Below, piece by piece: positions 1 through 64,000 of a DNA stretch of 64,000 nucleotides. A program made the translations under genes and the position numbers. The DNA comes from Pelagomonas calceolata. Lineage: Eukaryota. Location of the stretch: contig CAKKNE010000002.1 in NCBI GenBank assembly GCA_918797485.1, positions 5,766,001 through 5,830,000 of the forward strand. Reading direction: 5' to 3'. A model generated the notes under the pieces. It did not search any database, was not told the origin of the DNA, and saw only the letters and a list, made by a program, of their open reading frames with translations. How positions within the stretch are numbered: the stretch's first letter is position 1; the number at the start of each line of letters is the position of its first letter.

Positions 1-1
1 C

Positions 2-1567
2 GATCTCGCCGTTGCAGAAGCAGCCGACTAAAGGCAGGTTCCTCCTACCAGCTCTCAACGCCAGCGAGTCGCGGTTCGGCTTCAAATTGTGGAACCGCGC
101 GCCTCTTCCAGAGCACGTGAACACTAGGCCGCCGAGCACGCTGAGCGTCTCGTCGAGGCCCGACCGCAGCGGCAATGCTCTAGCACCGCGAGATTTGCTC
201 TCCAGCCGTAACGCGACACGACTGGCTTCGGCGGCGGCCTCGAGTTCTGAGACCGACGCGTCTGGCTCCAATGTGAGCCAGGCGCACCACGCGCCCTCGT
301 CGACGTCGCCGTCCAACGCTAAGGAACCATCGTCGTCCAGATGCTGCGGTGTGAGTAAATTGTAGCCGTCGGTCGGCGCCTCGTCCTCGCCATCATAAGG
401 TCTCACCCCAAAATATAAAGGCCGTGGCATGCGCCCCTGCGCGACGAACTGCTGCACTTCTCTCAATGAGGCCCCTGGAGACACATGAGTCGCTTCCACA
501 GCTTCAAAGGGCGCTTCCTTGTTGTACCTCGACGCCTTGACTACTAGCGAGTCAGCCTTGCCCATGGTGACGGCGTGGCCCGGGCAGATTCCCACGCGCC
601 ACGTCGACACGTCCGCCGCTTTGTAGACGTGGGGGCCCACGATCGCGGCGCCTCTGCTGACAGCGCTTGATGCCCGCGTCTGGCCCGCTATACTTAGTAC
701 AAGACAGCCCGCTCCACTATCATCGCTGAGGTCCGGCCTTATTATGTCTCCATCATCTACAAGCAAAGCGCCGCCCATCCCGACGTTTCTCGCTCCCAAC
801 AACCCGCCGGAAACCGCACACGGCGGGAACCCGGCCTTCGTCCAGGCCTCCCGGTTATCTTGGACTTTCTGCAACGCCGCGTGGGCCGCTCTTTGATCTT
901 CACTTAATACCAGCATCAATCGAGGCGCGTGCTCGGGGCCGTCCTCGGGCCCGGGTAATTTACCCACGACTTCCTGGGGCGGCGCGTGGGGGTCGCCGAA
1001 GGGCGGCACGTACAGCGAGGACAGTCTAGCGCCGCCGTCCAGCCGGATCAGACCGAGGGAGATGGCGCCGTGCTCGTCGCGGGGCTCGACCTCGTCCACC
1101 ACAGACTGTGTCGCACCTAACACACCGGGAGCCGCGCCCCCCAGCAACACCGTCGAGGCTGGTAAAACGCTCCGGAGGGCCTCCCTAAGATCAGCCAGGC
1201 GCCCTGCCCAGCCTCCAGAAGCAAAGAGCACGGCAATGTGCGGCGGCGCCGGCGGCTTGATCTCGTTGATGAGCTGTTTGACCGTCGTCTTGATATCTGG
1301 TATTTGTTCTTGCTTGGGCCGCGGTTCTTCTTCCTTGCCCATGCGCTCCCGCGCGCGCCGCAGTAAAAAGCCGCCGATGCGCCGCGCCGCGCTTTCTAAT
1401 CTAGCGGGCAGCGCCACGGGCGCGGCGCCTCTTTTCAAAGCAGTGAGAAAGTAGGGCCGCGCCGCGCGGCTCCGCGCGGCCGCGCCCAGGATCTTGGCCG
1501 TCGGCGCCGCCTTGCTGCCGTTGCCGACGTAGCTTAAGATGACCTCCCAGAGGAGCTCGTCGTCCAT
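2..1567 (-). CDS. FIST-domain protein with F-box-like N-terminus (FBXO22-like), 3'-partial
   Basis: Not in the ORF track because it runs off the window. Hand translation from ATG 1567: MDDELLWEVILSYV...PPHIAVLFASGGW...VLLGGAAPGVLG...LVFTCSGRGARF...LPLVGCFCNGEI, matching FIST_N/FIST_C motifs; no stop seen. Confidence 0.75.
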   Translation of the reverse strand, partial: MDDELLWEVILSYVGNGSKAAPTAKILGAAARSRAARPYFLTALKRGAAPVALPARLESAARRIGGFLLRRARERMGKEEEPRPKQEQIPDIKTTVKQLINEIKPPAPPHIAVLFASGGWAGRLADLREALRSVLPASTVLLGGAAPGVLGATQSVVDEVEPRDEHGAISLGLIRLDGGARLSSLYVPPFGDPHAPPQEVVGKLPGPEDGPEHAPRLMLVLSEDQRAAHAALQKVQDNREAWTKAGFPPCAVSGGLLGARNVGMGGALLVDDGDIIRPDLSDDSGAGCLVLSIAGQTRASSAVSRGAAIVGPHVYKAADVSTWRVGICPGHAVTMGKADSLVVKASRYNKEAPFEAVEATHVSPGASLREVQQFVAQGRMPRPLYFGVRPYDGEDEAPTDGYNLLTPQHLDDDGSLALDGDVDEGAWCAWLTLEPDASVSELEAAAEASRVALRLESKSRGARALPLRSGLDETLSVLGGLVFTCSGRGARFHNLKPNRDSLALRAGRRNLPLVGCFCNGEI

Positions 1568-2017
1568 CTTTGTTGCGCGCCTGCTTGGGCTGGATGCTCT
1601 CTAATGCAGTATGGCTTCGTTTGTAACGCACAGGCCTCGGCGCAAGGCGAGATGTTGGCCACCGCTTGTCTGTGAGTCGAGTTGTTGGACGAACAAGGCT
1701 GACTGCCGTGCGTATCCCGCGGCGCGTCAAAAACAATGCCGCCTGCGGGCTGGGCTGCTTTTTTGCATAATTTGCTAAAAGTTGCTAAAATTTCTGCATC
1801 ACAAACGTCCTCGCGGGGTGACCACGGATAGCGAGCGACCCCTCGGAGGTCCCTCGTCTTTTAGCGCCTTTTGGCAGCGCGAGGCAGGGCCCGATAGCGC
1901 CGTCTCTGGCACTTGGCCCGGGCCCGCGGCCGCGGTGCCGGGCGTGCGAAGCTTGCGTCCCACTGGACGCCGTCGTCGCGAAGTCGCGAAGGGCTGCACC
2001 GCGAAGACAGGGCAGCC

Positions 2018-4933
2018 ATGGAGCCCGGCAGCCCCTATGTCCCCACCCTTGATGATTATGTCGACGTGCCGCGCGTCGATTCGATAAAAACGCTTGAGGA
2101 CGACCCCTTGCCGCCGAAGATGTCCGTGTCCTCGTTGTTGATGCAGCAAAGTTCTGTTTTATCGGAGACGTCCACCCAGACGCCGCAGCAACGGATGACG
2201 GTCGAGCGCCCTTCCAGCAGGACGGAACGGAGCGGAGCGGTCCGACGGGGTGAATTATCTGCCGGTGTTCCTTCATCTGGTACGATTCCTCGACGTGCTG
2301 AAAGTACAGCTTACAGATTACAGGATGGGAGCGACGCGATGCGGCATTCGCAGGGCCCGTACCGCAAGCCTGTACCCCGTAGGAAGTATACGTCGCCACG
2401 AGCTCGAGAAAAGGAAGAGAGGATGCATCGAAGGAGGCAGCGCATCGACATGGGTCGGAGTGTCTTAGATGGGTGTGACCTGCCGAACGCCGAAAGAAAT
2501 TATCAATTAAGTATAGAAGCTTTGTCGCAGGAGCCCAAGTCCACGAATCGCATCGAATCTTTACTGGATAAGGCCGAGGTCGCCCAGCAGTCCATGTCGA
2601 CAACATTAGGCGCCCTGTCGTTCGCGACGGATAACGGTGAAAGTTCTCTGAGTGCGTCGGTCGACCGCATCCGGTCGTACACGAAGTTGCTCGAGAGGCA
2701 CAATCTGAGGCATTTCGTCATCTGGCAGGGGCAACGACTGGCCCAGACGCCCGAATTTGCGAACTTTCGCAAGCGCTACGCAGTAAGGTGGTCGCTCATC
2801 AACAAAGTGATCGGCGCGCTCGAAGATCTGTGCTTGCAGCGGCGCATCACCCTAGCTTTAGTGGATGGGAATTCGGTCAATGAGTTAGCGGACCAAGACC
2901 TCACAAGACTCAAAATAGGCGATATGTTGAAATGTATCCATAACTTGGATGCCACGGTCGAGGACCCCTCCTCGGATAGTCTCTTCAAGCGCACCAAAAG
3001 TAAAAATGTGCACCTCATGAAGGACGTCATGGCCATGGCCATCCAGGCTTTGTTTCGGGGGAGAGCGGCGCGACGACGACAAGTGGACCTCAAGTATCAT
3101 ACTACCGCTGTTATTGTGATCCAGTGCCACTTTCGACGTAGAAAAGCGCGGCGTTTCGTGTTGAAAGGTTTATTGGCATTGAGGGAAAAACGACAGAAGC
3201 AGTGGGGCGAACTTGTTGAGAGGTTACACGCGGATTTACTGGATGAACCGCGCGTCGAGATCCACGTCGCGTCCCTGAATTATGGCGAGACCGCGCGACT
3301 CATGAGACCTAGATATCAATTAGAACAGGCCCAGCACCTCGCGCGCGTTTTACGAGCTGTGGATGATAATGTACATGTCGTCTACGTGTCGCCCATGGAA
3401 CTTCCCGAGGACGTCGTCGACTACTACCGCCGCTTACTGTCGCTGGGCGAGGCCGGGAGTGGCGACCCCGCCGAGACGCCGCGCCAATCACGAATTGGAC
3501 GGGGCGCGCGGAATCCCTTCGGCGAGACGAGTGACGACGTTCTGCCGGGCGGCGCGTTCACGGTCGTCGTCCCCGAATTATCAGATAGGTTCCCCTCGTC
3601 CGCGCCATTGGCACAGGTAGCTCTTTGTAGCCCAGCTTGCGTGAAAAGACTGAGGTACCTCGCTCACTCGTCGAACAAGGCACCGGTCCTGATCCCGGGT
3701 GTGTCTTCGGGATGGGCTGAGAAGCAGCTCGCTCTACTACTCAACACACCCTTGTTAGGACCGGATCCCGCCGTAGCATCATTATATGCAACTAGATCAG
3801 GAGCCAAGCGCGTCTTGCACGCGGCCGACGTGAGCGTGCCGTCCGGCGCGCACGACATCTACGACGAGGAGGACCTCATTATCGCTCTAGCTAAGCTCAT
3901 CGCGGGCCGGTTGGACGTCCAAAGGTGGCGCTTCGCTACCGACGCGGACAACGGCAAGAGCGGCCGCGCGTTTCTGGACGTGGCTTCGCTGGACGTCGTC
4001 GCGGACCTCAGAGCGGAGAAGCGCAAGCTGACGCAGCTGGACATCGTCCGGGGCGAGGCGGCGTGGTGCCATCCCGACGTGCAGACGCTGGCGCGGCGGA
4101 AGTTGCTGCGGGCGCTTCGCTTGGCCCTGCCCCTACACTGTGTCGTCGCGCTGCCCGGTCAAGAGGTCGGTTCAAATTGGGCGGAGTTCGCCCACTTGAT
4201 CACGCAGAACGGTTGTGTGGTCGAGGCCGAGCCGGCCAACGTTGTTGGTAGGTGCGCCGTGCACGCGTTGTTGAACGACGAGTGTACGGTACAAAGTACG
4301 CAGGACATCGTTCTGGACGAGGCGGCCACGTCCACACTCGTCGCGACGCATCCCGCGAGCAAAGCCCCCCGGAAAGCATTGGAGGGCGCCACGAAGAGCG
4401 TCGGTAATGCATTGAGGGCGTTGGGCGGCTGCCCGGCCACGTACTTCACGGTGGAATACGTCGTCTTCGAGACGGACGAGGGCTTGCGGCTCTGGGCGAC
4501 GGAGCTCGAGGTCGGCCTGACGCGGCTCGCGGCGGGGCATGCCCTGCATATTTGCGTGGCAGGTTGCGACGATCGACGGGCAACTTATACATTACTCCCG
4601 CAGCTCTCGGGCCCCGGCATCGAGGCGACGTCCTTCGCGACGTTCTTCAAGCTCTGTCGGAAGCACGGCTTGGCTTTTGATGTTGAGAAGCGGCGGGGGC
4701 CCGTCGTGGCGCTCGTCGACTCGCTAGCCTCGGGCGTCGTCGGCGCGTGCGTCGAAGGTCTGACTCTGCGAGATGCATTGCGGCTTTCCCTGGATTTCCT
4801 GAAGTTCATTCGGACGAAGCTCGACGCGTCGCATTTGATCCACCGCGAGGCGCGGCCGGAAGATCGCGACGTGGAGTTCGTGCGTTTCGCGCTCGAGCGG
4901 ATTTTGAAGGAGGAGGACAGTAAGAATAGTTAG
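2018..4933 (+). CDS. IQ-motif-containing protein H-like (IQCH)
   Basis: About 970-aa ORF with IQ motifs (IQALFRGRAAR, IQCHFRRRKAR) and IQCH-like segments (VHVVYVSP, YYRRLL, YATRSGAKRV, VPSGAHDIYDE). First ATG at 2018. Confidence 0.75.
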   Translation: MEPGSPYVPTLDDYVDVPRVDSIKTLEDDPLPPKMSVSSLLMQQSSVLSETSTQTPQQRMTVERPSSRTERSGAVRRGELSAGVPSSGTIPRRAESTAYRLQDGSDAMRHSQGPYRKPVPRRKYTSPRAREKEERMHRRRQRIDMGRSVLDGCDLPNAERNYQLSIEALSQEPKSTNRIESLLDKAEVAQQSMSTTLGALSFATDNGESSLSASVDRIRSYTKLLERHNLRHFVIWQGQRLAQTPEFANFRKRYAVRWSLINKVIGALEDLCLQRRITLALVDGNSVNELADQDLTRLKIGDMLKCIHNLDATVEDPSSDSLFKRTKSKNVHLMKDVMAMAIQALFRGRAARRRQVDLKYHTTAVIVIQCHFRRRKARRFVLKGLLALREKRQKQWGELVERLHADLLDEPRVEIHVASLNYGETARLMRPRYQLEQAQHLARVLRAVDDNVHVVYVSPMELPEDVVDYYRRLLSLGEAGSGDPAETPRQSRIGRGARNPFGETSDDVLPGGAFTVVVPELSDRFPSSAPLAQVALCSPACVKRLRYLAHSSNKAPVLIPGVSSGWAEKQLALLLNTPLLGPDPAVASLYATRSGAKRVLHAADVSVPSGAHDIYDEEDLIIALAKLIAGRLDVQRWRFATDADNGKSGRAFLDVASLDVVADLRAEKRKLTQLDIVRGEAAWCHPDVQTLARRKLLRALRLALPLHCVVALPGQEVGSNWAEFAHLITQNGCVVEAEPANVVGRCAVHALLNDECTVQSTQDIVLDEAATSTLVATHPASKAPRKALEGATKSVGNALRALGGCPATYFTVEYVVFETDEGLRLWATELEVGLTRLAAGHALHICVAGCDDRRATYTLLPQLSGPGIEATSFATFFKLCRKHGLAFDVEKRRGPVVALVDSLASGVVGACVEGLTLRDALRLSLDFLKFIRTKLDASHLIHREARPEDRDVEFVRFALERILKEEDSKNS

Positions 4934-5922
4934 AGTTCCCCGTACCACGGCCTGGGCGGCGGCGGGTCCTCGTCGGGGAACGAGAACGCCTTCGCCCAGG
5001 GACTCCGGCACGTGGAGGCCTCGTCAAATTCTAAAAAGGGCGCGACGGGGAACGGGTCCACGCACCGCGCGACGTCGTCCGCGTCGAGTTGAACATCGTT
5101 CTTCGCGGCCTCCGCCGCGCCCCTCAAAACCAGGTCGCAGGGGCCCGGCTCCTCCCTCAACACCCCGTCGCTTATCACAATGCGCCGCCGCAGCACCGCG
5201 TTGTTCGCGGGCTTCGCGTCCAAACCACAAACCTCCTGGAGGTAGTCGCCGTGGCCCGCGACGAAGACGACGGCCGCGCCGTCTCCATCAACCTTGTTCT
5301 CGAGCGGCGGGCCGACCTCGGACGCCGATGCTGTTGTAACTCGCGGCGCGACCGTCTCCCCCAAAAACAACAAAAATTGACCCCAGTCGCTTGAATTGCG
5401 CGCGACGCCGTCGGGGACGAGCGACGCGCCGTCCAGCGCGCGCGGCTCGTTGTCGAGCTGGATCTCCGGATTTGAGGGCGCGCGCTCGGCCAGGAACGGC
5501 GCCTCTTCAACAACAGCGTCAGGATAGACGTGCTGCGCCGTCTCTCGGGCTCGTTGCAATGTCGACGACATGACGAGCGCCGGCTTTGAATACCGCCGCC
5601 GCAACGCGACGCCCGCTCTCCTGGACAGCTCGACGCCGCAGTCCGTGAGCTTCGGGTCCCGGTAGGCGTCGTGGAGCCGCACTTTCGCTGTCGTCTGGTC
5701 CGGCCGCTCCAATACCAGAGTGCAGTCGTCTCCCTTAATTTCCGCCGCGCCGTAGCCGACGGCGCGGTCGAAGGGCGTTTCTACCAATTCGCGGTCGATG
5801 GCGTCGAAGATGTGCGGCTGGAAGGCTTGATCAACATTCTCGATGTGCGTCATGCATCCATCCAACACGTTGGAGCAGCTGAGGCCGTGGCGCATTAGCA
5901 AGAGGGTGATGGTGACTGCCAT
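4930..5922 (-). CDS. Histidine phosphatase (phosphoglycerate mutase-like) family protein
   Basis: LLMRHGLS motif, D-P-x-LT, SSTLQRARETA and a C-terminal GHG. Confidence 0.8.
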   Translation of the reverse strand: MAVTITLLLMRHGLSCSNVLDGCMTHIENVDQAFQPHIFDAIDRELVETPFDRAVGYGAAEIKGDDCTLVLERPDQTTAKVRLHDAYRDPKLTDCGVELSRRAGVALRRRYSKPALVMSSTLQRARETAQHVYPDAVVEEAPFLAERAPSNPEIQLDNEPRALDGASLVPDGVARNSSDWGQFLLFLGETVAPRVTTASASEVGPPLENKVDGDGAAVVFVAGHGDYLQEVCGLDAKPANNAVLRRRIVISDGVLREEPGPCDLVLRGAAEAAKNDVQLDADDVARCVDPFPVAPFLEFDEASTCRSPWAKAFSFPDEDPPPPRPWYGEL

Positions 5923-6446
5923 CTTTGTGAGAGGTCTCCGGCAGTCAAATTCGTTGCACTTGGCGCTGCAGCGTTGCAGCGTTCAATAATGGCTGTGTCG
6001 CTCGTGTTTTGGCCGAGGCCTACGGCGCTCACGCGCGATGCAGCGGCATTTTTAGCCTCTGGCATCCTAGTACGTTACGCGTTGGTTAACATCCAGCCTT
6101 TGGCGGAGCGCAGCAAAATGCTCGCGTCGAGACGTGCGCGGGGCCCTGGAGCAATCCGATACCCGTCCTACGGCACCATCGGCTGAGTATCTGCGGAGTA
6201 GGGGGGTCTCGGTTTCGCCTCCAAAGGTGTCCGCTGGGGCAGGCCCAAAAGCGAGGGTGCGCCCGCTAGCGGCCGATCGGCAGGGGAATAGCGTAATTCC
6301 CCACTCTTAGAGCTGCACGCGCGCTCGGCGGCGCTCCCAGTTGCCCGTGCGAGGACTTTGGGGCTGCCCATCTGCTCTCCAGCAGACAGAGCGAGGCTCC
6401 GCGCTGCCCCGGTTGCGCGTGTTGAGCTGAGCACTAGCCGAAGACG

Positions 6447-9400
6447 ATGAGGACCATGGGCTCCCGGCGCTGGTACAGCGTGCTGCTGCTGGCGGCGATC
6501 TCAAACGCCCAGGACCCGACGAAGATGCCCGTCCCAAAACCCACCGACGTGCCGACGTCCGTGCCGACGAGCGAGCCCACGGCCGAGCCGACGGGCAAGC
6601 CGAGCCGCGATCCTACTTCTCTACCGACGTCTGAGCCTACTAAAACGCCGACGAGTGCGCCGACAAAAACGCCGACCACCGCGCCCACCTCAAAGCCGTC
6701 CATCGTGCCCACGTCAACGCCGACGTACCTCCCGACCGGCGTCCCGACGGGCAAGCCGTCGGCCGTGCCCACGTTCTCGCAGCCGCCCTCGGGCTCGCCC
6801 ACCAGCAAACCGACGGGCGTGCCGACGGCGCAGCCGAGCGGCCTGCCGACCGTCGACCCGACGATCGCGCCTACATATGAAACGTGGATGCCGTCGCAAG
6901 TCCCCACGGGCAAGCCCTCCGGCGTGCCGACGTCCGCGCCGACGGCGTCGCCGCCGCCCTCGGAGGCGCCGACCATCGTACCGACGTCGTCACCCACACC
7001 GCTTCCCTCATTGCCGCCGACGTCGTCCGTGCCGTCGTCGGCGCCGACGAAGTCTCTCCTCACATTGGAGATCTCGATGTTTATCGATCCGCACGAGGAG
7101 CCGACGCCCTTCCCGTCCGCCGTGCCGACGGCGGACCCGAGCTTCGCGCCGACGTCATTGCCGAGCCACGGGCCGTCCGTGCCCCCTACCAGTGTTCCGT
7201 CGTCGTCGCCTACCTCAGAACCGACGGCCGCGCCTTCATCAGTACCTACATCACTACCTTCCTCAAAGCCGTCCGCGACGCCTACCGGCGAACCGACCGC
7301 GCTGCCGACCGTGGTACCGACGCCGACGCCGACCGGCGTCCCCACATCGGTACCGACGCATGACCCGACCGAGGCGCCGACGTTCAGCCCGACCTCGGTA
7401 CCCAGCTCGGCTCCAACAAACGTGCCCAGCTCGACGCCCTCCAAAACCCCGACGACGGTGCCGACGCCGGCGCCGACCTACGAGACGGACGGCCCGACCG
7501 GCGTGCCGACGTCCAAGCCGACGTCCGAGCCGACCTTTACGCTCTCACCGACGAGCGTGCCGACGGGCGCACCCACCAAAGCGCCGACCAATGTACCTTC
7601 CAGTGTACCGACGTCGGCGCCAACCTCAGAACCGACGAAGGAGCCGACCGGTACCCCGACGTCCGAGCCGACCCACGTGCCGACGACGGAGCCCACGGCC
7701 GTGCCGACTCCGTCGCCTATACCAGTACCGACGCGCGTGCCGACGACCGTGCCCACGGCGCTCCCGACGTCGACGCCGACGTCGCCGCCGTCGCGACCCC
7801 CGACCATCGGCCCCACGCACGTGCCCACGTCGTTTCCTTCAGGGGAGCCGACCGGCGTCCCCACGACGACGCCCACATCCACCCCAACGGCCGTGCCCAC
7901 CTCGAGACCCTCGTCGATCTCGACGATCCTGCCGTTCGGCATCCACTACTGCCAGGATTATGTCGCGTTCGACATGGAGCAGTACTACAAACCCGTCATC
8001 CAGGAGATTACGAGGGCCCAGAGCGTGCCCTCGGTCACGTGCCAGTCCATCGGCACGCACCCTGGTGTTCATGCGGGCGCGCCGGGCGGCTGGAACGGGC
8101 CTTCGAGCGTCGCGCCCGAGGGCAAGTGGGATAATGATACCGCGGTCTTGATTGCGGTGACGAACTTCTACGCCACGGACGAAATAGATAGAGATGATCC
8201 CAGTAAAGCGTCGACGGTCTTCGAGGTCGGCGACAACGTGACCTGGCGCATGAACCGGGCCATCTTCAAGTCTGTAAATCAACACCAGGCGACCTTCAAC
8301 CGCAAGATGAAGATGCGCATTCGGAATTCTTTTGGTGGCTCTCGGACGCGAAAGAGGCAATTATCCGACGCCGCGCAAGCGCACGTCGCGTCGCTGGACG
8401 GCAGGACGGCTCGGAACTTGCAGGGTGCCCAGTACGAGATGGACTACGCGTATAACGCGTCCTCTGCGTTGCATTTCGTCGACGCGGCGAACATCACGTG
8501 GGTGACGACCGAGGTCGTGGGAAGCATCGCGCCCTCCGGCGTGCCGACGGCCGACCCCACGGCCACGCCGACCACGCCTCCCTCCCCAGAACCCACGGGC
8601 GTGCCCACGGGCACGCCCACGGCCCTGCCCACGACGCTACCTAGTCCGCTCCCCACACCCTACCCGACGGCCATGTGCCCTTCGTGGGCGACGCGCGAGG
8701 GCTGCGCGCCGAACTGCTTGTGTTGCGCGTCCTATTCCGAGGCCAAGTACCGGAAACCGCACGAGTCTTTTTATAACGAACACATGGAAAAGGACTTCAA
8801 CCCCGCCGAGCCGGACCAGTGCCTCATGTGCGACCACGGGTTCGAGTGCCAGGAGACGGGCGGCGACGGCCAGAGGGACGGCGACGGCACCTGCGTGGAG
8901 AAGGCCGACTACGCGTACGAGGGCGAGAACATGTGCGACTGGTGGAAGTGGGCCTACCGCTACGGGCCGAACAAGACCGAGTCGGGCCCCTACGCGACGA
9001 ACTGGAAGACGGGCCACGCCTACGCCGAGGACGGCAGCCTCCCGAAGAAGTGGTACTCGATCAACGGCAAGAACTGCTCCAAGTGGGACGTCGACGTCGT
9101 GAGCACGGACAAGTGCAAGGGCCTCTTCCACTACTGCAACGAGACGCACTGCGACGAGTCCACGGCCTCGGGCCACAAGACCCTGAAGCACGACCGCGAG
9201 GGCACGATCTGCTACTCGGACTACCGCGCGCCGGACTTTGTGGGCTACTGCTCCTACGAGGTCGGCCCGTCGCACTGCGCGCGCTGCGTCGAGGGCGCCT
9301 GCGGCAAGGGCGCCTGCGTGCAGGCCTCCCTGGGCTTCGAGCTCGGGGGCGCCGCCGCCGACAAGACGCCCGAGGAGCTGACCGCCGACCCAATCTTCAC

Positions 9401-9944
9401 GGGAGGCCTCAAGAAGTCGATCGCCGAGGCGTGCGACTTCGCGGCGCTGGGCCTGGATGAGGACAACATCAAGGACCTCGTGATCAGCTACGGGCGGCGG
9501 CGGCTCGAGGTCGACGAGGCCGGGGGCGCCGTCGAGCAGCGCCGGCTGCAGACGGCGTTCTCCGTCACGTACACGATCGTCTACGACCCCGACGTCGTGG
9601 AGATCTCCGTGGACACGATCGCCCAGACCGTCACGGCGGCCGCGGAGGAAGCGATCGACGAGGGAAGCTTCATCGCGGCGCTCGACACGGCGATGGCCGA
9701 AGTCGCGCAGGAGCTGTTTGACGCCGGAGTGATCACCCTGGCAGAACAGACTGCGGCCGTCACGGCGTTCGTCGGCGCGGTCGTCATCACGGAGACGACC
9801 GTGACCGTCATCTCGACGGAGGCGCCGACCTTCTGGTCCGACACGGAGGAGAACATGGAGCCGGTGATCGTCTCGCGGCGCCAGGGCGGCGTCGCGGTCT
9901 CCGAATTGCCGGCGTGCGGCTGCGACGACGACACGACTGCGTAG
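6447..9944 (+). CDS. Secreted or surface mucin-like protein: signal peptide, long PT(S/T)xPT repeat tract, Cys-rich domain
   Basis: Signal peptide (WYSVLLLAAISNA), several hundred aa of PTxxPT repeats, Cys-rich region, RRRL/RRLQ motifs common in stramenopile surface proteins. Confidence 0.8.
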   Translation: MRTMGSRRWYSVLLLAAISNAQDPTKMPVPKPTDVPTSVPTSEPTAEPTGKPSRDPTSLPTSEPTKTPTSAPTKTPTTAPTSKPSIVPTSTPTYLPTGVPTGKPSAVPTFSQPPSGSPTSKPTGVPTAQPSGLPTVDPTIAPTYETWMPSQVPTGKPSGVPTSAPTASPPPSEAPTIVPTSSPTPLPSLPPTSSVPSSAPTKSLLTLEISMFIDPHEEPTPFPSAVPTADPSFAPTSLPSHGPSVPPTSVPSSSPTSEPTAAPSSVPTSLPSSKPSATPTGEPTALPTVVPTPTPTGVPTSVPTHDPTEAPTFSPTSVPSSAPTNVPSSTPSKTPTTVPTPAPTYETDGPTGVPTSKPTSEPTFTLSPTSVPTGAPTKAPTNVPSSVPTSAPTSEPTKEPTGTPTSEPTHVPTTEPTAVPTPSPIPVPTRVPTTVPTALPTSTPTSPPSRPPTIGPTHVPTSFPSGEPTGVPTTTPTSTPTAVPTSRPSSISTILPFGIHYCQDYVAFDMEQYYKPVIQEITRAQSVPSVTCQSIGTHPGVHAGAPGGWNGPSSVAPEGKWDNDTAVLIAVTNFYATDEIDRDDPSKASTVFEVGDNVTWRMNRAIFKSVNQHQATFNRKMKMRIRNSFGGSRTRKRQLSDAAQAHVASLDGRTARNLQGAQYEMDYAYNASSALHFVDAANITWVTTEVVGSIAPSGVPTADPTATPTTPPSPEPTGVPTGTPTALPTTLPSPLPTPYPTAMCPSWATREGCAPNCLCCASYSEAKYRKPHESFYNEHMEKDFNPAEPDQCLMCDHGFECQETGGDGQRDGDGTCVEKADYAYEGENMCDWWKWAYRYGPNKTESGPYATNWKTGHAYAEDGSLPKKWYSINGKNCSKWDVDVVSTDKCKGLFHYCNETHCDESTASGHKTLKHDREGTICYSDYRAPDFVGYCSYEVGPSHCARCVEGACGKGACVQASLGFELGGAAADKTPEELTADPIFTGGLKKSIAEACDFAALGLDEDNIKDLVISYGRRRLEVDEAGGAVEQRRLQTAFSVTYTIVYDPDVVEISVDTIAQTVTAAAEEAIDEGSFIAALDTAMAEVAQELFDAGVITLAEQTAAVTAFVGAVVITETTVTVISTEAPTFWSDTEENMEPVIVSRRQGGVAVSELPACGCDDDTTA

Positions 9945-10385
9945 TGGTTACGGCCTTCCCCGTTCCCCCTGCTGTAATTACTTTCGTGGTTTTTTCTTTT
10001 GTGGGGTGTCGTTGCCTGGCCGCCTCGTCGTTTACTCCATTTCTCACGACGCCGTCCGACCCGCGCCCGCTCTGCGTCACCTGGCCTTAGCGTGACACTA
10101 TCCTATAAAGTCGAAGCGGTTCGCTCACTAATGTACCGCATGCAGTACATATATAGGTACGGGGCTAGTGTGTTTATTGTTTAGTTATTATCCATCTTCC
10201 TTCGACTCGGAGCATCGCGTTCAACGCCGCTGCTGCGCGCCCCGGGGCAAGATCATTGCTTGCAAGACGTTCCTCGACAACCCTACTTGCGCTCCAGCGC
10301 TGCCGGCTGTCTTAGACAAGGGTGGGGAGGTATCAAAGCTCAAAGCAGCCCCCAGACGCCGTCGAGCCGTAAGCAGCAGTGAAAA

Positions 10386-10868
10386 ATGATCGGCCCCAAC
10401 GAAGGCGAGGTCCTGTCGACCGCGGACGCGCTCTGGCCCCTCGCGCTGCTCTATCTTGTTTCATGCGGCGCGCTTGGCGTCGGGAGCCTCGCGCTGCTGC
10501 GCCACGAGAGCAAGCGCGCGCCCGCCAAGGAAGAGGAGGACGACAGGGACCTCGTCGCGCTCGAGGGCCACGGGGGCTCCACGCCCGGCGAGCAGGACTG
10601 GCTCGTCGTGGCCTTCTTTCTTCTCGTCGCGTCGTACCTCGGCGGGCTGATCAGCTTGGAAACCGGCGCCGCGGCGGCGCTGACCTTTGGCCTGGCGTTC
10701 GGCCTCGGCCGCGCGCAGGGCCTCCGCGACGCCGCCGCGGCCTCGAAGGGCGCCGACGCCGCGCTGCCGGTGCCAAAGGCCCGGCGACGAGCCGCCTGGC
10801 GCCGCGTCGCCCGCGCGCGGCCCGGGGGCATGCGCCGCGTGCGGAGCGCGTCGTCGCTGATCAACTAA
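10386..10868 (+). CDS. Small hypothetical membrane protein (about 3 TM segments)
   Basis: ATG in AAAAATG context, hydrophobic segments, GC3-rich codons. Confidence 0.55.
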   Translation: MIGPNEGEVLSTADALWPLALLYLVSCGALGVGSLALLRHESKRAPAKEEEDDRDLVALEGHGGSTPGEQDWLVVAFFLLVASYLGGLISLETGAAAALTFGLAFGLGRAQGLRDAAAASKGADAALPVPKARRRAAWRRVARARPGGMRRVRSASSLIN

Positions 10869-10959
10869 ACTAGTTTCGTCGTCTTTAGCGCCTTCCGGAC
10901 CCTTCGCGCCACCGCAAGAACTGCCGAACGGGATCGACGAAAAATTTTACTACACGCTG

Positions 10960-11565
10960 TCATCTTCGTCGTCTTAGCAACCGCCGCACAGGCGCGACGA
11001 GCCGCCAGCGCTTCCCGGACCGCTCGCGCCGCCGCAGGAACTGGCGGACGGGGTCGACGAGCGGGTAGTCGGCGGGCGGCATAGGGTACGCGTCGGAGCC
11101 GAGCTCCTCTGACGTGACCCAGGCGAGCGGCTGGCCCTCGGCGCCGACGGGCTCGCCGGCCCAGGCCAGCACGCCGTAGACTGGCATCAACAAATTCCGC
11201 GCGTCGTCGAGCGGGTGCGACGTGAACGCGATCGGCTCGAGGTCCGTCTCCTCCACGGATATGGCGAGCTCCTCGTCGAGCTCGCGGGCGAGGGCTTTTT
11301 CGAGCGTCTCGCCGGGGTCCACCTTCCCGCCGGGGAACTCCCACAGCCCCGCGAGTTGTGGAGGGTCCGAGCGCTGCTGGAGCAGCACGCGGCCCGACTT
11401 CGCGAGGACGCCCGCCGCGACGAGGAGGATTTGTCTCTGCGGTCCCGACGCGCCGGCCGCCAACGTCGTCAGGCCCCTGCCAGTAAGAGGTCTGCTCGGC
11501 GGCGTGAGGGCCGCGCAGAGTGGTCCGCAGAGGATGGCTGTGGACAGGAGCTTCAGTTTCATCAT
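10960..11565 (-). CDS. Nudix hydrolase, MutT/NudG-like, with N-terminal signal
   Basis: GLWEFPGGKVDPGETLEKALARELDEEL Nudix box; MPPADYP C-terminus typical of MutT. Confidence 0.85.
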   Translation of the reverse strand: MMKLKLLSTAILCGPLCAALTPPSRPLTGRGLTTLAAGASGPQRQILLVAAGVLAKSGRVLLQQRSDPPQLAGLWEFPGGKVDPGETLEKALARELDEELAISVEETDLEPIAFTSHPLDDARNLLMPVYGVLAWAGEPVGAEGQPLAWVTSEELGSDAYPMPPADYPLVDPVRQFLRRRERSGKRWRLVAPVRRLLRRRR

Positions 11566-11884
11566 TTTTGCGCCAAATGTAACACAGGAAATTGGCGTCT
11601 GTCCTCTCAGACGAAAATTGGAGATGTTGCGCGGCGCAGCAGATGCTCCTGTGCGGTTCTCCACGAGACAAGCGGGAGAAACTGGCGGCTCCTGAGAGCA
11701 TATTACCCGCACGTTAGCATACTCACCTCTGCACAGCCGGCATTGCGGCCGTTGGCACCCGCTGCAGCTGTACGCGAGTTGTTTGTGTCATACATCGACC
11801 GTTGCAGGCGGTGCGCGCATTGAAAGTCAGCGCTAATCCACTCATAAGAGCAAGGAGGCTGTCGGACATACGCTGTCGAGCAAG

Positions 11885-12810
11885 ATGCAAGCCAGCGACC
11901 AGGTCTTTCTCAGCTCGGACGGCCGCAGCTGGACGGCGCGGATCACCGTCGAAGGCTGCTCGAGCGAGGTCGAGGCGCTGGCCGCCGTCGCGCGCGCCAC
12001 GCGCGCCGCGCTGGGAAATGCTGCAGACGACGAGGCGGACGCGGGGCGGCGGCGCAAGAAGCGGCCGAAGCAGGACGTGGGCCCTCTACCCGACGACGCG
12101 GCAAATTTACTGCGCGAGTACTGCCGCCGCGAGAACAAGGACGTCGCCTTCGCCGAGGATGGCACGGGACCCTTCGTTTCCAGCGTGACTGTCAACGGTA
12201 CGACGCATTCCGGCGAGGCGCGCGCGTCTAAGAAGGCGGCGCGAGAAAGCGCCGCCGACGCGTTCTTCCAGGCGCTCGTTTCCGTGGACCAGAACTCGCA
12301 GCACGTCGTCGTGCAGCGGTGGCGCGAGCGCTGCTCGACGGACGTGGTGGACATGATCGGCCGCCTCGGGTCGTCGACCGACGTGCCGTGGCGCCGCCCG
12401 GTGGCGCGCGGCGTTGAAATCACGCCATCGACGCGTACCTGACTCACTTGTTGATCTTCACACAGGGTGCGTCGGAGAAGGACAAGTTCGTCGCGATCCG
12501 CGACCACCTCAAGCGCCAGCGCGAGCGGTGCGAGACCGACGTTGCTTCGCAACCGATCGCCGTGGCGGGCGCGACCTCGTCGTATCCGGTCGCGGACCTC
12601 TCGGCGACGGAGTGCCGAGCGGTCCTCGCGCGCCACGCGACGGCGAGGTTCGCCGACGTCCTGGACCGCGTCCACGGCATCGTCGTGCGCCGCAACGCGA
12701 ACGGCCTCTGCATGTGTGTCGCGGTGGACAGGCGCGGCGACGACGTGCTCGACAAGTTCTCGCTGAATCAGCTCAAGTGGCGGGAGGATCAGACCGCGAT
12801 GGACGTGTAA
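11885..12810 (+). CDS. dsRNA-binding-motif protein; two exons (11885-12400, 12466-12810)
   Basis: dsRBM-like FVSSVTVNGTTHSGEARASKKAARESAA; a phase-0 GT..AG intron 12401-12465 joins the two listed ORFs in frame. Confidence 0.65.
12401..12465 (+). mobile_element. Introner-like intron (65 bp)
   Basis: 3' end CTCACTTGTTGATCTTCACACAG closely resembles the ThrRS intron end; degenerate left TIR starts 8 nt after the GT; contains CGCCATCGACGCG. Confidence 0.65.
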
Positions 12811-12881
12811 GTTTGTTGATTTGTTGCCTTTTTCTCTTCCGGCTCCCGGGCGCGTGATATCGTTACGCTCCGAGCGTTTTG

Positions 12882-12904
12882 GCTAGCGCCGGTAAGACAC
12901 TAGC
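12882..12904 (-). promoter_or_regulatory. GCTAG-TGTCTTAC-N4-GCTAGC upstream motif copy
   Basis: One of 8 copies in upstream intergenic regions; about 210 bp upstream of the TRM7 ATG. Confidence 0.55.
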
Positions 12905-13114
12905 ACTCAAGCAACCTTGTGCAAGGCGTGCAAACTCTGTGGCAGAGACGTTACGCGTCTCCAAAGTGCGGCATTTTACCCGTAGTTGACTGCCGCTAAC
13001 AGTGCCAGCAACAATCGAACCGCCGTGCGAGCAGTAGGGGAGCAGCACAAAGAGAGCAGCATCAGAGAGCAGCCCAGCAACACGCCGCCGACGCGAGAAC
13101 TCCTCAAAAGAAGC

Positions 13115-13993
13115 ATGGGCCTCACATCAAGAGACAAGCGCGACGCCTACTACCGCCTCGCCAAGGCGCACGGCTACCGCGCGCGCGCGGCGTTCAAGCT
13201 CATCCAGATGGAGGACACGCTTTCGTTATTGAAAAACGCGACGCGCGTCGTGGACCTGTGCGCGGCGCCCGGGGGCTGGACGCAAGTTGTGGTGGAGCGC
13301 TGCGCCGCGGCGGTCGTCGCCGTCGACCTGAAGGACGTCGCGCCGGTCGACGGGGCGACCATATTGGTGGGGGACCTGACCTCGCCGCTCGTCATCGAGC
13401 GCATCGCTTCGACCTTGGACGGCAAGGCGGATGTTGTATTGTGCGACGGCGCCCCGGACGTCCTCGACCTCGGCGACGTCGACGCGCACCTCCAGCTGTC
13501 GTTATGTAGGGCGGCCCTGGTGTGCGCGCGCAAGGTGCTCGCACAGGGCGGGAGCTTCGTCTGCAAAATATATCGGGGCCGCGGCGCGGCGGCGTTCTTC
13601 GACGAGCTGCGGCGCGAGTTCGCCGACGTGCTCTGCGCGAAGCCGCGCTGCTCGCGCCACGCGTCCGTCGAGGCCTACGCCGTCGGGCGCGGGTTCGGGC
13701 GCGCTTCCGATGCCACGGGCCCGGTCCCCTTCGTCGCGTGCGGCGGCGCGGACGCGTTCGACGCCGACGCGTCGTATGCGCTGGAGGAGGACTACGTCTA
13801 CCGCGACCCGGTCCAGGCGCCGCTGCGGCCGCCGCACCTCGTCGGCGTGCCGACGCCGCCGCCCGCGCCGACGGCGCGGCGCGCGGCGCCCGCGGTCGCG
13901 GCGCGGCCGCCTCGGCGGCGGGAGGCGTTGGCTTGTGAAGGGGCGCCGCCTCCGGCTTCGGATGCGGGCGGGTTGGGGGCGTGGTTTTTGTAA
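13115..13993 (+). CDS. TRM7: tRNA (C32/N34) 2'-O-methyltransferase, FtsJ family
   Basis: MGLTSRDKRDAYYRLAKAHGYRARAAFKL, VVDLCAAPGGW, VLCDGAPD, KPRCSR..SVEAY, and the DADASY / PVQAP tail of TRM7/FTSJ1. Confidence 0.9.
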   Translation: MGLTSRDKRDAYYRLAKAHGYRARAAFKLIQMEDTLSLLKNATRVVDLCAAPGGWTQVVVERCAAAVVAVDLKDVAPVDGATILVGDLTSPLVIERIASTLDGKADVVLCDGAPDVLDLGDVDAHLQLSLCRAALVCARKVLAQGGSFVCKIYRGRGAAAFFDELRREFADVLCAKPRCSRHASVEAYAVGRGFGRASDATGPVPFVACGGADAFDADASYALEEDYVYRDPVQAPLRPPHLVGVPTPPPAPTARRAAPAVAARPPRRREALACEGAPPPASDAGGLGAWFL

Positions 13994-14014
13994 TGTTCAG
14001 TGTGACTAATGGTT

Positions 14015-14100
14015 CCTCCGTGACGACCGGGCACGAGTCAGCGCGACGCCGTCAGCGCGCCCCGGTCGACGCTCCGAGGCCAGTCTCAGAGCGCAAGCCC
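14015..14100 (+). repeat. 86-bp inverted repeat, left arm
   Basis: Exact reverse complement of 15840-15925. Confidence 0.9.
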
Positions 14101-14119
14101 TGGGCGGCCGCGTAACGCG

Positions 14120-14257
14120 ATGCCGGCCTTACCGCCGGAGGTTGTGCGAAGGTGTTTTCAATTTTTGCCCGTTGCGGAGCAGCTAAGGGTATCGCGGTCC
14201 GTACCAGAGCTCGAGTCTCTAATTCGACGCGCGAGGTGGGATGTGCTCCTCCCGTAA
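14120..14257 (+). CDS. 45-aa F-box-like micro-ORF or gene fragment
   Basis: Hand translation MPALPPEVVRRCFQFLPVAEQLRVSRSVPELESLIRRARWDVLLP resembles the F-box LPxEV...FxFL pattern. Confidence 0.35.
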   Translation: MPALPPEVVRRCFQFLPVAEQLRVSRSVPELESLIRRARWDVLLP

Positions 14258-14389
14258 ACCAAAACTAGTTAGTGTATTTTAAGGTAGCTCCTCGGCAGAC
14301 TATCTCAACCGCCGTACTCCCAAAGGTGCGTTCTCCTTTGGTCTTGCATCATTCGCATGCCAGCCCTGGGGAGCGCGTACGCCGCGCAA

Positions 14390-14615
14390 GTGCTGAGGAC
14401 TAGCTAGCCCACCAAGCGCTCGTCGCGCACGTGCTGAGGACTAGCTAGCCCGCCGTGTGCGCGTCGCCCGAGCGCTTATGACTAGCGAACCAGCCCTGCG
14501 CGCGCCGCGCAAGTGCTGAGGACTAGCTAGCCCACCGCGCGCTCGTCGCGCAAGTGCTGAAGACTACCTAGCCCGCCACACGCTCGACGAAAAAGTGCTG
14601 AGGACTAGCTAGCCC
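14390..14615 (+). repeat. 41-bp-period array: 6 copies of GTGCTGAGGACTAGCTAGCCC separated by 20-bp variable segments
   Basis: Units start at 14390, 14431, 14472 (degenerate), 14513, 14554 and 14595. Confidence 0.9.
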
Positions 14616-14641
14616 ACCGAAATTAGTCAAACCACACACAT

Positions 14642-15274
14642 TCACTCCTCTCCGTCGAGCTCGCACGCCAAGTCCTCGAGCGCCTCGTTGACGCTCGCCA
14701 CGACCTCGCGTGAGCGACGTTCGAGGTGCGCCGTCGCCGCGTCGGTGTCGGGGCGGAACGCCCCGAGGTGCCGTGCGGCCGTGAGCTCCAGCTTCTCTTT
14801 CTCGGCTTCCTGCAGCCGTCGGATGGCGTCGGCCGCGGCCGACAGGCCGCGGGACCGGAGCGCGGCCTCGCAAGCATTCGCGCGCTTTGAAATTCGGTCG
14901 AAGACTACGGTCACCTTGGCGACGACGGTCGCGTACGCCGCTGGATCGCCTTGCCGGCCCTCGCCGGGTGCGCACGCTACCAATGCTTCATCGTATTGTT
15001 TGTATGTTGCTGTTCTGTCCTGCTGCAACTTCCGCACGCGCGCCAGAAGCTCTGGCGCAGGGAGACCAGACACGTCGACGTCTTCAGGCTCGGCCGCGTC
15101 AGGGGCGTCCACGACCGGCGGCGCTGGCGGTAACGCTGTCGGCGCGCCCATGTCTATCGTCTGCTGCGTCGGATTGGACTGCTCCGCCTGCGTCTGCGAT
15201 GGCGTCTGGGCGAGCTCAGCCTGCTTTTGCCTGGCGTGATTTTGGAGGATGTTGAGGGCGGCGGTGGGGTCCAT
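14642..15274 (-). CDS. REX1-B (required for excision 1-B)-like coiled-coil protein
   Basis: LQQDRTATYKQYDEAL...VTVVFDRIS...IRRLQEAEKEKLELTA...VNEALEDL resembles the REX1-B/C19orf60 family. Confidence 0.7.
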   Translation of the reverse strand: MDPTAALNILQNHARQKQAELAQTPSQTQAEQSNPTQQTIDMGAPTALPPAPPVVDAPDAAEPEDVDVSGLPAPELLARVRKLQQDRTATYKQYDEALVACAPGEGRQGDPAAYATVVAKVTVVFDRISKRANACEAALRSRGLSAAADAIRRLQEAEKEKLELTAARHLGAFRPDTDAATAHLERRSREVVASVNEALEDLACELDGEE

Positions 15275-15462
15275 GGTGCTTTGCGGGTGCCCTCTTGATG
15301 TCGGCGCGTGGCTGCGCGCAGTTCGAGCCTCGTGCTCTCCCGCGATTCGCGGCGACGCCGCGCGAGCAGCTGCATCACGGGTTTTGTCTCGGGTCCCTTC
15401 TCATCCCATGGATCGAGAAAAATCAGCTATGCTCACCGGTCTTTGGACCGTTGTACGTATCT

Positions 15463-15599
15463 GCCCCTTTGGCTCCGATGTTTTGAAAAGACATCGCCAC
15501 TAGTCGGTAGAGCGTCCGCACGCGTAACACCGTGCCGCCCAAGTCTCATAATGCATATAAGAAATCTGAAGGTCGACAGTTCGATCCTGTCAGGGGGCA
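15463..15599 (+). tRNA. tRNA-Met(CAT), elongator, with three introns (15476-15501, 15517-15541, 15551-15563)
   Basis: Spliced 73-nt cloverleaf: GCCCCTT TG GCTC AGTCGGTA GAGC G TCAGT CTCATAA TCTGA AGGTC GACAG TTCGATC CTGTC AGGGGGC A; followed by an oligo-T Pol III terminator. Confidence 0.9.
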
Positions 15600-15606
15600 G
15601 AGCATA

Positions 15607-15614
15607 TTTTTTTT
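15607..15614 (+). terminator. Pol III oligo-T terminator of tRNA-Met
   Basis: T8 run beginning 8 nt after the discriminator base. Confidence 0.7.
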
Positions 15615-15839
15615 GCTTTTAGTCTCTTACGGAACCCCCTGCCGGTGTAACTAGGGTAACTCGGCCCAATATCCCCAAGGGGGGGCTTGGCCCGAGCGAA
15701 AAGCTACATTTACGTTGGGGGGCTGCCACCGACGACCCCCCGGCGGCCGAAGATGGGCCTCCTCGACGCCCACGTTCGTACCCCGTTGTCTATTCCCGTG
15801 GTCGTCCCCGAGCGCCGAAACGCGACTAAAACGGCTCCG

Positions 15840-15925
15840 GGGCTTGCGCTCTGAGACTGGCCTCGGAGCGTCGACCGGGGCGCGCTGACGGCGTCGCGCT
15901 GACTCGTGCCCGGTCGTCACGGAGG
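15840..15925 (-). repeat. 86-bp inverted repeat, right arm
   Basis: Exact reverse complement of 14015-14100. Confidence 0.9.
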
Positions 15926-16280
15926 CATGAGCTGGCCGACGTCGATCGGCGCCGCGCAAGTCCCCGGGGCAAGGAGCGACTACGCCAGGCGTGCCATCCA
16001 GTCCTCAGCACTTCCGCGACGAGCGTATGGCGGGCGAAGGGAGTTCTCCACGTAAAACCCGAAAAGCACGAGCTCGAGATTTTGCGCCAGCACAGCCTCT
16101 GCGTAGCGGTCGTGTGTTGCATCGACCGAGCTGTTGGTGTGCGCAACAGCAACCCACGAAACCCACTACTGCCCGTGCGAAACACCGGTGCAGAACGAAG
16201 CAGCCATGCCGTTTTTGGAGGCAGGCTAAAATCGTCTCCCACAGATACGACCGGAACGCGGCGCGAAAGAAGTAACAGAA

Positions 16281-17129
16281 ATGCTAGGCCTCGACCTACT
16301 CATAACGACGGCCTGCTTCGCTTTAGTAGCGCTGTCGCTCTACCCGCGGTCCGTCAAGGCGCAAGTCTGGGCGAGGACGCTGACGTTTCTAGGAAGGCCG
16401 TTCGCAAGCCTCGTCATACTCATCGGCGGCCTGTCGCCGTCGGCGTCCGACGACGAAGTCGCGGCCGCGGCCGCGGCGATCGCCACGACGGCCCGCGGAG
16501 AAAAATCCTCGCTGTCGCTGAGCCTCCTCGAGAGCGCGCCGGAGGACGTCCTCTCGACCATACTCCAATACGCGACGGCTGCCGACCTCCTCGCGACGGG
16601 CGCCGCCGCGCCGTCCTTCGTCAAGGCGTGCCTCTGCGACGCGGCGCCCTGGACCGCGCTCCGCCGGCGCCTGCCGCTGGGCCGCGCGTCGGCCAAGCCG
16701 CCCCGTTCAAATGAGAGGCAGCGGTTCTTCGAGGCGGCGTTATCGGCGGGCGCGGCCTTCGCGGCGACCGACGACCGCGTGTGCATCGGCCTCGGCGGGC
16801 GCGCGATCGACGCTACCAGTTGGCTCTCGCAGCACCCCGGCGGCGCGGCGGTCCTGGAACACTACCGCGGCCGCAACGCGACGGCGGCGCTCATCGCGTT
16901 TCCCCATTCCGCGAGCGCGCGGCGGCACATGCGCCACCTCGTCGTCTACGCGCCCGACGCGATCGTGGGCCGGCCGGGCGCGCCGTACCTGGCCGTCGCG
17001 CGGCTGCGCGGGAAGCGGAGCGCCGCGGCGCGGCGACGGACCGCCGCGCGGTTGGAGAAGCTCCGGCTCATGCAGCTCGGCGTGTTCTGCTTCCCGCGGC
17101 GGCGATCGGCCGCGCCGGCGTCGTTCTAG
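16281..17129 (+). CDS. Cytochrome b5-like heme-binding domain protein with N-terminal TM and F-box-like segment
   Basis: DATSWLSQHPGG...GRNATAAL..FPHSASAR (cytochrome b5); LLESAPEDVLSTILQY (F-box-like). Confidence 0.75.
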   Translation: MLGLDLLITTACFALVALSLYPRSVKAQVWARTLTFLGRPFASLVILIGGLSPSASDDEVAAAAAAIATTARGEKSSLSLSLLESAPEDVLSTILQYATAADLLATGAAAPSFVKACLCDAAPWTALRRRLPLGRASAKPPRSNERQRFFEAALSAGAAFAATDDRVCIGLGGRAIDATSWLSQHPGGAAVLEHYRGRNATAALIAFPHSASARRHMRHLVVYAPDAIVGRPGAPYLAVARLRGKRSAAARRRTAARLEKLRLMQLGVFCFPRRRSAAPASF

Positions 17130-17156
17130 GAGTCGATTTTGTAACTATGTTGTCAC

Positions 17157-18305
17157 TTAACGCCTCCTACCGGGACTCCGCCCGCCCTTCCGGCTCTCCT
17201 GGATCATGCTCACCTCGAAGTCCGTCATGCCCTTCTTCTTGATGCCCTGGACGAACTGGAGCCGCATCGCGCGCTCGGCCGCCGCTCTCTTTTTCGCTTC
17301 CGCGGCGCCCGGCGAGTCCACCGGCGCGTTCGGGTTGAGCAGCTCGCGCAGCTCGCGCGCCTCCTCGCGCGACATCTTCCCGTCGTTCCCGAGGTCGTCC
17401 ACCAAGCTCGCGGCCCGCTTCTGCGACGCCGTCGGCGACTTCTTGGCGACGGGCGACGGGAAGCCGTCGCGCCGCTTTGGAGGCGACCGCTTCGGCATCG
17501 GCGAGCGCGCCGTCGCGCCGTCCTCGGAAGTGTTCGGCATAAACGCCGAGACGAGTCTCAAATCCTTGGCCGAGAAGCCGCCGGCCTGCTCTCCTAGTAA
17601 ATACTTGACATGTTTCAAGTCCGCGGGCGTCCTGGGCCGTCTTCTCCTCCGCCGCGGCGCCGCGACGGGTGCGAGCGCGATGGATCCCACCGACGGGCGC
17701 GGCGGCGGCGCGGCTATCGATCTCCGCCGGCGGCGCGGCCGCCGCGGTTCACTGGTAGCGGCGGCGGTGCCCAATTCCGCAATCCAGTTCGTGGGCGAGG
17801 GCGCCGCAGGCATTTCCGGGACTCCGCCGCCAAAGCGCACCGGCGACCTCTGAACGGGCGCCGGGAAGTCCAGCGGCTTCAATAGAGCCGCCGCGTCCGC
17901 GGGCCCCGCTAATAAACCTTCCATGTACTCGGGGTTCGGCAATCCAAACCTATCGACGGGCCGCGCCGCGCGCGTCCGCCGTCCATCGATTCTTTTGATA
18001 TAGTCCGGCCGGCCCCCGAGGTACTCGGGGCCTTGCACCGTCTCGATCTGCGGTAGTAATCGCGGAACCGCCTTCGTGGGTGGTGGGTCCTGGAAGCGCC
18101 GTCTCACGGGCGGCGCCGCCGCGGCTTCCAGAAACTCGGCCTGGGCGATCTGCATGCTCAAGAACTCGTCGCGCTCCCTTATAGCTCGCTTTTGCCGGTC
18201 CTGCGCGCGTCTTTTTCTATCATCGTCCCTCAATAAAAGCTCGCGCTCGCGGTCGGCGGCCGGGTCCTCCCAGCCGGCGCGCCGGCCGTAGCGGTTGCGG
18301 CCCAT
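17157..18305 (-). CDS. Hypothetical basic, Pro-rich protein
   Basis: Long ORF; likely start MGRNRY at 18305 in AAAAATG context; no family recognised. Confidence 0.6.
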   Translation of the reverse strand: MGRNRYGRRAGWEDPAADRERELLLRDDDRKRRAQDRQKRAIRERDEFLSMQIAQAEFLEAAAAPPVRRRFQDPPPTKAVPRLLPQIETVQGPEYLGGRPDYIKRIDGRRTRAARPVDRFGLPNPEYMEGLLAGPADAAALLKPLDFPAPVQRSPVRFGGGVPEMPAAPSPTNWIAELGTAAATSEPRRPRRRRRSIAAPPPRPSVGSIALAPVAAPRRRRRRPRTPADLKHVKYLLGEQAGGFSAKDLRLVSAFMPNTSEDGATARSPMPKRSPPKRRDGFPSPVAKKSPTASQKRAASLVDDLGNDGKMSREEARELRELLNPNAPVDSPGAAEAKKRAAAERAMRLQFVQGIKKKGMTDFEVSMIQESRKGGRSPGRRR

Positions 18306-18716
18306 TTTTCGATCACCAACGGCTCGCGTCGATGGCGTCAATGCTGTGGTCCAGCGCGTCCGTCGAGATAATTAGCCCACCGGCGCTGGGCACTCTGCTT
18401 GGCTCGTCGTCCCTGGGGCCCGGGGCAGCCGCGTAACGCGACCGATCGAGTCAGGGACCGCGTGCCTGAGGCACGGTACCTTCTTCGACGCGACAGCCGG
18501 CGGACACGGCGCTTTAGGTGGCGCTTCGCGCGTCTAACGGCACCCCGTACGATGATGCCGGCTCTCGAGCTGGAGGCCTACGGGACGCCTCGTCGGAACG
18601 ATACATGGGTCTGACGGTCAACGGGAGCAAAACCTGTACTCGTAAATCTGCAGACCTGAGATGCTCTTGGCAATTTGGCAGCTGCAAAATAAGCGCTGCG
18701 CGACCCCGGGGCAGCA

Positions 18717-19979
18717 ATGGTCCATCGGGCTGCCGTCGCGTCGATGGCGTGGGTGCTGCTGCTCACTGGCGCAGCCGCGCTGGACTGCCATGCGGACTTC
18801 TGGCCCGAGATGCACGCCTCACCAAGAAGGCTCGAAGCGCTCATCCTGGCGAACGGCGCGCTCGTGAAGCTCTGCTTCGACGCTGACGCGGACGGCGCGG
18901 TGCACCGGCAGCATGCGCGAGCCTTTCTGAAGGCGGCGGGGCTCGTCGACGTCACACTCGGTGCCGGCCTGGAAGACGTCCTGCAACGGAACGACGCGGT
19001 CGAGGCGATTGTCGAGGTCTTATTCGCGGCAAAGCAGCGGCGGCGATCACCTGCGTTTTTGGCGCGAGTCGGATTCGAATCAATCGATCCCATGTTTATT
19101 AAGGCGTGGCCGGCGTTGCGGCCGGACGTCTCGTTTGATCTCGTGCCCCTGAACCGCGAGACGAAGATCACGGCGCGCCGAGGCGAGTCCGCGGCGGCCG
19201 CCGCGAGACGGTCGTGCGCCGTCGTCCCGTATCTCCACGCCACGGACGACTGCGAGGCCGAGGCCGCGGCGGAGATCATTCGCCTGCGCGGCGCCCACAA
19301 CGCGGTGCCGGCGGGCTTCGGCCAGATGCGGATCGAACTCGAGGAGTACTTGCAGGAACGCTTCGAATGCCCCGCGGGCGAGACGTGTGTGGCGCTCTTC
19401 GAGGGCGGCACCTATAGCTACCCGTTCAAGCTCCATGCGATGAGGAACCTCCTCGGCCACGTCCTGCGGGACCGCGCCGCGTCGAAACATGTCGAGGTCT
19501 GCGAGGTGGGCTTCAATGCCGGGCACTCGACGCTGCTCTGGCTCATGGCCGACCCGCGGGTGCGCGTCCGGGCCTTCGACCTTGGGATCCATTGGTACTC
19601 GCCGCATGTCACGGGCTTCTTCGACGCGGCCTTCGACGCGGGCCGCGTCGACGTCACGTTCGGCGACTCGCAGCAAACGCTCCCGGCCTTCGCGGCCGCC
19701 TTCAATTCGACGGAGCCGCCCGAGTTCTGCGACCTGATCTTCGTGGACGGCGACCACCACTACGCCGCGGCGCTCGCGGACCTGCGGAACCTGCGAGCGG
19801 CCGCGCGGCCCGGCCACCACGTGCTGCTGATGGACGACCCGGACCACGACGAGGTCGGCCGCGCGTGGCGAACAATGCTCGCGGACGGGGTCGAGCACTT
19901 CGGTGACGTCTACGAGGACGCGCACGGCGCGTCCGTGTATGGCGCGCGCGCGGCGATGGTCTACGGGGCCTACGTATGA
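18717..19979 (+). CDS. Class I SAM-dependent methyltransferase (Methyltransf_24-like), probably secreted
   Basis: VCEVGFNAGHS, FGDSQQTLP, CDLIFVDGDHHY; signal-peptide-like segment from the alternative ATG at 18744. Confidence 0.8.
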   Translation: MVHRAAVASMAWVLLLTGAAALDCHADFWPEMHASPRRLEALILANGALVKLCFDADADGAVHRQHARAFLKAAGLVDVTLGAGLEDVLQRNDAVEAIVEVLFAAKQRRRSPAFLARVGFESIDPMFIKAWPALRPDVSFDLVPLNRETKITARRGESAAAAARRSCAVVPYLHATDDCEAEAAAEIIRLRGAHNAVPAGFGQMRIELEEYLQERFECPAGETCVALFEGGTYSYPFKLHAMRNLLGHVLRDRAASKHVEVCEVGFNAGHSTLLWLMADPRVRVRAFDLGIHWYSPHVTGFFDAAFDAGRVDVTFGDSQQTLPAFAAAFNSTEPPEFCDLIFVDGDHHYAAALADLRNLRAAARPGHHVLLMDDPDHDEVGRAWRTMLADGVEHFGDVYEDAHGASVYGARAAMVYGAYV

Positions 19980-20060
19980 CAGGTGCCTTCTCCACGACGG
20001 CGCCCCCGGCCCGCGTCGGGCCGGTCCCCCGATGGTTCGTATAAGTGTGAATGTTACCTA

Positions 20061-22101
20061 CTACGCCTCGACCTTCTCTTCGGGCGCCTTCTCGAACGCC
20101 CCCTCGTCCAACTGGTCCATCTCGTCGACGTCCTGGAGCATCGCGAACAGCGCGTCGACGTCGATCTTGCCCAGATCCCCCCTACCGCGCGCGCGCACGG
20201 ACAGCCGCCCCGACGACGTCTCCTGCTCTCCCACGACGCACATGAGCGGCACGCGCTGCTGCTCGGCGTTGCGGATCTGCTTGTTCAACCTATCCTTCCC
20301 GGGGTCGACCTCGCACCGTAGACCGCGCCTCTTCGCCTTCGCGGCGACGTCGGCGCAGAAGCCCCGCGCTTCGTCGGTCACCGGTAATAATCGCAATTGA
20401 GTAGGGGCTAACCATAAAGGTAAATCGCCGCCCACGCTCTCGAGCAGGATGGCGAAGAATCTCTCCAATGAACCAAAAATGGCCCGGTGGACCATGATCG
20501 GCCGCTCATCCTTCCCCTCGCTGTTTCGATAGTTCAGGTCGAACCGATCGGGGAGATTGAAGTCGCACTGCACCGTCGAGCACTGCCACTGGCGCCCGAT
20601 CGCGTCTTTTATTTTTAAGTCAATCTTGGGGCCGTAGAAGGCGCCGCCGCCCTCGTCCACACCATATTTCCACTCCTTCCGGATCAAGGCGCCCTCCAGC
20701 GCCTTCGTCGCCTTCTCCCAGATCTCGTCGGAACCGACGGCCTTCTCAGGACGAGTAGACAGCATCAACTCATAATCCGTGAAGCCGAACTTCGTCAGGA
20801 TCTCCTGCGTCAACTCCAGCACGTCCACAATCTCATCTTCCAGCTGGTCCGGCGTGCAAAAAATGTGCGCGTCGTCTTGAGTGAAGCCTCGCACTCTCAT
20901 GAGACCCTGTAACGTGCCTGACCGCTCGTATCTGTAGACCGTACCGAGCTCCGCCCACCTGTAAGGCAGGTCTCTGTAAGAGCGTAGTTGGTCCTTGAAC
21001 ACCAAGCAGTGGAACGGACAGTTCATCGGCTTGAGCTGGTACTGCTCCTTCTCGACCTGTGTGGAAATCAACCAGTGAGCCTCCACGCCATCGAGCCGAC
21101 GCGGTCACGGGGACGCCGTCGCGTCGATGGCGCCGCAATTTGATGTCCACACAGGCAGCGACGTCCATCTGGTCGAACATGCCGTCGGCGTAGAAGTCGA
21201 AGTGGCCGCTCGTCTTCCAGAGCTCGACGTTCGCGATGTGCGGCGTGTAGAGTAACTCATAACCTCCCTTCTCGTGCAGGTCCTTCCACGTCTGTTCCAT
21301 CAGGCCCCGCACGCGCGCGCCTCGGGGATGCCAGAAGCAGAGGCCGCCGCCGGCCTGCTCTTGGATCGAGAACAAATCTAACTTCTTCCCGAGCAACCGA
21401 TGGTCGCGTTTCTTCGCCTCCTCCATCCGACGCTTGTGCTCCTTCAGTTGCCAGGCCTCGGGCCAGGCCGTGCCGTAGATGCGCGTGAGCATCTCTCGGT
21501 TCTCGTCGCCGCGCCAGTAGGCGCCCGCCACGCTTTCTAAGGCTACGGCTTTTGGCGAGATCTTTCCCGTCGACTCGAGGTGCGGCCCGGCGCACAGGTC
21601 CCACCACTCGTCCCCAATCCTGTAGAAGGAGATTTCGGCTTCATCCGGTAAATTGTCCACGACCTCGACCTTAAAGGTCTCGCCCTGATCTAGGAGGAAC
21701 TGTCGCGCTTCTTCTCGCGGCAACACTTCGCGAATGATAGGATAGTCCTTCTTGATGATCTTGTCCATCTCCTTCTTGATCCTCTTCAAGTCTTTATCGG
21801 TGATGGCCTCGCCCGTAGGCTTGTGAAAATCATAATAATAACCATTCTCGATCCAGGGGCCGATCGTGACTTGTACTTCATCCTTAAAGACGTTTTTTAC
21901 TGCCAAAGCCATGACGTGCGACGCCGAGTGTCGTAGTTTGACCATCTCTTCGTCTGCGTTTGTTGGTAATTGTGCGGCTTCGATCTCCTCCTGCGTCGCG
22001 GGCATGTGGCGCGCGACGGTCAGTGGCGCGCGCCGCCTGACGAGGGGCGCGAGCGCGCGCGCGCTGCGCAGGACGCCTGCCAGTAACATGGCCCGTCGCA
22101 T
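20061..22101 (-). CDS. thrS: Threonyl-tRNA synthetase, organellar/bacterial type; two exons (22101-21163, 21056-20061)
   Basis: RHSASHVMA, DLCAGPH, RDHRLLG, LKPMNCPFH, RVRGFTQDDAHIF, HRAIFGSLERF. Removing intron 21057-21162 restores MFDQMD-VEKEQYQLKPMNCP. Confidence 0.95.
21057..21162 (-). mobile_element. Introner element forming a 106-bp intron
   Basis: Minus strand: GTCGCTGC + TIR CTGTGTGGACATCAA ... TTGATTTCCACACAG | GTCGAGAA; 14/15-bp TIR, and the first 4 nt of the putative 8-bp TSD match. Confidence 0.85.
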
Positions 22102-22498
22102 CGGTGTGGGTGGGCGCCTGGAGCAGCGCCTCTGCTCCCTGCCGGTCCGTCTCGCCCTTTCAGAGCAGCTCACGCAGCGCAGCTGGCTCCCGCGGCAGAA
22201 CCTGTATTAAGCAGCCGTGCGATCGACCACAACGGTGCCAGCGCGCGACTCCTGTCGAGTTGACGCTCGGCGTCTCTGACAGCAAGAGGCAATGAGGTGA
22301 AGGGCTGAATTGGCAAAAGTCCAAGAAGCCGAGTACACGCGTCTTCAAAGCTATCTTCGGTCGCACAAGAGCAAGCAGACCGAAATCTACGCGTGCGGGT
22401 TCAGAGCCCAATTCCAAAAGCAAAGCTCCAAAAGACCGCGAAACACTGCGAACCGCAGCGCGGGCAGCCCGTTTTGAGGAGCACGGCACACATTGGCC

Positions 22499-24193
22499 AT
22501 GGCAGCCCCGTCCTACGAAGCTTTAGGCATCCTGAACCTCCTCTTTTTACTAATAGGGGTGCTCATCTTGCTAGCTGTCAATACCTATGTCGTCTGGCAG
22601 TGGCGCCACCCGGAGGATCGGAATGAATGGTTCTCCGCCAAACTAATAGTGGTGCTGTCGATGCTCGCCTCCGAACTAGTAATAATAGGATTACCTCTAG
22701 ACGTCACGAACAACCAAGGTTCTAGGGACTGTTCGTGGGAGGGAGGCGACTACGCGAAGTGCGGCGGGCTGGACATGAGAGGCTACTGGGTCGGGGTGAG
22801 CTGGCTGCAGATGGCGTGTGCGCTGTGTTTGCTGCCTGGTTTTTTATTTGCCTATGAAGCTTACGATGACGTCGACCATACCACAGAGTGCGGTTCTCTT
22901 GTTAAAGGAGGTCTCTGTTCGGTATTGGCTATCTTGATAGTCTTCGTGTCCGTGTGTGTGCCCATGTACCTCTCGTCAGAAATGAACGCGGTGCGGCGGC
23001 CCGTCGTCGCCTATACAGGTACCCTTGGCACTGTCCAGACCTACTCAAATACGAACATGAGTAGTTTCGCGGCGATGGGTGATCTGGATGAAGCCGTGAC
23101 TTCTTCATCTTCAGAGTATCTGTTCTACAGCGTCGACTTCCTCGACTACGCGACAAGGTTATTCAGCTGGCTGGGCTGGTTCCTGTTCGTGCTCTGGGGC
23201 GGCATTGGGTTGGTGTCATTACCCGTGGACTACGTGCTAGCGTACATCTACCGGCCGATTCCGTTGGACGCGCGGGAATTAGCGGACCTGAGGTTATCTG
23301 TGCAACGTAGAACAGCGGAACTACTGGATCTAGGGAGGCAATTACAAGGTGAACGAGCAGCATACAAAGAGGGTCCGAAACTAGGATGGTTGGCAAGGAG
23401 GCGCCACGAGGCCGCGGACCAAGTAAGGGTCAACAAGCTGTCCCAGATGGCGATGATCCTCGAAGGTGATGTGGAAGAACTGGAGATCTGCTCCGGGAAT
23501 GCGAAGGACTACGAACCTTTGCTCTACGTCCTTTATTTGTTTATGGGCATCATCGCGGCGATCCACTCGTTATTGTGGTTCTTGCATATAGCTATATACA
23601 TCCTACCGCGGGAGCCGGCGCACCCCTTCTTAAATGATTACTTGAAACAATTCTCGACGTGGTACCCTTTATTTGGCAGTGTGGCGTGTGCGTTCTTCGC
23701 ACTTTATCTACTATGGTGTACAGTACACGGGTGCCTGAAATTTGGCACGAGATGCTTCTGCATCAAACTGCACCCGATGAAGCGCCACGGGACGTATTTG
23801 AATGCCATGCTGTTCAACACGGCACTCGTGGGCTTCTGCGCCCTCCCAGTCGCGGAGTTTTCGGCGCACGCCTTCGCGGACTACGCGGCCTACGCGGACG
23901 CGTCCACCCGCTTTTCAACATTGAGACGGCTCCACTTTTTTAGGTTTTGGTTCGCGCCCCTGAAGAAGACGTCGGGCGACGTCATGACGTTTGCGTTCGT
24001 GGCGCTGTTCTGCGTCAGCGTGCTCTGGTTCTTCTTCCTGCCGCACGACGTGCCCGCGTCGGCCCAGAAGCTGCGCGAGTCCCTCGCGTCGAGCGTGCCC
24101 GCCAAAAAGGAGAGGGAGATTGAAATGAAGCCTATGTTAAAGGCCAAGGACCTCAAGAAGCGGAACGAGACGCGGCGCGCGGGCAAGGTGTAA
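22499..24193 (+). CDS. LMBR1-like multi-pass membrane protein
   Basis: WRHPEDRN, LPLDVTN, GGIGLVSLPVD, HPMKRHGTYLNAMLFN; about 9 TM segments. Confidence 0.85.
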   Translation: MAAPSYEALGILNLLFLLIGVLILLAVNTYVVWQWRHPEDRNEWFSAKLIVVLSMLASELVIIGLPLDVTNNQGSRDCSWEGGDYAKCGGLDMRGYWVGVSWLQMACALCLLPGFLFAYEAYDDVDHTTECGSLVKGGLCSVLAILIVFVSVCVPMYLSSEMNAVRRPVVAYTGTLGTVQTYSNTNMSSFAAMGDLDEAVTSSSSEYLFYSVDFLDYATRLFSWLGWFLFVLWGGIGLVSLPVDYVLAYIYRPIPLDARELADLRLSVQRRTAELLDLGRQLQGERAAYKEGPKLGWLARRRHEAADQVRVNKLSQMAMILEGDVEELEICSGNAKDYEPLLYVLYLFMGIIAAIHSLLWFLHIAIYILPREPAHPFLNDYLKQFSTWYPLFGSVACAFFALYLLWCTVHGCLKFGTRCFCIKLHPMKRHGTYLNAMLFNTALVGFCALPVAEFSAHAFADYAAYADASTRFSTLRRLHFFRFWFAPLKKTSGDVMTFAFVALFCVSVLWFFFLPHDVPASAQKLRESLASSVPAKKEREIEMKPMLKAKDLKKRNETRRAGKV

Positions 24194-24436
24194 TTTTGTG
24201 ATATATTTTTGGTGCTTCGCGTCGATGGCGTGGAGGTCCGCGGAGCCCGGCCCGCCCGTCAGCAGGCGTCGGGGCGTTATGAAAGACGCGGCGGCAGCGC
24301 CCGGCACTTCGCCCGGCGCCAGTCCGGCGCCGACGAATCGCCCGCGGCGACGCGCCGTGTCACTAGTCCTAGCACCGTAGCAGAAATCCAGCTCGTCGAC
24401 GCGTGTATTCCCCCCAGGACACAATAGGTTCGACAA

Positions 24437-24955
24437 TTACTGCGCCGCCGTCACGGTCACGAGCGACTCGAGCGGCGCGTCGTCCGAGTCCTCGTCCTCA
24501 GCAGGAGGAGGCGCCTCGACGGCCGGCCGCTGCGCCGCGGGCTCCTCGACCGGCGCAGAAGCCGCCTTGCGCTTGCCGCTCTCGTGCGCCCGCAGCGCGG
24601 CCAGGAACTCCTCGAGCTGGGGCTTGACGTCGTCGAGCTCGAGCTCGCCGCACGCCGCCAAGATATCTTGCGCCGTGACCGTCTGCTTCTTCTTGTCCTT
24701 GCAGATGTCGTTCGCGCAGGTCGTGAGGTAGACAATAAAAATGCCTGCGGCCTTGGCGAACGCCTGCTTCGCTTCCTTGGTCACTTGGATGTTGTCGGGG
24801 ATCGCGCTCTTGACGATGCGCATGACGCAGGCCGCCGGCGGCTCAAAATCTAAAGGTTTTTCGAGCGTCGCGTCCAGGGCCTGCTGGCGGGCCGCCGCCG
24901 CGACGGCCTCGACGCTCGGGGCCTCGAGCGGTGGTGCGGGCGGGGCCTGCTCCAT
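24437..24955 (-). CDS. POLE3: Histone-fold protein, DNA polymerase epsilon subunit 3 / CHRAC17
   Basis: PAACVMRIVKSAIPDNIQVTKEAKQAFAKAAGIFIVYLT...KKQTVTAQDILAA. Confidence 0.8.
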   Translation of the reverse strand: MEQAPPAPPLEAPSVEAVAAAARQQALDATLEKPLDFEPPAACVMRIVKSAIPDNIQVTKEAKQAFAKAAGIFIVYLTTCANDICKDKKKQTVTAQDILAACGELELDDVKPQLEEFLAALRAHESGKRKAASAPVEEPAAQRPAVEAPPPAEDEDSDDAPLESLVTVTAAQ

Positions 24956-25100
24956 CTTTTGGTAGTCTAGGGCCTCGCGGCGCGGTTTTTTTTTGCCTCG
25001 CAGCTTCTGTCTGACGGCAGCGAGCTCTCAACGTGGCTGGCAAGTGATTTCAGCGCCCCGTAGCCTCCTTTTCTAGGCCGCGCTCTCTTGGTACGTAATT

Positions 25101-25124
25101 GCTAGTGTCTTACAGAACGCTAGC
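25101..25124 (+). promoter_or_regulatory. GCTAG-TGTCTTAC-N5-GCTAGC motif in a divergent promoter
   Basis: GCTAGTGTCTTACAGAACGCTAGC lies about midway between the ATGs at 24955(-) and 25249(+). Confidence 0.6.
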
Positions 25125-25248
25125 GCTGCAAAGGCCGCATGCTGCGTACGACGCAAAACGTGGCTCCTGAGGATCACTAATACTACTGAGGAGCCTAATA
25201 GTTGCATTTGTTCCACGCATTTGCACGCGTGCGGCGCCAGAGGCCAAG

Positions 25249-25743
25249 ATGGGCTGGCCAGCAGCACTGTACCGCAGCTGTGCGTTCGCTGCCGCAGCAG
25301 TTCTCCACCTCCACGCCGTCGCCGCATCCGCACCAGCAAGAGTAACACCGCCGCTGCTGCCGCGCCGCATCGTGGACAACCTCGCGTACGCGCCGCTCCG
25401 CGTCGAGTGCCGCGTGCGGCGCGGCCCGCTGCGCAACGCGGTCCTTCGTGGCGTGCTGGTCCTGCAGGAGGACGGCGGGTGCGAGGTCGTGCTCGAGGAC
25501 GGTGCGTCGGTCAACGGCACGTGGACGATGTTGCCGGCCGGGCACGAGATTTTGGATAGGCTCTGGGACGAGGTCCGCTTCGACGCGGTCCTGGCGGACG
25601 GCGTCCCCTACGTGGCCCACGCGCGGCTCTACGCGCGCTGGTCCCATTCCCATGCGCTTACTTCCCACGGCGCGGTCCTGCGCGGGACCCACGGATGGCT
25701 GCGGCCCGTCGTCGCGTCGTTTACGTTGTCGCACGTAACTTGA
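25249..25743 (+). CDS. Hypothetical protein with signal-peptide-like N-terminus
   Basis: GC3-biased 164-aa ORF; no family recognised. Confidence 0.5.
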   Translation: MGWPAALYRSCAFAAAAVLHLHAVAASAPARVTPPLLPRRIVDNLAYAPLRVECRVRRGPLRNAVLRGVLVLQEDGGCEVVLEDGASVNGTWTMLPAGHEILDRLWDEVRFDAVLADGVPYVAHARLYARWSHSHALTSHGAVLRGTHGWLRPVVASFTLSHVT

Positions 25744-26017
25744 TTGTATTGTTCGTGTGTGGCCTCCCGGTTGGTGGTGGTGATTACGTTCCGGCGCGGC
25801 GGCTTCGGGGCGCGCGGGTTTGCTGCATCCGGGTTCCGGCATCTGTCCGAACAAGGACGCGTCGGACGGCGTCGGACAGCGTCTTTGCGGCACCGGAAAT
25901 ACCTAACTTAGCACGCATCGTCGCCTCCAGCAGCCTCTGCTAAAAGCGTGTTGCCGGGAGGCTATCAATCAAAGATGCACTAAGCAATGACCAGGCGCAG
26001 CAGCGCGTAGTATAAAA

Positions 26018-26468
26018 ATGAGCGGCGCATCAAAATCCAGCAGCGATGGCAGTCCGCCGGAGCCAAAACCCATGCTGGGTTTGGAAAGCTCGGGCAGGCC
26101 TGAGCTGATCACGGTCGAAGCCGAGCCCGAGATCGTCTCGCCGCGCGTGACGCGCGCGAGCCTGCCGCCCGTGGCCCTTGAGAACGGTGCTTTGGAATGT
26201 CCCGTGCGGCCCCGCGTCCGGTTTCGCGCGCGCGGCGGCAGGAAATTCGGCGCAGCGATGGATATAAATGAGCGCGCGTCGTCGTATTGATAAATCTCAA
26301 CGCACGCAGGCCTGCGGCGGCTGCTTCCCCGACTGGGAGCGATATTATGGGCACGTCATCGCCCCGGACAACCGCGTCTGCGCGTGGGTGCAGATCGACC
26401 TCATCGACGTCGTCCCCAAAAAGAAGGGCGACGGCGAGGGCGACGCTTCCGCGAGCGCCGACAGCTAG
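26018..26468 (+). CDS. Small protein with a C2H2-like zinc finger; two exons (26018-26203, 26310-26468)
   Basis: A phase-0 GT..GCAG intron 26204-26309 joins the two ORFs to give ECP-ACGGCFPDWERYYGHV. Confidence 0.6.
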
Positions 26469-26757
26469 GGCGGGAATTCCTGGGGCGGCCGCACCCCGCG
26501 ACCTCCGGGCGCGCGCGGAGCGCCCTCTGTTTGTACATATATTTAACGACTTATTATTATGAACCTCACCTTACTGCGTCGGTGTCGTCGATGGCGTGCG
26601 GATCCGACAGTGGGCTCCTGTGCCTCCCTGTGCCTGTGCCTCTGCATTTTGAGTGCGCGCGCGGCGTGAGGAGAGGACGCCATCTCTCTAACCGACGCAT
26701 CAGTAGTTTAATCTCGCAGCGGCGCATTGATCGAAGCTGCAAAGGCAGCGAGCAATA

Positions 26758-27927
26758 ATGGCCTCCCGCAAAGGCAGCAGTGAAGCGCCATCACTGCCTT
26801 TAGAGCTTGCTGGGCCATTCTACGACACGGCGACGCTGATTAGTATGTCGCAGACGACCAAGGCGTGCGCCGCGTCCAAGATGCTCGCGGCGCAGTGGGC
26901 CGGAGTCTTCTCGCGGCGCTTCCCGTGCCTCGCGGCGCTGCCGGCATTCCAAGCTCCGCTGGCCGACGCGAAGGCCCTCGTCAAGGGGCTGCTCACGGCG
27001 ACGCCACCACCTCCCGAGCCGCCGCGACGTGGCCGGTCGCGCGGGTCGCCGCTCCCGGCGGTCCCGCTCGACGGCGCGGGGCGAGCGCTTCCATTACGAG
27101 AACTCACCATCGTGGCGGTCCAGCTATCGAAACGCGGCGATGCTGCATTATTAGATCGGCCGCTGCTGTTTGGGCATCGACGGGTAGGTGTGGGATGTAT
27201 GGAGGTGGCAAACGAGGACAATGAAGATGGTAGGTTCGGATATAATGGGCCGAATTGGGAGGAAGAGATCCCTCTACAAGCCACCGCGCAAACGGAGACC
27301 CTTGATGAACTACGGAGCATCAAAAAAGCCCTCTCGCTTCCAGATTGTGTTTTCCTCGAGCAAGGAACCGGCGAGGCGACTCCAAACGTCCGCTCTCTGT
27401 GCCAGGACATGTGCCGAGCCGCGGAGGCAACGTTACGCCAGGACGTCTTCGTCGTCGCCGGCAGTGAAGTCTGGAGGATGGGCGACGCATCACACACTTG
27501 CGCGGGCAGCTTGGCGCGTTGTGAGTCAATGCTGCAGTCTAACTTCGACTGGTACATCGATCGAATCACCGAGTTTGGGGGGAACGGCGAACCCACAGAC
27601 CGCGGCCCAATTGTGTTTCTAGGAATACTGTTTAATCGAATGAATCTGGCAATGTCGATGCGGTGGAACCTTGGTGCTTATGGGCATCATGATCGGTTTG
27701 CTCCTGTTGTAGAACCGCTTGATTACTATACCGACTGCTACAGCCTGGGCTGTTATCTAATTGCGCCTTGGCGCCAATTAGTCATAGACAACATCGTCGA
27801 CCGGCACCCTGGGACCAATATCGACTACGACGAGGACCTCGACGAAGACGACGGCCACCCCTACCTCTGCCAGCTCCTCGCGGCGACGCGGCCCGTCCGC
27901 GTCGCGAGGGCCCCGAGGGCCGCCTAG
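26758..27927 (+). CDS. Hypothetical protein (weak F-box-like N-terminus)
   Basis: 389-aa ORF; SLPLELAGPFYDTATLISMSQT. Confidence 0.6.
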   Translation: MASRKGSSEAPSLPLELAGPFYDTATLISMSQTTKACAASKMLAAQWAGVFSRRFPCLAALPAFQAPLADAKALVKGLLTATPPPPEPPRRGRSRGSPLPAVPLDGAGRALPLRELTIVAVQLSKRGDAALLDRPLLFGHRRVGVGCMEVANEDNEDGRFGYNGPNWEEEIPLQATAQTETLDELRSIKKALSLPDCVFLEQGTGEATPNVRSLCQDMCRAAEATLRQDVFVVAGSEVWRMGDASHTCAGSLARCESMLQSNFDWYIDRITEFGGNGEPTDRGPIVFLGILFNRMNLAMSMRWNLGAYGHHDRFAPVVEPLDYYTDCYSLGCYLIAPWRQLVIDNIVDRHPGTNIDYDEDLDEDDGHPYLCQLLAATRPVRVARAPRAA

Positions 27928-27998
27928 AGAGGTCCGGCACCGACGAGTAAGTAAGAATGGATAGTGCACTTAAGAACGCGATAGGGGAACCGGCACTA

Positions 27999-30929
27999 CT
28001 AGCGCCGCAGCACCGTCGCCGCGCGCTCGTTGTGCATGATCGCGTCCTCCGCGGCGAGCGATCTCAACGCCGCGAGGAACGCGAGCTGGTCGAGGTCGCC
28101 GTCGTGGTTCCGCTGGACCTCGTCTCTAATTTCAGCGATGGACACGGGCGTGCCGCGCGGTCTCGCTTCCATAATCTTCTTGAGATCCTTGCAGAGCGAC
28201 TCGTGGAGGGCGCGGTCGGACGCGGTCCGTCCCGTGGTGATGGCGTCCATGTCTATTAAACCGGTGGACGCGTCCGTCGCCGCCGCGAGCGTGGCGACCT
28301 GCATCAGCCGCACGGCCTCCAGCACGTCAGCTTTCGTCACGCGAGTCTCGAGGCGCATGCGGCACAGCGCTTCAGAAATGCGGATCATGCCCTCTAGTTG
28401 TCTAGGCGTCGCCGTGATGGCTCTACCTCTATTCGGCCTCGCGCTTCCACCACCCCGCATCCGGACGTACGCATCGACGAGTTCCGACCGAGCTTCAGGA
28501 CCTAATTCAGGATGGATCCGCGCGCGTGCGAACGCGACATAATCCCGCAGAAAGCGCTCGTCCGCCGGGGCCTGGACCTTGCGCGCCTGCTCTTCCGTAC
28601 TTCCAGGCTCCGGCGGCGCCAAATAAAGCTCTACGATATGTTTCGCGAGGCGTCTATCTGAGTCCCTATCGGGATTGTCCAATATCAAATAAATCAGATC
28701 AAAACGCGATAGCAACGTAGGAGGCAGCTGGATGTTTTCTACTACCGACAGTCTCGGGTTATATCTCGAGTCCACAGGATTGGCCGCGGCAAAGATGGAA
28801 GCGCGAGCGTTCAACGTAGCCACAATACCTGCTTTAGCTAATGATATCGTCTGCTGCTCCATGGCCTCATGGAGCACGGCCCTAGTCATATCAGACATCT
28901 TGTCAAATTCGTCAATACAGCATATACCTAGATCAGATAAAACCACAGCTCCCGACTCCATGACCAACTCTCGCGTTTCCGGGTCTCGCTGCACGGAAGC
29001 CGTTAACCCAACCGCAGACGACCCTTTGCCCGACGTGTAGACCCCGCGAGGCGCGATCTTGTGGACATAGGATAAGAGCTGGGACTTGGACGTACCGGGA
29101 TCTCCGCACATGAGCACGTTAATGTCACCTCTACTACGAGCCCCGGGCGTGACACCCGTGCGCGCGACCGCACCGTCCCGCGGCCCGTCCTCGGTCTTCG
29201 TCTCCCGCAATCGAGCGCACCCTCCAAACAACATGCATAAAACGCCGCGTTTGACGTCTTCCATACCGTAGATCGAGGGCGCCAAAGCCCTCACCAGCTT
29301 CTCGTAGGGCGCCTCGCCGTCCCGCGCAAACCTTTCAATCTGCCGGATACGGTCCGACGAGAACTGGGGCCCGATTGGCTTCGAAGGGTCGTCGTCGATG
29401 ACATCAGCGACGTCGTCCCTCTCATCACCTTTCTTTCTGAAATGTATACTATCGATATAGGTTCTAAAAAGACTTTTGCAGGTCCGCACGCGAGGATGCA
29501 CTCTCCTCGGAATCGCCCGGAAGATACCCGTCACTTCTACTCTGTCACCAGGCCGCACGGCATCTACCACATCATCAAAGGCGAATAATGTGGTAGTGTG
29601 CGGCGTCTCGCCCTCGGGGATTTGACTAGGGGCTTCCTGCAGTCTTACTATTTGTCTATCGGTAAAAATACATCGGTTGTGGATGAGCTCCATGGCACCC
29701 TTGGCGCCGCAGCCGGCCCGCGCGCATTTTGAGGGTTCGTCCACTCTACCTCGATCAACGAGTACATCGACCGATCCACCACACACGACGCACTTGTAGT
29801 GGGCTTGTTTGAGGTCCGGTACTACACTGCTGGTGCGTGTAACCATGCCAGCCACCGCAACCAACTGATCGATGTTCTCCGGGTCCAAATCCCTCAAATC
29901 GTGGACCTCCCGCAAATTGTAGGGTCGCACTTGAATGCGAGGCGGCTCCTGATCCAATTCTGAGGCTTTCTCCGGGGAGTCTACCGCATCTTCTAGGATA
30001 CACCTCGACAGTTCTTCGGTAGCGACCAAGTCCATAATAGGAACCACCTCCTGCGGGTACTGGACTAGGTTACGATACAAATCGGCACTATGAGCGTGTA
30101 AATGCCGACAGTTCACATCCAACGCGGTTCTATTAGCGTGAGCTGCTTTTAACCCTCTAACATAGTAAGGATCCGTATGCTGCTTGCCCGCGTCGCGTCG
30201 CGGCGCATAAGTTCTCAAAAACCGACAGAAGTCGTCCATGACGTCCTCGACGTTCACGGTCGTGCCCCAAATCACTGCTTTAGCCTCGCCCGTCGTCTCT
30301 GTCGCGGGCGCGGGTGCCGGTTCGGGCTCAGTCGTGTCCTTCTCCGGCGTCGCGCCGACGATCGTCCGTTGTCTTAATGCGGACGATATGCCGCCCCGAT
30401 CCAAGCCTAGGCCACCCCGAGGCACCGGCGCTCGTCTCCGATGACCGACGCTCGGCGAGTCGCCCATGATCGGCGTCGGCGGCAATGAACCCGAGGCCGA
30501 CGGACTTCGAGGCCCGCCCGACGACGACGGCGCCCGCAGCGACGACACGGGCGTGCCCGGCGCCTCGTCATGCGGCGTCGCCGGCACCAATAACCCGGGG
30601 CTCTGGGGCGTCGCGGGTACTAATGGAGAGGCCGGGCTGCGCGGCGAGCGGCGCCGTTGGGGGGATTCGGCAGGTGGTGACCGCGGCGTGCGGCGGCGCG
30701 CGGGCGACGCGGCGGGCGCCGCGGCGCCGGGCGACGCCCGCGGCGTCCGGCGGCGCTTCGCCGGCGACGCGCCCTCGGGCGTGCGGCGGGCTGACCGCCG
30801 CGGGGCTGGGCTCGGCGCCGCGGCGCTGCCGGGCGTCGCGGGCGGGCTCCGCAGCCGCGGGCTCCGGCGCGGCGGCGGCGACCGGCGCGGCGGCGGCGAG
30901 GCCGGCGGCTCGTCGCCGTTGTCGGCCAT
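27999..30929 (-). CDS. MCM4: DNA replication licensing factor MCM4
   Basis: S/T-P-rich N-terminus, VIWGTTVNV, Zn finger, GDPGTSKSQLL, IDEFDKM, LLSRFDLIYL, ATPRQLE. Confidence 0.95.
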   Translation of the reverse strand: MADNGDEPPASPPPRRSPPPRRSPRLRSPPATPGSAAAPSPAPRRSARRTPEGASPAKRRRTPRASPGAAAPAASPARRRTPRSPPAESPQRRRSPRSPASPLVPATPQSPGLLVPATPHDEAPGTPVSSLRAPSSSGGPRSPSASGSLPPTPIMGDSPSVGHRRRAPVPRGGLGLDRGGISSALRQRTIVGATPEKDTTEPEPAPAPATETTGEAKAVIWGTTVNVEDVMDDFCRFLRTYAPRRDAGKQHTDPYYVRGLKAAHANRTALDVNCRHLHAHSADLYRNLVQYPQEVVPIMDLVATEELSRCILEDAVDSPEKASELDQEPPRIQVRPYNLREVHDLRDLDPENIDQLVAVAGMVTRTSSVVPDLKQAHYKCVVCGGSVDVLVDRGRVDEPSKCARAGCGAKGAMELIHNRCIFTDRQIVRLQEAPSQIPEGETPHTTTLFAFDDVVDAVRPGDRVEVTGIFRAIPRRVHPRVRTCKSLFRTYIDSIHFRKKGDERDDVADVIDDDPSKPIGPQFSSDRIRQIERFARDGEAPYEKLVRALAPSIYGMEDVKRGVLCMLFGGCARLRETKTEDGPRDGAVARTGVTPGARSRGDINVLMCGDPGTSKSQLLSYVHKIAPRGVYTSGKGSSAVGLTASVQRDPETRELVMESGAVVLSDLGICCIDEFDKMSDMTRAVLHEAMEQQTISLAKAGIVATLNARASIFAAANPVDSRYNPRLSVVENIQLPPTLLSRFDLIYLILDNPDRDSDRRLAKHIVELYLAPPEPGSTEEQARKVQAPADERFLRDYVAFARARIHPELGPEARSELVDAYVRMRGGGSARPNRGRAITATPRQLEGMIRISEALCRMRLETRVTKADVLEAVRLMQVATLAAATDASTGLIDMDAITTGRTASDRALHESLCKDLKKIMEARPRGTPVSIAEIRDEVQRNHDGDLDQLAFLAALRSLAAEDAIMHNERAATVLRR

Positions 30930-31271
30930 GCCTATCGCTTCTTTTTCGCCACTATCGCTCGTGCTTTGGCTCGTTTGGCTCGCGCGCGGCTTGCTCTAGA
31001 GCGAAGAGCAAGGGGCCAGGAAAGGCCTTGCGGCGCGGCTGCGGTGCAGCGAGGACTGCTAGGGGTGCTGCGCTGCAGCTGTATCAGTACCCAGGAGACG
31101 CAGATAAGGCCAGGGATTGCTATGCGGCGCAGGCCACCGGCAAAACCAGACGGCGCCCAAACAAGGCTAGCATGTTAATTACGCTAGCAAATTATACGGA
31201 TCCAAAGCCAGTTTGGCTGTGCGCTGCTTCGAACGCCCACGGCCCGTACGACTGGGAAAACACACCACACG

Positions 31272-32567
31272 ATGCATTGGGGCAGCCTCCTCGCCGCCGC
31301 CGCGGCCGCCGCCACGCCGCAAGAGCGACAATTGGCCGGCGTCTCGACGAGCGCCACGAGCGGCCAACGATGGAAAACAGAAAGGAAAAGGCGCTTCGAG
31401 GGCGTCGTCGGCCTCACGAATATTGATCGGCCGCGCTGGCCGCGGCCGCGCCTGAAATGTGTCAGGGCGGCGGTGTGTACGACGATAAACGCCTTGACAC
31501 AACCTATAGAGATCGTGGCGAACGCCTCGGACTGGTGTTTGGTGGTCGTTGGCGACGCCATCACGCCCGGCGACGCGTACCAACGGTTAGCAAGGCAGAA
31601 ACCTGATAAAGTCGCGTACCTGAGTCTCGAGGACCAAAGACGATTACCGTACGAGACGAGCGCGGCGATGCCCGAGCGCCATTTTGGGAGGAAGAACGTG
31701 GGTTACGTCTACGCGGCGCACGCCGGTGCTTCTCAAATTTTTGACTTCGACGACGACAACGCGCTCCTGTCGGCCACCGCTCTGGACGGGCTCAAACCTA
31801 CCACGAAAGTATATCTAGCTTCGGGCCAGGGTCCCGTGAACCCCTACCCCTGGTTCGGCGCCTCGAAGGCCTGGCCGCGCGGCCTGCCCCTCGATTCCTT
31901 GAATGCCGCGAACGCGTCGCTATCGACGACCAAATCCACGGTACAACTGGGGGCGGTCCAGGGCCTCGCGCAGCGCGACCCCGACGTGGACGCCATCTAT
32001 AGGTTGGCGCCCCGAAACGCTTTACCCTTGCCGTTCTTTTTTGAGAGAAAGGCGGCTTCGGAAAATCTGATAGCCCTCTCGCACAAAACGATGGCGCCCT
32101 TCAACGCGCAAGCGACGCTCTGGTTCCGCGACGCCTTTGCAGCTTTGTACTTACCTACCACGGTCCACGGCCGCGTGTCGGATATTTGGCGGTCGTATGC
32201 GGCGCAGGCCGCGTTCCGTTGCCAGGGGTTGTCTTTGGCCTTCAGTCCGCCGGTCGTGGAACAAGACAGGAACGCCCACGACTTCATGGGCGACTACATG
32301 AGCGAACGGCCCCTCTACGAGGAGGCGGGGGCGCTCGTCGAGTACCTCCTCGCGTGGCCGTGCCCTTCTGGTAGTTCGCTGCCGGCGGTCTTCGAGCGGC
32401 TCTTCGTGGACCTCTACGAGCGCGGCTTTATCGAGGTCCAGGACGTCGGGCGGCTCCAGGCGTTTCTGAGGGATCTGATCCGCGCGACGGACCACGGCGC
32501 GGCGCTCCCCGGGCGGGCGAACCGGCACAGGCGGGGCGGCTGGCGGAGCGGGGCGGGTAGTGGATAA
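31272..32567 (+). CDS. STELLO/DUF288-like glycosyltransferase
   Basis: RKNVGY, DFDDDN, DPDVDAIYRL, PFNAQATLW, GRVSDIWRSY. Confidence 0.85.
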   Translation: MHWGSLLAAAAAAATPQERQLAGVSTSATSGQRWKTERKRRFEGVVGLTNIDRPRWPRPRLKCVRAAVCTTINALTQPIEIVANASDWCLVVVGDAITPGDAYQRLARQKPDKVAYLSLEDQRRLPYETSAAMPERHFGRKNVGYVYAAHAGASQIFDFDDDNALLSATALDGLKPTTKVYLASGQGPVNPYPWFGASKAWPRGLPLDSLNAANASLSTTKSTVQLGAVQGLAQRDPDVDAIYRLAPRNALPLPFFFERKAASENLIALSHKTMAPFNAQATLWFRDAFAALYLPTTVHGRVSDIWRSYAAQAAFRCQGLSLAFSPPVVEQDRNAHDFMGDYMSERPLYEEAGALVEYLLAWPCPSGSSLPAVFERLFVDLYERGFIEVQDVGRLQAFLRDLIRATDHGAALPGRANRHRRGGWRSGAGSG

Positions 32568-32924
32568 TCGTCAGAGTGCATGTGTAGGAGGGCGCGGCCG
32601 GCCCCGGCGGCCTCGCGGCGACCGCTGGAGAGAACCCAAGTTCCCATGGTGGGGCGGGCTACCAGTTGCTCAAGTAGCTCGGCTTCCAAGCTCTCCCTAA
32701 TCACTCGTCCGGGGCACTAGCCATAGCGCGACTCCTAGCGCTCTCCTTTTTGCATGCTGTCTCTGGCGCTAATTGCTCCGCTCGCACACAGCGTGCCGAG
32801 AGAGCTGCTTGAGCATCGCGCCTAGGACTAATACCGCCTCAGAGCAGCCATCGCTGGGGCTGCCCCTCTCGGCATTCTCGCTGCCCACACGCCAGCCGCC
32901 GCGCTGCCTAACAATAGCAAAACG

Positions 32925-33821
32925 ATGACCACGCCCATCGACTTCGGGAACTGCAGTCAGGCGGTGCCCCACGAGCGCCGGTTCAACCCCCGCGCGAAGC
33001 CCAAGAAATCCCCGGGACCTGGTAGTTATGATATCATAAACACCCCTACCGACGTCACCACAAAGTACAAGACGACGCCCACCTACAAGATGGGCTCATC
33101 TACAGCACCTAGATTCAATAAAAAAGCCCACGACACGATCTCGCCGGGGCCCGGTATTTATCAATTGAACCCTTCGGTAGGAGACCAGACGCTATCCACA
33201 AAACGGAGTGCCGGTAGAGTGACATTTAACATGGGGAAAAGAGGTGAGAAGAAGAGGTATCAAGGTAGTCTAGTGCACGCCTACATCGACCCCCATTCTC
33301 GCCTGGATACGAGGTCGGCGTCCGCGTTTGGTGCATCTACGGCCGATCGGTTCGCGCAATCCAAACGGGACATCCTGAACTCCTGCAGTCCCGGACCGGG
33401 AAGTGCGTGGAAGCACGGCATTTATTCCGGACTTAGTAAAAGAGGCGGCGCCACCCTGGGAACAGCTCGACGGTTCATGAACGACAAAAAATTGTCGGCT
33501 TCTGATGCATCGCTCAACCAGTCCATCGTCGAAAGTGTGGGAGACAAAAAGTCCTTCTACGAGGAGGACCACGCGCGGCCGGGGCCGGGGCAGTACACGA
33601 TCCCGACGACGATGGGCCCCTATCCGGATTCAAAAATGCGGTCGGTCGTCGTGCCCGTCTTCACGGAGGGCACGCGGGAGACGAAGCCGCCCAAGCGCAC
33701 GCCGGGGCCCTCGGACTACGAAGGGCGATCCACGATGGGGCGGCAGCCGATATCAACAAAGAGATCGGAGCCCGGGTTTAGGTTTGGGGCCGCCGAGCGG
33801 CCGATTGGTAAATCAATATAA
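32925..33821 (+). CDS. Sperm-tail PG-rich repeat (ODF3/SHIPPO-like) protein
   Basis: Repeated PGPGxY motifs (SPGPGSY, SPGPGIY, PGPGQY, TPGPSDY). Confidence 0.8.
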   Translation: MTTPIDFGNCSQAVPHERRFNPRAKPKKSPGPGSYDIINTPTDVTTKYKTTPTYKMGSSTAPRFNKKAHDTISPGPGIYQLNPSVGDQTLSTKRSAGRVTFNMGKRGEKKRYQGSLVHAYIDPHSRLDTRSASAFGASTADRFAQSKRDILNSCSPGPGSAWKHGIYSGLSKRGGATLGTARRFMNDKKLSASDASLNQSIVESVGDKKSFYEEDHARPGPGQYTIPTTMGPYPDSKMRSVVVPVFTEGTRETKPPKRTPGPSDYEGRSTMGRQPISTKRSEPGFRFGAAERPIGKSI

Positions 33822-33866
33822 TTAATGTTTTGCTTAGAGCTAGGCCGCCTAGCCGTGGGGCCTTCT

Positions 33867-34590
33867 TTAGTGCGGAATAACGTACTCGTGGCGCTCCGAG
33901 TTTCGCGGAGGCTCGCCCTCGATCGTCTCCTGGTGGACCACGCGCCCAGTGTCCACTTCGAACTCCTCCCGGACCCAGCGATCCGGAGGTCGTGGAGAAC
34001 CACGGGGAGCGACGATCTGGGCCGAGTCTCCGCGCCGCGGTATGTTGAAGGGATTCCGGGGGTCCCCCGCCCGTCCCGCCCGCTCGGCCTCGGTGAGCCC
34101 CCGATGACGAAAGTACCGCACGGCGGTACGCGGCGGCGCTGGAGGCACAGCGACCGTGTCGCCGTCCGCGTTCTCCATGGCGGCGACGTCGTTTCGCGCG
34201 TCGCGGGCGGCCAGGACGAGCGTCCCGAGAACGGCGCGCTGGCCCTCCGAGCCCTCCGGGAGCTCGGTGAGGCGTCTCGCGCGGCCGGACGCGGCGCTCC
34301 GGCTCCTGGGCCGCGTCCGCGTCCTCGGGCGTCTCAGCGCTTCTGCGAGGGCGTCGGGTCCGTCGGCGTCGCGTCGTCCTGCTCATATGATGATGAGGGT
34401 CAGAAGGGAAATAAAAATTGTGATGTCAACTTTGCCTTCGGAGGAGAATTCGCGCACGCGCGCCGCGGTCGACGCGCCTGGTACCTTGCCTACTATCGTG
34501 CCCGACAAGGCGCGCACACTCCGCGGAGTCAAAAGCAAAAAATGATAAAAACCCGCGCAGTCCCGCACGTATACTAATGTAACCGCTCAT
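33867..34590 (-). CDS. Hypothetical protein; two exons (34590-34569, 34378-33867)
   Basis: A phase-1 intron 34379-34568 (GTGCGG...CTGAC...GCAG) joins a 22-nt ATG exon in frame with ORF 33867-34178. Confidence 0.45.
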
Positions 34591-34641
34591 GAAACGCTAG
34601 CCGGCGGGGGGAAATGAAGCACATACTTATAAACACACACA

Positions 34642-35592
34642 CTAGAACAGCCCCGCGAGGAAGGCCAGGATGGCGGAGGCCGACGCGGGCCCGCACTCGT
34701 GGCTGCACGCCTGCGGCAGGAACGTGACCCGCGCGCCGTTCGTCTGGAGCAGGTCCCGCAGCCAGGGCGCCGTGTAGTAGGGGATCGTGCGGTCCTCGAG
34801 GCCGTGGAGCTGGAGCACGCGCAGCCCCTTCTTACCTTGCAGCTTGCGCGCCCAGTCCTCGACGCACATGACGAAGCCCGAGAGCGCGACGACGCCCGCG
34901 CACGGCTCGGGCGCGTCCAGTGCCAGATCGACGGCGACCATGGCTCCTTGCGAGAAGCCCGCGAGGCAGATCTGTGATGGTGCGACGCCCGCCCGGCGCC
35001 GGAGCGTCTGGAGAAACTGGCGCTGGCGGCAACGCATCTCGGGCACGCCGTTGGGCGTCGCGCGCACGACGCGCGCCTTCGCCGCCTCTCCCATTGTTAC
35101 GGCGTAGAGGTACTTCGTCACGTCGAGCTCGAACCAGCTCTCGCCGCTCGGACACTGCGGCAGGACGACCTGGAGCCGCCGCGGCAACAAGCGCTCGCAG
35201 AGCAGCGCGGCCAGCGCCGCAAATTCGACGCCGTGCGCTCCGTAGCCGTGGTAGAGCACGACTACTAATTCTGGCGCCGCGGCGCCCACACACAAGCAGC
35301 GGAGGCCGTCGATGACCTCGAGCGTCGCGGCGCCGGCCCGCACGAGCGTCTGCTCTACTTCTAATCCTTCTTTTCCCGGCGCGTCCCGCGCGGCGATGAC
35401 GGCGTCTGTATATCGCTTCTCCAGCTCGGACCGCTCGACGCAGTCCGCGTGGCGCAGGCCCGACGCCGAGATCGCGCGGCGCAGCTCGCGCACGGTCTTC
35501 GGCGGCTCGGGTTTCGCCGTCGTAAATAAGCCGCGGAAGAAGGCGTTCGTCTCCGGGAAGAGCTCTTTGCTTTTGTGGTTGTTGTTGGCCAT
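34642..35592 (-). CDS. Phospholipase/carboxylesterase (alpha/beta hydrolase)
   Basis: LYHGYGA, GFSQG nucleophile elbow, HGLEDRTIP, catalytic His in SHEC. Confidence 0.85.
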   Translation of the reverse strand: MANNNHKSKELFPETNAFFRGLFTTAKPEPPKTVRELRRAISASGLRHADCVERSELEKRYTDAVIAARDAPGKEGLEVEQTLVRAGAATLEVIDGLRCLCVGAAAPELVVVLYHGYGAHGVEFAALAALLCERLLPRRLQVVLPQCPSGESWFELDVTKYLYAVTMGEAAKARVVRATPNGVPEMRCRQRQFLQTLRRRAGVAPSQICLAGFSQGAMVAVDLALDAPEPCAGVVALSGFVMCVEDWARKLQGKKGLRVLQLHGLEDRTIPYYTAPWLRDLLQTNGARVTFLPQACSHECGPASASAILAFLAGLF

Positions 35593-35909
35593 CGCGATTA
35601 TTTATTTTGCTGCACTGCTCTCTCCCTGCACCTTTTATCCTGCTCTGAGCGCTGCAGTTTTTCACGTGGGCCGCCTCGCGCTACTTTTTTTGCGTACAGC
35701 TCAGCAAATTCCAGGCGCACTGGCGTATTTATGCGACCATCCAGCCCGCTTTGCGCCACCATAACTCAAACGTGCCGGGTTTTACAGGGCGTTCGCTCCA
35801 CGCGTGGCGCCATCAAGGTTCGCCCACCAAATGGCGTCATAAAAAGCCGCTGAGGACTAGCTCGCCCGCCGCGGAACGTAGGGTCCTAAGTAATTTTAAG
35901 CGGCGGGCC

Positions 35910-36347
35910 TCACGCGCTCGGCGGCGGCAGGTCGCTCCCCGCGAGCATCGGCGCGATGGCCGGGAAGAAGAGGAAGAGGGCCAGGGACCCAAAGAGCGGG
36001 ATCGCCGCGAGGTACAACGAAATATCGAACGCGTCCGTGCCGCTCGACCCCGGAATCATGCCGCCGAGCGTCGCCGCCCGCTCCTCCTCGGGCGTCGCCT
36101 CGAAGCTCTTGAGCTTCGCCTCGAGCGACGCCGCGACGGCCGCGTCGGAGTCGGCGCCGCCGAGCCGCACGCCGTAGTCGTAATAGCTCACGACGCCGTC
36201 GCTGTCGCACGCCTGGCGCCAGTCCTCGTTGGTTGCGCTGATGCGCGTCCACGGCGTCCCTCGTCGCGCCGGTGGCAGGGTGAAGGCCGCCGTGCTGGCG
36301 GCACCGAGCAGCAGGGCGAGGCCGGCGGCGCGCGGGACGGACTGCAT
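35910..36347 (-). CDS. Small, probably plastid-targeted membrane protein
   Basis: Signal peptide ending TAA-F, transit-like segment, GVVSYYDYGVRL, C-terminal TM. Confidence 0.6.
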   Translation of the reverse strand: MQSVPRAAGLALLLGAASTAAFTLPPARRGTPWTRISATNEDWRQACDSDGVVSYYDYGVRLGGADSDAAVAASLEAKLKSFEATPEEERAATLGGMIPGSSGTDAFDISLYLAAIPLFGSLALFLFFPAIAPMLAGSDLPPPSA

Positions 36348-36676
36348 TCGACTGGGATCTTATTTATGGTGTTCGGAGGTGCTGTGGCGATATTTTTGAG
36401 GCCCGGCTTGCTGCGCACGTCTCGTTCCGGCGGCGAGAAACTAGCGTGCATTGACACACTAGCCCTCCAACTCGCCGCTCAAGCCAATCAGCCGCGCGCA
36501 ACCCCACACAACTGCATCGCTCCAAGCCAGCACCTCACAAACGCATCGCTGTGGACGGCTGCGCAGACGTGGGCAAGACGCGCCCCCTGGGGAGCAGCGA
36601 GCCCTAAAAGGGAGCCGCGCCTAAACAGGGCGGCGCAGCGCGGGCCGGCGCTGTACGCCATCGACGCGACACCACA

Positions 36677-37093
36677 ATGTCGGTCACCGGCAAGCGCGGC
36701 GTCGGCGTGCCGGTGATCCTCATGCACGACGGCGAGGGCACGATCGTGACGGTCGAGTGCAAGAACGGGGACACGTACCGCGGGTTCCTGGACGAGACGG
36801 AGGACAACATGAACTGCATCCTGAAGGACGCGACGCGGACCGACGCCAAGGGGAACAAGACAGCCGTCGAGCACATCTTTTTGCGGGGGTCGCAGATCGC
36901 GTTCTTCGTGTTCCCCAACATGCTGAAGAAGGCGCCGATGTTCAAGCGCGTCCGGGACTGGAAGCGGAACAACTCGAAACGGCGGCCGGTCCAGGGGGGG
37001 CAGGCGCGCGGCCAGGCCGCGGCGATCATCCGGAAGGCGCAGCTGCGGCAGCAGCAGCAGATGCAGATGCTCCAGGCGGGGCCGCCCCGATGA
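36677..37093 (+). CDS. SNRPD3: Small nuclear ribonucleoprotein Sm D3
   Basis: GVPVILMHDGEGTIVTVECKNGDTYRGFLDETEDNMNC...IFLRGSQIAFFVFPNMLKKAPMF. Confidence 0.9.
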   Translation: MSVTGKRGVGVPVILMHDGEGTIVTVECKNGDTYRGFLDETEDNMNCILKDATRTDAKGNKTAVEHIFLRGSQIAFFVFPNMLKKAPMFKRVRDWKRNNSKRRPVQGGQARGQAAAIIRKAQLRQQQQMQMLQAGPPR

Positions 37094-37273
37094 TGACAGT
37101 CCTGTTCGATCGTCGTTTTTAGTTTAAGTAGTGGTCTTCTCTCCCGGATATTGGTCGTGCGCTGTTGGAGTTTTCTAGCCTGATGCACCCCCCGCGTGCC
37201 GCTGGTCCTCGAATCGACGGCGTTGTGGTCGTCGTCGCGTGGGTGGGGCAAAAAAAGGCAAAAAGAGAAACCT

Positions 37274-37382
37274 CACCCGAGGTGGGACTTGAACCCACGA
37301 CCAGTATCCTCTGCGCGTAGCAGATCTGGATTAAAAGTCCAGCGCTCTGACCAACTGAGCTACCTATGCCTGAAGATCGGGC
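37274..37382 (-). tRNA. tRNA-Lys(TTT) with two non-canonical introns (37377-37365 at 5/6; 37325-37304 at 43/44)
   Basis: Spliced 74-nt cloverleaf: GCCCGGG TA GCTC AGTTGGTCA GAGC G CTGGA CTTTTAA TCCAG TGGTC GTGGG TTCAAGT CCCAC CTCGGGT G; oligo-T runs downstream. Confidence 0.9.
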
Positions 37383-37674
37383 AGTGACAGATACGTCTGT
37401 CGCGTACAGCAGTCGTGCGCGGTGCGGTTTTCGTGCGGGTTCAGTTGCCACCCATTATATTTCGTTCGTCAAAAAAACCCGGCCGCCTGCTTTTCTCGCG
37501 TCGTTGGCGAGTATCCTCAAAGAGCTGACACGGAGCCCACCGTCGGTCGCCGGTGTGCTGTATTCCGACAAGCGCACCAAAATCTCGGCGAAAACGGGAC
37601 CCGTTCGGGCGCCTTATTGAGAGCATCTCAGGCTGTCTTGGCTGCGCGGCGAAGGCGTCGCCAAGGAAGCACGC

Positions 37675-39570
37675 ATGGCGGACGACGTGAGTGACGAGCC
37701 GCCCGTCGGCGACGCGCGCACCAGCTGGCTGCCAGCGCAAAGCGCACAAATTCTCGCTCTCGGCGACGCCGCGCGCCGCAGAAACGCTGCGTACCAAAAT
37801 GCCTGGCAAAAGCTGCAGCCGCCCGCGAAGACGCAGCCGCTCAAAAGTTCGGAGCGCCGGAGCTTGCGCCAGGCGCTGCAGAAGCAGTTTGCGCCAGCGC
37901 TCGACGCGGCCGAAGCCATCGACGCAGTATTGCCGACGAGCAAAAACGCCGCGGTGACGCGCGGCCGCCAAGACAGGACGGAGCTGATCCTCGTCGACGG
38001 CGTCGTGGCGCTCGCGTCGCAAGAGCCGGTCGACGGGGACGCGAAATCGAGAGCCGCGCGCAAGACGTGGGTCCCGACGCCGCTCGTGCTGCAGCGATGC
38101 CCGCACATCCTGCGACAAGTCGCCGTGCATGCGCCCGTGGCGCACGGCCCCCTCAAGCGGGGTGCAGATTTGTACGCGGGCGGCGTCGTCGGCTTCGGTC
38201 ACGCGACGCGGGAGACAGCGGGATCGTGGCCCGAGGCGCTCTTTGGCGGCCCCATCGCCCAGGGCGAGCTAGTCGCGGTCTGCGCGCGCGATTCGTGGGC
38301 GCCCGTCGCCGTCGGCCGATTTTCGAAATCTTCCGAGGACATGGTGCTCGAGGGGAGCCGCGGCGCGTGCGTCGACGTACTGCTCAGAGTCGGCGACGGC
38401 GTCTGGCCCAACACGGCCGTGGACGCGTCGACGTCGTCGTCGAGCCCGCCCGAATTCTGCGTCGCCGCCGCCGCGGCGGCGGCCGAGAGCGCGGCGGACG
38501 CGCTCGCCTTGGCCGCGGAGCGGCACGCCGCGCGGACCGCTGCGGCGGCGGCGGCCGCGCACGCGGCCGAGGTCCTCGACCTCAAGGCGCGGACGAAGCG
38601 CCTCGCCAAGTCGCTCCGCCAGGTCGCGGACCTGCGCGGGCGGGAGCTCAAGGACGACGCGCAGCGCACCAAGGCCGCGCGCGGGCCCGCGCTCGAAGCG
38701 GAGCTCGCCTACGCCGAGGCCCGGCTCGCGGAGCTCCAGCGCGCGGTCGACGACGCGGCTGCGTCCAATGGTGTCGCTGAGGCCGCTGTTGAGGGCGCCG
38801 CCGGAGATACGGACGAGGCCGCGGGCGCCGATGTCGGCGACGATGGCGCTGACGCCGAGACCGAAGCCGCCGCCGGCGACACGGACGCTGCAGATGACGA
38901 CGACGAAGAGGAGGCCGCCGCGCCGCCGCCGTCCCCCGACGAGATCTTCCGCGCAGCGTTCCTCACGACACTGCGGCGCGACCTGAAGCCGCCCGTGCTC
39001 GCCGCCGAGGCCGTCGGCGCGGCGGCGAAGCTAGGGGGCGCGTCCGTGAAGGAGACGTCGTGGAAGAAGGCTGCCAAATTCCTGGAGAGCCTCGCGGGCG
39101 TCGTCGACTGCAGGGAGAAGTCCAAGGGCGTCCTCGAGGTCGTGTCCGTGGACTGGGGTCGAGCGCCTCCGTTTGAACTCGTCGAGAAGGCTGCCGTCGC
39201 GGACGAGTTCGCCGCGCTGCGCGCCACGAAGAGGGGAGGCTGCGTCACCGTCTCCGTGCGGCGCGTGCGCAACAAGAACTGCACGTTCGTGGACGGGTTA
39301 GACGGGTGGGGCTTCGACGAAGCGCGACAGAAAGCCGTCGCGGCGGCCCTCCGGACCAAATTCTCCGCCGCGGCGTCGGTCGCGGCGAGAAAAGGCACCG
39401 AGGACAACCGCAAGGGCAAGAAGTTCTTCTCGATCATGGTCCAGGGCAAGTACGCCGAGCAGATCGGCGACGTCCTCCGGCGGGATTTTGGCGTGCTCAC
39501 TGTGTCAGTGCAGGCGAAGAAGGGCCTGGTGACGAAGAAGGACCGGCAGGCGTTCTCGAGCGCGCTCTAG
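37675..39570 (+). CDS. EIF2D: eIF2D/ligatin-like protein (PUA and SUI1 domains)
   Basis: LKSSERRSLR, GADLYAGGV (PUA), VKETSWKKAAKFL, RNKNCTFVDGL...IMVQG (SUI1). Confidence 0.75.
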   Translation: MADDVSDEPPVGDARTSWLPAQSAQILALGDAARRRNAAYQNAWQKLQPPAKTQPLKSSERRSLRQALQKQFAPALDAAEAIDAVLPTSKNAAVTRGRQDRTELILVDGVVALASQEPVDGDAKSRAARKTWVPTPLVLQRCPHILRQVAVHAPVAHGPLKRGADLYAGGVVGFGHATRETAGSWPEALFGGPIAQGELVAVCARDSWAPVAVGRFSKSSEDMVLEGSRGACVDVLLRVGDGVWPNTAVDASTSSSSPPEFCVAAAAAAAESAADALALAAERHAARTAAAAAAAHAAEVLDLKARTKRLAKSLRQVADLRGRELKDDAQRTKAARGPALEAELAYAEARLAELQRAVDDAAASNGVAEAAVEGAAGDTDEAAGADVGDDGADAETEAAAGDTDAADDDDEEEAAAPPPSPDEIFRAAFLTTLRRDLKPPVLAAEAVGAAAKLGGASVKETSWKKAAKFLESLAGVVDCREKSKGVLEVVSVDWGRAPPFELVEKAAVADEFAALRATKRGGCVTVSVRRVRNKNCTFVDGLDGWGFDEARQKAVAAALRTKFSAAASVAARKGTEDNRKGKKFFSIMVQGKYAEQIGDVLRRDFGVLTVSVQAKKGLVTKKDRQAFSSAL

Positions 39571-39607
39571 TAGGTAAGTTGTTGTGAGTTGTGTCGAAAT
39601 GCACCGT

Positions 39608-39710
39608 GGGCTAGCTAGTCCTCAGCACTTTTTCGTCGAGCGTATGACGGGCTAGCTAGTCCTCAGCACCTGCGCGGCGTGCGCAGGGCGGGCTAGCTAG
39701 TCCTCAGCAC
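39608..39710 (-). repeat. Second 41-bp-period array (3 units of the same 21-mer)
   Basis: GGGCTAGCTAGTCCTCAGCAC at 39608, 39649 and 39690. Confidence 0.9.
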
Positions 39711-39739
39711 TTTTGCCCGACACGCGCCGCAGGCGGCTA

Positions 39740-40143
39740 TAAACTAAAAACGACGATCGAACAGGACCGTCATCATCGGGGCGGCCCCGCCTGGAGCATC
39801 TGCATCTGCTGCTGCTGCCGCAGCTGCGCCTTCCGGATGATCGCCGCGGCCTGGCCGCGCGCCTGCCCCCCCTGGACCGGCCGCCGTTTCGAGTTGTTCC
39901 GCTTCCAGTCCCGGACGCGCTTGAACATCGGCGCCTTCTTCAGCATGTTGGGGAACACGAAGAACGCGATCTGCGACCCCGCAAAAAGATGTGCTCGACG
40001 GCTGTCTTGTTCCCCTTGGCGTCGGTCCGCGTCGCGTCCTTCAGGATGCAGTTCATGTTGTCCTCCGTCTCGTCCAGGAACCCGCGGTACGTGTCCCCGT
40101 TCTTGCACTCGACCGTCACGATCGTGCCCCCGTTCTTGCACTC
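39740..40143 (-). pseudogene. 5'-truncated, frameshifted inverted copy of SmD3 plus its 3' UTR
   Basis: Near-identical to about 36739-37127; one G missing in the CGGGGG run; short internal duplication (GAGTGCAAGAACGGGG) at the 5' junction. Confidence 0.8.
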
Positions 40144-40300
40144 GTGCTGAGGACTAGCTAGCCCACGGTACGATTCGAAACAACTCACAACAACTTACTT
40201 GCTAGAGCGCGCTCGAGAACGCCTGCCGGTCCTTCTTCGTCACCAGACCCTTCTTCGCCTGCACCGACACCGTGAGCACGCCGAAGTCCCGCCGGAGGAC
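40144..40300 (-). repeat. Inverted copy of the eIF2D 3' end, 3' UTR and one 21-mer unit
   Basis: Reverse complement of about 39472-39628 with scattered substitutions. Confidence 0.85.
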
Positions 40301-41316
40301 TATGCCCTCGAGCCGCACAGGCCGTGCTCGCGAAGAAGCGCGCCGCCCACGCGTCGCAGGCCTCTCCGCAGAGGAGCTGCCGCCACCTCCGATCGTCGGT
40401 CCACAACGCGCCGAGCTGGACCGCGCGACCGGCCAGCTTCATCGAGCAGGCATGCCCGACGCCGCAATGGCCGGGCCCGCCGTAGCAGTCGAGACGCAGG
40501 TGCTTCTGGCGAGACGGCGCGCGGCTCCACGCGTTGGCCAGGCAGTCGTCGATGGCGAGGTTGACCAGCACGCGCGCGCAGCCGCGCGGTGCGAGGTTCG
40601 GGATGGCGCAGAAGGGCGCGACCTGGAGGCTCGTGCCGAAGACGAGCACCAGGTCAACATCACTACTCCCGGCGCCAAAGTCCTCCGCGAGGCAGTGGGC
40701 GACTCTCGGCGGCAACGCGTCGCCGTAGAGCACAATCGACCCGTCGCGTATCGAGCCGTGGCACTCGACGACCTTCTCCGCCCACGTTGCCGTGAAGAGG
40801 TCCTCGTGCGTGTGCAGGCCGTCCACGTTCTGCGTGTAGAGGCGCGCCAGCACGCCCTGGTCGTGGAGCCAGCGGCAGAAATGATGCGTGGACGTCGGCC
40901 GCGCCGCACTTTGCTTCCACGTCGCGAGCCACGGCGAGATCTCGTCGCGCCACGCGTCGGGATGCCGGGTCACGAAGGAGCGCGACAGGAGCGTCTCCGG
41001 GCGCGAAAGCACCTCCGGAAAGCGGTCCCCGAAGCGCGAGCGGATCGTTTCGAATAAGCCTCCTTTTCGATCGGAAGTCGGGAATGCCGGCCGCGACCGA
41101 TACGCCCGCGCCGGTGCAGACCACGACCCGCCTGTAGGTGCCGGCGGCGAGGCCGTCGAAGAGCTCCTCCTCCGTCAGCGGCGCCCAGCGGCGTCGGGGC
41201 CGCACCGGCAACCCCGCCCTGCGCCGGTGCTTCCTGCCGGCCTCGTGCTCGGCCAGCGACCTCGCGGACTGAAGATCTTTCCCGCAGATGGAGCACCAGT
41301 GCGGCGGGAGGCTCAT
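40185..41316 (-). CDS. Sir2/sirtuin-family protein with N-terminal C2H2 (matrin-like) finger; apparent 1-nt frameshift at about 41064-41067
   Basis: TGAGVSVAAGIPDFRS, YTQNVDGLH, VVECHGS, FGTSLQVAPF, LVN. Removing one A from AAAA gives SKGGLFETIRSRFGDRFPEVLSRPE and joins the two ORFs. Confidence 0.75.
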
Positions 41317-41530
41317 GCGCGCGTCGCGATACGGTCGTCCGACGCCGCGCAGCGCTTACGTGGGGCGGGACCGCTGCGGCGGCGTGTGGGGCAGCCCACA
41401 AGTCGTGTGCCTGTGGCAGCCCTGTTTCGAGTGCCGCACGCCTCAAAAAGCGGTGCCGCCGTGGGAATCTCGGCTGCAGAGGTAGCGATTCTCGTCTACT
41501 CTCGGCTGCAGGGGCAGCAATTGCGCGACC

Positions 41531-44500
41531 ATGGCACGAGAATGCTCCGCTCCGGTAATCCAGCTAGCGACTACCGTACTAGAAAATCCGGCACTTTTGC
41601 GGGCGCCGCAGCACTGCTCAGCCCAGTCAATCATCAGAGTGAACGCAAGAGAGGCAGAGCCTACCAGTCACCTTGTGACGAGCGCTACCGGCGAGACCCG
41701 TTACCGAGCACGCGGCAGCAGCCATAGACACCACACCAAGCACTGGGTAGCACTGCCAAACGACGAGCCACCGCAAAAAAAAAAAAGGCCCTTCAACTTC
41801 CCGAGCTTCGGCCGCCGCACGTCCAGCAACAACACCTTCAGCACCCCCGCGACGAGCGAGCCCGCGACGCCCATACCGCAAACGCAAACGCGGCGCGGCC
41901 TCCTGCAAAAACAAAAGGCCACGCTCCACTGGGCCGAGCGCTTCTGCTGGATCGAGGCCGGCGAGTTTAGATGGGCGGAACCGTCCCGAGACGACTCGCG
42001 GATGCGAGGGAGAGAGCGGGGTGGTGTGAACTGCGCGGACATCCACGAGGCGCGACGAATTAATGGAGATAGTGAACGGCCGCACCAGTTTTCCGTGAGA
42101 ACAGCACGGGGCACGGTCAAGTTCGCCGCGTCGACGCTAGCCGACGCGGCGGGATGGGTCGCGGCGCTCAAGCCGCGAAGGGACGTCGCGTTATTGAGAG
42201 AAAGGTGCTGGCAGTTCCCGGCGCGCTTAGTTAGGAGTGAAGAAGTCGTCGTGACGGCGACGGCTTCAGGTGGTGTGGTATTGTCGAAGTATGTTGGAAG
42301 AGGTGGTTTTCGGTTGCGCATCGATGGCATCGGCGACGCGACGCCAGAAGAGATCCACGTCGCGCCGGGTACTCTAAAAGCGTTGGGACTGGCGAATGAC
42401 GATGATACGGACCCGCTGTGCGTCGTGGCGGCCGGGTCCGCGCCATGGTCAAGAGCCGAGCACGACGCGGGGAGCTGCTTGCTCGCGCTCGGGCCGGATG
42501 GAAGGAGGGAGTGGAAGGCCATGGTCGAGGACGTCGTCGCGGCGGAGGCGCCCTCAAGGGGAGAGAGCCACCCGTTCCTCGCGGTTCGTGAGCGGCGTCC
42601 TTGTTTTTTTTGAGAGGCGGCGTCGTCCGTCGGGTCGCGTCGACGGCGTGATGGCGCGTCGATGGCGTCACGGTGGCTACGCGTTGCGCCACGACGCCGT
42701 CGACGCGGGACTTAGGCAGAGCGCGCGTGTCACGCCATCGCCGCGACGCGGAAAGGGGAGACCGAGCGACGCGAAACGCAGGGCTGGCGCGACGCGCCCG
42801 ACGGCGCCGAGCTCTTCGCCGAGGGGTCCGACGCGCGGAATGAATTGAAGCGGCTCGAGGCGTGGTTGCAGACGACGGAGTTCCGGGTGAAGGTGGACGA
42901 CGAGCGCTGGCGCTTCCCGACGCGCGCCGCGCCGCCCGCTTCTTCCCTGTTAGAGAGGCGCTTCGTCGTGGCGATCACGTCCGGCGCGCAGAAAACATTA
43001 GTGCCCTGCGCCGGCGGCGAATCCACCAGAGAACTGTTAGATGAGGTCCTCGAGAAGCTACGGGATCGGAGCGAGCGACCTACATCTATCTCAAGAGCGG
43101 GGCCGCCGCCCTTGCCCCCGCGACCGCCTACCACAAGACCGCAGACCATCCAGTACGAAACACCAGAAACGGTGGCCTTGCGACTGAAGAGCCGGAGGAG
43201 CTATTTGCTGAGGTTGGACGCTCCGATTGTGTCAAATAGCGATGTCGCGGACGCGCTGCGGGCGTCGGTCGCGCGAGTACCTACGGTAGAACTAGTCTTA
43301 GAACGAGATTTGTCCGACAGGGACCAATCCTTGTTAACAGCGCAACGAAAACGACTCGAATCCACTCCCATACTCTACGAGGACACGCTGCCGCCCAAAG
43401 AAGTAGCGCAAGCGATAAGATCGACGGATGTGGATAAGCTCGCGACCTTACCCGACGCCGTGCTGGAAACGTTCATCCCGCAGTTGACCCAAGCTCTGAA
43501 ACGAGGACAACCGTGTGACTTACTCACGAAATTCCTACTGGAACGGGCGCTGACGAACCCGGTCTACGTCGGCTCGAGGTTGTTCTGGGCTTTGAGATGT
43601 GAGATGAGACAAGGAGGCGAAGTAGCAGGGAGGCATGGTGCTATCCTAGCCTGCTATCTAGGAGCGTGCGGTTCTAGGTGTAGAGGCGACCTCGCGAAGC
43701 AGGTCGAGCTCGACAGAATACTGGGAGACCTGACGACGACGGCGTCGGAGATGGACGACCGACGAGCTAGGACGCAGTTCGCCCGGCAAAGGTTGAAGTC
43801 TTTGAGTCGATCCGGGGAATTACCAGCAGATTTAGATTTACCTTGTGCCCCGGGCCGACGAGTTGGCAGAATCAGAGCCGACAGCGTCAAGGTCCTCTCG
43901 TCAAAGGCAGCACCCATCCTCTTACACTTCGACGACGCCTCGGATGAAGAAGGGTCACCGATCCTCGCCATCTACAAAGCGAGGGACGATCTCAGACAAG
44001 ATGCGGCCATGTTACAAGTGATGCGCCAGATGGATAGGATGTGGTTAGATGCCGGCTTGGAATGCTGGTTAAGAACCTATTCGGTCTGTGCGACGCAACC
44101 CGATAGCGGCTGGATCGAGGTCGTGAGCGACGCGACCGAGACCGCGGAGGTCCAGCAGACGTACGGCGGCGGCGCTCTCGGTGGCGCCTTCCAGTCCAAT
44201 ACATTGAATAGGTTCCTCGAAGATAAAAATAGGGATGATCCTCGAGCGTTCCCCGCGTGCGTCGAGCGGTTTGCCGCTTCTTGTGCGGCTTGTTGTGTGG
44301 CTACTTATGCTCTTGGAGTGGCCGACAGACATAACGGCAACATCATGCTGTCGACCGATGGTAGGCTGTTCCACATCGACTTTGGGCATGTGCTCGGTCA
44401 TTTTAAGAGGATAAGAGGCGTCGGCGCGCGTCGCGAACGGACCAAGTTAGTCTTAACCCCAGAAATGATGTTCCTCATCAACAAAACGAAGGTCGTGGAA

Positions 44501-44980
44501 AAGAGCTTCATCTTCGACGACGCGGGGACGTCCGACGCCATGAAGCTCCACGACGGGTTTGCGGAACGGTGTCAAGCTCTACTGGACGTGTTGAACAGAC
44601 CCGGGCACGTGGCTTTGTTATTACAAACTCTCAAAGAGTTGGTGCCGGCGGGCCTACCGGAAATTACGGACGAATCCCTCGCGTGGCTGCCTCGAGCTGT
44701 GACGTCGTCGGAATTGAAACCTGAGTTGAAAGCTGCACTGGCCGACTGGGTGAGACGCTTGGACAACGCGAACCATAATAGGGTTCATCGGGAAAGCGGT
44801 TCGGTGCTCAAGCCGCGCGAGCGGCCCGCCTCCACTTTAATGGAGGCGCACGTCGAGGTCGAGGAATTGCGGACGCTGCTGTCGCGGGCGAACGCGCGCG
44901 CGGACGCGTTGCAACGGGACCTCGATCAGCTGCGGGGCCTCGACGGGTCCTCCCGGCCCTCGGGGTCGCGCGTGCTCTAA
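41531..44980 (+). CDS. PH-domain-containing phosphatidylinositol 3-kinase-family protein; intron 42584-42781
   Basis: Exon 1 is PH-like (ERFCWIE...FSVRT...FAAST...WVAAL); exon 2 has PQLTQALK, LFWALRCE, SKAAP, DDLRQD, GVADRHNGNIML, HIDFGH. Phase-0 GT..GCAG intron of 198 bp. Start codon uncertain. Confidence 0.8.
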
Positions 44981-44998
44981 GGGTATTGTTTGTGAATA

Positions 44999-45530
44999 TT
45001 AGGCGTTGTCTACGGCCTTCCCGGCGACTGCGTCTCGCGGGCGCCTTCCCGGCGACGGCGTCTCGCGGGCGCGGAGCGCGGCTCGCGCGTTTCGCAGCTC
45101 ATCCTCGATCCCCGTTGTGGTCGGGTGCGCACCGCCGAGCACCCGCCGCGCGGTCCGTCCTATCTCCTCGAACGTCGTCACGCTTTCGCGGAGATCGTCG
45201 AGCGTGGCGCTGGCGTCCTTGCAGAGCGCCACCGCGTAATTCCACCTCATCTTGAGCGTGAGTTCTTGACTCTCGCCGAGAACGCGTCGCGTCACGGGTG
45301 TCGTTTTGCGCAGCAGCGACTTGGCTTCTTCGAAGCGTTGTAGATCAATAAGGCTATTCGCGTAGTTGCTGGCTTCTATCAGCGTTGTTGGATCTTCCTC
45401 GCCCTCGAGGCTCAGCCACCCAGAGTATACATCTCGCCGCAGGCGTAGACCCTCTTCAGACCGTCCAAGCATTGCATACGAGTTCGCAAGGTTGCCCTGA
45501 GTGATGAGGATGTTGGATTCTGACATGCCC
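44999..45530 (-). pseudogene. 5'-truncated TPR-like repeat gene fragment
   Basis: NLANSY...EEGLRLRRDVYSG...ATLDDLRESVTTFEEIGRTARRVLGGAHP; the apparent N-terminus of the listed ORF is the antisense of a second fragment. Confidence 0.6.
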
Positions 45531-45532
45531 AA

Positions 45533-45700
45533 GACACCGGCGCCACGCTCGACGATCTCCGCGAGGCCGTGACGACGCTCGAGGACCCGGAACGGATCGC
45601 GCGGCGCGTGCTCGGGAGTGCGCACCCGATCACATTGAAGATTGAGGACTCATTGCAAGACGCACGAGCCGCGCTCCGCGCCCGTGAAGACTCAGTGTAA
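45533..45700 (+). pseudogene. Second C-terminal fragment of the same TPR-like family, opposite orientation
   Basis: DTGATLDDLREAVTTLEDPERIARRVLGSAHPITLKIEDSLQDARAALRAREDSV*. Confidence 0.7.
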
Positions 45701-45706
45701 AACAAC

Positions 45707-47143
45707 TTAAATAAACGCCTCCTCGAGCCCCTCGGCCTGCGCCGCCGCCGCCTCGCCGCCGAATTCCAATTCCCCGCCGAGCTCCTCCTCGTGGACCGCC
45801 TGCGTCAGCGCCTCGACGAAGGCGCGGACGTCGCCGAAGCAGTTGTAGAGCGGCGCCGGCGCCACCCTCAAGACGTCGGGTCGCCGCAGGTCCGCGAAGA
45901 TATGCGCCTTCTGGAGCCGCCCAAACACACCCTCGACGGTCCCGTCATTGAATTTTATCGACAGCTGCGCGCCTCTTCTGGAAGGGTCCCGCGGCGTCAC
46001 GATTTCCAAGGACGGGTGCTCGAGCGCTATTAATAACTCCAGGTACGCCGTCAGCTTTAGGGATTTTGCCCGCAACGCATCGATGGACGCGGCGTCGTGC
46101 AATCTATAAGCCTCGCGGAGCGCGACCATGGGTAAAGTAGGGGGGTTCGACAATTGTAGACCGGCCGCGCCCGCCCGATAGACCGGCTCCTGGTTCATCT
46201 CAAAGCGCGTCGACCGCTCGTGGCCCCACCAGCCCCGCAGCACCCCAGGTAAGGAGCGCGTGTCGTGCTTTGCGTGGACGAACGCGCCCGCGATGGCGCC
46301 GGGCCCACTATTCAAATATTTATAGGAGCACCAGCACGCGAAGTCCACCCCATCATCATGCAGCTGCAACGGCACGTTGCCCGCGGCGTGGGCGCAGTCC
46401 AATCCCAATAAAGCTCCTTGCGCGTGCGTGGCTTCCGCGAGTTTACGCGCGTCGAACCACTCGCCCGAGTAGTACTGCACCGCGCCGATGAGAACGACAC
46501 ATAACCCATCGGTTGCGTTGATGGCTTCCACTAATTCATCCGTGCCCCCTTCCACCCTTATGATGTCCTCCTCACTCCCGCCTCGACTGGAAACGCAGCT
46601 CTGCACGGCGTATTCATCACTCGGAAACGCGTGCGCCTCGATCAATATTTTCCTCCGTGTACCTTCTGGTCTATAAAAAGCGGACAGTAAGAGGTGGAGG
46701 TTGACGGTCAGCGAGTTCATCAGGACGACCTCCGAACGTTGGGCACCAACTAACCTTGATGCCTCCTCTTCCGCGCAGTCCTCGATGGTCCACCACCTCG
46801 TGGACGGCGCCTCGTCCTGGTCGAAGTGGCCCTCCACACCGTACGTTGCCCACCTTTGTAAATCGTCAAGCACGGCCTGCTTCGTTTTTTTGGGTTGCAG
46901 CCCCAGCGAGTGGCCGCATAAATATATAGCGTCGCGTCCATGATTAGGAGGCGGGAAGCAGAACTGCTGCCGGTATTCCCTTAATGGATCCGCTTCGTCG
47001 AGCGCTGCTGCTAGCTCTTCACTTCGCACGTCGAGGCCGCGCTTCGATGCCTCGTCGAGGAGTTCCGGGATCTTCGAGGAAGGCGCTTGGTTTAGGATCG
47101 CATCGATGGCCGCGGCGTCGTCGTCGTCGGCGAATGCGGCCAT
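45707..47143 (-). CDS. KYNU: Kynureninase (PLP-dependent)
   Basis: IYLCGHSLGLQP, MNSLTVNLH, AFPSD, DCAHAAGN, DFACWCSYKYLNSGPG, RGAQLS. Confidence 0.95.
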   Translation of the reverse strand: MAAFADDDDAAAIDAILNQAPSSKIPELLDEASKRGLDVRSEELAAALDEADPLREYRQQFCFPPPNHGRDAIYLCGHSLGLQPKKTKQAVLDDLQRWATYGVEGHFDQDEAPSTRWWTIEDCAEEEASRLVGAQRSEVVLMNSLTVNLHLLLSAFYRPEGTRRKILIEAHAFPSDEYAVQSCVSSRGGSEEDIIRVEGGTDELVEAINATDGLCVVLIGAVQYYSGEWFDARKLAEATHAQGALLGLDCAHAAGNVPLQLHDDGVDFACWCSYKYLNSGPGAIAGAFVHAKHDTRSLPGVLRGWWGHERSTRFEMNQEPVYRAGAAGLQLSNPPTLPMVALREAYRLHDAASIDALRAKSLKLTAYLELLIALEHPSLEIVTPRDPSRRGAQLSIKFNDGTVEGVFGRLQKAHIFADLRRPDVLRVAPAPLYNCFGDVRAFVEALTQAVHEEELGGELEFGGEAAAAQAEGLEEAFI

Positions 47144-47304
47144 TTGCCTTGTGCAGGCTGCAGCAGGCTGATTGCTTGCCTGGGGCGAGGTGTGCAGCAG
47201 TGATCAGAGATCACCGATGGATAAGGAGTAATAGGGCTTGCCAGGCGAGCTCAATTGCCCAACCTGCTCACCAATGCCAGCATGCAAGCTTGAGGCTCAC
47301 GCTT

Positions 47305-47328
47305 GCTAGTGCCTTACAGGCCGCTAGC
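47305..47328 (+). promoter_or_regulatory. GCTAG-TGCCTTAC-N5-GCTAGC motif at the centre of the KYNU/KMO divergent promoter
   Basis: About 160-170 bp from each ATG. Confidence 0.6.
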
Positions 47329-47496
47329 AAACTGCTTGGGCCCAAAACAAAAAAAGAGACGTGTCGCGGAAGCCCGTGAGCACAGCTCTGCAAATTATCA
47401 CTCGGTGCATCGGTTCTTAGCCGCTCTTGCACGGAGCTGCCACCTGCGCCCAAAAAGCATTCACAGAGCAAGCTCTCTCCAGCTCAGCCTGCAGCC

Positions 47497-49041
47497 ATGG
47501 CCGAAATGGCCGCGCGGGACCGCAAGCACCAGGAGCTCGGCGACGCGTTGGTAGAGAGACGGCGCCACGAAGTGACCATCGTCGGCGCCGGCCTCGTCGG
47601 CTCTTTATTGGCCGTAGTTTTACGCAGTCGAGGGTATCGCGTCACGGTCTACGAGGGTCGACGAGATCCACGAGAAGGCACGCAAGAAAACAGCGCCGGG
47701 CGGAGCATCAACCTCGTCGCGACGGCCCGTGGCCTCAAGGCACTGTCTACGCTACCCCCGGACGTGGCCACGCGCCTCAAAGCTTTAGGTACAAAAGTAT
47801 ATGGCCGCGTCATCCATACTAGTGAAGGCGAAATCTTAGCGCAGAAGTACGGCAAGAACGACAACGAGTACAACATATCGCTCTCCAGAAGTAAGTTAAA
47901 TGATTTCCTGCTCGGCGAGGCGGAAAGAGCCGGCGCTTCGATCAAGTTCGGCCACCGCTTGGTCAATGTGAAGCTCCCCGCCGATTCTGAGTCTCCAACT
48001 CAACTGGAGTTCACGATGGGCGGCGGCGGCACGTGTTTGACGGCGTGTTTCGGGCCCGTCATTGGGTCCGACGGCGCTGGTTCAGCATTGCGACGAGCCG
48101 TACCGGCCTTCGAAGCTTCTTCGGACATATTGGCGGCGGGCTACAAGGAAGTTTTGTTGCCGGCCCATTGTTCCCAGACCTTGGATCAGTTCGGTTTACA
48201 CATTTGGCCGCGCGGCGACCATTTCCTGATGGGTCTGGCCAATAAAGATGGCTCGTTTACCGGTACCTTATATTTAGCGAACGAGGGTGACCTGAGCTTC
48301 TCATCTTTAAATAGCGAGGAGAAATGGCGCCAGTTCCTGAACGAGCACTACGCCGACGCGTTACCATACATGGACGGCGTCGACAAAGCGGCAGAACAAC
48401 TATACAACAACCCCCTGGGCATGCTCGGCACGGTGAAAGTAGCACCCTGGCGCGTCGGCAATCGAATAGCAGTAATAGGAGACGCGGCGCACGCGGTCGT
48501 GCCGTTCTTCGGGCAAGGCATGAATTGTGGTTTTGAAGATGTCGACTGTTTGGCGCAGGAATTATCTACAAGATGGCCACCTAAGGATGGAACTCCCCAA
48601 AAACTGGAGCAAGCGCTGGAGTCGTACTCACTAAGACGAAAACCAAATGCAGATGCCATCGCACAAATGGCTTTGGAAAACTACGTGGAGATGATGCGGT
48701 CGACGGGCGACCCCGTGTTTCGTTCTAGGAAAGCCATCGAGGCGGCGTTGGAGCGGGATGGGGAGCTAGGAGCTTCATTTCGGTCGCGCTATGCCATGGT
48801 TTGTTATGGGGGCGGCCGGCAAAAAGGCGCCGTGGGCTACGCGCACGCTTTGCGACTAGGCGAGGCGCAGTGGGGCGTCGTCTGTGATTTGGCCGAGGGC
48901 TTTTCGGGGAGCGATTCCCAGGAGGCGGACGCGTTCTTAGATCGCAAGCGAGCAGCTCAACTGCTGGAGGAGCGCGTGTGGCCGTTACAAAAGCAGCTCG
49001 GCGTGGACCTCGCGACCGTGGGGATCGGCTCAGCTTCCTAA
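47497..49041 (+). CDS. KMO: Kynurenine 3-monooxygenase (FAD)
   Basis: IVGAGLVG, GRSINL, YKE, LHIWPRG, N-x-DGSFTGTL, GDAAHAVVPFFGQGMNCGFED, MALENYVEM. Confidence 0.92.
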   Translation: MAEMAARDRKHQELGDALVERRRHEVTIVGAGLVGSLLAVVLRSRGYRVTVYEGRRDPREGTQENSAGRSINLVATARGLKALSTLPPDVATRLKALGTKVYGRVIHTSEGEILAQKYGKNDNEYNISLSRSKLNDFLLGEAERAGASIKFGHRLVNVKLPADSESPTQLEFTMGGGGTCLTACFGPVIGSDGAGSALRRAVPAFEASSDILAAGYKEVLLPAHCSQTLDQFGLHIWPRGDHFLMGLANKDGSFTGTLYLANEGDLSFSSLNSEEKWRQFLNEHYADALPYMDGVDKAAEQLYNNPLGMLGTVKVAPWRVGNRIAVIGDAAHAVVPFFGQGMNCGFEDVDCLAQELSTRWPPKDGTPQKLEQALESYSLRRKPNADAIAQMALENYVEMMRSTGDPVFRSRKAIEAALERDGELGASFRSRYAMVCYGGGRQKGAVGYAHALRLGEAQWGVVCDLAEGFSGSDSQEADAFLDRKRAAQLLEERVWPLQKQLGVDLATVGIGSAS

Positions 49042-49388
49042 ATTCATAGATAGTTACTACAATTTACACAATAAAAACCTGCGCGCGGGACCGTCGCCGC
49101 CAACCCGTCCTCGCGGCGCGTCGAGGCGGTGGGCCCGCGGCTCGTACAAGGCAGCGACGGCGTCGCGGAACGTGGCCACCTGGGGGGAATTATCGCGTCG
49201 ACCGCCACGCCATCGACGCGACGTCTACCACGCCGCCGGCCGCGCGAGGGGGCTCGGCTTACTAGAAAAGGGCGATCACGCGCGCCCTCTGAAAAGTGCT
49301 TTGTTCGGGCGCTCTCTACGTATTGAAAATGCCTCGGTTGTCGTCGTTGCCCCCCGATACACGAAGAATAAGACGCCGGGCCGCGCGT

Positions 49389-50150
49389 TCACCTCATCAA
49401 CCCATAGACCGTCAGCGCGACGGCCTGGCCGCACGCCGTCCTTAGTAATGTCGGCAGCGACGCCCGGTAGAAGCCCCTCAACCCGTCCCGTCGGTAGATG
49501 TCGCGCGCGCAGTCGACGGGAGATGCGAATGTCGGGCGACGGAGGTCCTGCGTCATCATGATCGTCTTGACGCGGTCGATGGGTAGCGTCGAGCCGTAGA
49601 ACGCGACGCCGGCGGCCGCGCCGACGAGCGGTTGTGGTAGCTCGCGGCCGTAGTCGTAAACACCGAACAGCAAAAAGTAGCCCGGTACATCTCTACAAAA
49701 TAAGGGCAGCCAGCCGCGGTAGAAAGCATTCAAACCTCCCTCACGATACATCTGCCGCATCACCACATGCCAACTAAGCGTATCTTGGCGCGTCTGCACT
49801 CGACTCTTTAACGCGTCGACGGGGCACGATAGCAGCGTATTGCAGCCTCCTGCCAAAGCGCCGGCCCATGGCGTACCTCCGTAAAAGTCGTACTGCGCGA
49901 AGAGTGTGCTCTTCACTGGCGCGTACGTCAGGAGCCGCGGGACCAGCCCGCGGAAGAGCGCCGAGACGCCTTCTTCACTTAGCGCCTTTGATGCGACGGC
50001 GCGCGGCCCCTCCAGGACATCAAAAGCCAAAGCGCGGCTCTGGAGCCGTATCTTAATCGTGTCCAACGGGTGCTCGGCGAGGACCTGTGCTACTCCCGAA
50101 GCGAGGCCGGCGCCGGCCGCGCTGGTCTTTGGTGTCGCGTCGTCTGGCAT
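49389..50150 (-). CDS. Mitochondrial carrier (SLC25), resembling carnitine/ornithine carriers
   Basis: Three PxDxxK repeats (HPLDTIKIR, CPVDALKSR, LPIDRVKT) and RDVPGY. Confidence 0.9.
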   Translation of the reverse strand: MPDDATPKTSAAGAGLASGVAQVLAEHPLDTIKIRLQSRALAFDVLEGPRAVASKALSEEGVSALFRGLVPRLLTYAPVKSTLFAQYDFYGGTPWAGALAGGCNTLLSCPVDALKSRVQTRQDTLSWHVVMRQMYREGGLNAFYRGWLPLFCRDVPGYFLLFGVYDYGRELPQPLVGAAAGVAFYGSTLPIDRVKTIMMTQDLRRPTFASPVDCARDIYRRDGLRGFYRASLPTLLRTACGQAVALTVYGLMR

Positions 50151-50320
50151 TGGTGCAGAGCTGCTTAATGTTGCTTTGAGCTAAGGCATGCCATTTTTGC
50201 AGCTCACACGGGGAGGAGCGGTCATAGTTGCATTCATGCGATAGAGATGCTGCGCCCAGACGCCCGACCGGCTTGCAGGGACCCGAGTTCAAGGGGCCTA
50301 AGCCTGCGTGCAGCTTGCGT

Positions 50321-50344
50321 GCTAGTGTCTTAGTGTACGCTAGC
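50321..50344 (+). promoter_or_regulatory. GCTAG-TGTCTTAG-N5-GCTAGC motif in a divergent promoter
   Basis: Between the carrier ATG 50150(-) and the ankyrin ATG 50446(+). Confidence 0.6.
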
Positions 50345-50445
50345 GAGGCTGCCAAGTCGCAAAAAGACGCGTTACCGCGCGCCTGAGCACCCATTTGACC
50401 CAGGAATTTCGGAGCGCTGTCTCCAAGTGCGCAGCTGGCGGCACG

Positions 50446-51384
50446 ATGTACTCGCAACGGAACCGCGAGCTGCACAAGGCTATTCACAATGACTATTACG
50501 CCAAGGTCATCAGCTGCCTCGACGAGGGACCGAAACGAGAGCGCAAGAAAGTATTAGACCAGGCGGATGGAAACGGCGCCACACCGCTGACTCGCGCTGC
50601 ATATGGTGGACACAACAGAATTGTCGCTGCGCTGCTCGATCGCGGCGCCAAAATCGACGAAGTAAATTACGAGGGCAGCTCGCCACTGATTGTGGCGTGT
50701 GATAACAACAAGTGCGAGACGGTAGAGTTACTCCTGGCGCGCGGTGCGAATATAGATTTTAAGACTCGCGTCCGGTATCAAAACGGCTTTACGCCGCTGC
50801 TCGTCGCGTGTCGGCACGGTCACGTCGACATTGTGCGGCTGCTGTTGGAAAACGGCGCAAACATAAACCTGGGGAACTACTGTACGCCGCTGCAGTGCGC
50901 TTGCCGGCACGAAAATGTTGAGGTCGTGGAGTTCCTGTTGGACCGCGAAGCAAGAACCTATTCGCCAGATACTTTAGTAGCCGCGTGCTATGGTGGTAGC
51001 GTCGCCGTGGTTCGTTGTCTTCTTGCGCGCGGGGTCAGCATCACCTTTCGGTCGCGTGAGGTCGCACAAACTAAACCTGAGATCAAGGCGCTCCTCGACG
51101 CCGCCGCCCAGCCACGCAAGCGCAACCTCTCGCACTGGATCAACCGCATTCACCTCCACGTTGTCGGGCCGCGGGGCGACCACCAGGGCTCGGCGCGGCA
51201 CCGGATCCTCAACTGCCAGCATCTCGCACGACACCTTCTGTCCTTCCTGCCGCACCCGCCGTTCCGAACAAAAATGCGCCGCCGATTCCGTGACTCCGAT
51301 GCAGACGACACAGACTCTGACGAAGAAGACAATTTTCTGGTGCGGTTTCCGCCCGGTCCGGAAGCTTTCTTTTCCGCCCGGTAG
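50446..51384 (+). CDS. Ankyrin-repeat protein
   Basis: GATPLTRAAYGGH, GSSPLIVAC, GFTPLLVACRHGH, TPLQCACRH. Confidence 0.9.
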   Translation: MYSQRNRELHKAIHNDYYAKVISCLDEGPKRERKKVLDQADGNGATPLTRAAYGGHNRIVAALLDRGAKIDEVNYEGSSPLIVACDNNKCETVELLLARGANIDFKTRVRYQNGFTPLLVACRHGHVDIVRLLLENGANINLGNYCTPLQCACRHENVEVVEFLLDREARTYSPDTLVAACYGGSVAVVRCLLARGVSITFRSREVAQTKPEIKALLDAAAQPRKRNLSHWINRIHLHVVGPRGDHQGSARHRILNCQHLARHLLSFLPHPPFRTKMRRRFRDSDADDTDSDEEDNFLVRFPPGPEAFFSAR

Positions 51385-51423
51385 GCCCTAACCCTGTAAT
51401 GTTGATACTACTATTAAATTAAT

Positions 51424-52173
51424 TTAAGCCGCCGAATCTTCGCCACTTGGTCGCTCCGCGCTCGCCGTAAACGACCCCGCCGGCGAGGATTTGGTCGCGG
51501 CCCCAAACAGCCCCGCGGTTGTCTGGCAGAGGAGCTGCCCCTTGCGCACGAAGGGTGCGCCCGTCGACGGCAGCACGTCGACGGGGCCCGCCAGGACGAT
51601 GGGCCCCGGCGGGATCGCGTAGACCGACGACGTCCGCGCGGTGTCGTCGCCGCCGTAGATGCTCTGCAAAGTACCTTTCGTCGTGAAGGTCCGCGTGAAG
51701 CCGGCCGCCTCCAGACGTATCCGTAACTTGCCGTCCTGGTACCGGTAGGCGCCCGGCGCGGCGACGAGCAGGGGCGCCGAGCTCTCGACGACCTCGACGG
51801 CGCCGTTCGTTAGCCGCAGCGTCGCCTCGACGGCCTCGCCGCCGATGCCCCGGTTTTCTTGCGTCACGCGCTGCTTCGGCCCGAAGAGGTCCGACGACGG
51901 GTCCTTCGTCGGCACGCCAACCACCGTCATCTCGACGCGCCAGAGCCCGTCGACGCTCGCCTCGCGCGGCGGCTGGGCTGCTGCCGGCGCGTTGTCGCCG
52001 TAGTCGAGCTTCGAGACGGTCTCGTCGTTCGCAAAGGCATCGCTGAGGACGTCGAAGAAGCCGTGGCGCCGCGCGAGAGGCTGCCTCTTGGGCAGGCTAG
52101 GCTGCAGCGCAGCAATGCAGCACGCCAGCAATGCCGCCCTTGCAGCAGGTCGCGTCGACAGCTTCCTGAGCAT
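51424..52173 (-). CDS. Hypothetical, probably plastid-targeted protein
   Basis: Signal plus transit-like N-terminus followed by GFFDVLSDAFAND. Confidence 0.6.
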   Translation of the reverse strand: MLRKLSTRPAARAALLACCIAALQPSLPKRQPLARRHGFFDVLSDAFANDETVSKLDYGDNAPAAAQPPREASVDGLWRVEMTVVGVPTKDPSSDLFGPKQRVTQENRGIGGEAVEATLRLTNGAVEVVESSAPLLVAAPGAYRYQDGKLRIRLEAAGFTRTFTTKGTLQSIYGGDDTARTSSVYAIPPGPIVLAGPVDVLPSTGAPFVRKGQLLCQTTAGLFGAATKSSPAGSFTASAERPSGEDSAA

Positions 52174-52544
52174 CACTACAATCGCAGTTCACTTCGTAAT
52201 TGCACGGAGCAGTAGTTATGCGGTATCTAATCAAGCCAGCTCGAGCCTCGATTCTAGAGTGTCTCGTGTGCTAGTCTTTGTCGTGCGAGATAGCCATCCA
52301 AGCGTCAAAAGGTGCGCCCAGACGCATCCTAGCCGCGAAGACAACTCACAACCACAGCCACGGGTTTTGCATGTAACCGCCCACCAAAGCCTGGCGCTGG
52401 GCAATAACGAGGCGGCGGACGGCCTGCCACGGACGGCAGGGCAGCACAGCGTCGCTCGTCACATATTTAGTGAAGGGGCAGCCCCGGCACGCGCGCGGAG
52501 GCGGCGCGAGGCGCGTCCCAGCGGCAAGCCCCAAGCAGTAGACG

Positions 52545-54935
52545 ATGGTGCTCTTCACGGCAGAGGGCCGCCAGTCCACGAAAGCTAGGAGAGTCGCCGA
52601 CCTCACGGACCCTCCTTCTGAGTCCTACGCCTCGGACTCGAAGAAGGAGGCTTTATGCCTAGAATACGTGCGCCAGTTCCGGCAGAAATTCGTCGCGCTC
52701 TTCCCGAAGCGCCGGGAGCTATTCCTCGCCCCGCAGAACGAATTTGGAGTAGCAAAGTTCGTCTGTACGACCGTAAGACCCACGTTACTCCCGTTCGACC
52801 AGTTGTACGAGGCCAGACCTTTGGCGACGTTCGTAGCAAACTTCTTACAATATGAACCGTTGGAGGCGCCGGACGCCTTCCCCAGCGTACTCCCGTCGCC
52901 GACGCAAGTTGTTCAGTGGAAGTGCGGCGACTGCTTCGACTTCGCGGTACTCCTATGTAGTTGGCTCCAGGGGAACGGCTACGACGCGTACGTGGTCTGT
53001 GGCTACGCGCCCTCCTACATCACGCTGAAGGACCAGTCGAAGCTACCCCCACCGGTCTTGGAGGACGAGCCGCTGCCCCCCGACGACGAGTCGGACGAAG
53101 AACGGGAAGACCCGGTCGCGCAGCAGCTCCGAGATGCTAGAGCAGAGGGGAGGTACCTCTACAAGGAGCGCGGCGTCCCGGAATCGAAGTACGAAGTCAT
53201 GATGGCCCAGCGGGAAGCTGAAGCGAAACTAGCCGCTCAAAAGACGTCTGACGACGAGTTATCTGAAGAAGAAGACGACGCCGAGACCGCCGAAGTACCT
53301 GATGATAGTTCTTCACTCCATGCCTGGGTCATGCTGCGGCCCTTCAAGCGCGGTGTTACGGAAGTCACATACATCGAACCGACGACGGGCAACTTTTATT
53401 CATGTGACGAGGCCCCGTACCACGGTGTAGAATCGGTCTTCAACGCCAACAACTACTGGGTGAACATGCAGGAACAATCGAAAAGATGCGGAAGTCTCGA
53501 AACGGACCTGGACAACACGGACAACTGGGAGTACGTGTTTATGGACCCGATGCCACCGAAGAAAGAACCTAAGGTTGTGGACGGTCCTCCACCCTTGCCT
53601 GGGGACGTTGTCGAAGAAAGTGAAGAGGAGGAGGACAACATCCTGGACCTGCCGCCCTCGTGGGTTACGAGCGTCAAGCTGTCGATGGACGACTTCGTGA
53701 AGTGCTATCCCCCTGATGGTACTAGAACTACTTTGTACAAGAAGGCCAAGTTGGAGTTATTTGCTGCTGGTACGAACGACCAAGGGTTGATTTCTCGATT
53801 AGTCTTGTATGATGATAGTAGTAGGACGTCGGTGAAAGAATGCGTGGAAAGATTTAAATATCGGCGGGATTTGTTGAGGAAACGACGTAGGGTGCCATCA
53901 GAAGCGCGGCTGGAGGAGGACTTTCTACCGGGGCGACTTGGGGGACTCAAGACGCTCGTCGAGATAGCTGGAAGGAGGCGAGAATACGCCTTCCACGCGA
54001 AAGGTCGCACAGATGGTTTACTAACACGTGTCGAAGACGTGGGGGAGAAAGTAGTAGAAACCTTCGCGAAACGACCGGACCGACTCATATATAGAGCATT
54101 GCGAACCCAGAGGGTGGCCCTCGGCGCTGCGTCGAAATTGCAATATACGTTACCCGCGGCGGAGGGTTCTGGCGAGCTCATCGTGGAAAAGATGACCCAG
54201 AAGTTCGCGCCGGACGGCGAAGAAACGGGTGAGGACGTCGACGTGAGGCGCTTCCGCGTGAAAGAAGGCCGCATCGAAACCAAGTGCCACTACAAGAAGC
54301 ACGCCGTGACGCGACCGACTATTCTCCACGAGAAGGGCGGTGCGGATGCTGCCGAAGACGAGGATTTGCAAAGAATCCTGAAGGCCGAGAGGGACTGTTT
54401 GGCCGGGATGCGCAAAGCACAAATAGAGGTGTTGGAGTTGCTCAAGACGAGAAGGCGAGAAGAAGCCACGGTAGTCGTAGACAGGCCCGTCTTCGAGACG
54501 GCCCGAGAGAAGAAGGCTTCTGAGGGTACGACCATCGACTCGGCTGGTGACCCACGAGCTGTTGATTACCTGACACCTTTCTTAGCTCATGTTGTGGACC
54601 CGGCTTCTATTACCCATGACGAAGCTCAAAGGGCCAGAGATGCCTGCCTCAAGTCGCTGAAGGAGCGCTTGGTGGAACGTGCCAACATCATGATGGCGCG
54701 CCTCACGGAGGAGAACTCCAAGTTAAGCAAAAAACAAGCAGCTTATCAGAGGAACGCGCGGGACCGCGACGCGGTCGCCGAGGAAGAATTCGAGCGGTTC
54801 TGCGCCGAGGCCATGTTCCGCATCCAGATCCTCGAGCAGCGCCTGGCCAGTCATGAGGAGACGGCGCTCAAGAAGTTCCAGGACCTCGACGCGAAGCTCG
54901 CCGCCGACCCTAGGATGCGGGCGCTCCAGGAGTAA
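52545..54935 (+). CDS. DRC7: Dynein regulatory complex subunit 7 (CCDC135)
   Basis: NEFGVAKFVCTTVRPT, GDCFDFAVLLCSWLQGNGYDAYVVCGYA, HAWV, ESVFNANNYWVNMQ, DYLTPFL, FRIQILEQRL. Confidence 0.9.
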   Translation: MVLFTAEGRQSTKARRVADLTDPPSESYASDSKKEALCLEYVRQFRQKFVALFPKRRELFLAPQNEFGVAKFVCTTVRPTLLPFDQLYEARPLATFVANFLQYEPLEAPDAFPSVLPSPTQVVQWKCGDCFDFAVLLCSWLQGNGYDAYVVCGYAPSYITLKDQSKLPPPVLEDEPLPPDDESDEEREDPVAQQLRDARAEGRYLYKERGVPESKYEVMMAQREAEAKLAAQKTSDDELSEEEDDAETAEVPDDSSSLHAWVMLRPFKRGVTEVTYIEPTTGNFYSCDEAPYHGVESVFNANNYWVNMQEQSKRCGSLETDLDNTDNWEYVFMDPMPPKKEPKVVDGPPPLPGDVVEESEEEEDNILDLPPSWVTSVKLSMDDFVKCYPPDGTRTTLYKKAKLELFAAGTNDQGLISRLVLYDDSSRTSVKECVERFKYRRDLLRKRRRVPSEARLEEDFLPGRLGGLKTLVEIAGRRREYAFHAKGRTDGLLTRVEDVGEKVVETFAKRPDRLIYRALRTQRVALGAASKLQYTLPAAEGSGELIVEKMTQKFAPDGEETGEDVDVRRFRVKEGRIETKCHYKKHAVTRPTILHEKGGADAAEDEDLQRILKAERDCLAGMRKAQIEVLELLKTRRREEATVVVDRPVFETAREKKASEGTTIDSAGDPRAVDYLTPFLAHVVDPASITHDEAQRARDACLKSLKERLVERANIMMARLTEENSKLSKKQAAYQRNARDRDAVAEEEFERFCAEAMFRIQILEQRLASHEETALKKFQDLDAKLAADPRMRALQE

Positions 54936-55169
54936 GTTCTTTGCTTAGAGCTAGGCCGCCTAGCCGCGGCTCCAGCCCCGCCCAGCCCTCATACGTCGGG
55001 ACCTTCCTGTCGTAACGTCGATATCTTGTGTGACTTTTGGTTCGTGCCCCCGGGACCCGGGGAGACTGAAAAAAAAAACAACTTGCAAGTTAGGCATCTA
55101 GCGGTGCGTCGGATGATGGCGAGGGGTGGCTATATCTAAGTTGAACACAAGTTATACCACGACAGGCGA

Positions 55170-55970
55170 CTAATCCCCAGCGCTGTCCAACTCTCGGAGC
55201 ATTCTCGCGGCATCGCCGGGCCCCCGGCCCAGGCTAAAAGGCCCATCGACAACCTTCTTCAGCCAGAACCGCGCCCGGGCAGGGTCCTTCGGCAGGCCAT
55301 GACGACCATAGAACATCCATTTGCCAAGTAAAAACGCGCCATAGTCTGAGCCGAGATGAGCCGCGTCGGTTACATTCATGATCCCGAGTGCTATATTCTT
55401 GGGGCCATCGACGCCAAGCACTTGACGTTCACCCATCCTTGCCATCGACCTTGCGTTGCGGGCCGCCGTGCCGCGCTCGTACCAAGCACGGGCTTGTGCG
55501 CCGTCTTTCGCGAGGCCGTTCCTGCCGAATTCGTACCCCACGCCGAGCCGATACATAGCGTCACCGTCACCGCCGTCCGCCTTCGCGCGCAATTCCTTCA
55601 CGCGCGTCTCCTGCTTGAGCTTCTTCTGCCAGGCCTCGGCGACCTCGCCCTCAATGGCACCGCTCTTGATAAGGGACTCTATGGTGTTGCGGACCTGGAC
55701 GGCAGGCAGTAATTCCGTGCCGATCACCTTACCCGTGCTCGGGCTGGTCGCCTCGCCATCTTTATTTCTAAACCACTCCAGGATGGCCCCCCGCTCGTAA
55801 ATCTTGCCATCTTGGGCCGTGACGGGGTCGAAGGGCAATTGCAGAGTGATGGGACAGCGAAGGTCGGCCACGACGTCGTTGATTGATGCGCGCATCTTCT
55901 TCTCCCGGGGGCTCGCCTCCTCGTTGAGGTCGACGGCGTCGCCGGGGCGCTTTGGGGCATTATCGGCCAT
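55170..55970 (-). CDS. U-box plus Sel1-repeat protein
   Basis: LRCPITLQLPFDPVTAQDGKIYERGAI (U-box); GDGDAMYRLG..Y..G..G (Sel1). Confidence 0.85.
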   Translation of the reverse strand: MADNAPKRPGDAVDLNEEASPREKKMRASINDVVADLRCPITLQLPFDPVTAQDGKIYERGAILEWFRNKDGEATSPSTGKVIGTELLPAVQVRNTIESLIKSGAIEGEVAEAWQKKLKQETRVKELRAKADGGDGDAMYRLGVGYEFGRNGLAKDGAQARAWYERGTAARNARSMARMGERQVLGVDGPKNIALGIMNVTDAAHLGSDYGAFLLGKWMFYGRHGLPKDPARARFWLKKVVDGPFSLGRGPGDAARMLRELDSAGD

Positions 55971-56186
55971 CGTGCGTCGGTTTTTCGTGAGACCGACGGA
56001 GCGGCAAAGCAAGGTCAATCCGGTGACAATCCCTGAGTCCTGACTCCTGAGTCCCTCAGTCTGACAATTAAATTTGTGAGTCTCCTCCTTGCGGTTATGC
56101 GATATATATAGCCGCCGGCCACGGCCTGCACCACGAGGACACGCACCAAGCCAGCGGTCAACATTGCGTGCGTGTGTGGCTTGCTT

Positions 56187-56210
56187 GCTAGTGTCTTACT
56201 GACCGCTAGC
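56187..56210 (+). promoter_or_regulatory. GCTAG-TGTCTTAC-N5-GCTAGC upstream motif copy
   Basis: About 220 bp upstream of the U-box gene ATG. Confidence 0.55.
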
Positions 56211-56265
56211 TTTTCACTACCTGCGGTGGGCACATAAGTGACTCTCTCTCTCTCTCTCTGTTACA

Positions 56266-57153
56266 TTAGTTAGTTACGCTCGCCACCGCTCTAGCCAGAG
56301 TCGGCAGCAGCACCCGCGCGTTCCGCGCCGCCGCCGCGGGCCGGCCCGGCAGGTTCACGACGACACATCCCCCGACGACGCCCGCACAAGCGCGAGACAG
56401 GAGCGAGTCGAGGTCCTCGCCGGTCTTCAGCGCGTCGGCGTGGACGACGTCGATCAAACCCGGCGCCTCCCTCTCCAACACGGCGCGCGTCGCCTCGGGC
56501 GTCACGTCCCTTTGTGAGAAGCCCGTGCCTCCGCACGTGAGTACCAACGAGCATTTTGATGCGAGGTCCGCGATGGCATCCTGGATTTGCGCTTGCTCGT
56601 CGGGGACTAAGAGGCGCTTTACCGTAGCGCAGTGGCCCCTCATGACACCCTCGACGGCCGGGCCCGTCGCATCTTCGTAAATGCCTTGCGACGCTCGGTC
56701 AGACACTGTTATCAAGCCGAGGCGGAAATTTGATGGTGGTGGTGGGGGTTTTGTGTCGTCGTCTTCATCATAACAGCACGGCTCGGCGCCCGCGGCCGGC
56801 AGCGCGCACACTCGCGGTTTCACGCTCTCGACGGGCGGGTGCCTGGCGTGGAAGTGTTTAGAAGCTTCAAAAGCCGCCAGCTGTTCGGGCGACGCCTTCT
56901 TCTGGTGTTTTTTCTTCCAGTCTGGATAAGGCTCCCCATAAACCACCTCGAGCGCCCTGTCATACGACGCGTCGCGGTCGCCCGCGTAGGCCAATCCTCG
57001 ATGGAGCCACTTCGCCACACAATTACGGCACATGCCCGCCACGCTCATGACATCAATATTCTGGGCGTCGTCCGCCGTGTTCTGCAGGTGTTGCACGAGC
57101 TGCCGGAAGGCGTAGGCTTGGGCCTCGACCTCTTGCGGCGTCGGTTGGGCCAT
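56266..57153 (-). CDS. Fusion of DUF1244 and a MogA/Cnx1G-like molybdopterin adenylyltransferase domain
   Basis: N-half AFRQLVQHLQ...QNIDVMSVAGMCRNC...VYGEPYPDWKKKHQ; C-half LITVSDRAS.G..ED..G, VPDE, TCGGTGFSQRDVTPEAT, LSRA, NLPG. Confidence 0.8.
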   Translation of the reverse strand: MAQPTPQEVEAQAYAFRQLVQHLQNTADDAQNIDVMSVAGMCRNCVAKWLHRGLAYAGDRDASYDRALEVVYGEPYPDWKKKHQKKASPEQLAAFEASKHFHARHPPVESVKPRVCALPAAGAEPCCYDEDDDTKPPPPPSNFRLGLITVSDRASQGIYEDATGPAVEGVMRGHCATVKRLLVPDEQAQIQDAIADLASKCSLVLTCGGTGFSQRDVTPEATRAVLEREAPGLIDVVHADALKTGEDLDSLLSRACAGVVGGCVVVNLPGRPAAAARNARVLLPTLARAVASVTN

Positions 57154-57353
57154 AGTCTCGTTCCCAAGCGTGCGCCGGTGTCGTGCTGCACCGCTTCACA
57201 GGTGGCAGCGTGCTGATAGATGCGCTTGTGGCACCCAAATCGATGGCGGCAGCGTCGCAGGCGTGCACAGCAGTGCTGCAACGTGCTGTTGCTTTCGATA
57301 ACTCCCTCCACTGTGCAAAAAGAGAGGTGCAAAAAGAGAGGGCCGAGCATGAA

Positions 57354-57376
57354 GCTAGCGGCGTAAAGACACTAGC
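57354..57376 (-). promoter_or_regulatory. GCTAG-TGTCTTTA-N4-GCTAGC motif in a divergent promoter
   Basis: Between ATG 57153(-) and ATG 57506(+). Confidence 0.55.
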
Positions 57377-57505
57377 AAGCAGCCGGCTCGAGCTCGCGGC
57401 ACGCCGCGACGCCGTCTCTGTGACAGCGCTGCTCATCAGAGCTCACCGGAAGGCTCTCAGCCACCAATCGCTGCTAGCTGTCACCGCGACGCGCGCCACA
57501 AGACC

Positions 57506-59050
57506 ATGAGCGAGCAAGCAGCCATGGACACGAGCGACGCCGCCGCGCCCGAAGAAGACAACGCACGCGCCCAGGTCGACGGCACGCCCGCCTTTAGAAG
57601 ATGCCTCGAGGCCGTCCGACTTAATGATACGTGCTTCGCGAGCTGGAGTTTGTTGGTCGCCGAGGCCGAGCGGTCCCAAAACCCCTTGCTGGGCGACGTC
57701 TACGAACGCTTATTAGCAGCTTTCCCGCCCCTGTACGGCTACTGGGCCAAGGCCGCGCGGCACGCGGAAAAAGTGGAAGACTCGCTAGCTATTTTCGAGA
57801 GAGGAATAGAAGCGACGAAATCGGCGAGTGTGGACCTCTGGGCCAAGTACGCCCAATACGTCGTCGAGCAAGCGAAAGAAGGCGCCATCTCCCCCCAAGC
57901 GTGCCGCTCTATCCTAGATCGCGCCCAGGAAGCTTGTAAATTTGACCCGCGGTCGCCGCTAGTAGCAGACATCGTCGCGAGTTACGAGACGGACCCCGCG
58001 CGGCAACTTTCGACCGCCCGCACTGCCTTAAAGTCCGCGAGAGCTACTGATGCCGCGGAATGTGGCTTCGCGTCCCGAGACGAAGCCTTGGAAAAGCTCA
58101 CAGCAATAGCGGAAGGCGCCCCGAAAACATCGTTCCAGGAGGCCGACGCCGATGAATTCCTGTGCGCCGTCGCCGAGGAGTCGAATGATGCCGCAAAAGC
58201 TGACAGGATGCGGTCTCCATATGAGAGAAGAATAAGGCGACCTTACTTTCATGCGAAGCCGTTGGACGAGGATCAATTAAGGGCGTGGCGGGCGTACTTG
58301 GACTGGGAGGAGGATAACGGCGATGGCGAGCGGGTGAGGCACTTGTACGAGCGGTGTCTGGTAGCTTGTTGTGCTTACCCCGAGTTCTGGTGCCGCTACG
58401 CTTCTTATTTATCTCCGTCGTCTTCCGACGAGGCCGTGGCTGTTTTAGATCGCGGGTTATCCTTCCTGAAACACGCGCCGGATTTACTACTGCTGAAGGC
58501 CGCTCTACTGGAGGCTACTGGCGACGTCGATGGTGCCAGGTTAGTACACGAATCACTGACGGAACATTCGGCACCTGGATTATTGGAAGCGGTGCTGGCG
58601 CACGCGCGGTTTGAAAGGAGATGCGGTTCTCGGGAAGATGTGTTGGCCATCTACAACGGGGCGCTCCCTAGACTCGACGCGGGCTCGGACGCGCGCGGGC
58701 TGGTGCAGGCCGCTCTAGCTAGGTTCCAGTTGACGGTGCTAAGGGACGCGAACGCCGCGCGCGTCACACTGGAAAATGCCATCCGCGAGGCGCCCCAGTG
58801 CCGGGATTTGTGGGTGGCCTACTACGCTCTAGAAGCGGCCGCGGACGACGCGGCGGCGCCGAAGCGCGTCTCTGCTTTATTTGCCGCGGCGCTGGACGAT
58901 TCCACCGTGAATTTGCCGATGGTGGACCAGAAGGCGTTGTGGGCCTTGTATCTGCAGCACGTCGAGGACATGGGCCCGGAGATCGGGCACCTGCTGGAGG
59001 TGCGCGAGGCCTACGCGGCGTGGCTCCGGAAGACGCGGCAGCTGGCCTAG
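57506..59050 (+). CDS. PRP39: Pre-mRNA processing factor 39 (HAT repeats)
   Basis: FPPLYGYW, FERGI, SVDLW, YERRIRRPYFHAKPL...W..YLDWE, LYERCLVAC..YPEFW. Confidence 0.88.
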   Translation: MSEQAAMDTSDAAAPEEDNARAQVDGTPAFRRCLEAVRLNDTCFASWSLLVAEAERSQNPLLGDVYERLLAAFPPLYGYWAKAARHAEKVEDSLAIFERGIEATKSASVDLWAKYAQYVVEQAKEGAISPQACRSILDRAQEACKFDPRSPLVADIVASYETDPARQLSTARTALKSARATDAAECGFASRDEALEKLTAIAEGAPKTSFQEADADEFLCAVAEESNDAAKADRMRSPYERRIRRPYFHAKPLDEDQLRAWRAYLDWEEDNGDGERVRHLYERCLVACCAYPEFWCRYASYLSPSSSDEAVAVLDRGLSFLKHAPDLLLLKAALLEATGDVDGARLVHESLTEHSAPGLLEAVLAHARFERRCGSREDVLAIYNGALPRLDAGSDARGLVQAALARFQLTVLRDANAARVTLENAIREAPQCRDLWVAYYALEAAADDAAAPKRVSALFAAALDDSTVNLPMVDQKALWALYLQHVEDMGPEIGHLLEVREAYAAWLRKTRQLA

Positions 59051-59335
59051 TAGGCGTCTTTTTTATCCCCTTGCTAAGTTCTTCGCGAGTGGTGTTTTTT
59101 AGTCGGTGGGCGCTCTGGGGTCTCGCCTCGCGTACGCGTTTTGCGAAAAACCCGTTTTTCCTCGTGCGCGGCGCGCGCGGCGCGCGAGTCGGCCAGTCAA
59201 GACAGCGCCCACAAGAACGTATCTCAGCGTACAGGTACTTCTTACACTGCTTATAGCTTGAGGAGCATCAATCGAGCATTTCTACGGACGTTCGTCGTGA
59301 TTTCTAGCAGCCGAGTCAAATCACTGCTGTGCACA

Positions 59336-60445
59336 ATGGATGAGCCGCCGGCGCAAGTTCCTCGCCACACCACGAGCTTAACGCGCCTCTGGCGCCGCCA
59401 TGATCTGGCGGACTCGGTGACTAAGTTTCTGCCGACGCAAGCGCTCGCGATGCTGCCGAACCTGTCGCGCTCGTTCGAGCAGGACAAGTTCCGCATGCTG
59501 CTCGTGGCCATGCGCGGTTCGGGAGCAGCGGCCGCGTGCACGGGCGCGCTGCTGTCGACGCTGCAGACCAGTGGGCGCGACGCGGGACACCACCGCACAG
59601 TTTGGAGGGGGAGCCGAGGTGCTCCCGGGTGGTTCTTGGGGCACAAAGACCATGCGGACAAGGTGAATATGCAGCACATATCCATTGTGTGTGATGACAC
59701 TGAAAATGAACATTATCTAAGAATGGAGAGAACGGGGCAATACGACAGGACTAAGGGAATCGACTTTCACAACAAGCGTATGGGTCGCTCCTGCCCCAGC
59801 GGACAGCGCCGGTGCGTTCGTCGAATCCGCTTTGTGTTTGCGTACGAAGGGGCTACCGACACCTGGGACGACGGCCTGGGTATGTCATTCGGCCTGCGAG
59901 GACCTCCGTCCGACGTGGGGCGCCGCACTATATTCAAATTTTATAGTCGCTTCTCTACGAATGGTCTCCGCATCATGTGCGCTGGCGGCGGCGAGGCCGC
60001 CACTCTCCTGACCGTGCCCAAACATCATTGTGAACCCGGTCGGGAGACAGATGGTCTGAAGACGGTCACAGTAGAAGCGACGTTCGACTGGAACGAGCAG
60101 AGAGCCCATGTGCGTGCGGCGACGTGGGACGACCCCAAAAACATGGGCGCGTGGAAGATTCTTCCGTTCCAGCGGCTTCCGCTCTATAGCTTGAAAGTGC
60201 TGTTTCTCGGGCCGGGCACGCACTTCGTCGGGGACGTTGACGTGTGGTACTACGACATGCCCGCGCCGCCAGCGCGGTGTCGCCTGCCGTTCGCGCCCTG
60301 CCGCGACGATGAGCTTCGTTTCGGAGTCGGTGCTTGCCTGGACGGCGAGGGACTGCCGGCATGCCCGTACGGCGCCGGTCCGTTCCTCCTGGGCGGCGCG
60401 CCGCTGGGTGTGCCCCCGCCGGATGAATCGGACGCCGACTACTAG
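59336..60445 (+). CDS. Hypothetical protein
   Basis: About 370-aa ORF from the first ATG (MDEPPAQ); no family recognised. Confidence 0.55.
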   Translation: MDEPPAQVPRHTTSLTRLWRRHDLADSVTKFLPTQALAMLPNLSRSFEQDKFRMLLVAMRGSGAAAACTGALLSTLQTSGRDAGHHRTVWRGSRGAPGWFLGHKDHADKVNMQHISIVCDDTENEHYLRMERTGQYDRTKGIDFHNKRMGRSCPSGQRRCVRRIRFVFAYEGATDTWDDGLGMSFGLRGPPSDVGRRTIFKFYSRFSTNGLRIMCAGGGEAATLLTVPKHHCEPGRETDGLKTVTVEATFDWNEQRAHVRAATWDDPKNMGAWKILPFQRLPLYSLKVLFLGPGTHFVGDVDVWYYDMPAPPARCRLPFAPCRDDELRFGVGACLDGEGLPACPYGAGPFLLGGAPLGVPPPDESDADY

Positions 60446-60510
60446 CAGTGTTAAAACATGAAACTCTTAGTAAGGGGCTTCGTCGACAACAAGCGAGGCA
60501 TGGGTCCATC

Positions 60511-62772
60511 TCACTCGACGACCTCGGCCTCGACCGGCTCAGCCTCCTTCTTGGGCGGGATCTCGGTCTGACCCATCAGCTTCGTCACCTTGGTCGCAAA
60601 AGCGGTAGCATCAGACAGTTCATACCCGCCCGTCAACGCCGCGACATCAAACAATAACTCGGCCGCGTCCTCGGCCTCGTCCGAGGTCAAGTCCCCGTTG
60701 TTCAACGCCACCACGATCGAACTTTTAGCGTTCAACTCCAGCGTCGGCTTCCCCGCCCCGCCGAAGCCCGCGAACTCGTCTTCTTGCGCCACCGCCTGCG
60801 CCGCCATGTACTTGCGCATCGTCGGGCTCATGCCAAACGCTCCTTCGGTTAAGGCTGCTGGTGCATCGACCAGTCGCTTCGAGAGCTTCACGGAAGAAAC
60901 GCGATCCTCGAGCTGCAGCTTGAGCCACGAACACAGTTCCTCGAAGTCGCCGTTGTCCTCGTCCTCGTCATCGTCATCAAACACATCTTTGAGGTCGTCC
61001 TTCGACGCGTCCACTAGTTTCTTGCCGTCGACCTCGCCTATCGCTTGGCAGACGATCTCATCGAGCGCCTCCGGTAGTAACAGTACTTCGTAGTCCGTTT
61101 TTATGAGTCTTTGAATTACTGGACTGTTGAGAGCTTGTTCCCTCGAATCACCGGACAGATACAGGATCTTCGTGGCGTTCTGGGGCATCCTTTCTATGTA
61201 CTCTGAAAAGGTGGTCTGGTCATCACCCGACTTCGTCGAGTAGAACCGGCATAACTTCGCCAGATCTTTCTGCACGTCGCCCTGCTCCTCGACCGCTCCC
61301 ACTTTAATGTATTTCCCGAAGTTCTTCCAGAACTCATCGTATTCGGTAGCGTTCTTCTGTAAGTCTGAAAAAGCATCTAACGATTTCCGCACGAGTCGCC
61401 TTTGAATCACCCCGAGCATCTTCGACTTCTGGAGGATCTCGCGGCCGACATTCAACGGGAGATCTTCGCTATCAACAATGCCGCGCATGAACACGAGCCA
61501 TCTAGGTAACAGATCAAATTTGTCATTAATAAATACCCGCTTAACATATAACTTCATGCTATTCGCATTTTCGTCGAACATGTTCTGATTTAACTCGAAA
61601 GGTAACGACTTGGGCACGTACATCAACGCCTTGAACTGTACTTGACCTTCTAAGGCAAAATGTATAGTACGCAGCGGGTCGTCAAAGGCCCTAAATGCCG
61701 ATTTATAAAACTCGGAGTGTTCGGAAGCGTTCACCTCCTTCGGCGGCCGCAGCCAGAGCGGCTTCATGGAATTCACGACCTCGTAGTCGAATTTCACATT
61801 GGTCACACTTTTCGTCACCTCCTTCGCGTCGGGGTCGCTCTCTCGGGCCTTCTTCGTCGCCTCCTCGTCGACCTCGTCGTCGTACGTCGTCTTCGAGGCG
61901 TACAACTCGATGGGGAATTGCAGGAACTCCGAGTACCGCTTGAGTAGCCTTCGTAAGGTCGCCTCTTCGAGGTATTCCGAGCAGTCCTCCTTCACATCTA
62001 ACACAATGCGCGTGCCCGACGACCCCTCAATCTCACCTTCTTCTCTGACAGTGAATCCTGATTTGGCATCCGACGACCAGGTATGTGTTTTGTCGGAGTT
62101 CATGCTTTTTGTCGTTACTGTCATTTTGTCCGCAACCAAATAACCGGAGTAGAAGCCGACGCCGAACTGCCCTATGAGATTGACGTCGTCCGGAGCGTCA
62201 CCAAGAGCTTCGGCGAAGGCCTTCGTGCCGGACTTGGCTATTTTACCGAGATTGGCCACGAGCTCGTCGCGGCTCATGCCGACACCGCTGTCCTCGATCG
62301 TCAACGTCTTCTTGTCCGGGTCCGCCGTGATCCGCACCCGCAGCGCGTCGGCGGCGTTGCCCGCTTCGATGGACAGAAAGCGCTTCTTGTCGCAGGCGTC
62401 GGCCGCGTTGCTCACGAGCTCTCGGAGGAAGACGTCCTTGTCGCTGTACAGGGAATTGATGATGATCTCCATCACTCTATCCGTCTCCGCCGTGAACCTG
62501 CGTGTGGCACCGTCGCGAAACTGCTCTCTCGCGAGACGCGTGGACTCTCATGCGGCCGCGTCGCGACGCGAGGCGCCCGCGTCAACGCGAAGTGTCGGTA
62601 CCACGCTGGATCGTTGCTCGAAGGTCTCCTCGGCGACAGCCGAGCGGAGCGCCGACTCGGAGCGGAGTGGCAGCACTGATGACTTAGCAGCCGGCGTTGT
62701 TGCCACGATTCGCGGCGGCGCGAAGGCCTGCACGCAAGCGGCCAGCGCGAGGGCCACAACGGTGCGCTGCAT
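60511..62772 (-). CDS. HSP90: Plastid-targeted Hsp90; two exons (62772-62618, 62497-60511)
   Basis: IINSLYSDKDVFLRELVSNAADA, IGQFGVGFYS, KLYVKRVFI, GIVDSEDLPLNVGRE; bipartite presequence VQA-FAP; splicing restores EETFE-FTAETDRVMEII. Confidence 0.92.
62498..62617 (-). other. GC-AG intron (120 bp) with decayed introner-like ends
   Basis: Of the nearby candidate donors, the phase-2 GA|GC one restores the conserved Hsp90 N-terminus; an in-frame TGA inside makes splicing necessary. Confidence 0.7.
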
Positions 62773-63149
62773 TGTAATTGCTGTCGTTGTTTTATATCAA
62801 TCCGTGCGCGTGTACGAGCCCTGTTATGCCGCTGGCGAGACAGAGAGCATTTTGAGTGCGGGGTTCAAACACCGCTCCGGGGCCATTGTGCAAGGCAGCG
62901 ACCTCTTCAGACGGGTGAAGACGCTTGGGAAAGCGCGATTGGGCGCAAAATAGGGTGTCTCGGAGCAGCATGCAGAGGCTAACCCAGGCAACAAAAAGCG
63001 TAGCAGCACAGCGCATTCGTGCCAGCGAGGGCAGCGAGAGAGCCACAGCAATACCTTCGAAGGCGGAGGCTGCAAAAAACGAGAAATAACATCCGCGGCG
63101 CGGCCGACTAAGCACCAGCAAAATAGCATCAATTGGCAGAATCTCATCG

Positions 63150-64000
63150 ATGGATTTCGCCTCAATGCTCAGCTCTTACGACGGCGCCGCAGCGGCCCCA
63201 GCGCCAGCCCCAGCACGCATCCCCAAAAAGAGCAAGGAGAGCCGATTATCAAGAGACGAGCGTCGGCTGCGCGACGCATTAGAACAAGGCGCGCAGCAGG
63301 CTTTGAGTGATGCGAGGCGCGCCGTCGCCGACCGGCCGCCGAAGAAACGAATAGCGGTCTGTTTTACAATTGTGGACGGCCTGCCGCACGAGCGCTGCTG
63401 GCGGCGCTGGGCCGCCGAATTGGAGAAAAGGGGCGTGGACGTGCGCTTCTACGCCCACGCCCACCGGCGCGAGAAGGCCCAGCGGTCGTCGGCCTGGCTC
63501 GCGGAGCGTATGATCCGGGACCACTACGAGACGCGCTGGGGGTCGATCGAATTAGTAAGGGCGACGCTCGCACTCCTCGACGACGCGCTGAGGGACGACC
63601 CCGCGCTCGTCGCCTTCGCGTCGGAGACGTGCGTGCCGATTGATGTGGACGCGGCCGCGGCGCTCGTATCAAAGCCGACGACGTTCCTGCAGTGCACGTG
63701 CCGGCCGGACAACGGCTACGCGCGCGAGCGCCAGTGGGAGAAGGTCGACCGCGTCATCGAGGCCGCCAAAATTTGTAAAGCGGACCAGTGGGTCGCGCTC
63801 TCCGCGACGCACGCGCGCGCGTGCGCCGCGCTCGACGCCTGCGTGCGCCGGGAGGCGCGCTCTCAAGGTGCGCGCGACGCGCCGTCGTTGTGGCGCCTGC
63901 TGCGCCGGTGCACGGCGGCCGACGAGCTGCTCTTCCCGGTCTCGCTCGCGCTCATGGGCGAGCTGCGGAAGCCCGACGGCGCGTCCGTGCCGGGCACGGC
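63150..64000 (+). CDS. Core-2/I-branching (GT14/DUF266-like) glycosyltransferase, 3'-partial
   Basis: Not in the ORF track. Hand translation: KKRIAVCFTIVDGLPHERCWRRW...TRWGSIELVRATLALL...ASETCVPI...KADQWVALS...ADE. Confidence 0.8.
   Translation, partial: MDFASMLSSYDGAAAAPAPAPARIPKKSKESRLSRDERRLRDALEQGAQQALSDARRAVADRPPKKRIAVCFTIVDGLPHERCWRRWAAELEKRGVDVRFYAHAHRREKAQRSSAWLAERMIRDHYETRWGSIELVRATLALLDDALRDDPALVAFASETCVPIDVDAAAALVSKPTTFLQCTCRPDNGYARERQWEKVDRVIEAAKICKADQWVALSATHARACAALDACVRREARSQGARDAPSLWRLLRRCTAADELLFPVSLALMGELRKPDGASVPGT

Follow-up and report, generated by a model that had tools for sequence, protein, structure and literature searches.

Among described systems, the closest is found in Cyanidioschyzon merolae, a red alga (Soma et al. 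2013, PMC3728597). In the sections of that paper used here, its nuclear tRNA genes carry up to three short introns each with relaxed HBh' or hBH motifs, D-stem introns combined with 37/38 introns, a split A-box and a T-run terminator, all of which recur at the locus described below. The 42 introns in 27 C. merolae genes are placed there at 37/38 and in the D-stem, D-loop, variable arm, T-stem and T-loop, and neither the anticodon-stem site (28/29, Met) nor the acceptor-stem site (5/6, Lys) found in the present study is among them (PMC3728597). C. merolae is furthermore a red alga with permuted genes whose splicing was shown by RT-PCR, whereas our genes belong to a stramenopile and their splicing is predicted. 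A three-intron elongator tRNA-Met and non-canonical sites including the anticodon arm are likewise given for the Guillardia theta nucleomorph in the consulted parts of PMC4090602 and PMC3978253; this is, however, a relic red-algal nucleus with introns of 3-24 nt, mostly without a BHB, in contrast to the clear motifs in a host nucleus observed here. The red alga Chondrus crispus resembles our case in carrying archaeal-type BHB introns in nuclear genes, elongator Met among them (PMC13578239, in part). The green alga Ostreococcus lucimarinus shares an anticodon-stem intron (27/28) in a nuclear tRNA, but as a single intron in a permuted gene, green algae being almost free of ectopic introns according to the same portion of PMC3978253.

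Crenarchaea, including Thermoproteales, also resemble our locus in having BHB introns, up to three per gene, with sites at 29/30, 30/31, 45/46 and acceptor 3/4, and transposition of tRNA introns between genes has been proposed for them (PMC8450103, PMC4090602, relevant sections). Their genes are served by archaeal EndA and archaeal promoters, while ours is a eukaryotic Pol III gene. In the account available of a natural Caldiarchaeum population the introns themselves are heterogeneous, whereas here the hairpin sequence varies at fixed positions and intron number does not. Among algae, a 2026 review (PMC13578239), in the part consulted, lists non-canonical nuclear tRNA introns for red algae and red-derived nucleomorphs, with two stramenopiles sampled. 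A 2023 review (PMC10485636, in part) treats as open whether TSENs outside animals and fungi cut non-canonical introns and states that eukaryotic tRNAscan settings miss them. We found no stramenopile case of such introns in the open literature, subscription journals and bioRxiv supplements lying outside this search, and nothing on stramenopile tRNA introns stands in the accessible portions of PMC9602550, PMC13728533, PMC10720644 and PMC8975779. As far as the available text of the Pelagomonas genome paper (PMC9481584) extends, its main text lacks the word 'tRNA' and four of its supplements contain neither a tRNAscan nor a tRNA-gene term, and the Aureococcus genome note (PMC11237714), in the part seen, gives a tRNAscan count alone.

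In this study, we describe a pelagophyte nuclear gene for elongator tRNA-Met, which inserts at 13/14, 28/29 and 37/38 divide into four pieces, in a 64-kb stretch of DNA (64,000 nt, hereafter the window). It is very probably a working gene, the inserts of which are predicted to be cut by a tRNA-splicing endonuclease that reads local BHB shapes. The observations behind this reading are the anatomy of the gene, relaxed BHB motifs at the required junctions, conserved exons together with compensated hairpins in a diverged allele, and a second gene built alike. The features of the Met gene are as follows, with L002 denoting the diverged allele.

15417..15462, + strand: conserved leader, candidate upstream promoter without TATA, which may also serve a divergent REX1-B-like gene; 1 of 46 nt differs in L002, against about 10% in the flanks
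15463..15475, + strand: exon 1 of tRNA-Met(CAU), tRNA positions 1-13, with the acceptor 5' strand, the 5' D-stem and the first A-box half; its TGGC is the 5' strand of central helix 1; identical in L002
15476..15501, + strand: intron 1 (26 nt), inserted at 13/14 as an HBh' motif with 4/4 pairs in the central helix and 8 bp, one of them G.U, in the inner one; local fold -10.5 kcal/mol
15502..15516, + strand: exon 2, tRNA positions 14-28, with the D-loop, the 3' D-stem and the start of the anticodon stem; unchanged in L002
15517..15541, + strand: intron 2 (25 nt), inserted at 28/29 as a relaxed HBh' motif with 3/4 pairs in the central helix and 5 bp plus 2 in the inner one; local fold -9.9 kcal/mol
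15542..15550, + strand: exon 3, tRNA positions 29-37, with the anticodon CAT at 15547-15549
15551..15563, + strand: intron 3, canonical 37/38, 13 nt; weak central helix, 3/4 including a C32:G pair; identical in L002
15564..15599, + strand: exon 4, tRNA positions 38-73, with an intact B-box at 15579-15587; CCA is not encoded
15607..15614, + strand: eight T in a row, probably the site where RNA polymerase III terminates, starting after 7 nt downstream of the gene; 15600-15626 is identical in L002

The first-pass annotation of this DNA had read the four exons of 13, 15, 9 and 36 nt as a full elongator tRNA-Met after joining, and its coordinates and lengths proved exact, ARAGORN calling the 73-nt product tRNA-Met(CAT) with a score of 115.0. 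The cloverleaf pairs at 7/7 positions in the acceptor stem, 4/4 in the D-stem, 4/5 in the anticodon stem and 5/5 in the T-stem, the anticodon is CAU, the conserved D- and T-loop bases are in place, and the U31-U39 mismatch seen at first pass is present as the one open pair of the anticodon stem. The marks used to tell elongator from initiator Met are G1-C72, T54 and three G-C pairs in the anticodon stem; the joined sequence has G1-C72 and T54, and its anticodon stem is without a run of three G-C pairs. L001, a Met gene without interruption from another eukaryote, is identical to the joined product at 59/73 positions and throughout the anticodon arm. It entered the analysis as one of two loci (L001 and L002) from a metagenome scan that required an insert at 28/29 and was blind to intron-free copies because its pattern demanded that insert, and as an interrupted gene it is a chance pattern match. 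Left unspliced, the Met gene escapes both ARAGORN on the raw window and Rfam at the gathering threshold and at E up to 5. ARAGORN scores 107.6 with insert 3 alone retained and 102-104 with insert 2 retained, compared with 115.0 without inserts, and makes no call in 4 of the 8 insert combinations, all of them keeping insert 1.

The BHB motif that had been proposed for intron 1 was largely upheld, with central helix TGGC/GCCA (4/4), bulges and cut sites as claimed, but the inner helix is longer than was given, namely 8 bp with one G.U. For intron 2, the helix AGCG/CGCC (3/4, with an A.C mismatch), the bulges and the cut sites agree with the sequence, and intron 3 is indeed canonical, with 13 nt at 37/38. 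The cut sites coincide with the junctions that the cloverleaf requires, as the earlier reading had it; junctions 1 and 2 cannot slide, whereas that of intron 3, which has no stable fold of its own (0 kcal/mol), can slide within an A run. A 4-bp central helix, 3-nt bulges and a cut after the second bulge base are found in intron 1 (4/4), intron 2 (3/4) and both inserts of the tRNA-Lys gene described below (4/4 each). Since the outer helix amounts to one pair in intron 1 and is absent (0 pairs) in intron 2, both are relaxed HBh' rather than strict hBHBh' motifs. The fold of the whole Met precursor is only modestly better than that of shuffled sequences (z -1.94; 6/200). The inserts run CG..CT, CG..CA and AT..AA, and the GT...AG ends of spliceosomal introns are absent on either strand.

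Natural variation at the locus is seen in L002, an orthologous and independent JGI metagenome contig, which is 92% identical to the window over 1656 columns and the first 70 bases of which are a chimeric inverted copy. Nothing differs in the four exons, in intron 3 or in the final 6 nt of introns 1 and 2, and the 46-nt leader shows one difference and the 27-nt trailer none, while the flanks differ by 5-12%, those between genes by 8-12%, and third codon positions at 22/210; zero differences in 73 exon positions against about 10% in the flanks corresponds to P about 5e-4. Within introns 1 and 2, a different hairpin stands in each case: intron 1 of L002 has 25 nt with another 7-bp hairpin (L002:1357-1381), and intron 2 has another 7-bp hairpin (L002:1397-1421) with 5/5 outer pairs changed on both sides. 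The inner parts match the window in just 10/21 columns for intron 1 and 9/20 for intron 2, yet the hairpins close exactly where the motif needs them. Comparison of 12 outer hairpin pairs gave 8 changed on both sides, 1 changed on one side, 3 the same and 0 broken, and each of the four hairpins is reached by 0.03-0.3% of 200,000 shuffles. Counting covariation on the 8 in-register inner pairs yields 7 double changes, which 4/500 shuffles reach and which are lost on sliding, a count that draws on two sequences (one metagenome contig and the window) with the structure derived from the same pair. The pairings that had been postulated from the window thus hold in a related strain, L002 keeping the central helices and the cut-site dinucleotides letter for letter and the inner helices by way of two-sided changes. 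As the shape of hairpins at odd sites is kept despite changed letters, the alga likely splices its tRNAs by reading RNA shape. Anatomy, geometry and the L002 pairing together support the earlier identification of a multi-intron elongator tRNA-Met with BHB-type junctions.

At least 15 changes in 39 hairpin sites, where 12% divergence is expected, have a probability of about 2e-5, so the divergence of the intron 1 and 2 hairpins far exceeds that of neutral sites. A further contig, from run X13 (634 nt over 15258-15880), is as diverged in its flanks as L002 and shares some of the L002 indels, but all of its 17 gap letters lie outside the Met gene and none of the 19 listed substitutions (there being 12 further ones) falls within it. 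X13 has introns of window length and probably of window-type sequence, to judge from these counts. With one contig per state, this probable retention of window-type introns suggests that the L002 hairpins arrived as a block and not by gradual drift, and recombination with a distant allele or paralogue, or replacement, suggests itself as the route; template switching at hairpins is another possible cause. Just 3' of the Met terminator, the GC-rich segment 15630-15740 with inverted repeats varies among haplotypes and has no Rfam match; at 15707, L002, X13 and X20 carry an insertion of 9-10 nt.

A second disrupted gene, tRNA-Lys(UUU), lies in the same window.

37274..37382, - strand: tRNA-Lys(UUU), with exons 37382-37378, 37364-37326 and 37303-37274 and T runs at 37264-37260 and 37256-37250
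37365..37377, - strand: intron 1 in the acceptor stem, 13 nt, at 5/6 by BHB geometry, although 6/7 also gives a full stem; central helix TGCC/GGCA 4/4
37304..37325, - strand: intron 2 (22 nt), inserted at 43/44, with 4/4 pairs in the central helix ATCC/GGAT and 5 bp in the inner one

With both inserts removed, the acceptor stem pairs at 7/7 positions and ARAGORN scores 123.3, compared with no call when both are kept. ARAGORN accepts insert 2 on its own, reading it as a long variable arm (119.1), and such arms do occur in phage Lys(UUU) genes of the viral collection. The Rfam match starts at 37369, leaving insert 1 in place, with acceptor positions unpaired, and shows a long insertion following the anticodon arm. 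Intron 1 has an inner helix of a single pair, matched by 20% of shuffles; its central helix uses leader base -1 and its outer helix leader bases -2 and -3. Since the acceptor-stem motif draws on leader bases, this intron would have to be spliced before 5' trimming. Both of the two credible tRNA genes in the window are disrupted and neither is permuted. An ARAGORN call of tRNA-Asn(ATT) at 17833-17918 (-) is likely false, as it falls within a 382-aa ORF and Rfam gives no match for it.

The similarly built Lys gene bears on whether the Met gene is a tolerated dead copy, that is, a one-intron gene hit by two short hairpin insertions while an intact copy serves elsewhere. Short insertions in the D- or T-arm of eukaryotic tRNA genes are usually read as pseudogenes, according to the section of PMC4090602 consulted. 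Such a copy would however have to account for exons without a single difference amid flanks diverged by a tenth, for compensated hairpins in L002, for cut-site geometry that fits a BHB at both inserts and for a neighbour in the same window with the same construction, and we regard it as very unlikely.

The host was placed by its proteins, 5/6 of those tested from the window having matches in the protein collection, many of them environmental cluster members. For the Trm7/FtsJ-like neighbour, the closest named homologues among the best 120 of 2621 matches are from Chrysophaeum taylorii (58%), Aureococcus anophagefferens (57%) and Pelagophyceae sp. CCMP2097 (50%), with oomycetes next at up to 47%. 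A tree of this one gene, built from 24 chosen rows and having long branches, joins the window to the three pelagophytes with support of 100/100 and separates it from the oomycetes and the one red alga. Homologue ranking and this grouping rule out a red-algal host, and assignment of the nucleus to the class Pelagophyceae, a stramenopile, is well supported by these sequence comparisons. The GC content of the window is 62.6%, and the Pelagomonas calceolata genome averages 63% in the portion of PMC9481584 at hand; Pelagomonas is the probable genus.

For the splicing machinery, the Pelagomonas gene table (PMC9481584, supplement 4) was searched over 14,639 rows of 16,667 genes (88%), reaching to near the start of the last chromosome. 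These rows contain two PF01974 genes, one labelled as an archaeal-type tRNA-intron endonuclease and the other fused to a SAP domain, as well as one Sen54 and RtcB, and the term Sen15 is absent from them. On the transcription side the same rows list TFIIIB B'' and Brf1, whereas four TFIIIC names, five Pfam accessions, Tau95 and four KO numbers returned 0 matches among the 14,639 of 16,667 genes. The Pfam accessions and KO numbers are those which we take to denote TFIIIC. For C. merolae, the part of PMC3728597 used here reports Sen2, Sen34 and Sen54, with no Sen15 and no TFIIIC found, and the Pelagomonas table shows the same pattern over the 88% of genes searched. This hints at the same Sen15-less and TFIIIC-less set as in C. 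merolae, the hint coming from a single genus with no control species and from annotation, which misses divergent subunits. We infer, as the first-pass annotation did, a motif-recognising splicing system, and the second disrupted gene and the gene table agree with it.

The annotated Sen54 also lends something to a reading in which the gene works but its ectopic inserts are removed by an enzyme other than TSEN (a separate nuclease, virus-derived or imported), TSEN cutting at 37/38 only: Sen54 is the ruler subunit and is thought to refuse D-arm introns (PMC3728597, in part), and the SAP-domain fusion among the two PF01974 genes is unusual. A 4-bp helix, 3-nt bulges and a cut after the second bulge base are nevertheless the signature of TSEN/EndA, eukaryotic TSEN can cut BHB substrates as stated in the consulted section of PMC4090602, and the insert ends are not GT-AG on either strand, leaving a separate enzyme hardly probable.

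A BHB-splice scanner, which takes every T-arm as its starting point, excises as many as three BHB-shaped inserts and rates the cloverleaf over 21 stem pairs, found genes at 2/4 T-arm anchors in the window, with 20 and 21 of 21 pairs. In 16.6 Mb of dinucleotide-shuffled window, 3/1010 anchors gave genes, scoring 17, 17 and 18; this comparison is a generous test because the rules were written knowing both genes, although no shuffle reached 20 or 21. Three free insertions do allow many cloverleaf constructions, but with a best shuffled score of 18 against 20 and 21 observed, and with the Met gene recurring in an independent JGI contig as well as, in unspliced form, among the contigs from four runs, chance resemblance or an assembly or alignment artefact can be dismissed.

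That intron 1 interrupts the A-box, as noted at first pass, was verified, the split lying at 13/14, and transcription would then depend on the B-box, which is intact, or on the conserved leader. No TATA, TAAA or CAA occurs within 60 nt upstream of the Met or the Lys gene, the latter having an AT-rich stretch at about 75-80 nt upstream; in C. merolae, by contrast, upstream TATA-like boxes are reported in the part of PMC3728597 used. A 7-mer common to both upstream regions is within chance, and a sigma-70 scan match inside the Met gene has no bearing, the gene being nuclear. Across 4 poly(A) raw runs of one sample, of which 6-12% each was covered, 0 reads fell on 15392-15679 and the divergent neighbour was covered up to about 15335-15390, poly(A) data being uninformative for tRNA. 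Contigs of four runs carry the Met gene unspliced, with no intron-skipping joint among them. One of the contigs, from run X1 (207 nt, exact, 15445-15651, depth 4.6), was considered as a precursor and rejected, since it extends past the T run and contigs show neither strand nor ends.

For the working, BHB-spliced gene, we propose a model in which Pol III would make a single precursor that stops at the T run. Both stable HBh' motifs, each at about -10 kcal/mol, would fold independently and be cut first by a motif-reading TSEN, the removal of introns 1 and 2 letting the D-arm and anticodon arm form. By analogy with C. merolae, the weak 37/38 intron would be cut last, in a tRNA-shaped intermediate; for its tRNA-Phe and tRNA-Ile the order of processing was measured, with the 37/38 intron last (PMC3728597, section used). 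RtcB would then join the exons. A reduced Sen2/Sen34(/Sen54) complex that lacks Sen15 is the probable enzyme, and selection would act on the central helix, on the two bases before each cut and on the existence of the inner hairpin, but not on the hairpin sequence.

The feature is real, and it is a known kind of tRNA intron system, here in a new supergroup, the nucleus of a stramenopile host; its novelty lies in the lineage, because the host is a stramenopile. Two intron positions outside the C. merolae list and strikingly variable, fast-changing hairpins are also notable. A stramenopile case extends the trait to another supergroup and weakens its value as a marker of red-algal ancestry, and the tRNA sets of pelagophyte genomes, which belong to some of the most abundant oceanic picoalgae, are probably under-annotated. 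A culturable alga together with natural alleles that show which bases matter renders non-canonical TSEN cutting testable, and fast hairpin turnover at fixed sites offers a handle on the origin and movement of tRNA introns. Beyond this locus, we tentatively consider, while holding it rather doubtful, that pelagophytes run a genome-wide archaeal-style tRNA system unseen by standard annotation. Most tRNA genes would then be hidden by multiple BHB introns at new sites (in the anticodon stem, and in the acceptor stem with leader-dependent folding), served by a Sen15-less endonuclease and TFIIIC-free transcription, and hairpins would be exchanged or rewritten as modules in wild populations, at a pace well above that of neutral DNA; giant viruses might be involved, either as exchange partners or as what is defended against. 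If true, this would be a second independent eukaryotic origin or a red-algal endosymbiont legacy in the host nucleus.

The viral collection yielded 0 matches to the Met intron-2 pattern and 0 to Met exon 4. The 13/14 pattern and the short 28/29 pattern had at least 120 matches each, with 0 tRNAs after splicing among the matches listed. None of the 121 viral Lys matches, mostly phage genes with long variable arms, has a BHB at 43/44, and prokaryote genomes gave 0 matches to Met exon 4 and 0 to Lys exon 3. In about 110/121 of the viral tRNA-Lys(UUU) matches (L124-L128, L130 and others) the variable arm is long and class II-like, L192 and L220 carry a longer insert there without a BHB, and in L126, L129, L152, L186, L208 and L234 another T-arm-like segment comes directly after the tRNA-Lys, resembling a partial tandem duplication or the scar of an integration.

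Several neighbours of the two tRNA genes are worth recording. The Trm7/FtsJ-like gene at 13115-13993 (+), for a tRNA 32/34 2'-O-methyltransferase, and a threonyl-tRNA-synthetase-like gene at 20061-22101 (-) both lie less than 7 kb from the Met gene, and an eIF2D-like gene at 37675-39570 (+) starts about 300 nt from the Lys gene; the proximity is probably a coincidence in each case. The frame of the synthetase-like gene is broken by a short insert with GC...AG-type ends at about 21090-21165 (-), which in our estimation resembles pelagophyte introner elements. Finally, a family of 41-nt tandem repeats occurs at 14380-14618, 39608-39716, about 16000-16035 and 35850-35870, intergenic and just 3' of genes, and is kept in L002.

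What the first reader, a model, noticed from the sequence alone, without database searches (positions are those of the whole stretch)
37274..37382. tRNA-Lys(TTT) with an intron inside the acceptor stem (5/6) and another at 43/44
Seen (minus strand): GCCCG|ATCTTCAGGCATA|GGTAGCTC...TCCAG|ATCTGCTACGCGCAGAGGATAC|TGGTC. Intron 1 BHB: central helix T(-1)GCC/GGCA, bulges CG^A and TA^G, outer helix AC/GT. Intron 2: helix ATCC/GGAT, bulges AG^A and AC^T, inner helix TCTGC/GCAGA. There is no canonical 37/38 intron. A 6/7 junction would also pair, but the BHB geometry selects 5/6 and gives the usual Lys GCCCGG start. Inference: the first BHB uses 5'-leader bases and the acceptor stem cannot form until the intron is removed, so splicing should precede RNase P cleavage. 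With both tRNA genes found in the window disrupted at four different ectopic positions, this looks genome-wide, and standard scanners would tend to miss or truncate such genes.
Basis: partly seen in the sequence, partly recalled or inferred. Interest (0 to 1): 0.9.

Follow-up and report, generated by a model that had tools for sequence, protein, structure and literature searches.

The report
Algal tRNA with acceptor-stem intron
A marine alga's lysine tRNA gene is broken by two short inserts at unusual places, one in the amino-acid-accepting stem; related genomes carry the same gene with one or both inserts missing, so they are very likely archaeal-style introns, a layout I found described only for archaea and red-algal lineages and not for this stem in eukaryotes.

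Summary
Confirmed. Minus strand 37382-37274 is a tRNA-Lys(UUU) gene in three exons, with a 13-nt insert at 5/6 (acceptor stem) and a 22-nt insert at 43/44. Both sit in exact bulge-helix-bulge register (4 of 4 helix pairs; 1-nt shifts give 1-2 of 4). Syntenic orthologues fix the junctions independently. One relative has no introns and reads G5-G6 and G43-U44. Two others keep the 5/6 intron with a different loop, lack 43/44 and carry a 59/60 T-loop insert instead. The window's tRNA-Met(CAU) has three introns (13/14, 28/29, 37/38) and is missed by ARAGORN and Rfam. The host is a flagellated eukaryote whose nearest named homologues are from the pelagophyte Aureococcus. Splicing itself is not shown: poly(A) reads do not cover the gene, and no contig joins the exons. 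Ectopic BHB introns are known from red algae, a nucleomorph and archaea. The new points are a stramenopile nucleus, an acceptor-stem position in a eukaryote, and intron turnover among close relatives.

The parts
37383..37392 (-). 5' leader; bases -1 to -3 (37383-37385) supply one pair of the central helix and two pairs of the outer helix of the intron-1 BHB
   Evidence: -1..-3 identical in window, L001 and L003, different in intron-less L002. Transcription start not mapped.
37378..37382 (-). tRNA-Lys(UUU) exon 1, positions 1-5
   Evidence: 5/5 identical to L001, L003 and intron-less L002
37365..37377 (-). Intron 1 at 5/6 in the acceptor stem, 13 nt, hBHBh'-type (central helix -1..3 paired with the intron)
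   Evidence: 4/4 helix; last 6 nt identical in 3 of 3 orthologues while the loop varies in length and sequence
37326..37364 (-). Exon 2, positions 6-43, with intact A box and UUU anticodon
37304..37325 (-). Intron 2 at 43/44, 22 nt, HBh'/BHL-type (central helix 38-41 with the intron, 5-bp inner stem, 5-nt loop)
   Evidence: 4/4 helix plus 5-bp stem; it is the minimum-energy local fold; absent from L001, L002, L003, L004
37274..37303 (-). Exon 3, positions 44-73, with intact B box and G73
   Evidence: T-stem pair 50-64 is T-A here and C-G in L002
37250..37264 (-). T5 and T7 runs, likely Pol III terminator
   Evidence: sequence; poly(A) reads show zero depth from 37248 to 37478, so the gene lies outside the neighbouring mRNAs
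15463..15599 (+). Second disrupted gene, elongator tRNA-Met(CAU), four exons, T8 run at 15607-15614
   Evidence: ARAGORN calls tRNA-Met(cat), 73 nt, after in-silico removal of three inserts; not found or 12
15476..15501 (+). tRNA-Met intron at 13/14 (D-stem, splits the A box), 26 nt
   Evidence: 4/4 helix plus 8-bp inner stem, 0 of 20,000 shuffles
15517..15541 (+). tRNA-Met intron at 28/29 (anticodon stem), 25 nt
   Evidence: 3/4 helix plus 5-bp inner stem, 0 of 20,000 shuffles for both together
15551..15563 (+). tRNA-Met canonical intron at 37/38, 13 nt
   Evidence: 3/4 helix including the C32-G pair

Best explanation
This is a nuclear tRNA-Lys(UUU) gene of a likely pelagophyte alga, split by two inserts that are very likely bulge-helix-bulge introns, predicted to be cut out by a splicing endonuclease that reads local RNA shape and not distance from the tRNA body. 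Shown: the three exons, the two BHB registers, and orthologues lacking either insert. Inferred steps: (1) Pol III makes one precursor from a short leader to the T runs. (2) Leader bases -1..-3 and bases 1-3 pair with the end of intron 1 and with G7-U8, forming the first BHB in competition with the acceptor helix. (3) Bases 38-41 pair with intron 2 in place of the anticodon stem, forming the second motif. (4) The endonuclease cuts each bulge after its second base and a tRNA ligase joins G5-G6 and G43-U44. (5) The finished acceptor stem is then trimmed by RNase P and RNase Z and gets CCA. Intron 1 is probably removed while the leader is still attached (about 70%). The introns are probably neutral passengers, tolerated because the enzyme is permissive, and they come and go among close relatives.
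For: Intron-less syntenic orthologue L002/L004 (one organism, 99.9% identical; LSM gene convergent in both, eIF2D also in L004) equals the predicted spliced product at 70 of 74 positions, with both junctions contiguous and one compensatory T-stem change. L001 and L003 lack the 43/44 insert and read U44, and keep the 5/6 insert. Across window, L001 and L003: exons 2+3 match at 68-69 of 69, exon 1 at 5/5, leader -1..-3 at 3/3 and the BHB-forming intron end at 6/6. The intron loop matches at only 3/11, 6/8 and 4/11, and the upstream flank at 39-46 of about 60. In L003 the outer helix runs 4 pairs, against 2 in the window. Environmental contigs carry both inserts, with changes in the loops: of 38 listed substitutions in X15, 5 fall in the gene and all 5 lie at 37315-37317 or 37371-37372 (23 rows not shown). 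Register tests. Folding with a 10-15 nt leader plus 16-nt trailer gives the BHB helix a probability of 0.54-0.76 in all three genes; with neither leader nor trailer it is 0.01 or less. A second gene in the window has two more ectopic inserts in BHB register. Splicing of such introns was shown by RT-PCR in C. merolae (PMC3728597) and Chondrus crispus (bioRxiv 10.1101/2021.12.21.473619).
Against: No RNA evidence of splicing or even transcription. There are 0 reads on the gene in 4 poly(A) runs of one sample (6-12% of each run read), which such libraries cannot be expected to show, and no joint across either insert in 4 contig sets. Whole-precursor folding is no better than shuffles (z 0.18 and -0.76; intron-1 region z -0.14). 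The BHB probability swings from 0.0 to 0.8 with the assumed ends. The helix bases of intron 1 never vary among the 3 orthologues, so there is no compensatory change, and the 60 nt downstream are almost as conserved as the exons (57-58/60). The 59/60 inserts of L001 and L003 have only 1/4 and 2/4 central pairs. One environmental variant (X14 record 8, X16 record 20) shows an insertion at 37384 and a deletion at 37377 whose effect on the BHB I could not resolve. The endonuclease genes were not examined.
Confidence: 0.82

Rival explanations
1. Same introns and same enzyme, but RNase P removes the leader first from the alternative fold (bases 1-5 paired with 68-72, intron looped out). Intron 1 is then cut from a relaxed 3-bp helix, so no order is imposed.
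For: The acceptor-type fold is the minimum-energy fold without a leader and ties with the BHB fold with a 10-nt leader. Relaxed and 'no H' motifs are spliced in C. merolae (PMC3728597), and the 59/60 inserts of L001 and L003 have weak central helices.
Against: After leader loss the BHB helix falls to 0.01 or less without trailer and 0.13-0.47 with trailer. Leader -1..-3 is kept in 3 of 3 intron-bearing genes and differs in the intron-less one. RNase P reads the acceptor/T-arm top half (PMC3978253), which here would be only a 5-6 bp stem with a large loop-out.
Confidence: 0.2
2. The locus is a decaying pseudogene or an unexpressed copy, and the inserts are small hairpin insertions that are never removed.
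For: No transcript was seen. A second, intron-less Lys(UUU) gene elsewhere in this genome cannot be excluded because no genome is held. The downstream flank is also highly conserved.
Against: Exons are near-invariant across four lineages, with a compensatory T-stem change. A box, B box and T runs are intact. Inserts fall at exact BHB register in 3 of 4 ectopic cases in the window (4/4 helices) and 3/4 in the fourth, across two genes. All 4 of 4 metagenome hits to exon 2 are at this syntenic locus.
Confidence: 0.07
3. Only one insert, or neither, is spliced: the mature 5' end lies inside 'intron 1' (as Rfam aligns it, start 37369) and/or the 43/44 hairpin is kept as a long variable arm.
For: Rfam aligns the gene that way at 53.7 bits. 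The last six bases of intron 1 are conserved in 3 of 3 genes, as a mature 5' strand would be.
Against: That acceptor has two non-standard pairs, while exon 1 pairs fully with the unchanged 3' strand. Exon 1 is kept 5/5 at two different spacings (13 and 14 nt) and matches the intron-less orthologue. The 43/44 insert includes a 4-nt stretch complementary to 38-41 that a variable arm would not need, and it is absent from 4 of 4 related loci.
Confidence: 0.05
4. The inserts are removed by the spliceosome or by self-splicing.
For: Earlier unchecked scan notes report mRNA-type introns in fungal tRNA acceptor stems; these are leads only.
Against: The inserts are 13-26 nt, lack GT...AG ends and are far too short for group I or II cores.
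Confidence: 0.01

Closest known systems
[quoted passage not shown] 2013, PMC3728597; read parts 1-3 of 6: results, discussion, start of methods)
   Same: Nuclear genes with 2-3 short (11-69 nt) introns at non-37/38 positions, strict and relaxed BHB forms, A or B boxes interrupted, downstream T runs.
   Different: Its 42 introns lie at 37/38, D-stem, D-loop, variable arm, T-stem and T-loop; none is listed in the acceptor stem or the anticodon stem. It is a red alga, whereas this host is a likely stramenopile. No permuted gene was seen in this window.
Ectopic introns of Chondrus crispus (PlantRNA 2.0, bioRxiv 10.1101/2021.12.21.473619; whole text read) and of the Guillardia theta nucleomorph (as summarised in PMC4090602 and PMC13578239; passages only)
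   Same: Eukaryotic non-canonical tRNA introns, missed or called pseudogenes by tRNAscan-SE; elongator tRNA-Met with 2-3 introns.
   Different: C. crispus uses two fixed sites (20/21, 58/59). Nucleomorph sites are in the D arm, T arm and anticodon stem-loop, and most cannot form a BHB (PMC3728597). Both are red-algal in origin. Here five different ectopic sites (5/6, 13/14, 28/29, 43/44, 59/60) appear in two tRNA species.
Non-canonical BHB introns of Thermoproteales archaea, including position 3/4 (Sugahara et al. 2008 as cited in PMC4090602; the original was not read)
   Same: Multiple introns per gene, recognition by local BHB only, evidence of recent intron spread, and one acceptor-stem position (3/4) whose motif must also draw on leader bases (my inference from BHB geometry).
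   Different: Archaeal (alpha-beta)2 enzyme and archaeal promoter; 3/4 is called an extreme case and another review says archaeal introns avoid the acceptor stem (PMC10485636). This case is a eukaryotic nucleus and position 5/6.
Canonical eukaryotic 37/38 introns cut by four-subunit TSEN (PMC10485636; passages and section 6)
   Same: Short, protein-spliced, same bulge geometry; the window's tRNA-Met has one.
   Different: [quoted passage not shown] An intron inside the acceptor stem cannot be positioned that way.

Membership tests
Ectopic BHB-type tRNA introns (archaeal / C. merolae type) | 4-bp central helix with both splice sites after the second base of 3-nt bulges | tested here: met
   4/4 pairs at 5/6 and at 43/44; 1-2/4 when shifted by one base; intron-2 motif is the local minimum-energy fold
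Ectopic BHB-type tRNA introns (archaeal / C. merolae type) | Removal restores a canonical cloverleaf equal to uninterrupted orthologues | tested here: met
   ARAGORN tRNA-Lys(ttt), 74 nt; 70 of 74 identical to intron-less L002 with both junctions contiguous
Ectopic BHB-type tRNA introns (archaeal / C. merolae type) | Short intron at a position other than 37/38; free loop variable, motif-forming bases constrained | tested here: met
   13 and 22 nt; loop 3/11-6/8 identical against 6/6 for the motif end; environmental changes in the loops. No compensatory pair was seen in the central helix.
Ectopic BHB-type tRNA introns (archaeal / C. merolae type) | Precursor transcribed and spliced in vivo at the predicted junctions | tested here: inconclusive
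   0 reads on the gene in 4 poly(A) runs; no joint in 4 contig sets; neither data type is suited to tRNA
Ectopic BHB-type tRNA introns (archaeal / C. merolae type) | Excision by a tRNA splicing endonuclease that does not need the mature domain, then ligation | not testable with these tools
   Needs in vitro cleavage; the endonuclease subunit genes are not in the window and no genome is held
C. merolae-type genome with mostly disrupted tRNA genes | A majority of nuclear tRNA genes carry ectopic or multiple introns or are permuted | tested here: inconclusive
   2 of 2 credible tRNA genes in 64 kb; a relative has this gene intron-less
Canonical eukaryotic tRNA intron | Single intron at 37/38 | tested here: not met
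   Anticodon loop of the Lys gene is uninterrupted
Permuted or split tRNA genes | 3' half upstream of the 5' half, or halves at separate loci | tested here: not met
   Exons are collinear within 109 nt
Spliceosomal introns | GT...AG ends, branch point, sufficient length | tested here: not met
   Ends are AT...TA and AT...AC; 13 and 22 nt

The most novel reading that the evidence does not exclude
Pelagomonas-like pelagophytes, among the commonest ocean picoalgae, are an undescribed third eukaryotic setting for archaeal-style tRNA splicing, in a host nucleus outside red algae. Most tRNA genes would carry ectopic introns, the endonuclease would cut even inside the acceptor stem using a leader-built motif that orders splicing before RNase P, and transcription would tolerate split A and B boxes. 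Introns would be gained and lost at different positions of one orthologous gene between lineages about 90% identical, making tRNA intron birth observable at population scale.
Probability: 0.5. Interest if true: 0.86.

Novelty: new variant of a known kind. Interest (0 to 1): 0.72.

Why it matters
Reviews list ectopic tRNA introns in eukaryotes only for red algae and algal nucleomorphs, and use that pattern to argue about ancestry (PMC13578239). A stramenopile nucleus with five different ectopic sites would favour repeated independent origin wherever the endonuclease is permissive. A 2023 review predicts that eukaryotes with two-subunit TSEN may cut non-canonical introns that tRNAscan-SE's eukaryotic mode cannot see (PMC10485636); this locus is a ready test case in an alga that appears to be in culture (its proteins are in MMETSP). 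An intron in the acceptor stem removes the surface on which human TSEN54 anchors, so it is a sharp probe of the ruler model and of the order of splicing and RNase P. Three intron states at one orthologous gene make the open question of how tRNA introns are gained testable with population genomes. In practice, tRNA sets of these algae are probably under-annotated.

Tried and rejected
Whole-genome census: no genome is held. Direct splice evidence: 4 poly(A) raw-read runs gave zero depth on the gene, and 4 contig sets gave no joint (organism B's contigs do not cover the gene). These are uninformative, not negative. The exon-2 pattern found 0 matches in prokaryotic genomes and 0 in viral contigs. 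ARAGORN's 'tRNA-Asn(att)' at 17833-17918 and 'tRNA-Gly' with a 452-nt intron, and five further calls from a scan of 33,319 single deletions (Cys, Pro, Tyr, Thr, Pro): Asn and those five were drawn and rejected because they lack normal D- and T-loop motifs and lie in long ORFs; the Gly call was not examined beyond having no B-box T-arm. That scan removes one insert at a time, so genes with several ectopic introns, T-loop introns or permutation could be missed. Folding z-scores do not support the motif. Junction alternatives 4/5, 6/7, 42/43 and 44/45 were rejected. The Met and L003 rows were off by one base and were redone; only the values are used for them. A 7-mer shared upstream of both tRNA genes occurs 9 times in the window against 5.0 expected (7 of 100 shuffles reach 9), was picked after the fact and differs in relatives, so it is a weak lead only. 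One homologue search timed out. The Atlas gave only 'Eukaryota', and the PDB search did not place the organism. Earlier scan notes: none for this genome or sequence.

Full report
Observation. Rfam finds a tRNA at 53.7 bits but begins it at 37369, inside the first insert, with two non-standard acceptor pairs and the second insert as a gap. ARAGORN does not report the gene. With both inserts removed in a script, ARAGORN calls a 74-nt tRNA-Lys(ttt). Poly(A) reads show the LSM mRNA ending near 37134-37142 and the eIF2D mRNA starting near 37500, with zero depth from 37248 to 37478, so the gene is intergenic.

Host. The window is eukaryotic: 62.6% GC, with MCM, PRP39, PI3K and flagellar DRC7, IQCH and SHIPPO genes. 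Nine of ten proteins looked up lie on a 6.14-Mb contig, several also in MMETSP. The nearest named homologues of PRP39 (cluster at 50% identity) and kynurenine monooxygenase (55%) are from Aureococcus anophagefferens, a pelagophyte stramenopile. I take the host to be a pelagophyte. The genus Pelagomonas fits what I recall of its genome size and GC, but no call shows it, and no tree was built.

Are the junctions real? In strict register (4-bp helix, cuts after the second base of each 3-nt bulge), the 5/6 placement gives 4 of 4 pairs, a 2-bp outer helix from leader -2/-3 with G7/U8, and a 1-bp inner pair; 6/7 gives 2 of 4 and 4/5 gives 1 of 4. The 43/44 placement gives 4 of 4 plus a 5-bp inner stem; its neighbours give 1 of 4. 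Shuffled introns reach 4 of 4 in 0.4% and 0.7% of 20,000 trials; random window positions do so in about 2%. The local minimum-energy fold of the intron-2 region is exactly this motif, closed by 30-33 pairing with 45-48 (a bulge-helix-loop). The motif alone proves little, since lax criteria give 33,319 sites in the window and overall folding energies are no better than shuffles.

Orthologues settle the junctions. One scan of metagenome contigs with exon 2 returned 4 loci, all 4 linked to the same LSM and/or eIF2D neighbours. L002 and L004 are one organism (99.9% identical; 83% to the window in LSM) and hold the gene with no insert. It matches the predicted product at 70 of 74 positions, reads G5-G6 and G43-U44, and differs by a compensatory 50-64 pair. 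L001 and L003 (about 90% to the window) keep the 5/6 insert at 14 nt, lack the 43/44 insert and carry 23- and 26-nt inserts at 59/60. In L001 the first intron base is T, which excludes 6/7. Among the three intron-1-bearing genes, exons 2+3 match at 68-69 of 69, exon 1 at 5/5, leader -1..-3 at 3/3 and the motif-forming intron end at 6/6; the loop matches at 3/11, 6/8 and 4/11, and the upstream flank at 39-46 of about 60. The downstream 60 nt also match at 57-58, which weakens the contrast, and the central helix shows no compensatory change. Environmental contigs (X14, X15, X16) carry both inserts with changes in the loops. In X15, 5 of 38 listed substitutions fall in the gene, all in the loops; the record has 45 differences in all, so up to 7 are unseen. 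One variant has indels at 37384 and 37377 that I could not resolve.

Second gene. A B-box and T-arm scan found only two credible tRNA genes in the window. The other, 15463-15599(+), is elongator tRNA-Met(CAU) with inserts at 13/14 (4/4 helix, 8-bp stem), 28/29 (3/4, 5-bp stem) and 37/38; ARAGORN accepts it after removal and neither tool sees it before. So 2 of 2 genes here are disrupted, but that is no census: no genome is held, and one relative has the Lys gene intact. tRNAscan-SE reported 123 tRNAs for an Aureococcus draft (PMC11237714, passages), so a shortage of detectable genes is not evident across the class.

Mechanism. Shown: anatomy, registers and orthologue states. Inferred from the known BHB pathway: one Pol III precursor, cuts by a structure-reading splicing endonuclease, ligation, then RNase P, RNase Z and CCA addition. 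Bases 1-5 can pair with 68-72 with the intron looped out. That fold dominates without a leader (0.8-0.98) and ties with the BHB fold given a 10-nt leader (-35.2 vs -35.2 kcal/mol). With a 10-15 nt leader and the trailer, the BHB helix reaches 0.54-0.76 in all three genes; with neither it is 0.01 or less, and with trailer only 0.13-0.47. Values swing widely with the assumed ends. So the leader favours the spliceable fold, and early RNase P cleavage would tend to trap the precursor; I put splicing-first at about 70%. The Met 13/14 intron splits the A box and the relatives' 59/60 inserts split the B box, which hints at upstream-driven transcription as proposed for C. merolae (PMC3978253, passages); this is untested. 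Splicing in vivo is not shown: 0 reads on the gene in four poly(A) runs of one sample and no joint in four contig sets, neither suited to tRNA.

Comparison with what is known. It works like the ectopic BHB introns of C. merolae, whose 42 introns are listed at 37/38, D-stem, D-loop, variable arm, T-stem and T-loop (PMC3728597, parts 1-3 of 6). Chondrus crispus has them at 20/21 and 58/59, validated by RT-PCR; that study also annotated two heterokonts and mentions no such introns for them (bioRxiv 10.1101/2021.12.21.473619, whole text). The G. theta nucleomorph has them in the D arm, T arm and anticodon stem-loop, and Thermoproteales archaea have one at 3/4 (PMC4090602, passages). A 2026 review lists the same eukaryotic cases and no stramenopile (PMC13578239, passages and supplementary file 1). 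PMC4033280 (passages) lists only C. merolae for multiple introns in eukaryotes, and tRNAscan-SE's non-canonical search is described for archaeal mode (PMC8450103, passages; supplement search empty). Ten library searches turned up no report for pelagophytes or of a eukaryotic acceptor-stem BHB intron. The library is open-access only, figures are not held, and Sugahara 2008, Kawach 2005 and Maruyama 2010 were not read, so a prior mention cannot be excluded. Unchecked earlier scan notes describe archaeal acceptor-stem introns at 4/5 and 70/71; I did not test them.

Verdict. The feature is real. It meets every sequence-level test for ectopic BHB introns; the in vivo and enzyme tests remain open. 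It is a new variant of a known kind: probably a new host lineage, a new position for eukaryotes that draws on the leader, and three intron states at one orthologous gene. Confidence in the best explanation 0.82; interest 0.72. The bolder reading, a genome-wide and fast-turning system in pelagophytes, has probability 0.5 and interest 0.86.

Noticed in passing
window 15463-15599 (+): Elongator tRNA-Met(CAU) gene with three introns (13/14, 28/29, 37/38), invisible to ARAGORN and to Rfam even at E<=1. The 13/14 intron splits the A box.
   Followed up: yes
L001 and L003, T-loop of tRNA-Lys, position 59/60: Relatives about 90% identical carry 23- and 26-nt inserts at 59/60 that split the B box, with an inner stem but only 1-2 of 4 central pairs ('no H'-like). 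The insert is absent from the window.
   Followed up: partly
window 39472-40300: A 394-bp, 99%-identical inverted copy of most of the LSM gene (36733-37126) lies at 39740-40132 between 157-bp inverted repeats (39472-39628 and 40144-40300, 93%). Related repeats occur at 14373-14619. It looks like a gene fragment captured by a terminal-inverted-repeat element.
   Followed up: no
window 37191-37241: A 51-nt piece just downstream of the tRNA is shared, with one difference, by a transcribed sequence from another locus: reads have loose ends on both sides in 4 of 4 runs, and the same loose ends appear in X13.
   Followed up: no
window 37389-37395 (-) and 15456-15462 (+): The same 7-mer lies just upstream of both tRNA genes (at -13..-7 and -7..-1). 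It may mark a Pol III start element, but it is not significantly enriched and is altered or absent in relatives.
   Followed up: partly
window 45707-49041: Kynureninase and kynurenine 3-monooxygenase genes lie head to head, two steps of one pathway side by side in a eukaryote.
   Followed up: no
window 14015-14103 / 15837-15925 and 45063-45217 / 45533-45687: Further inverted repeat pairs (89 bp at 99%; 155 bp at 81%), the first pair enclosing the tRNA-Met gene.
   Followed up: no
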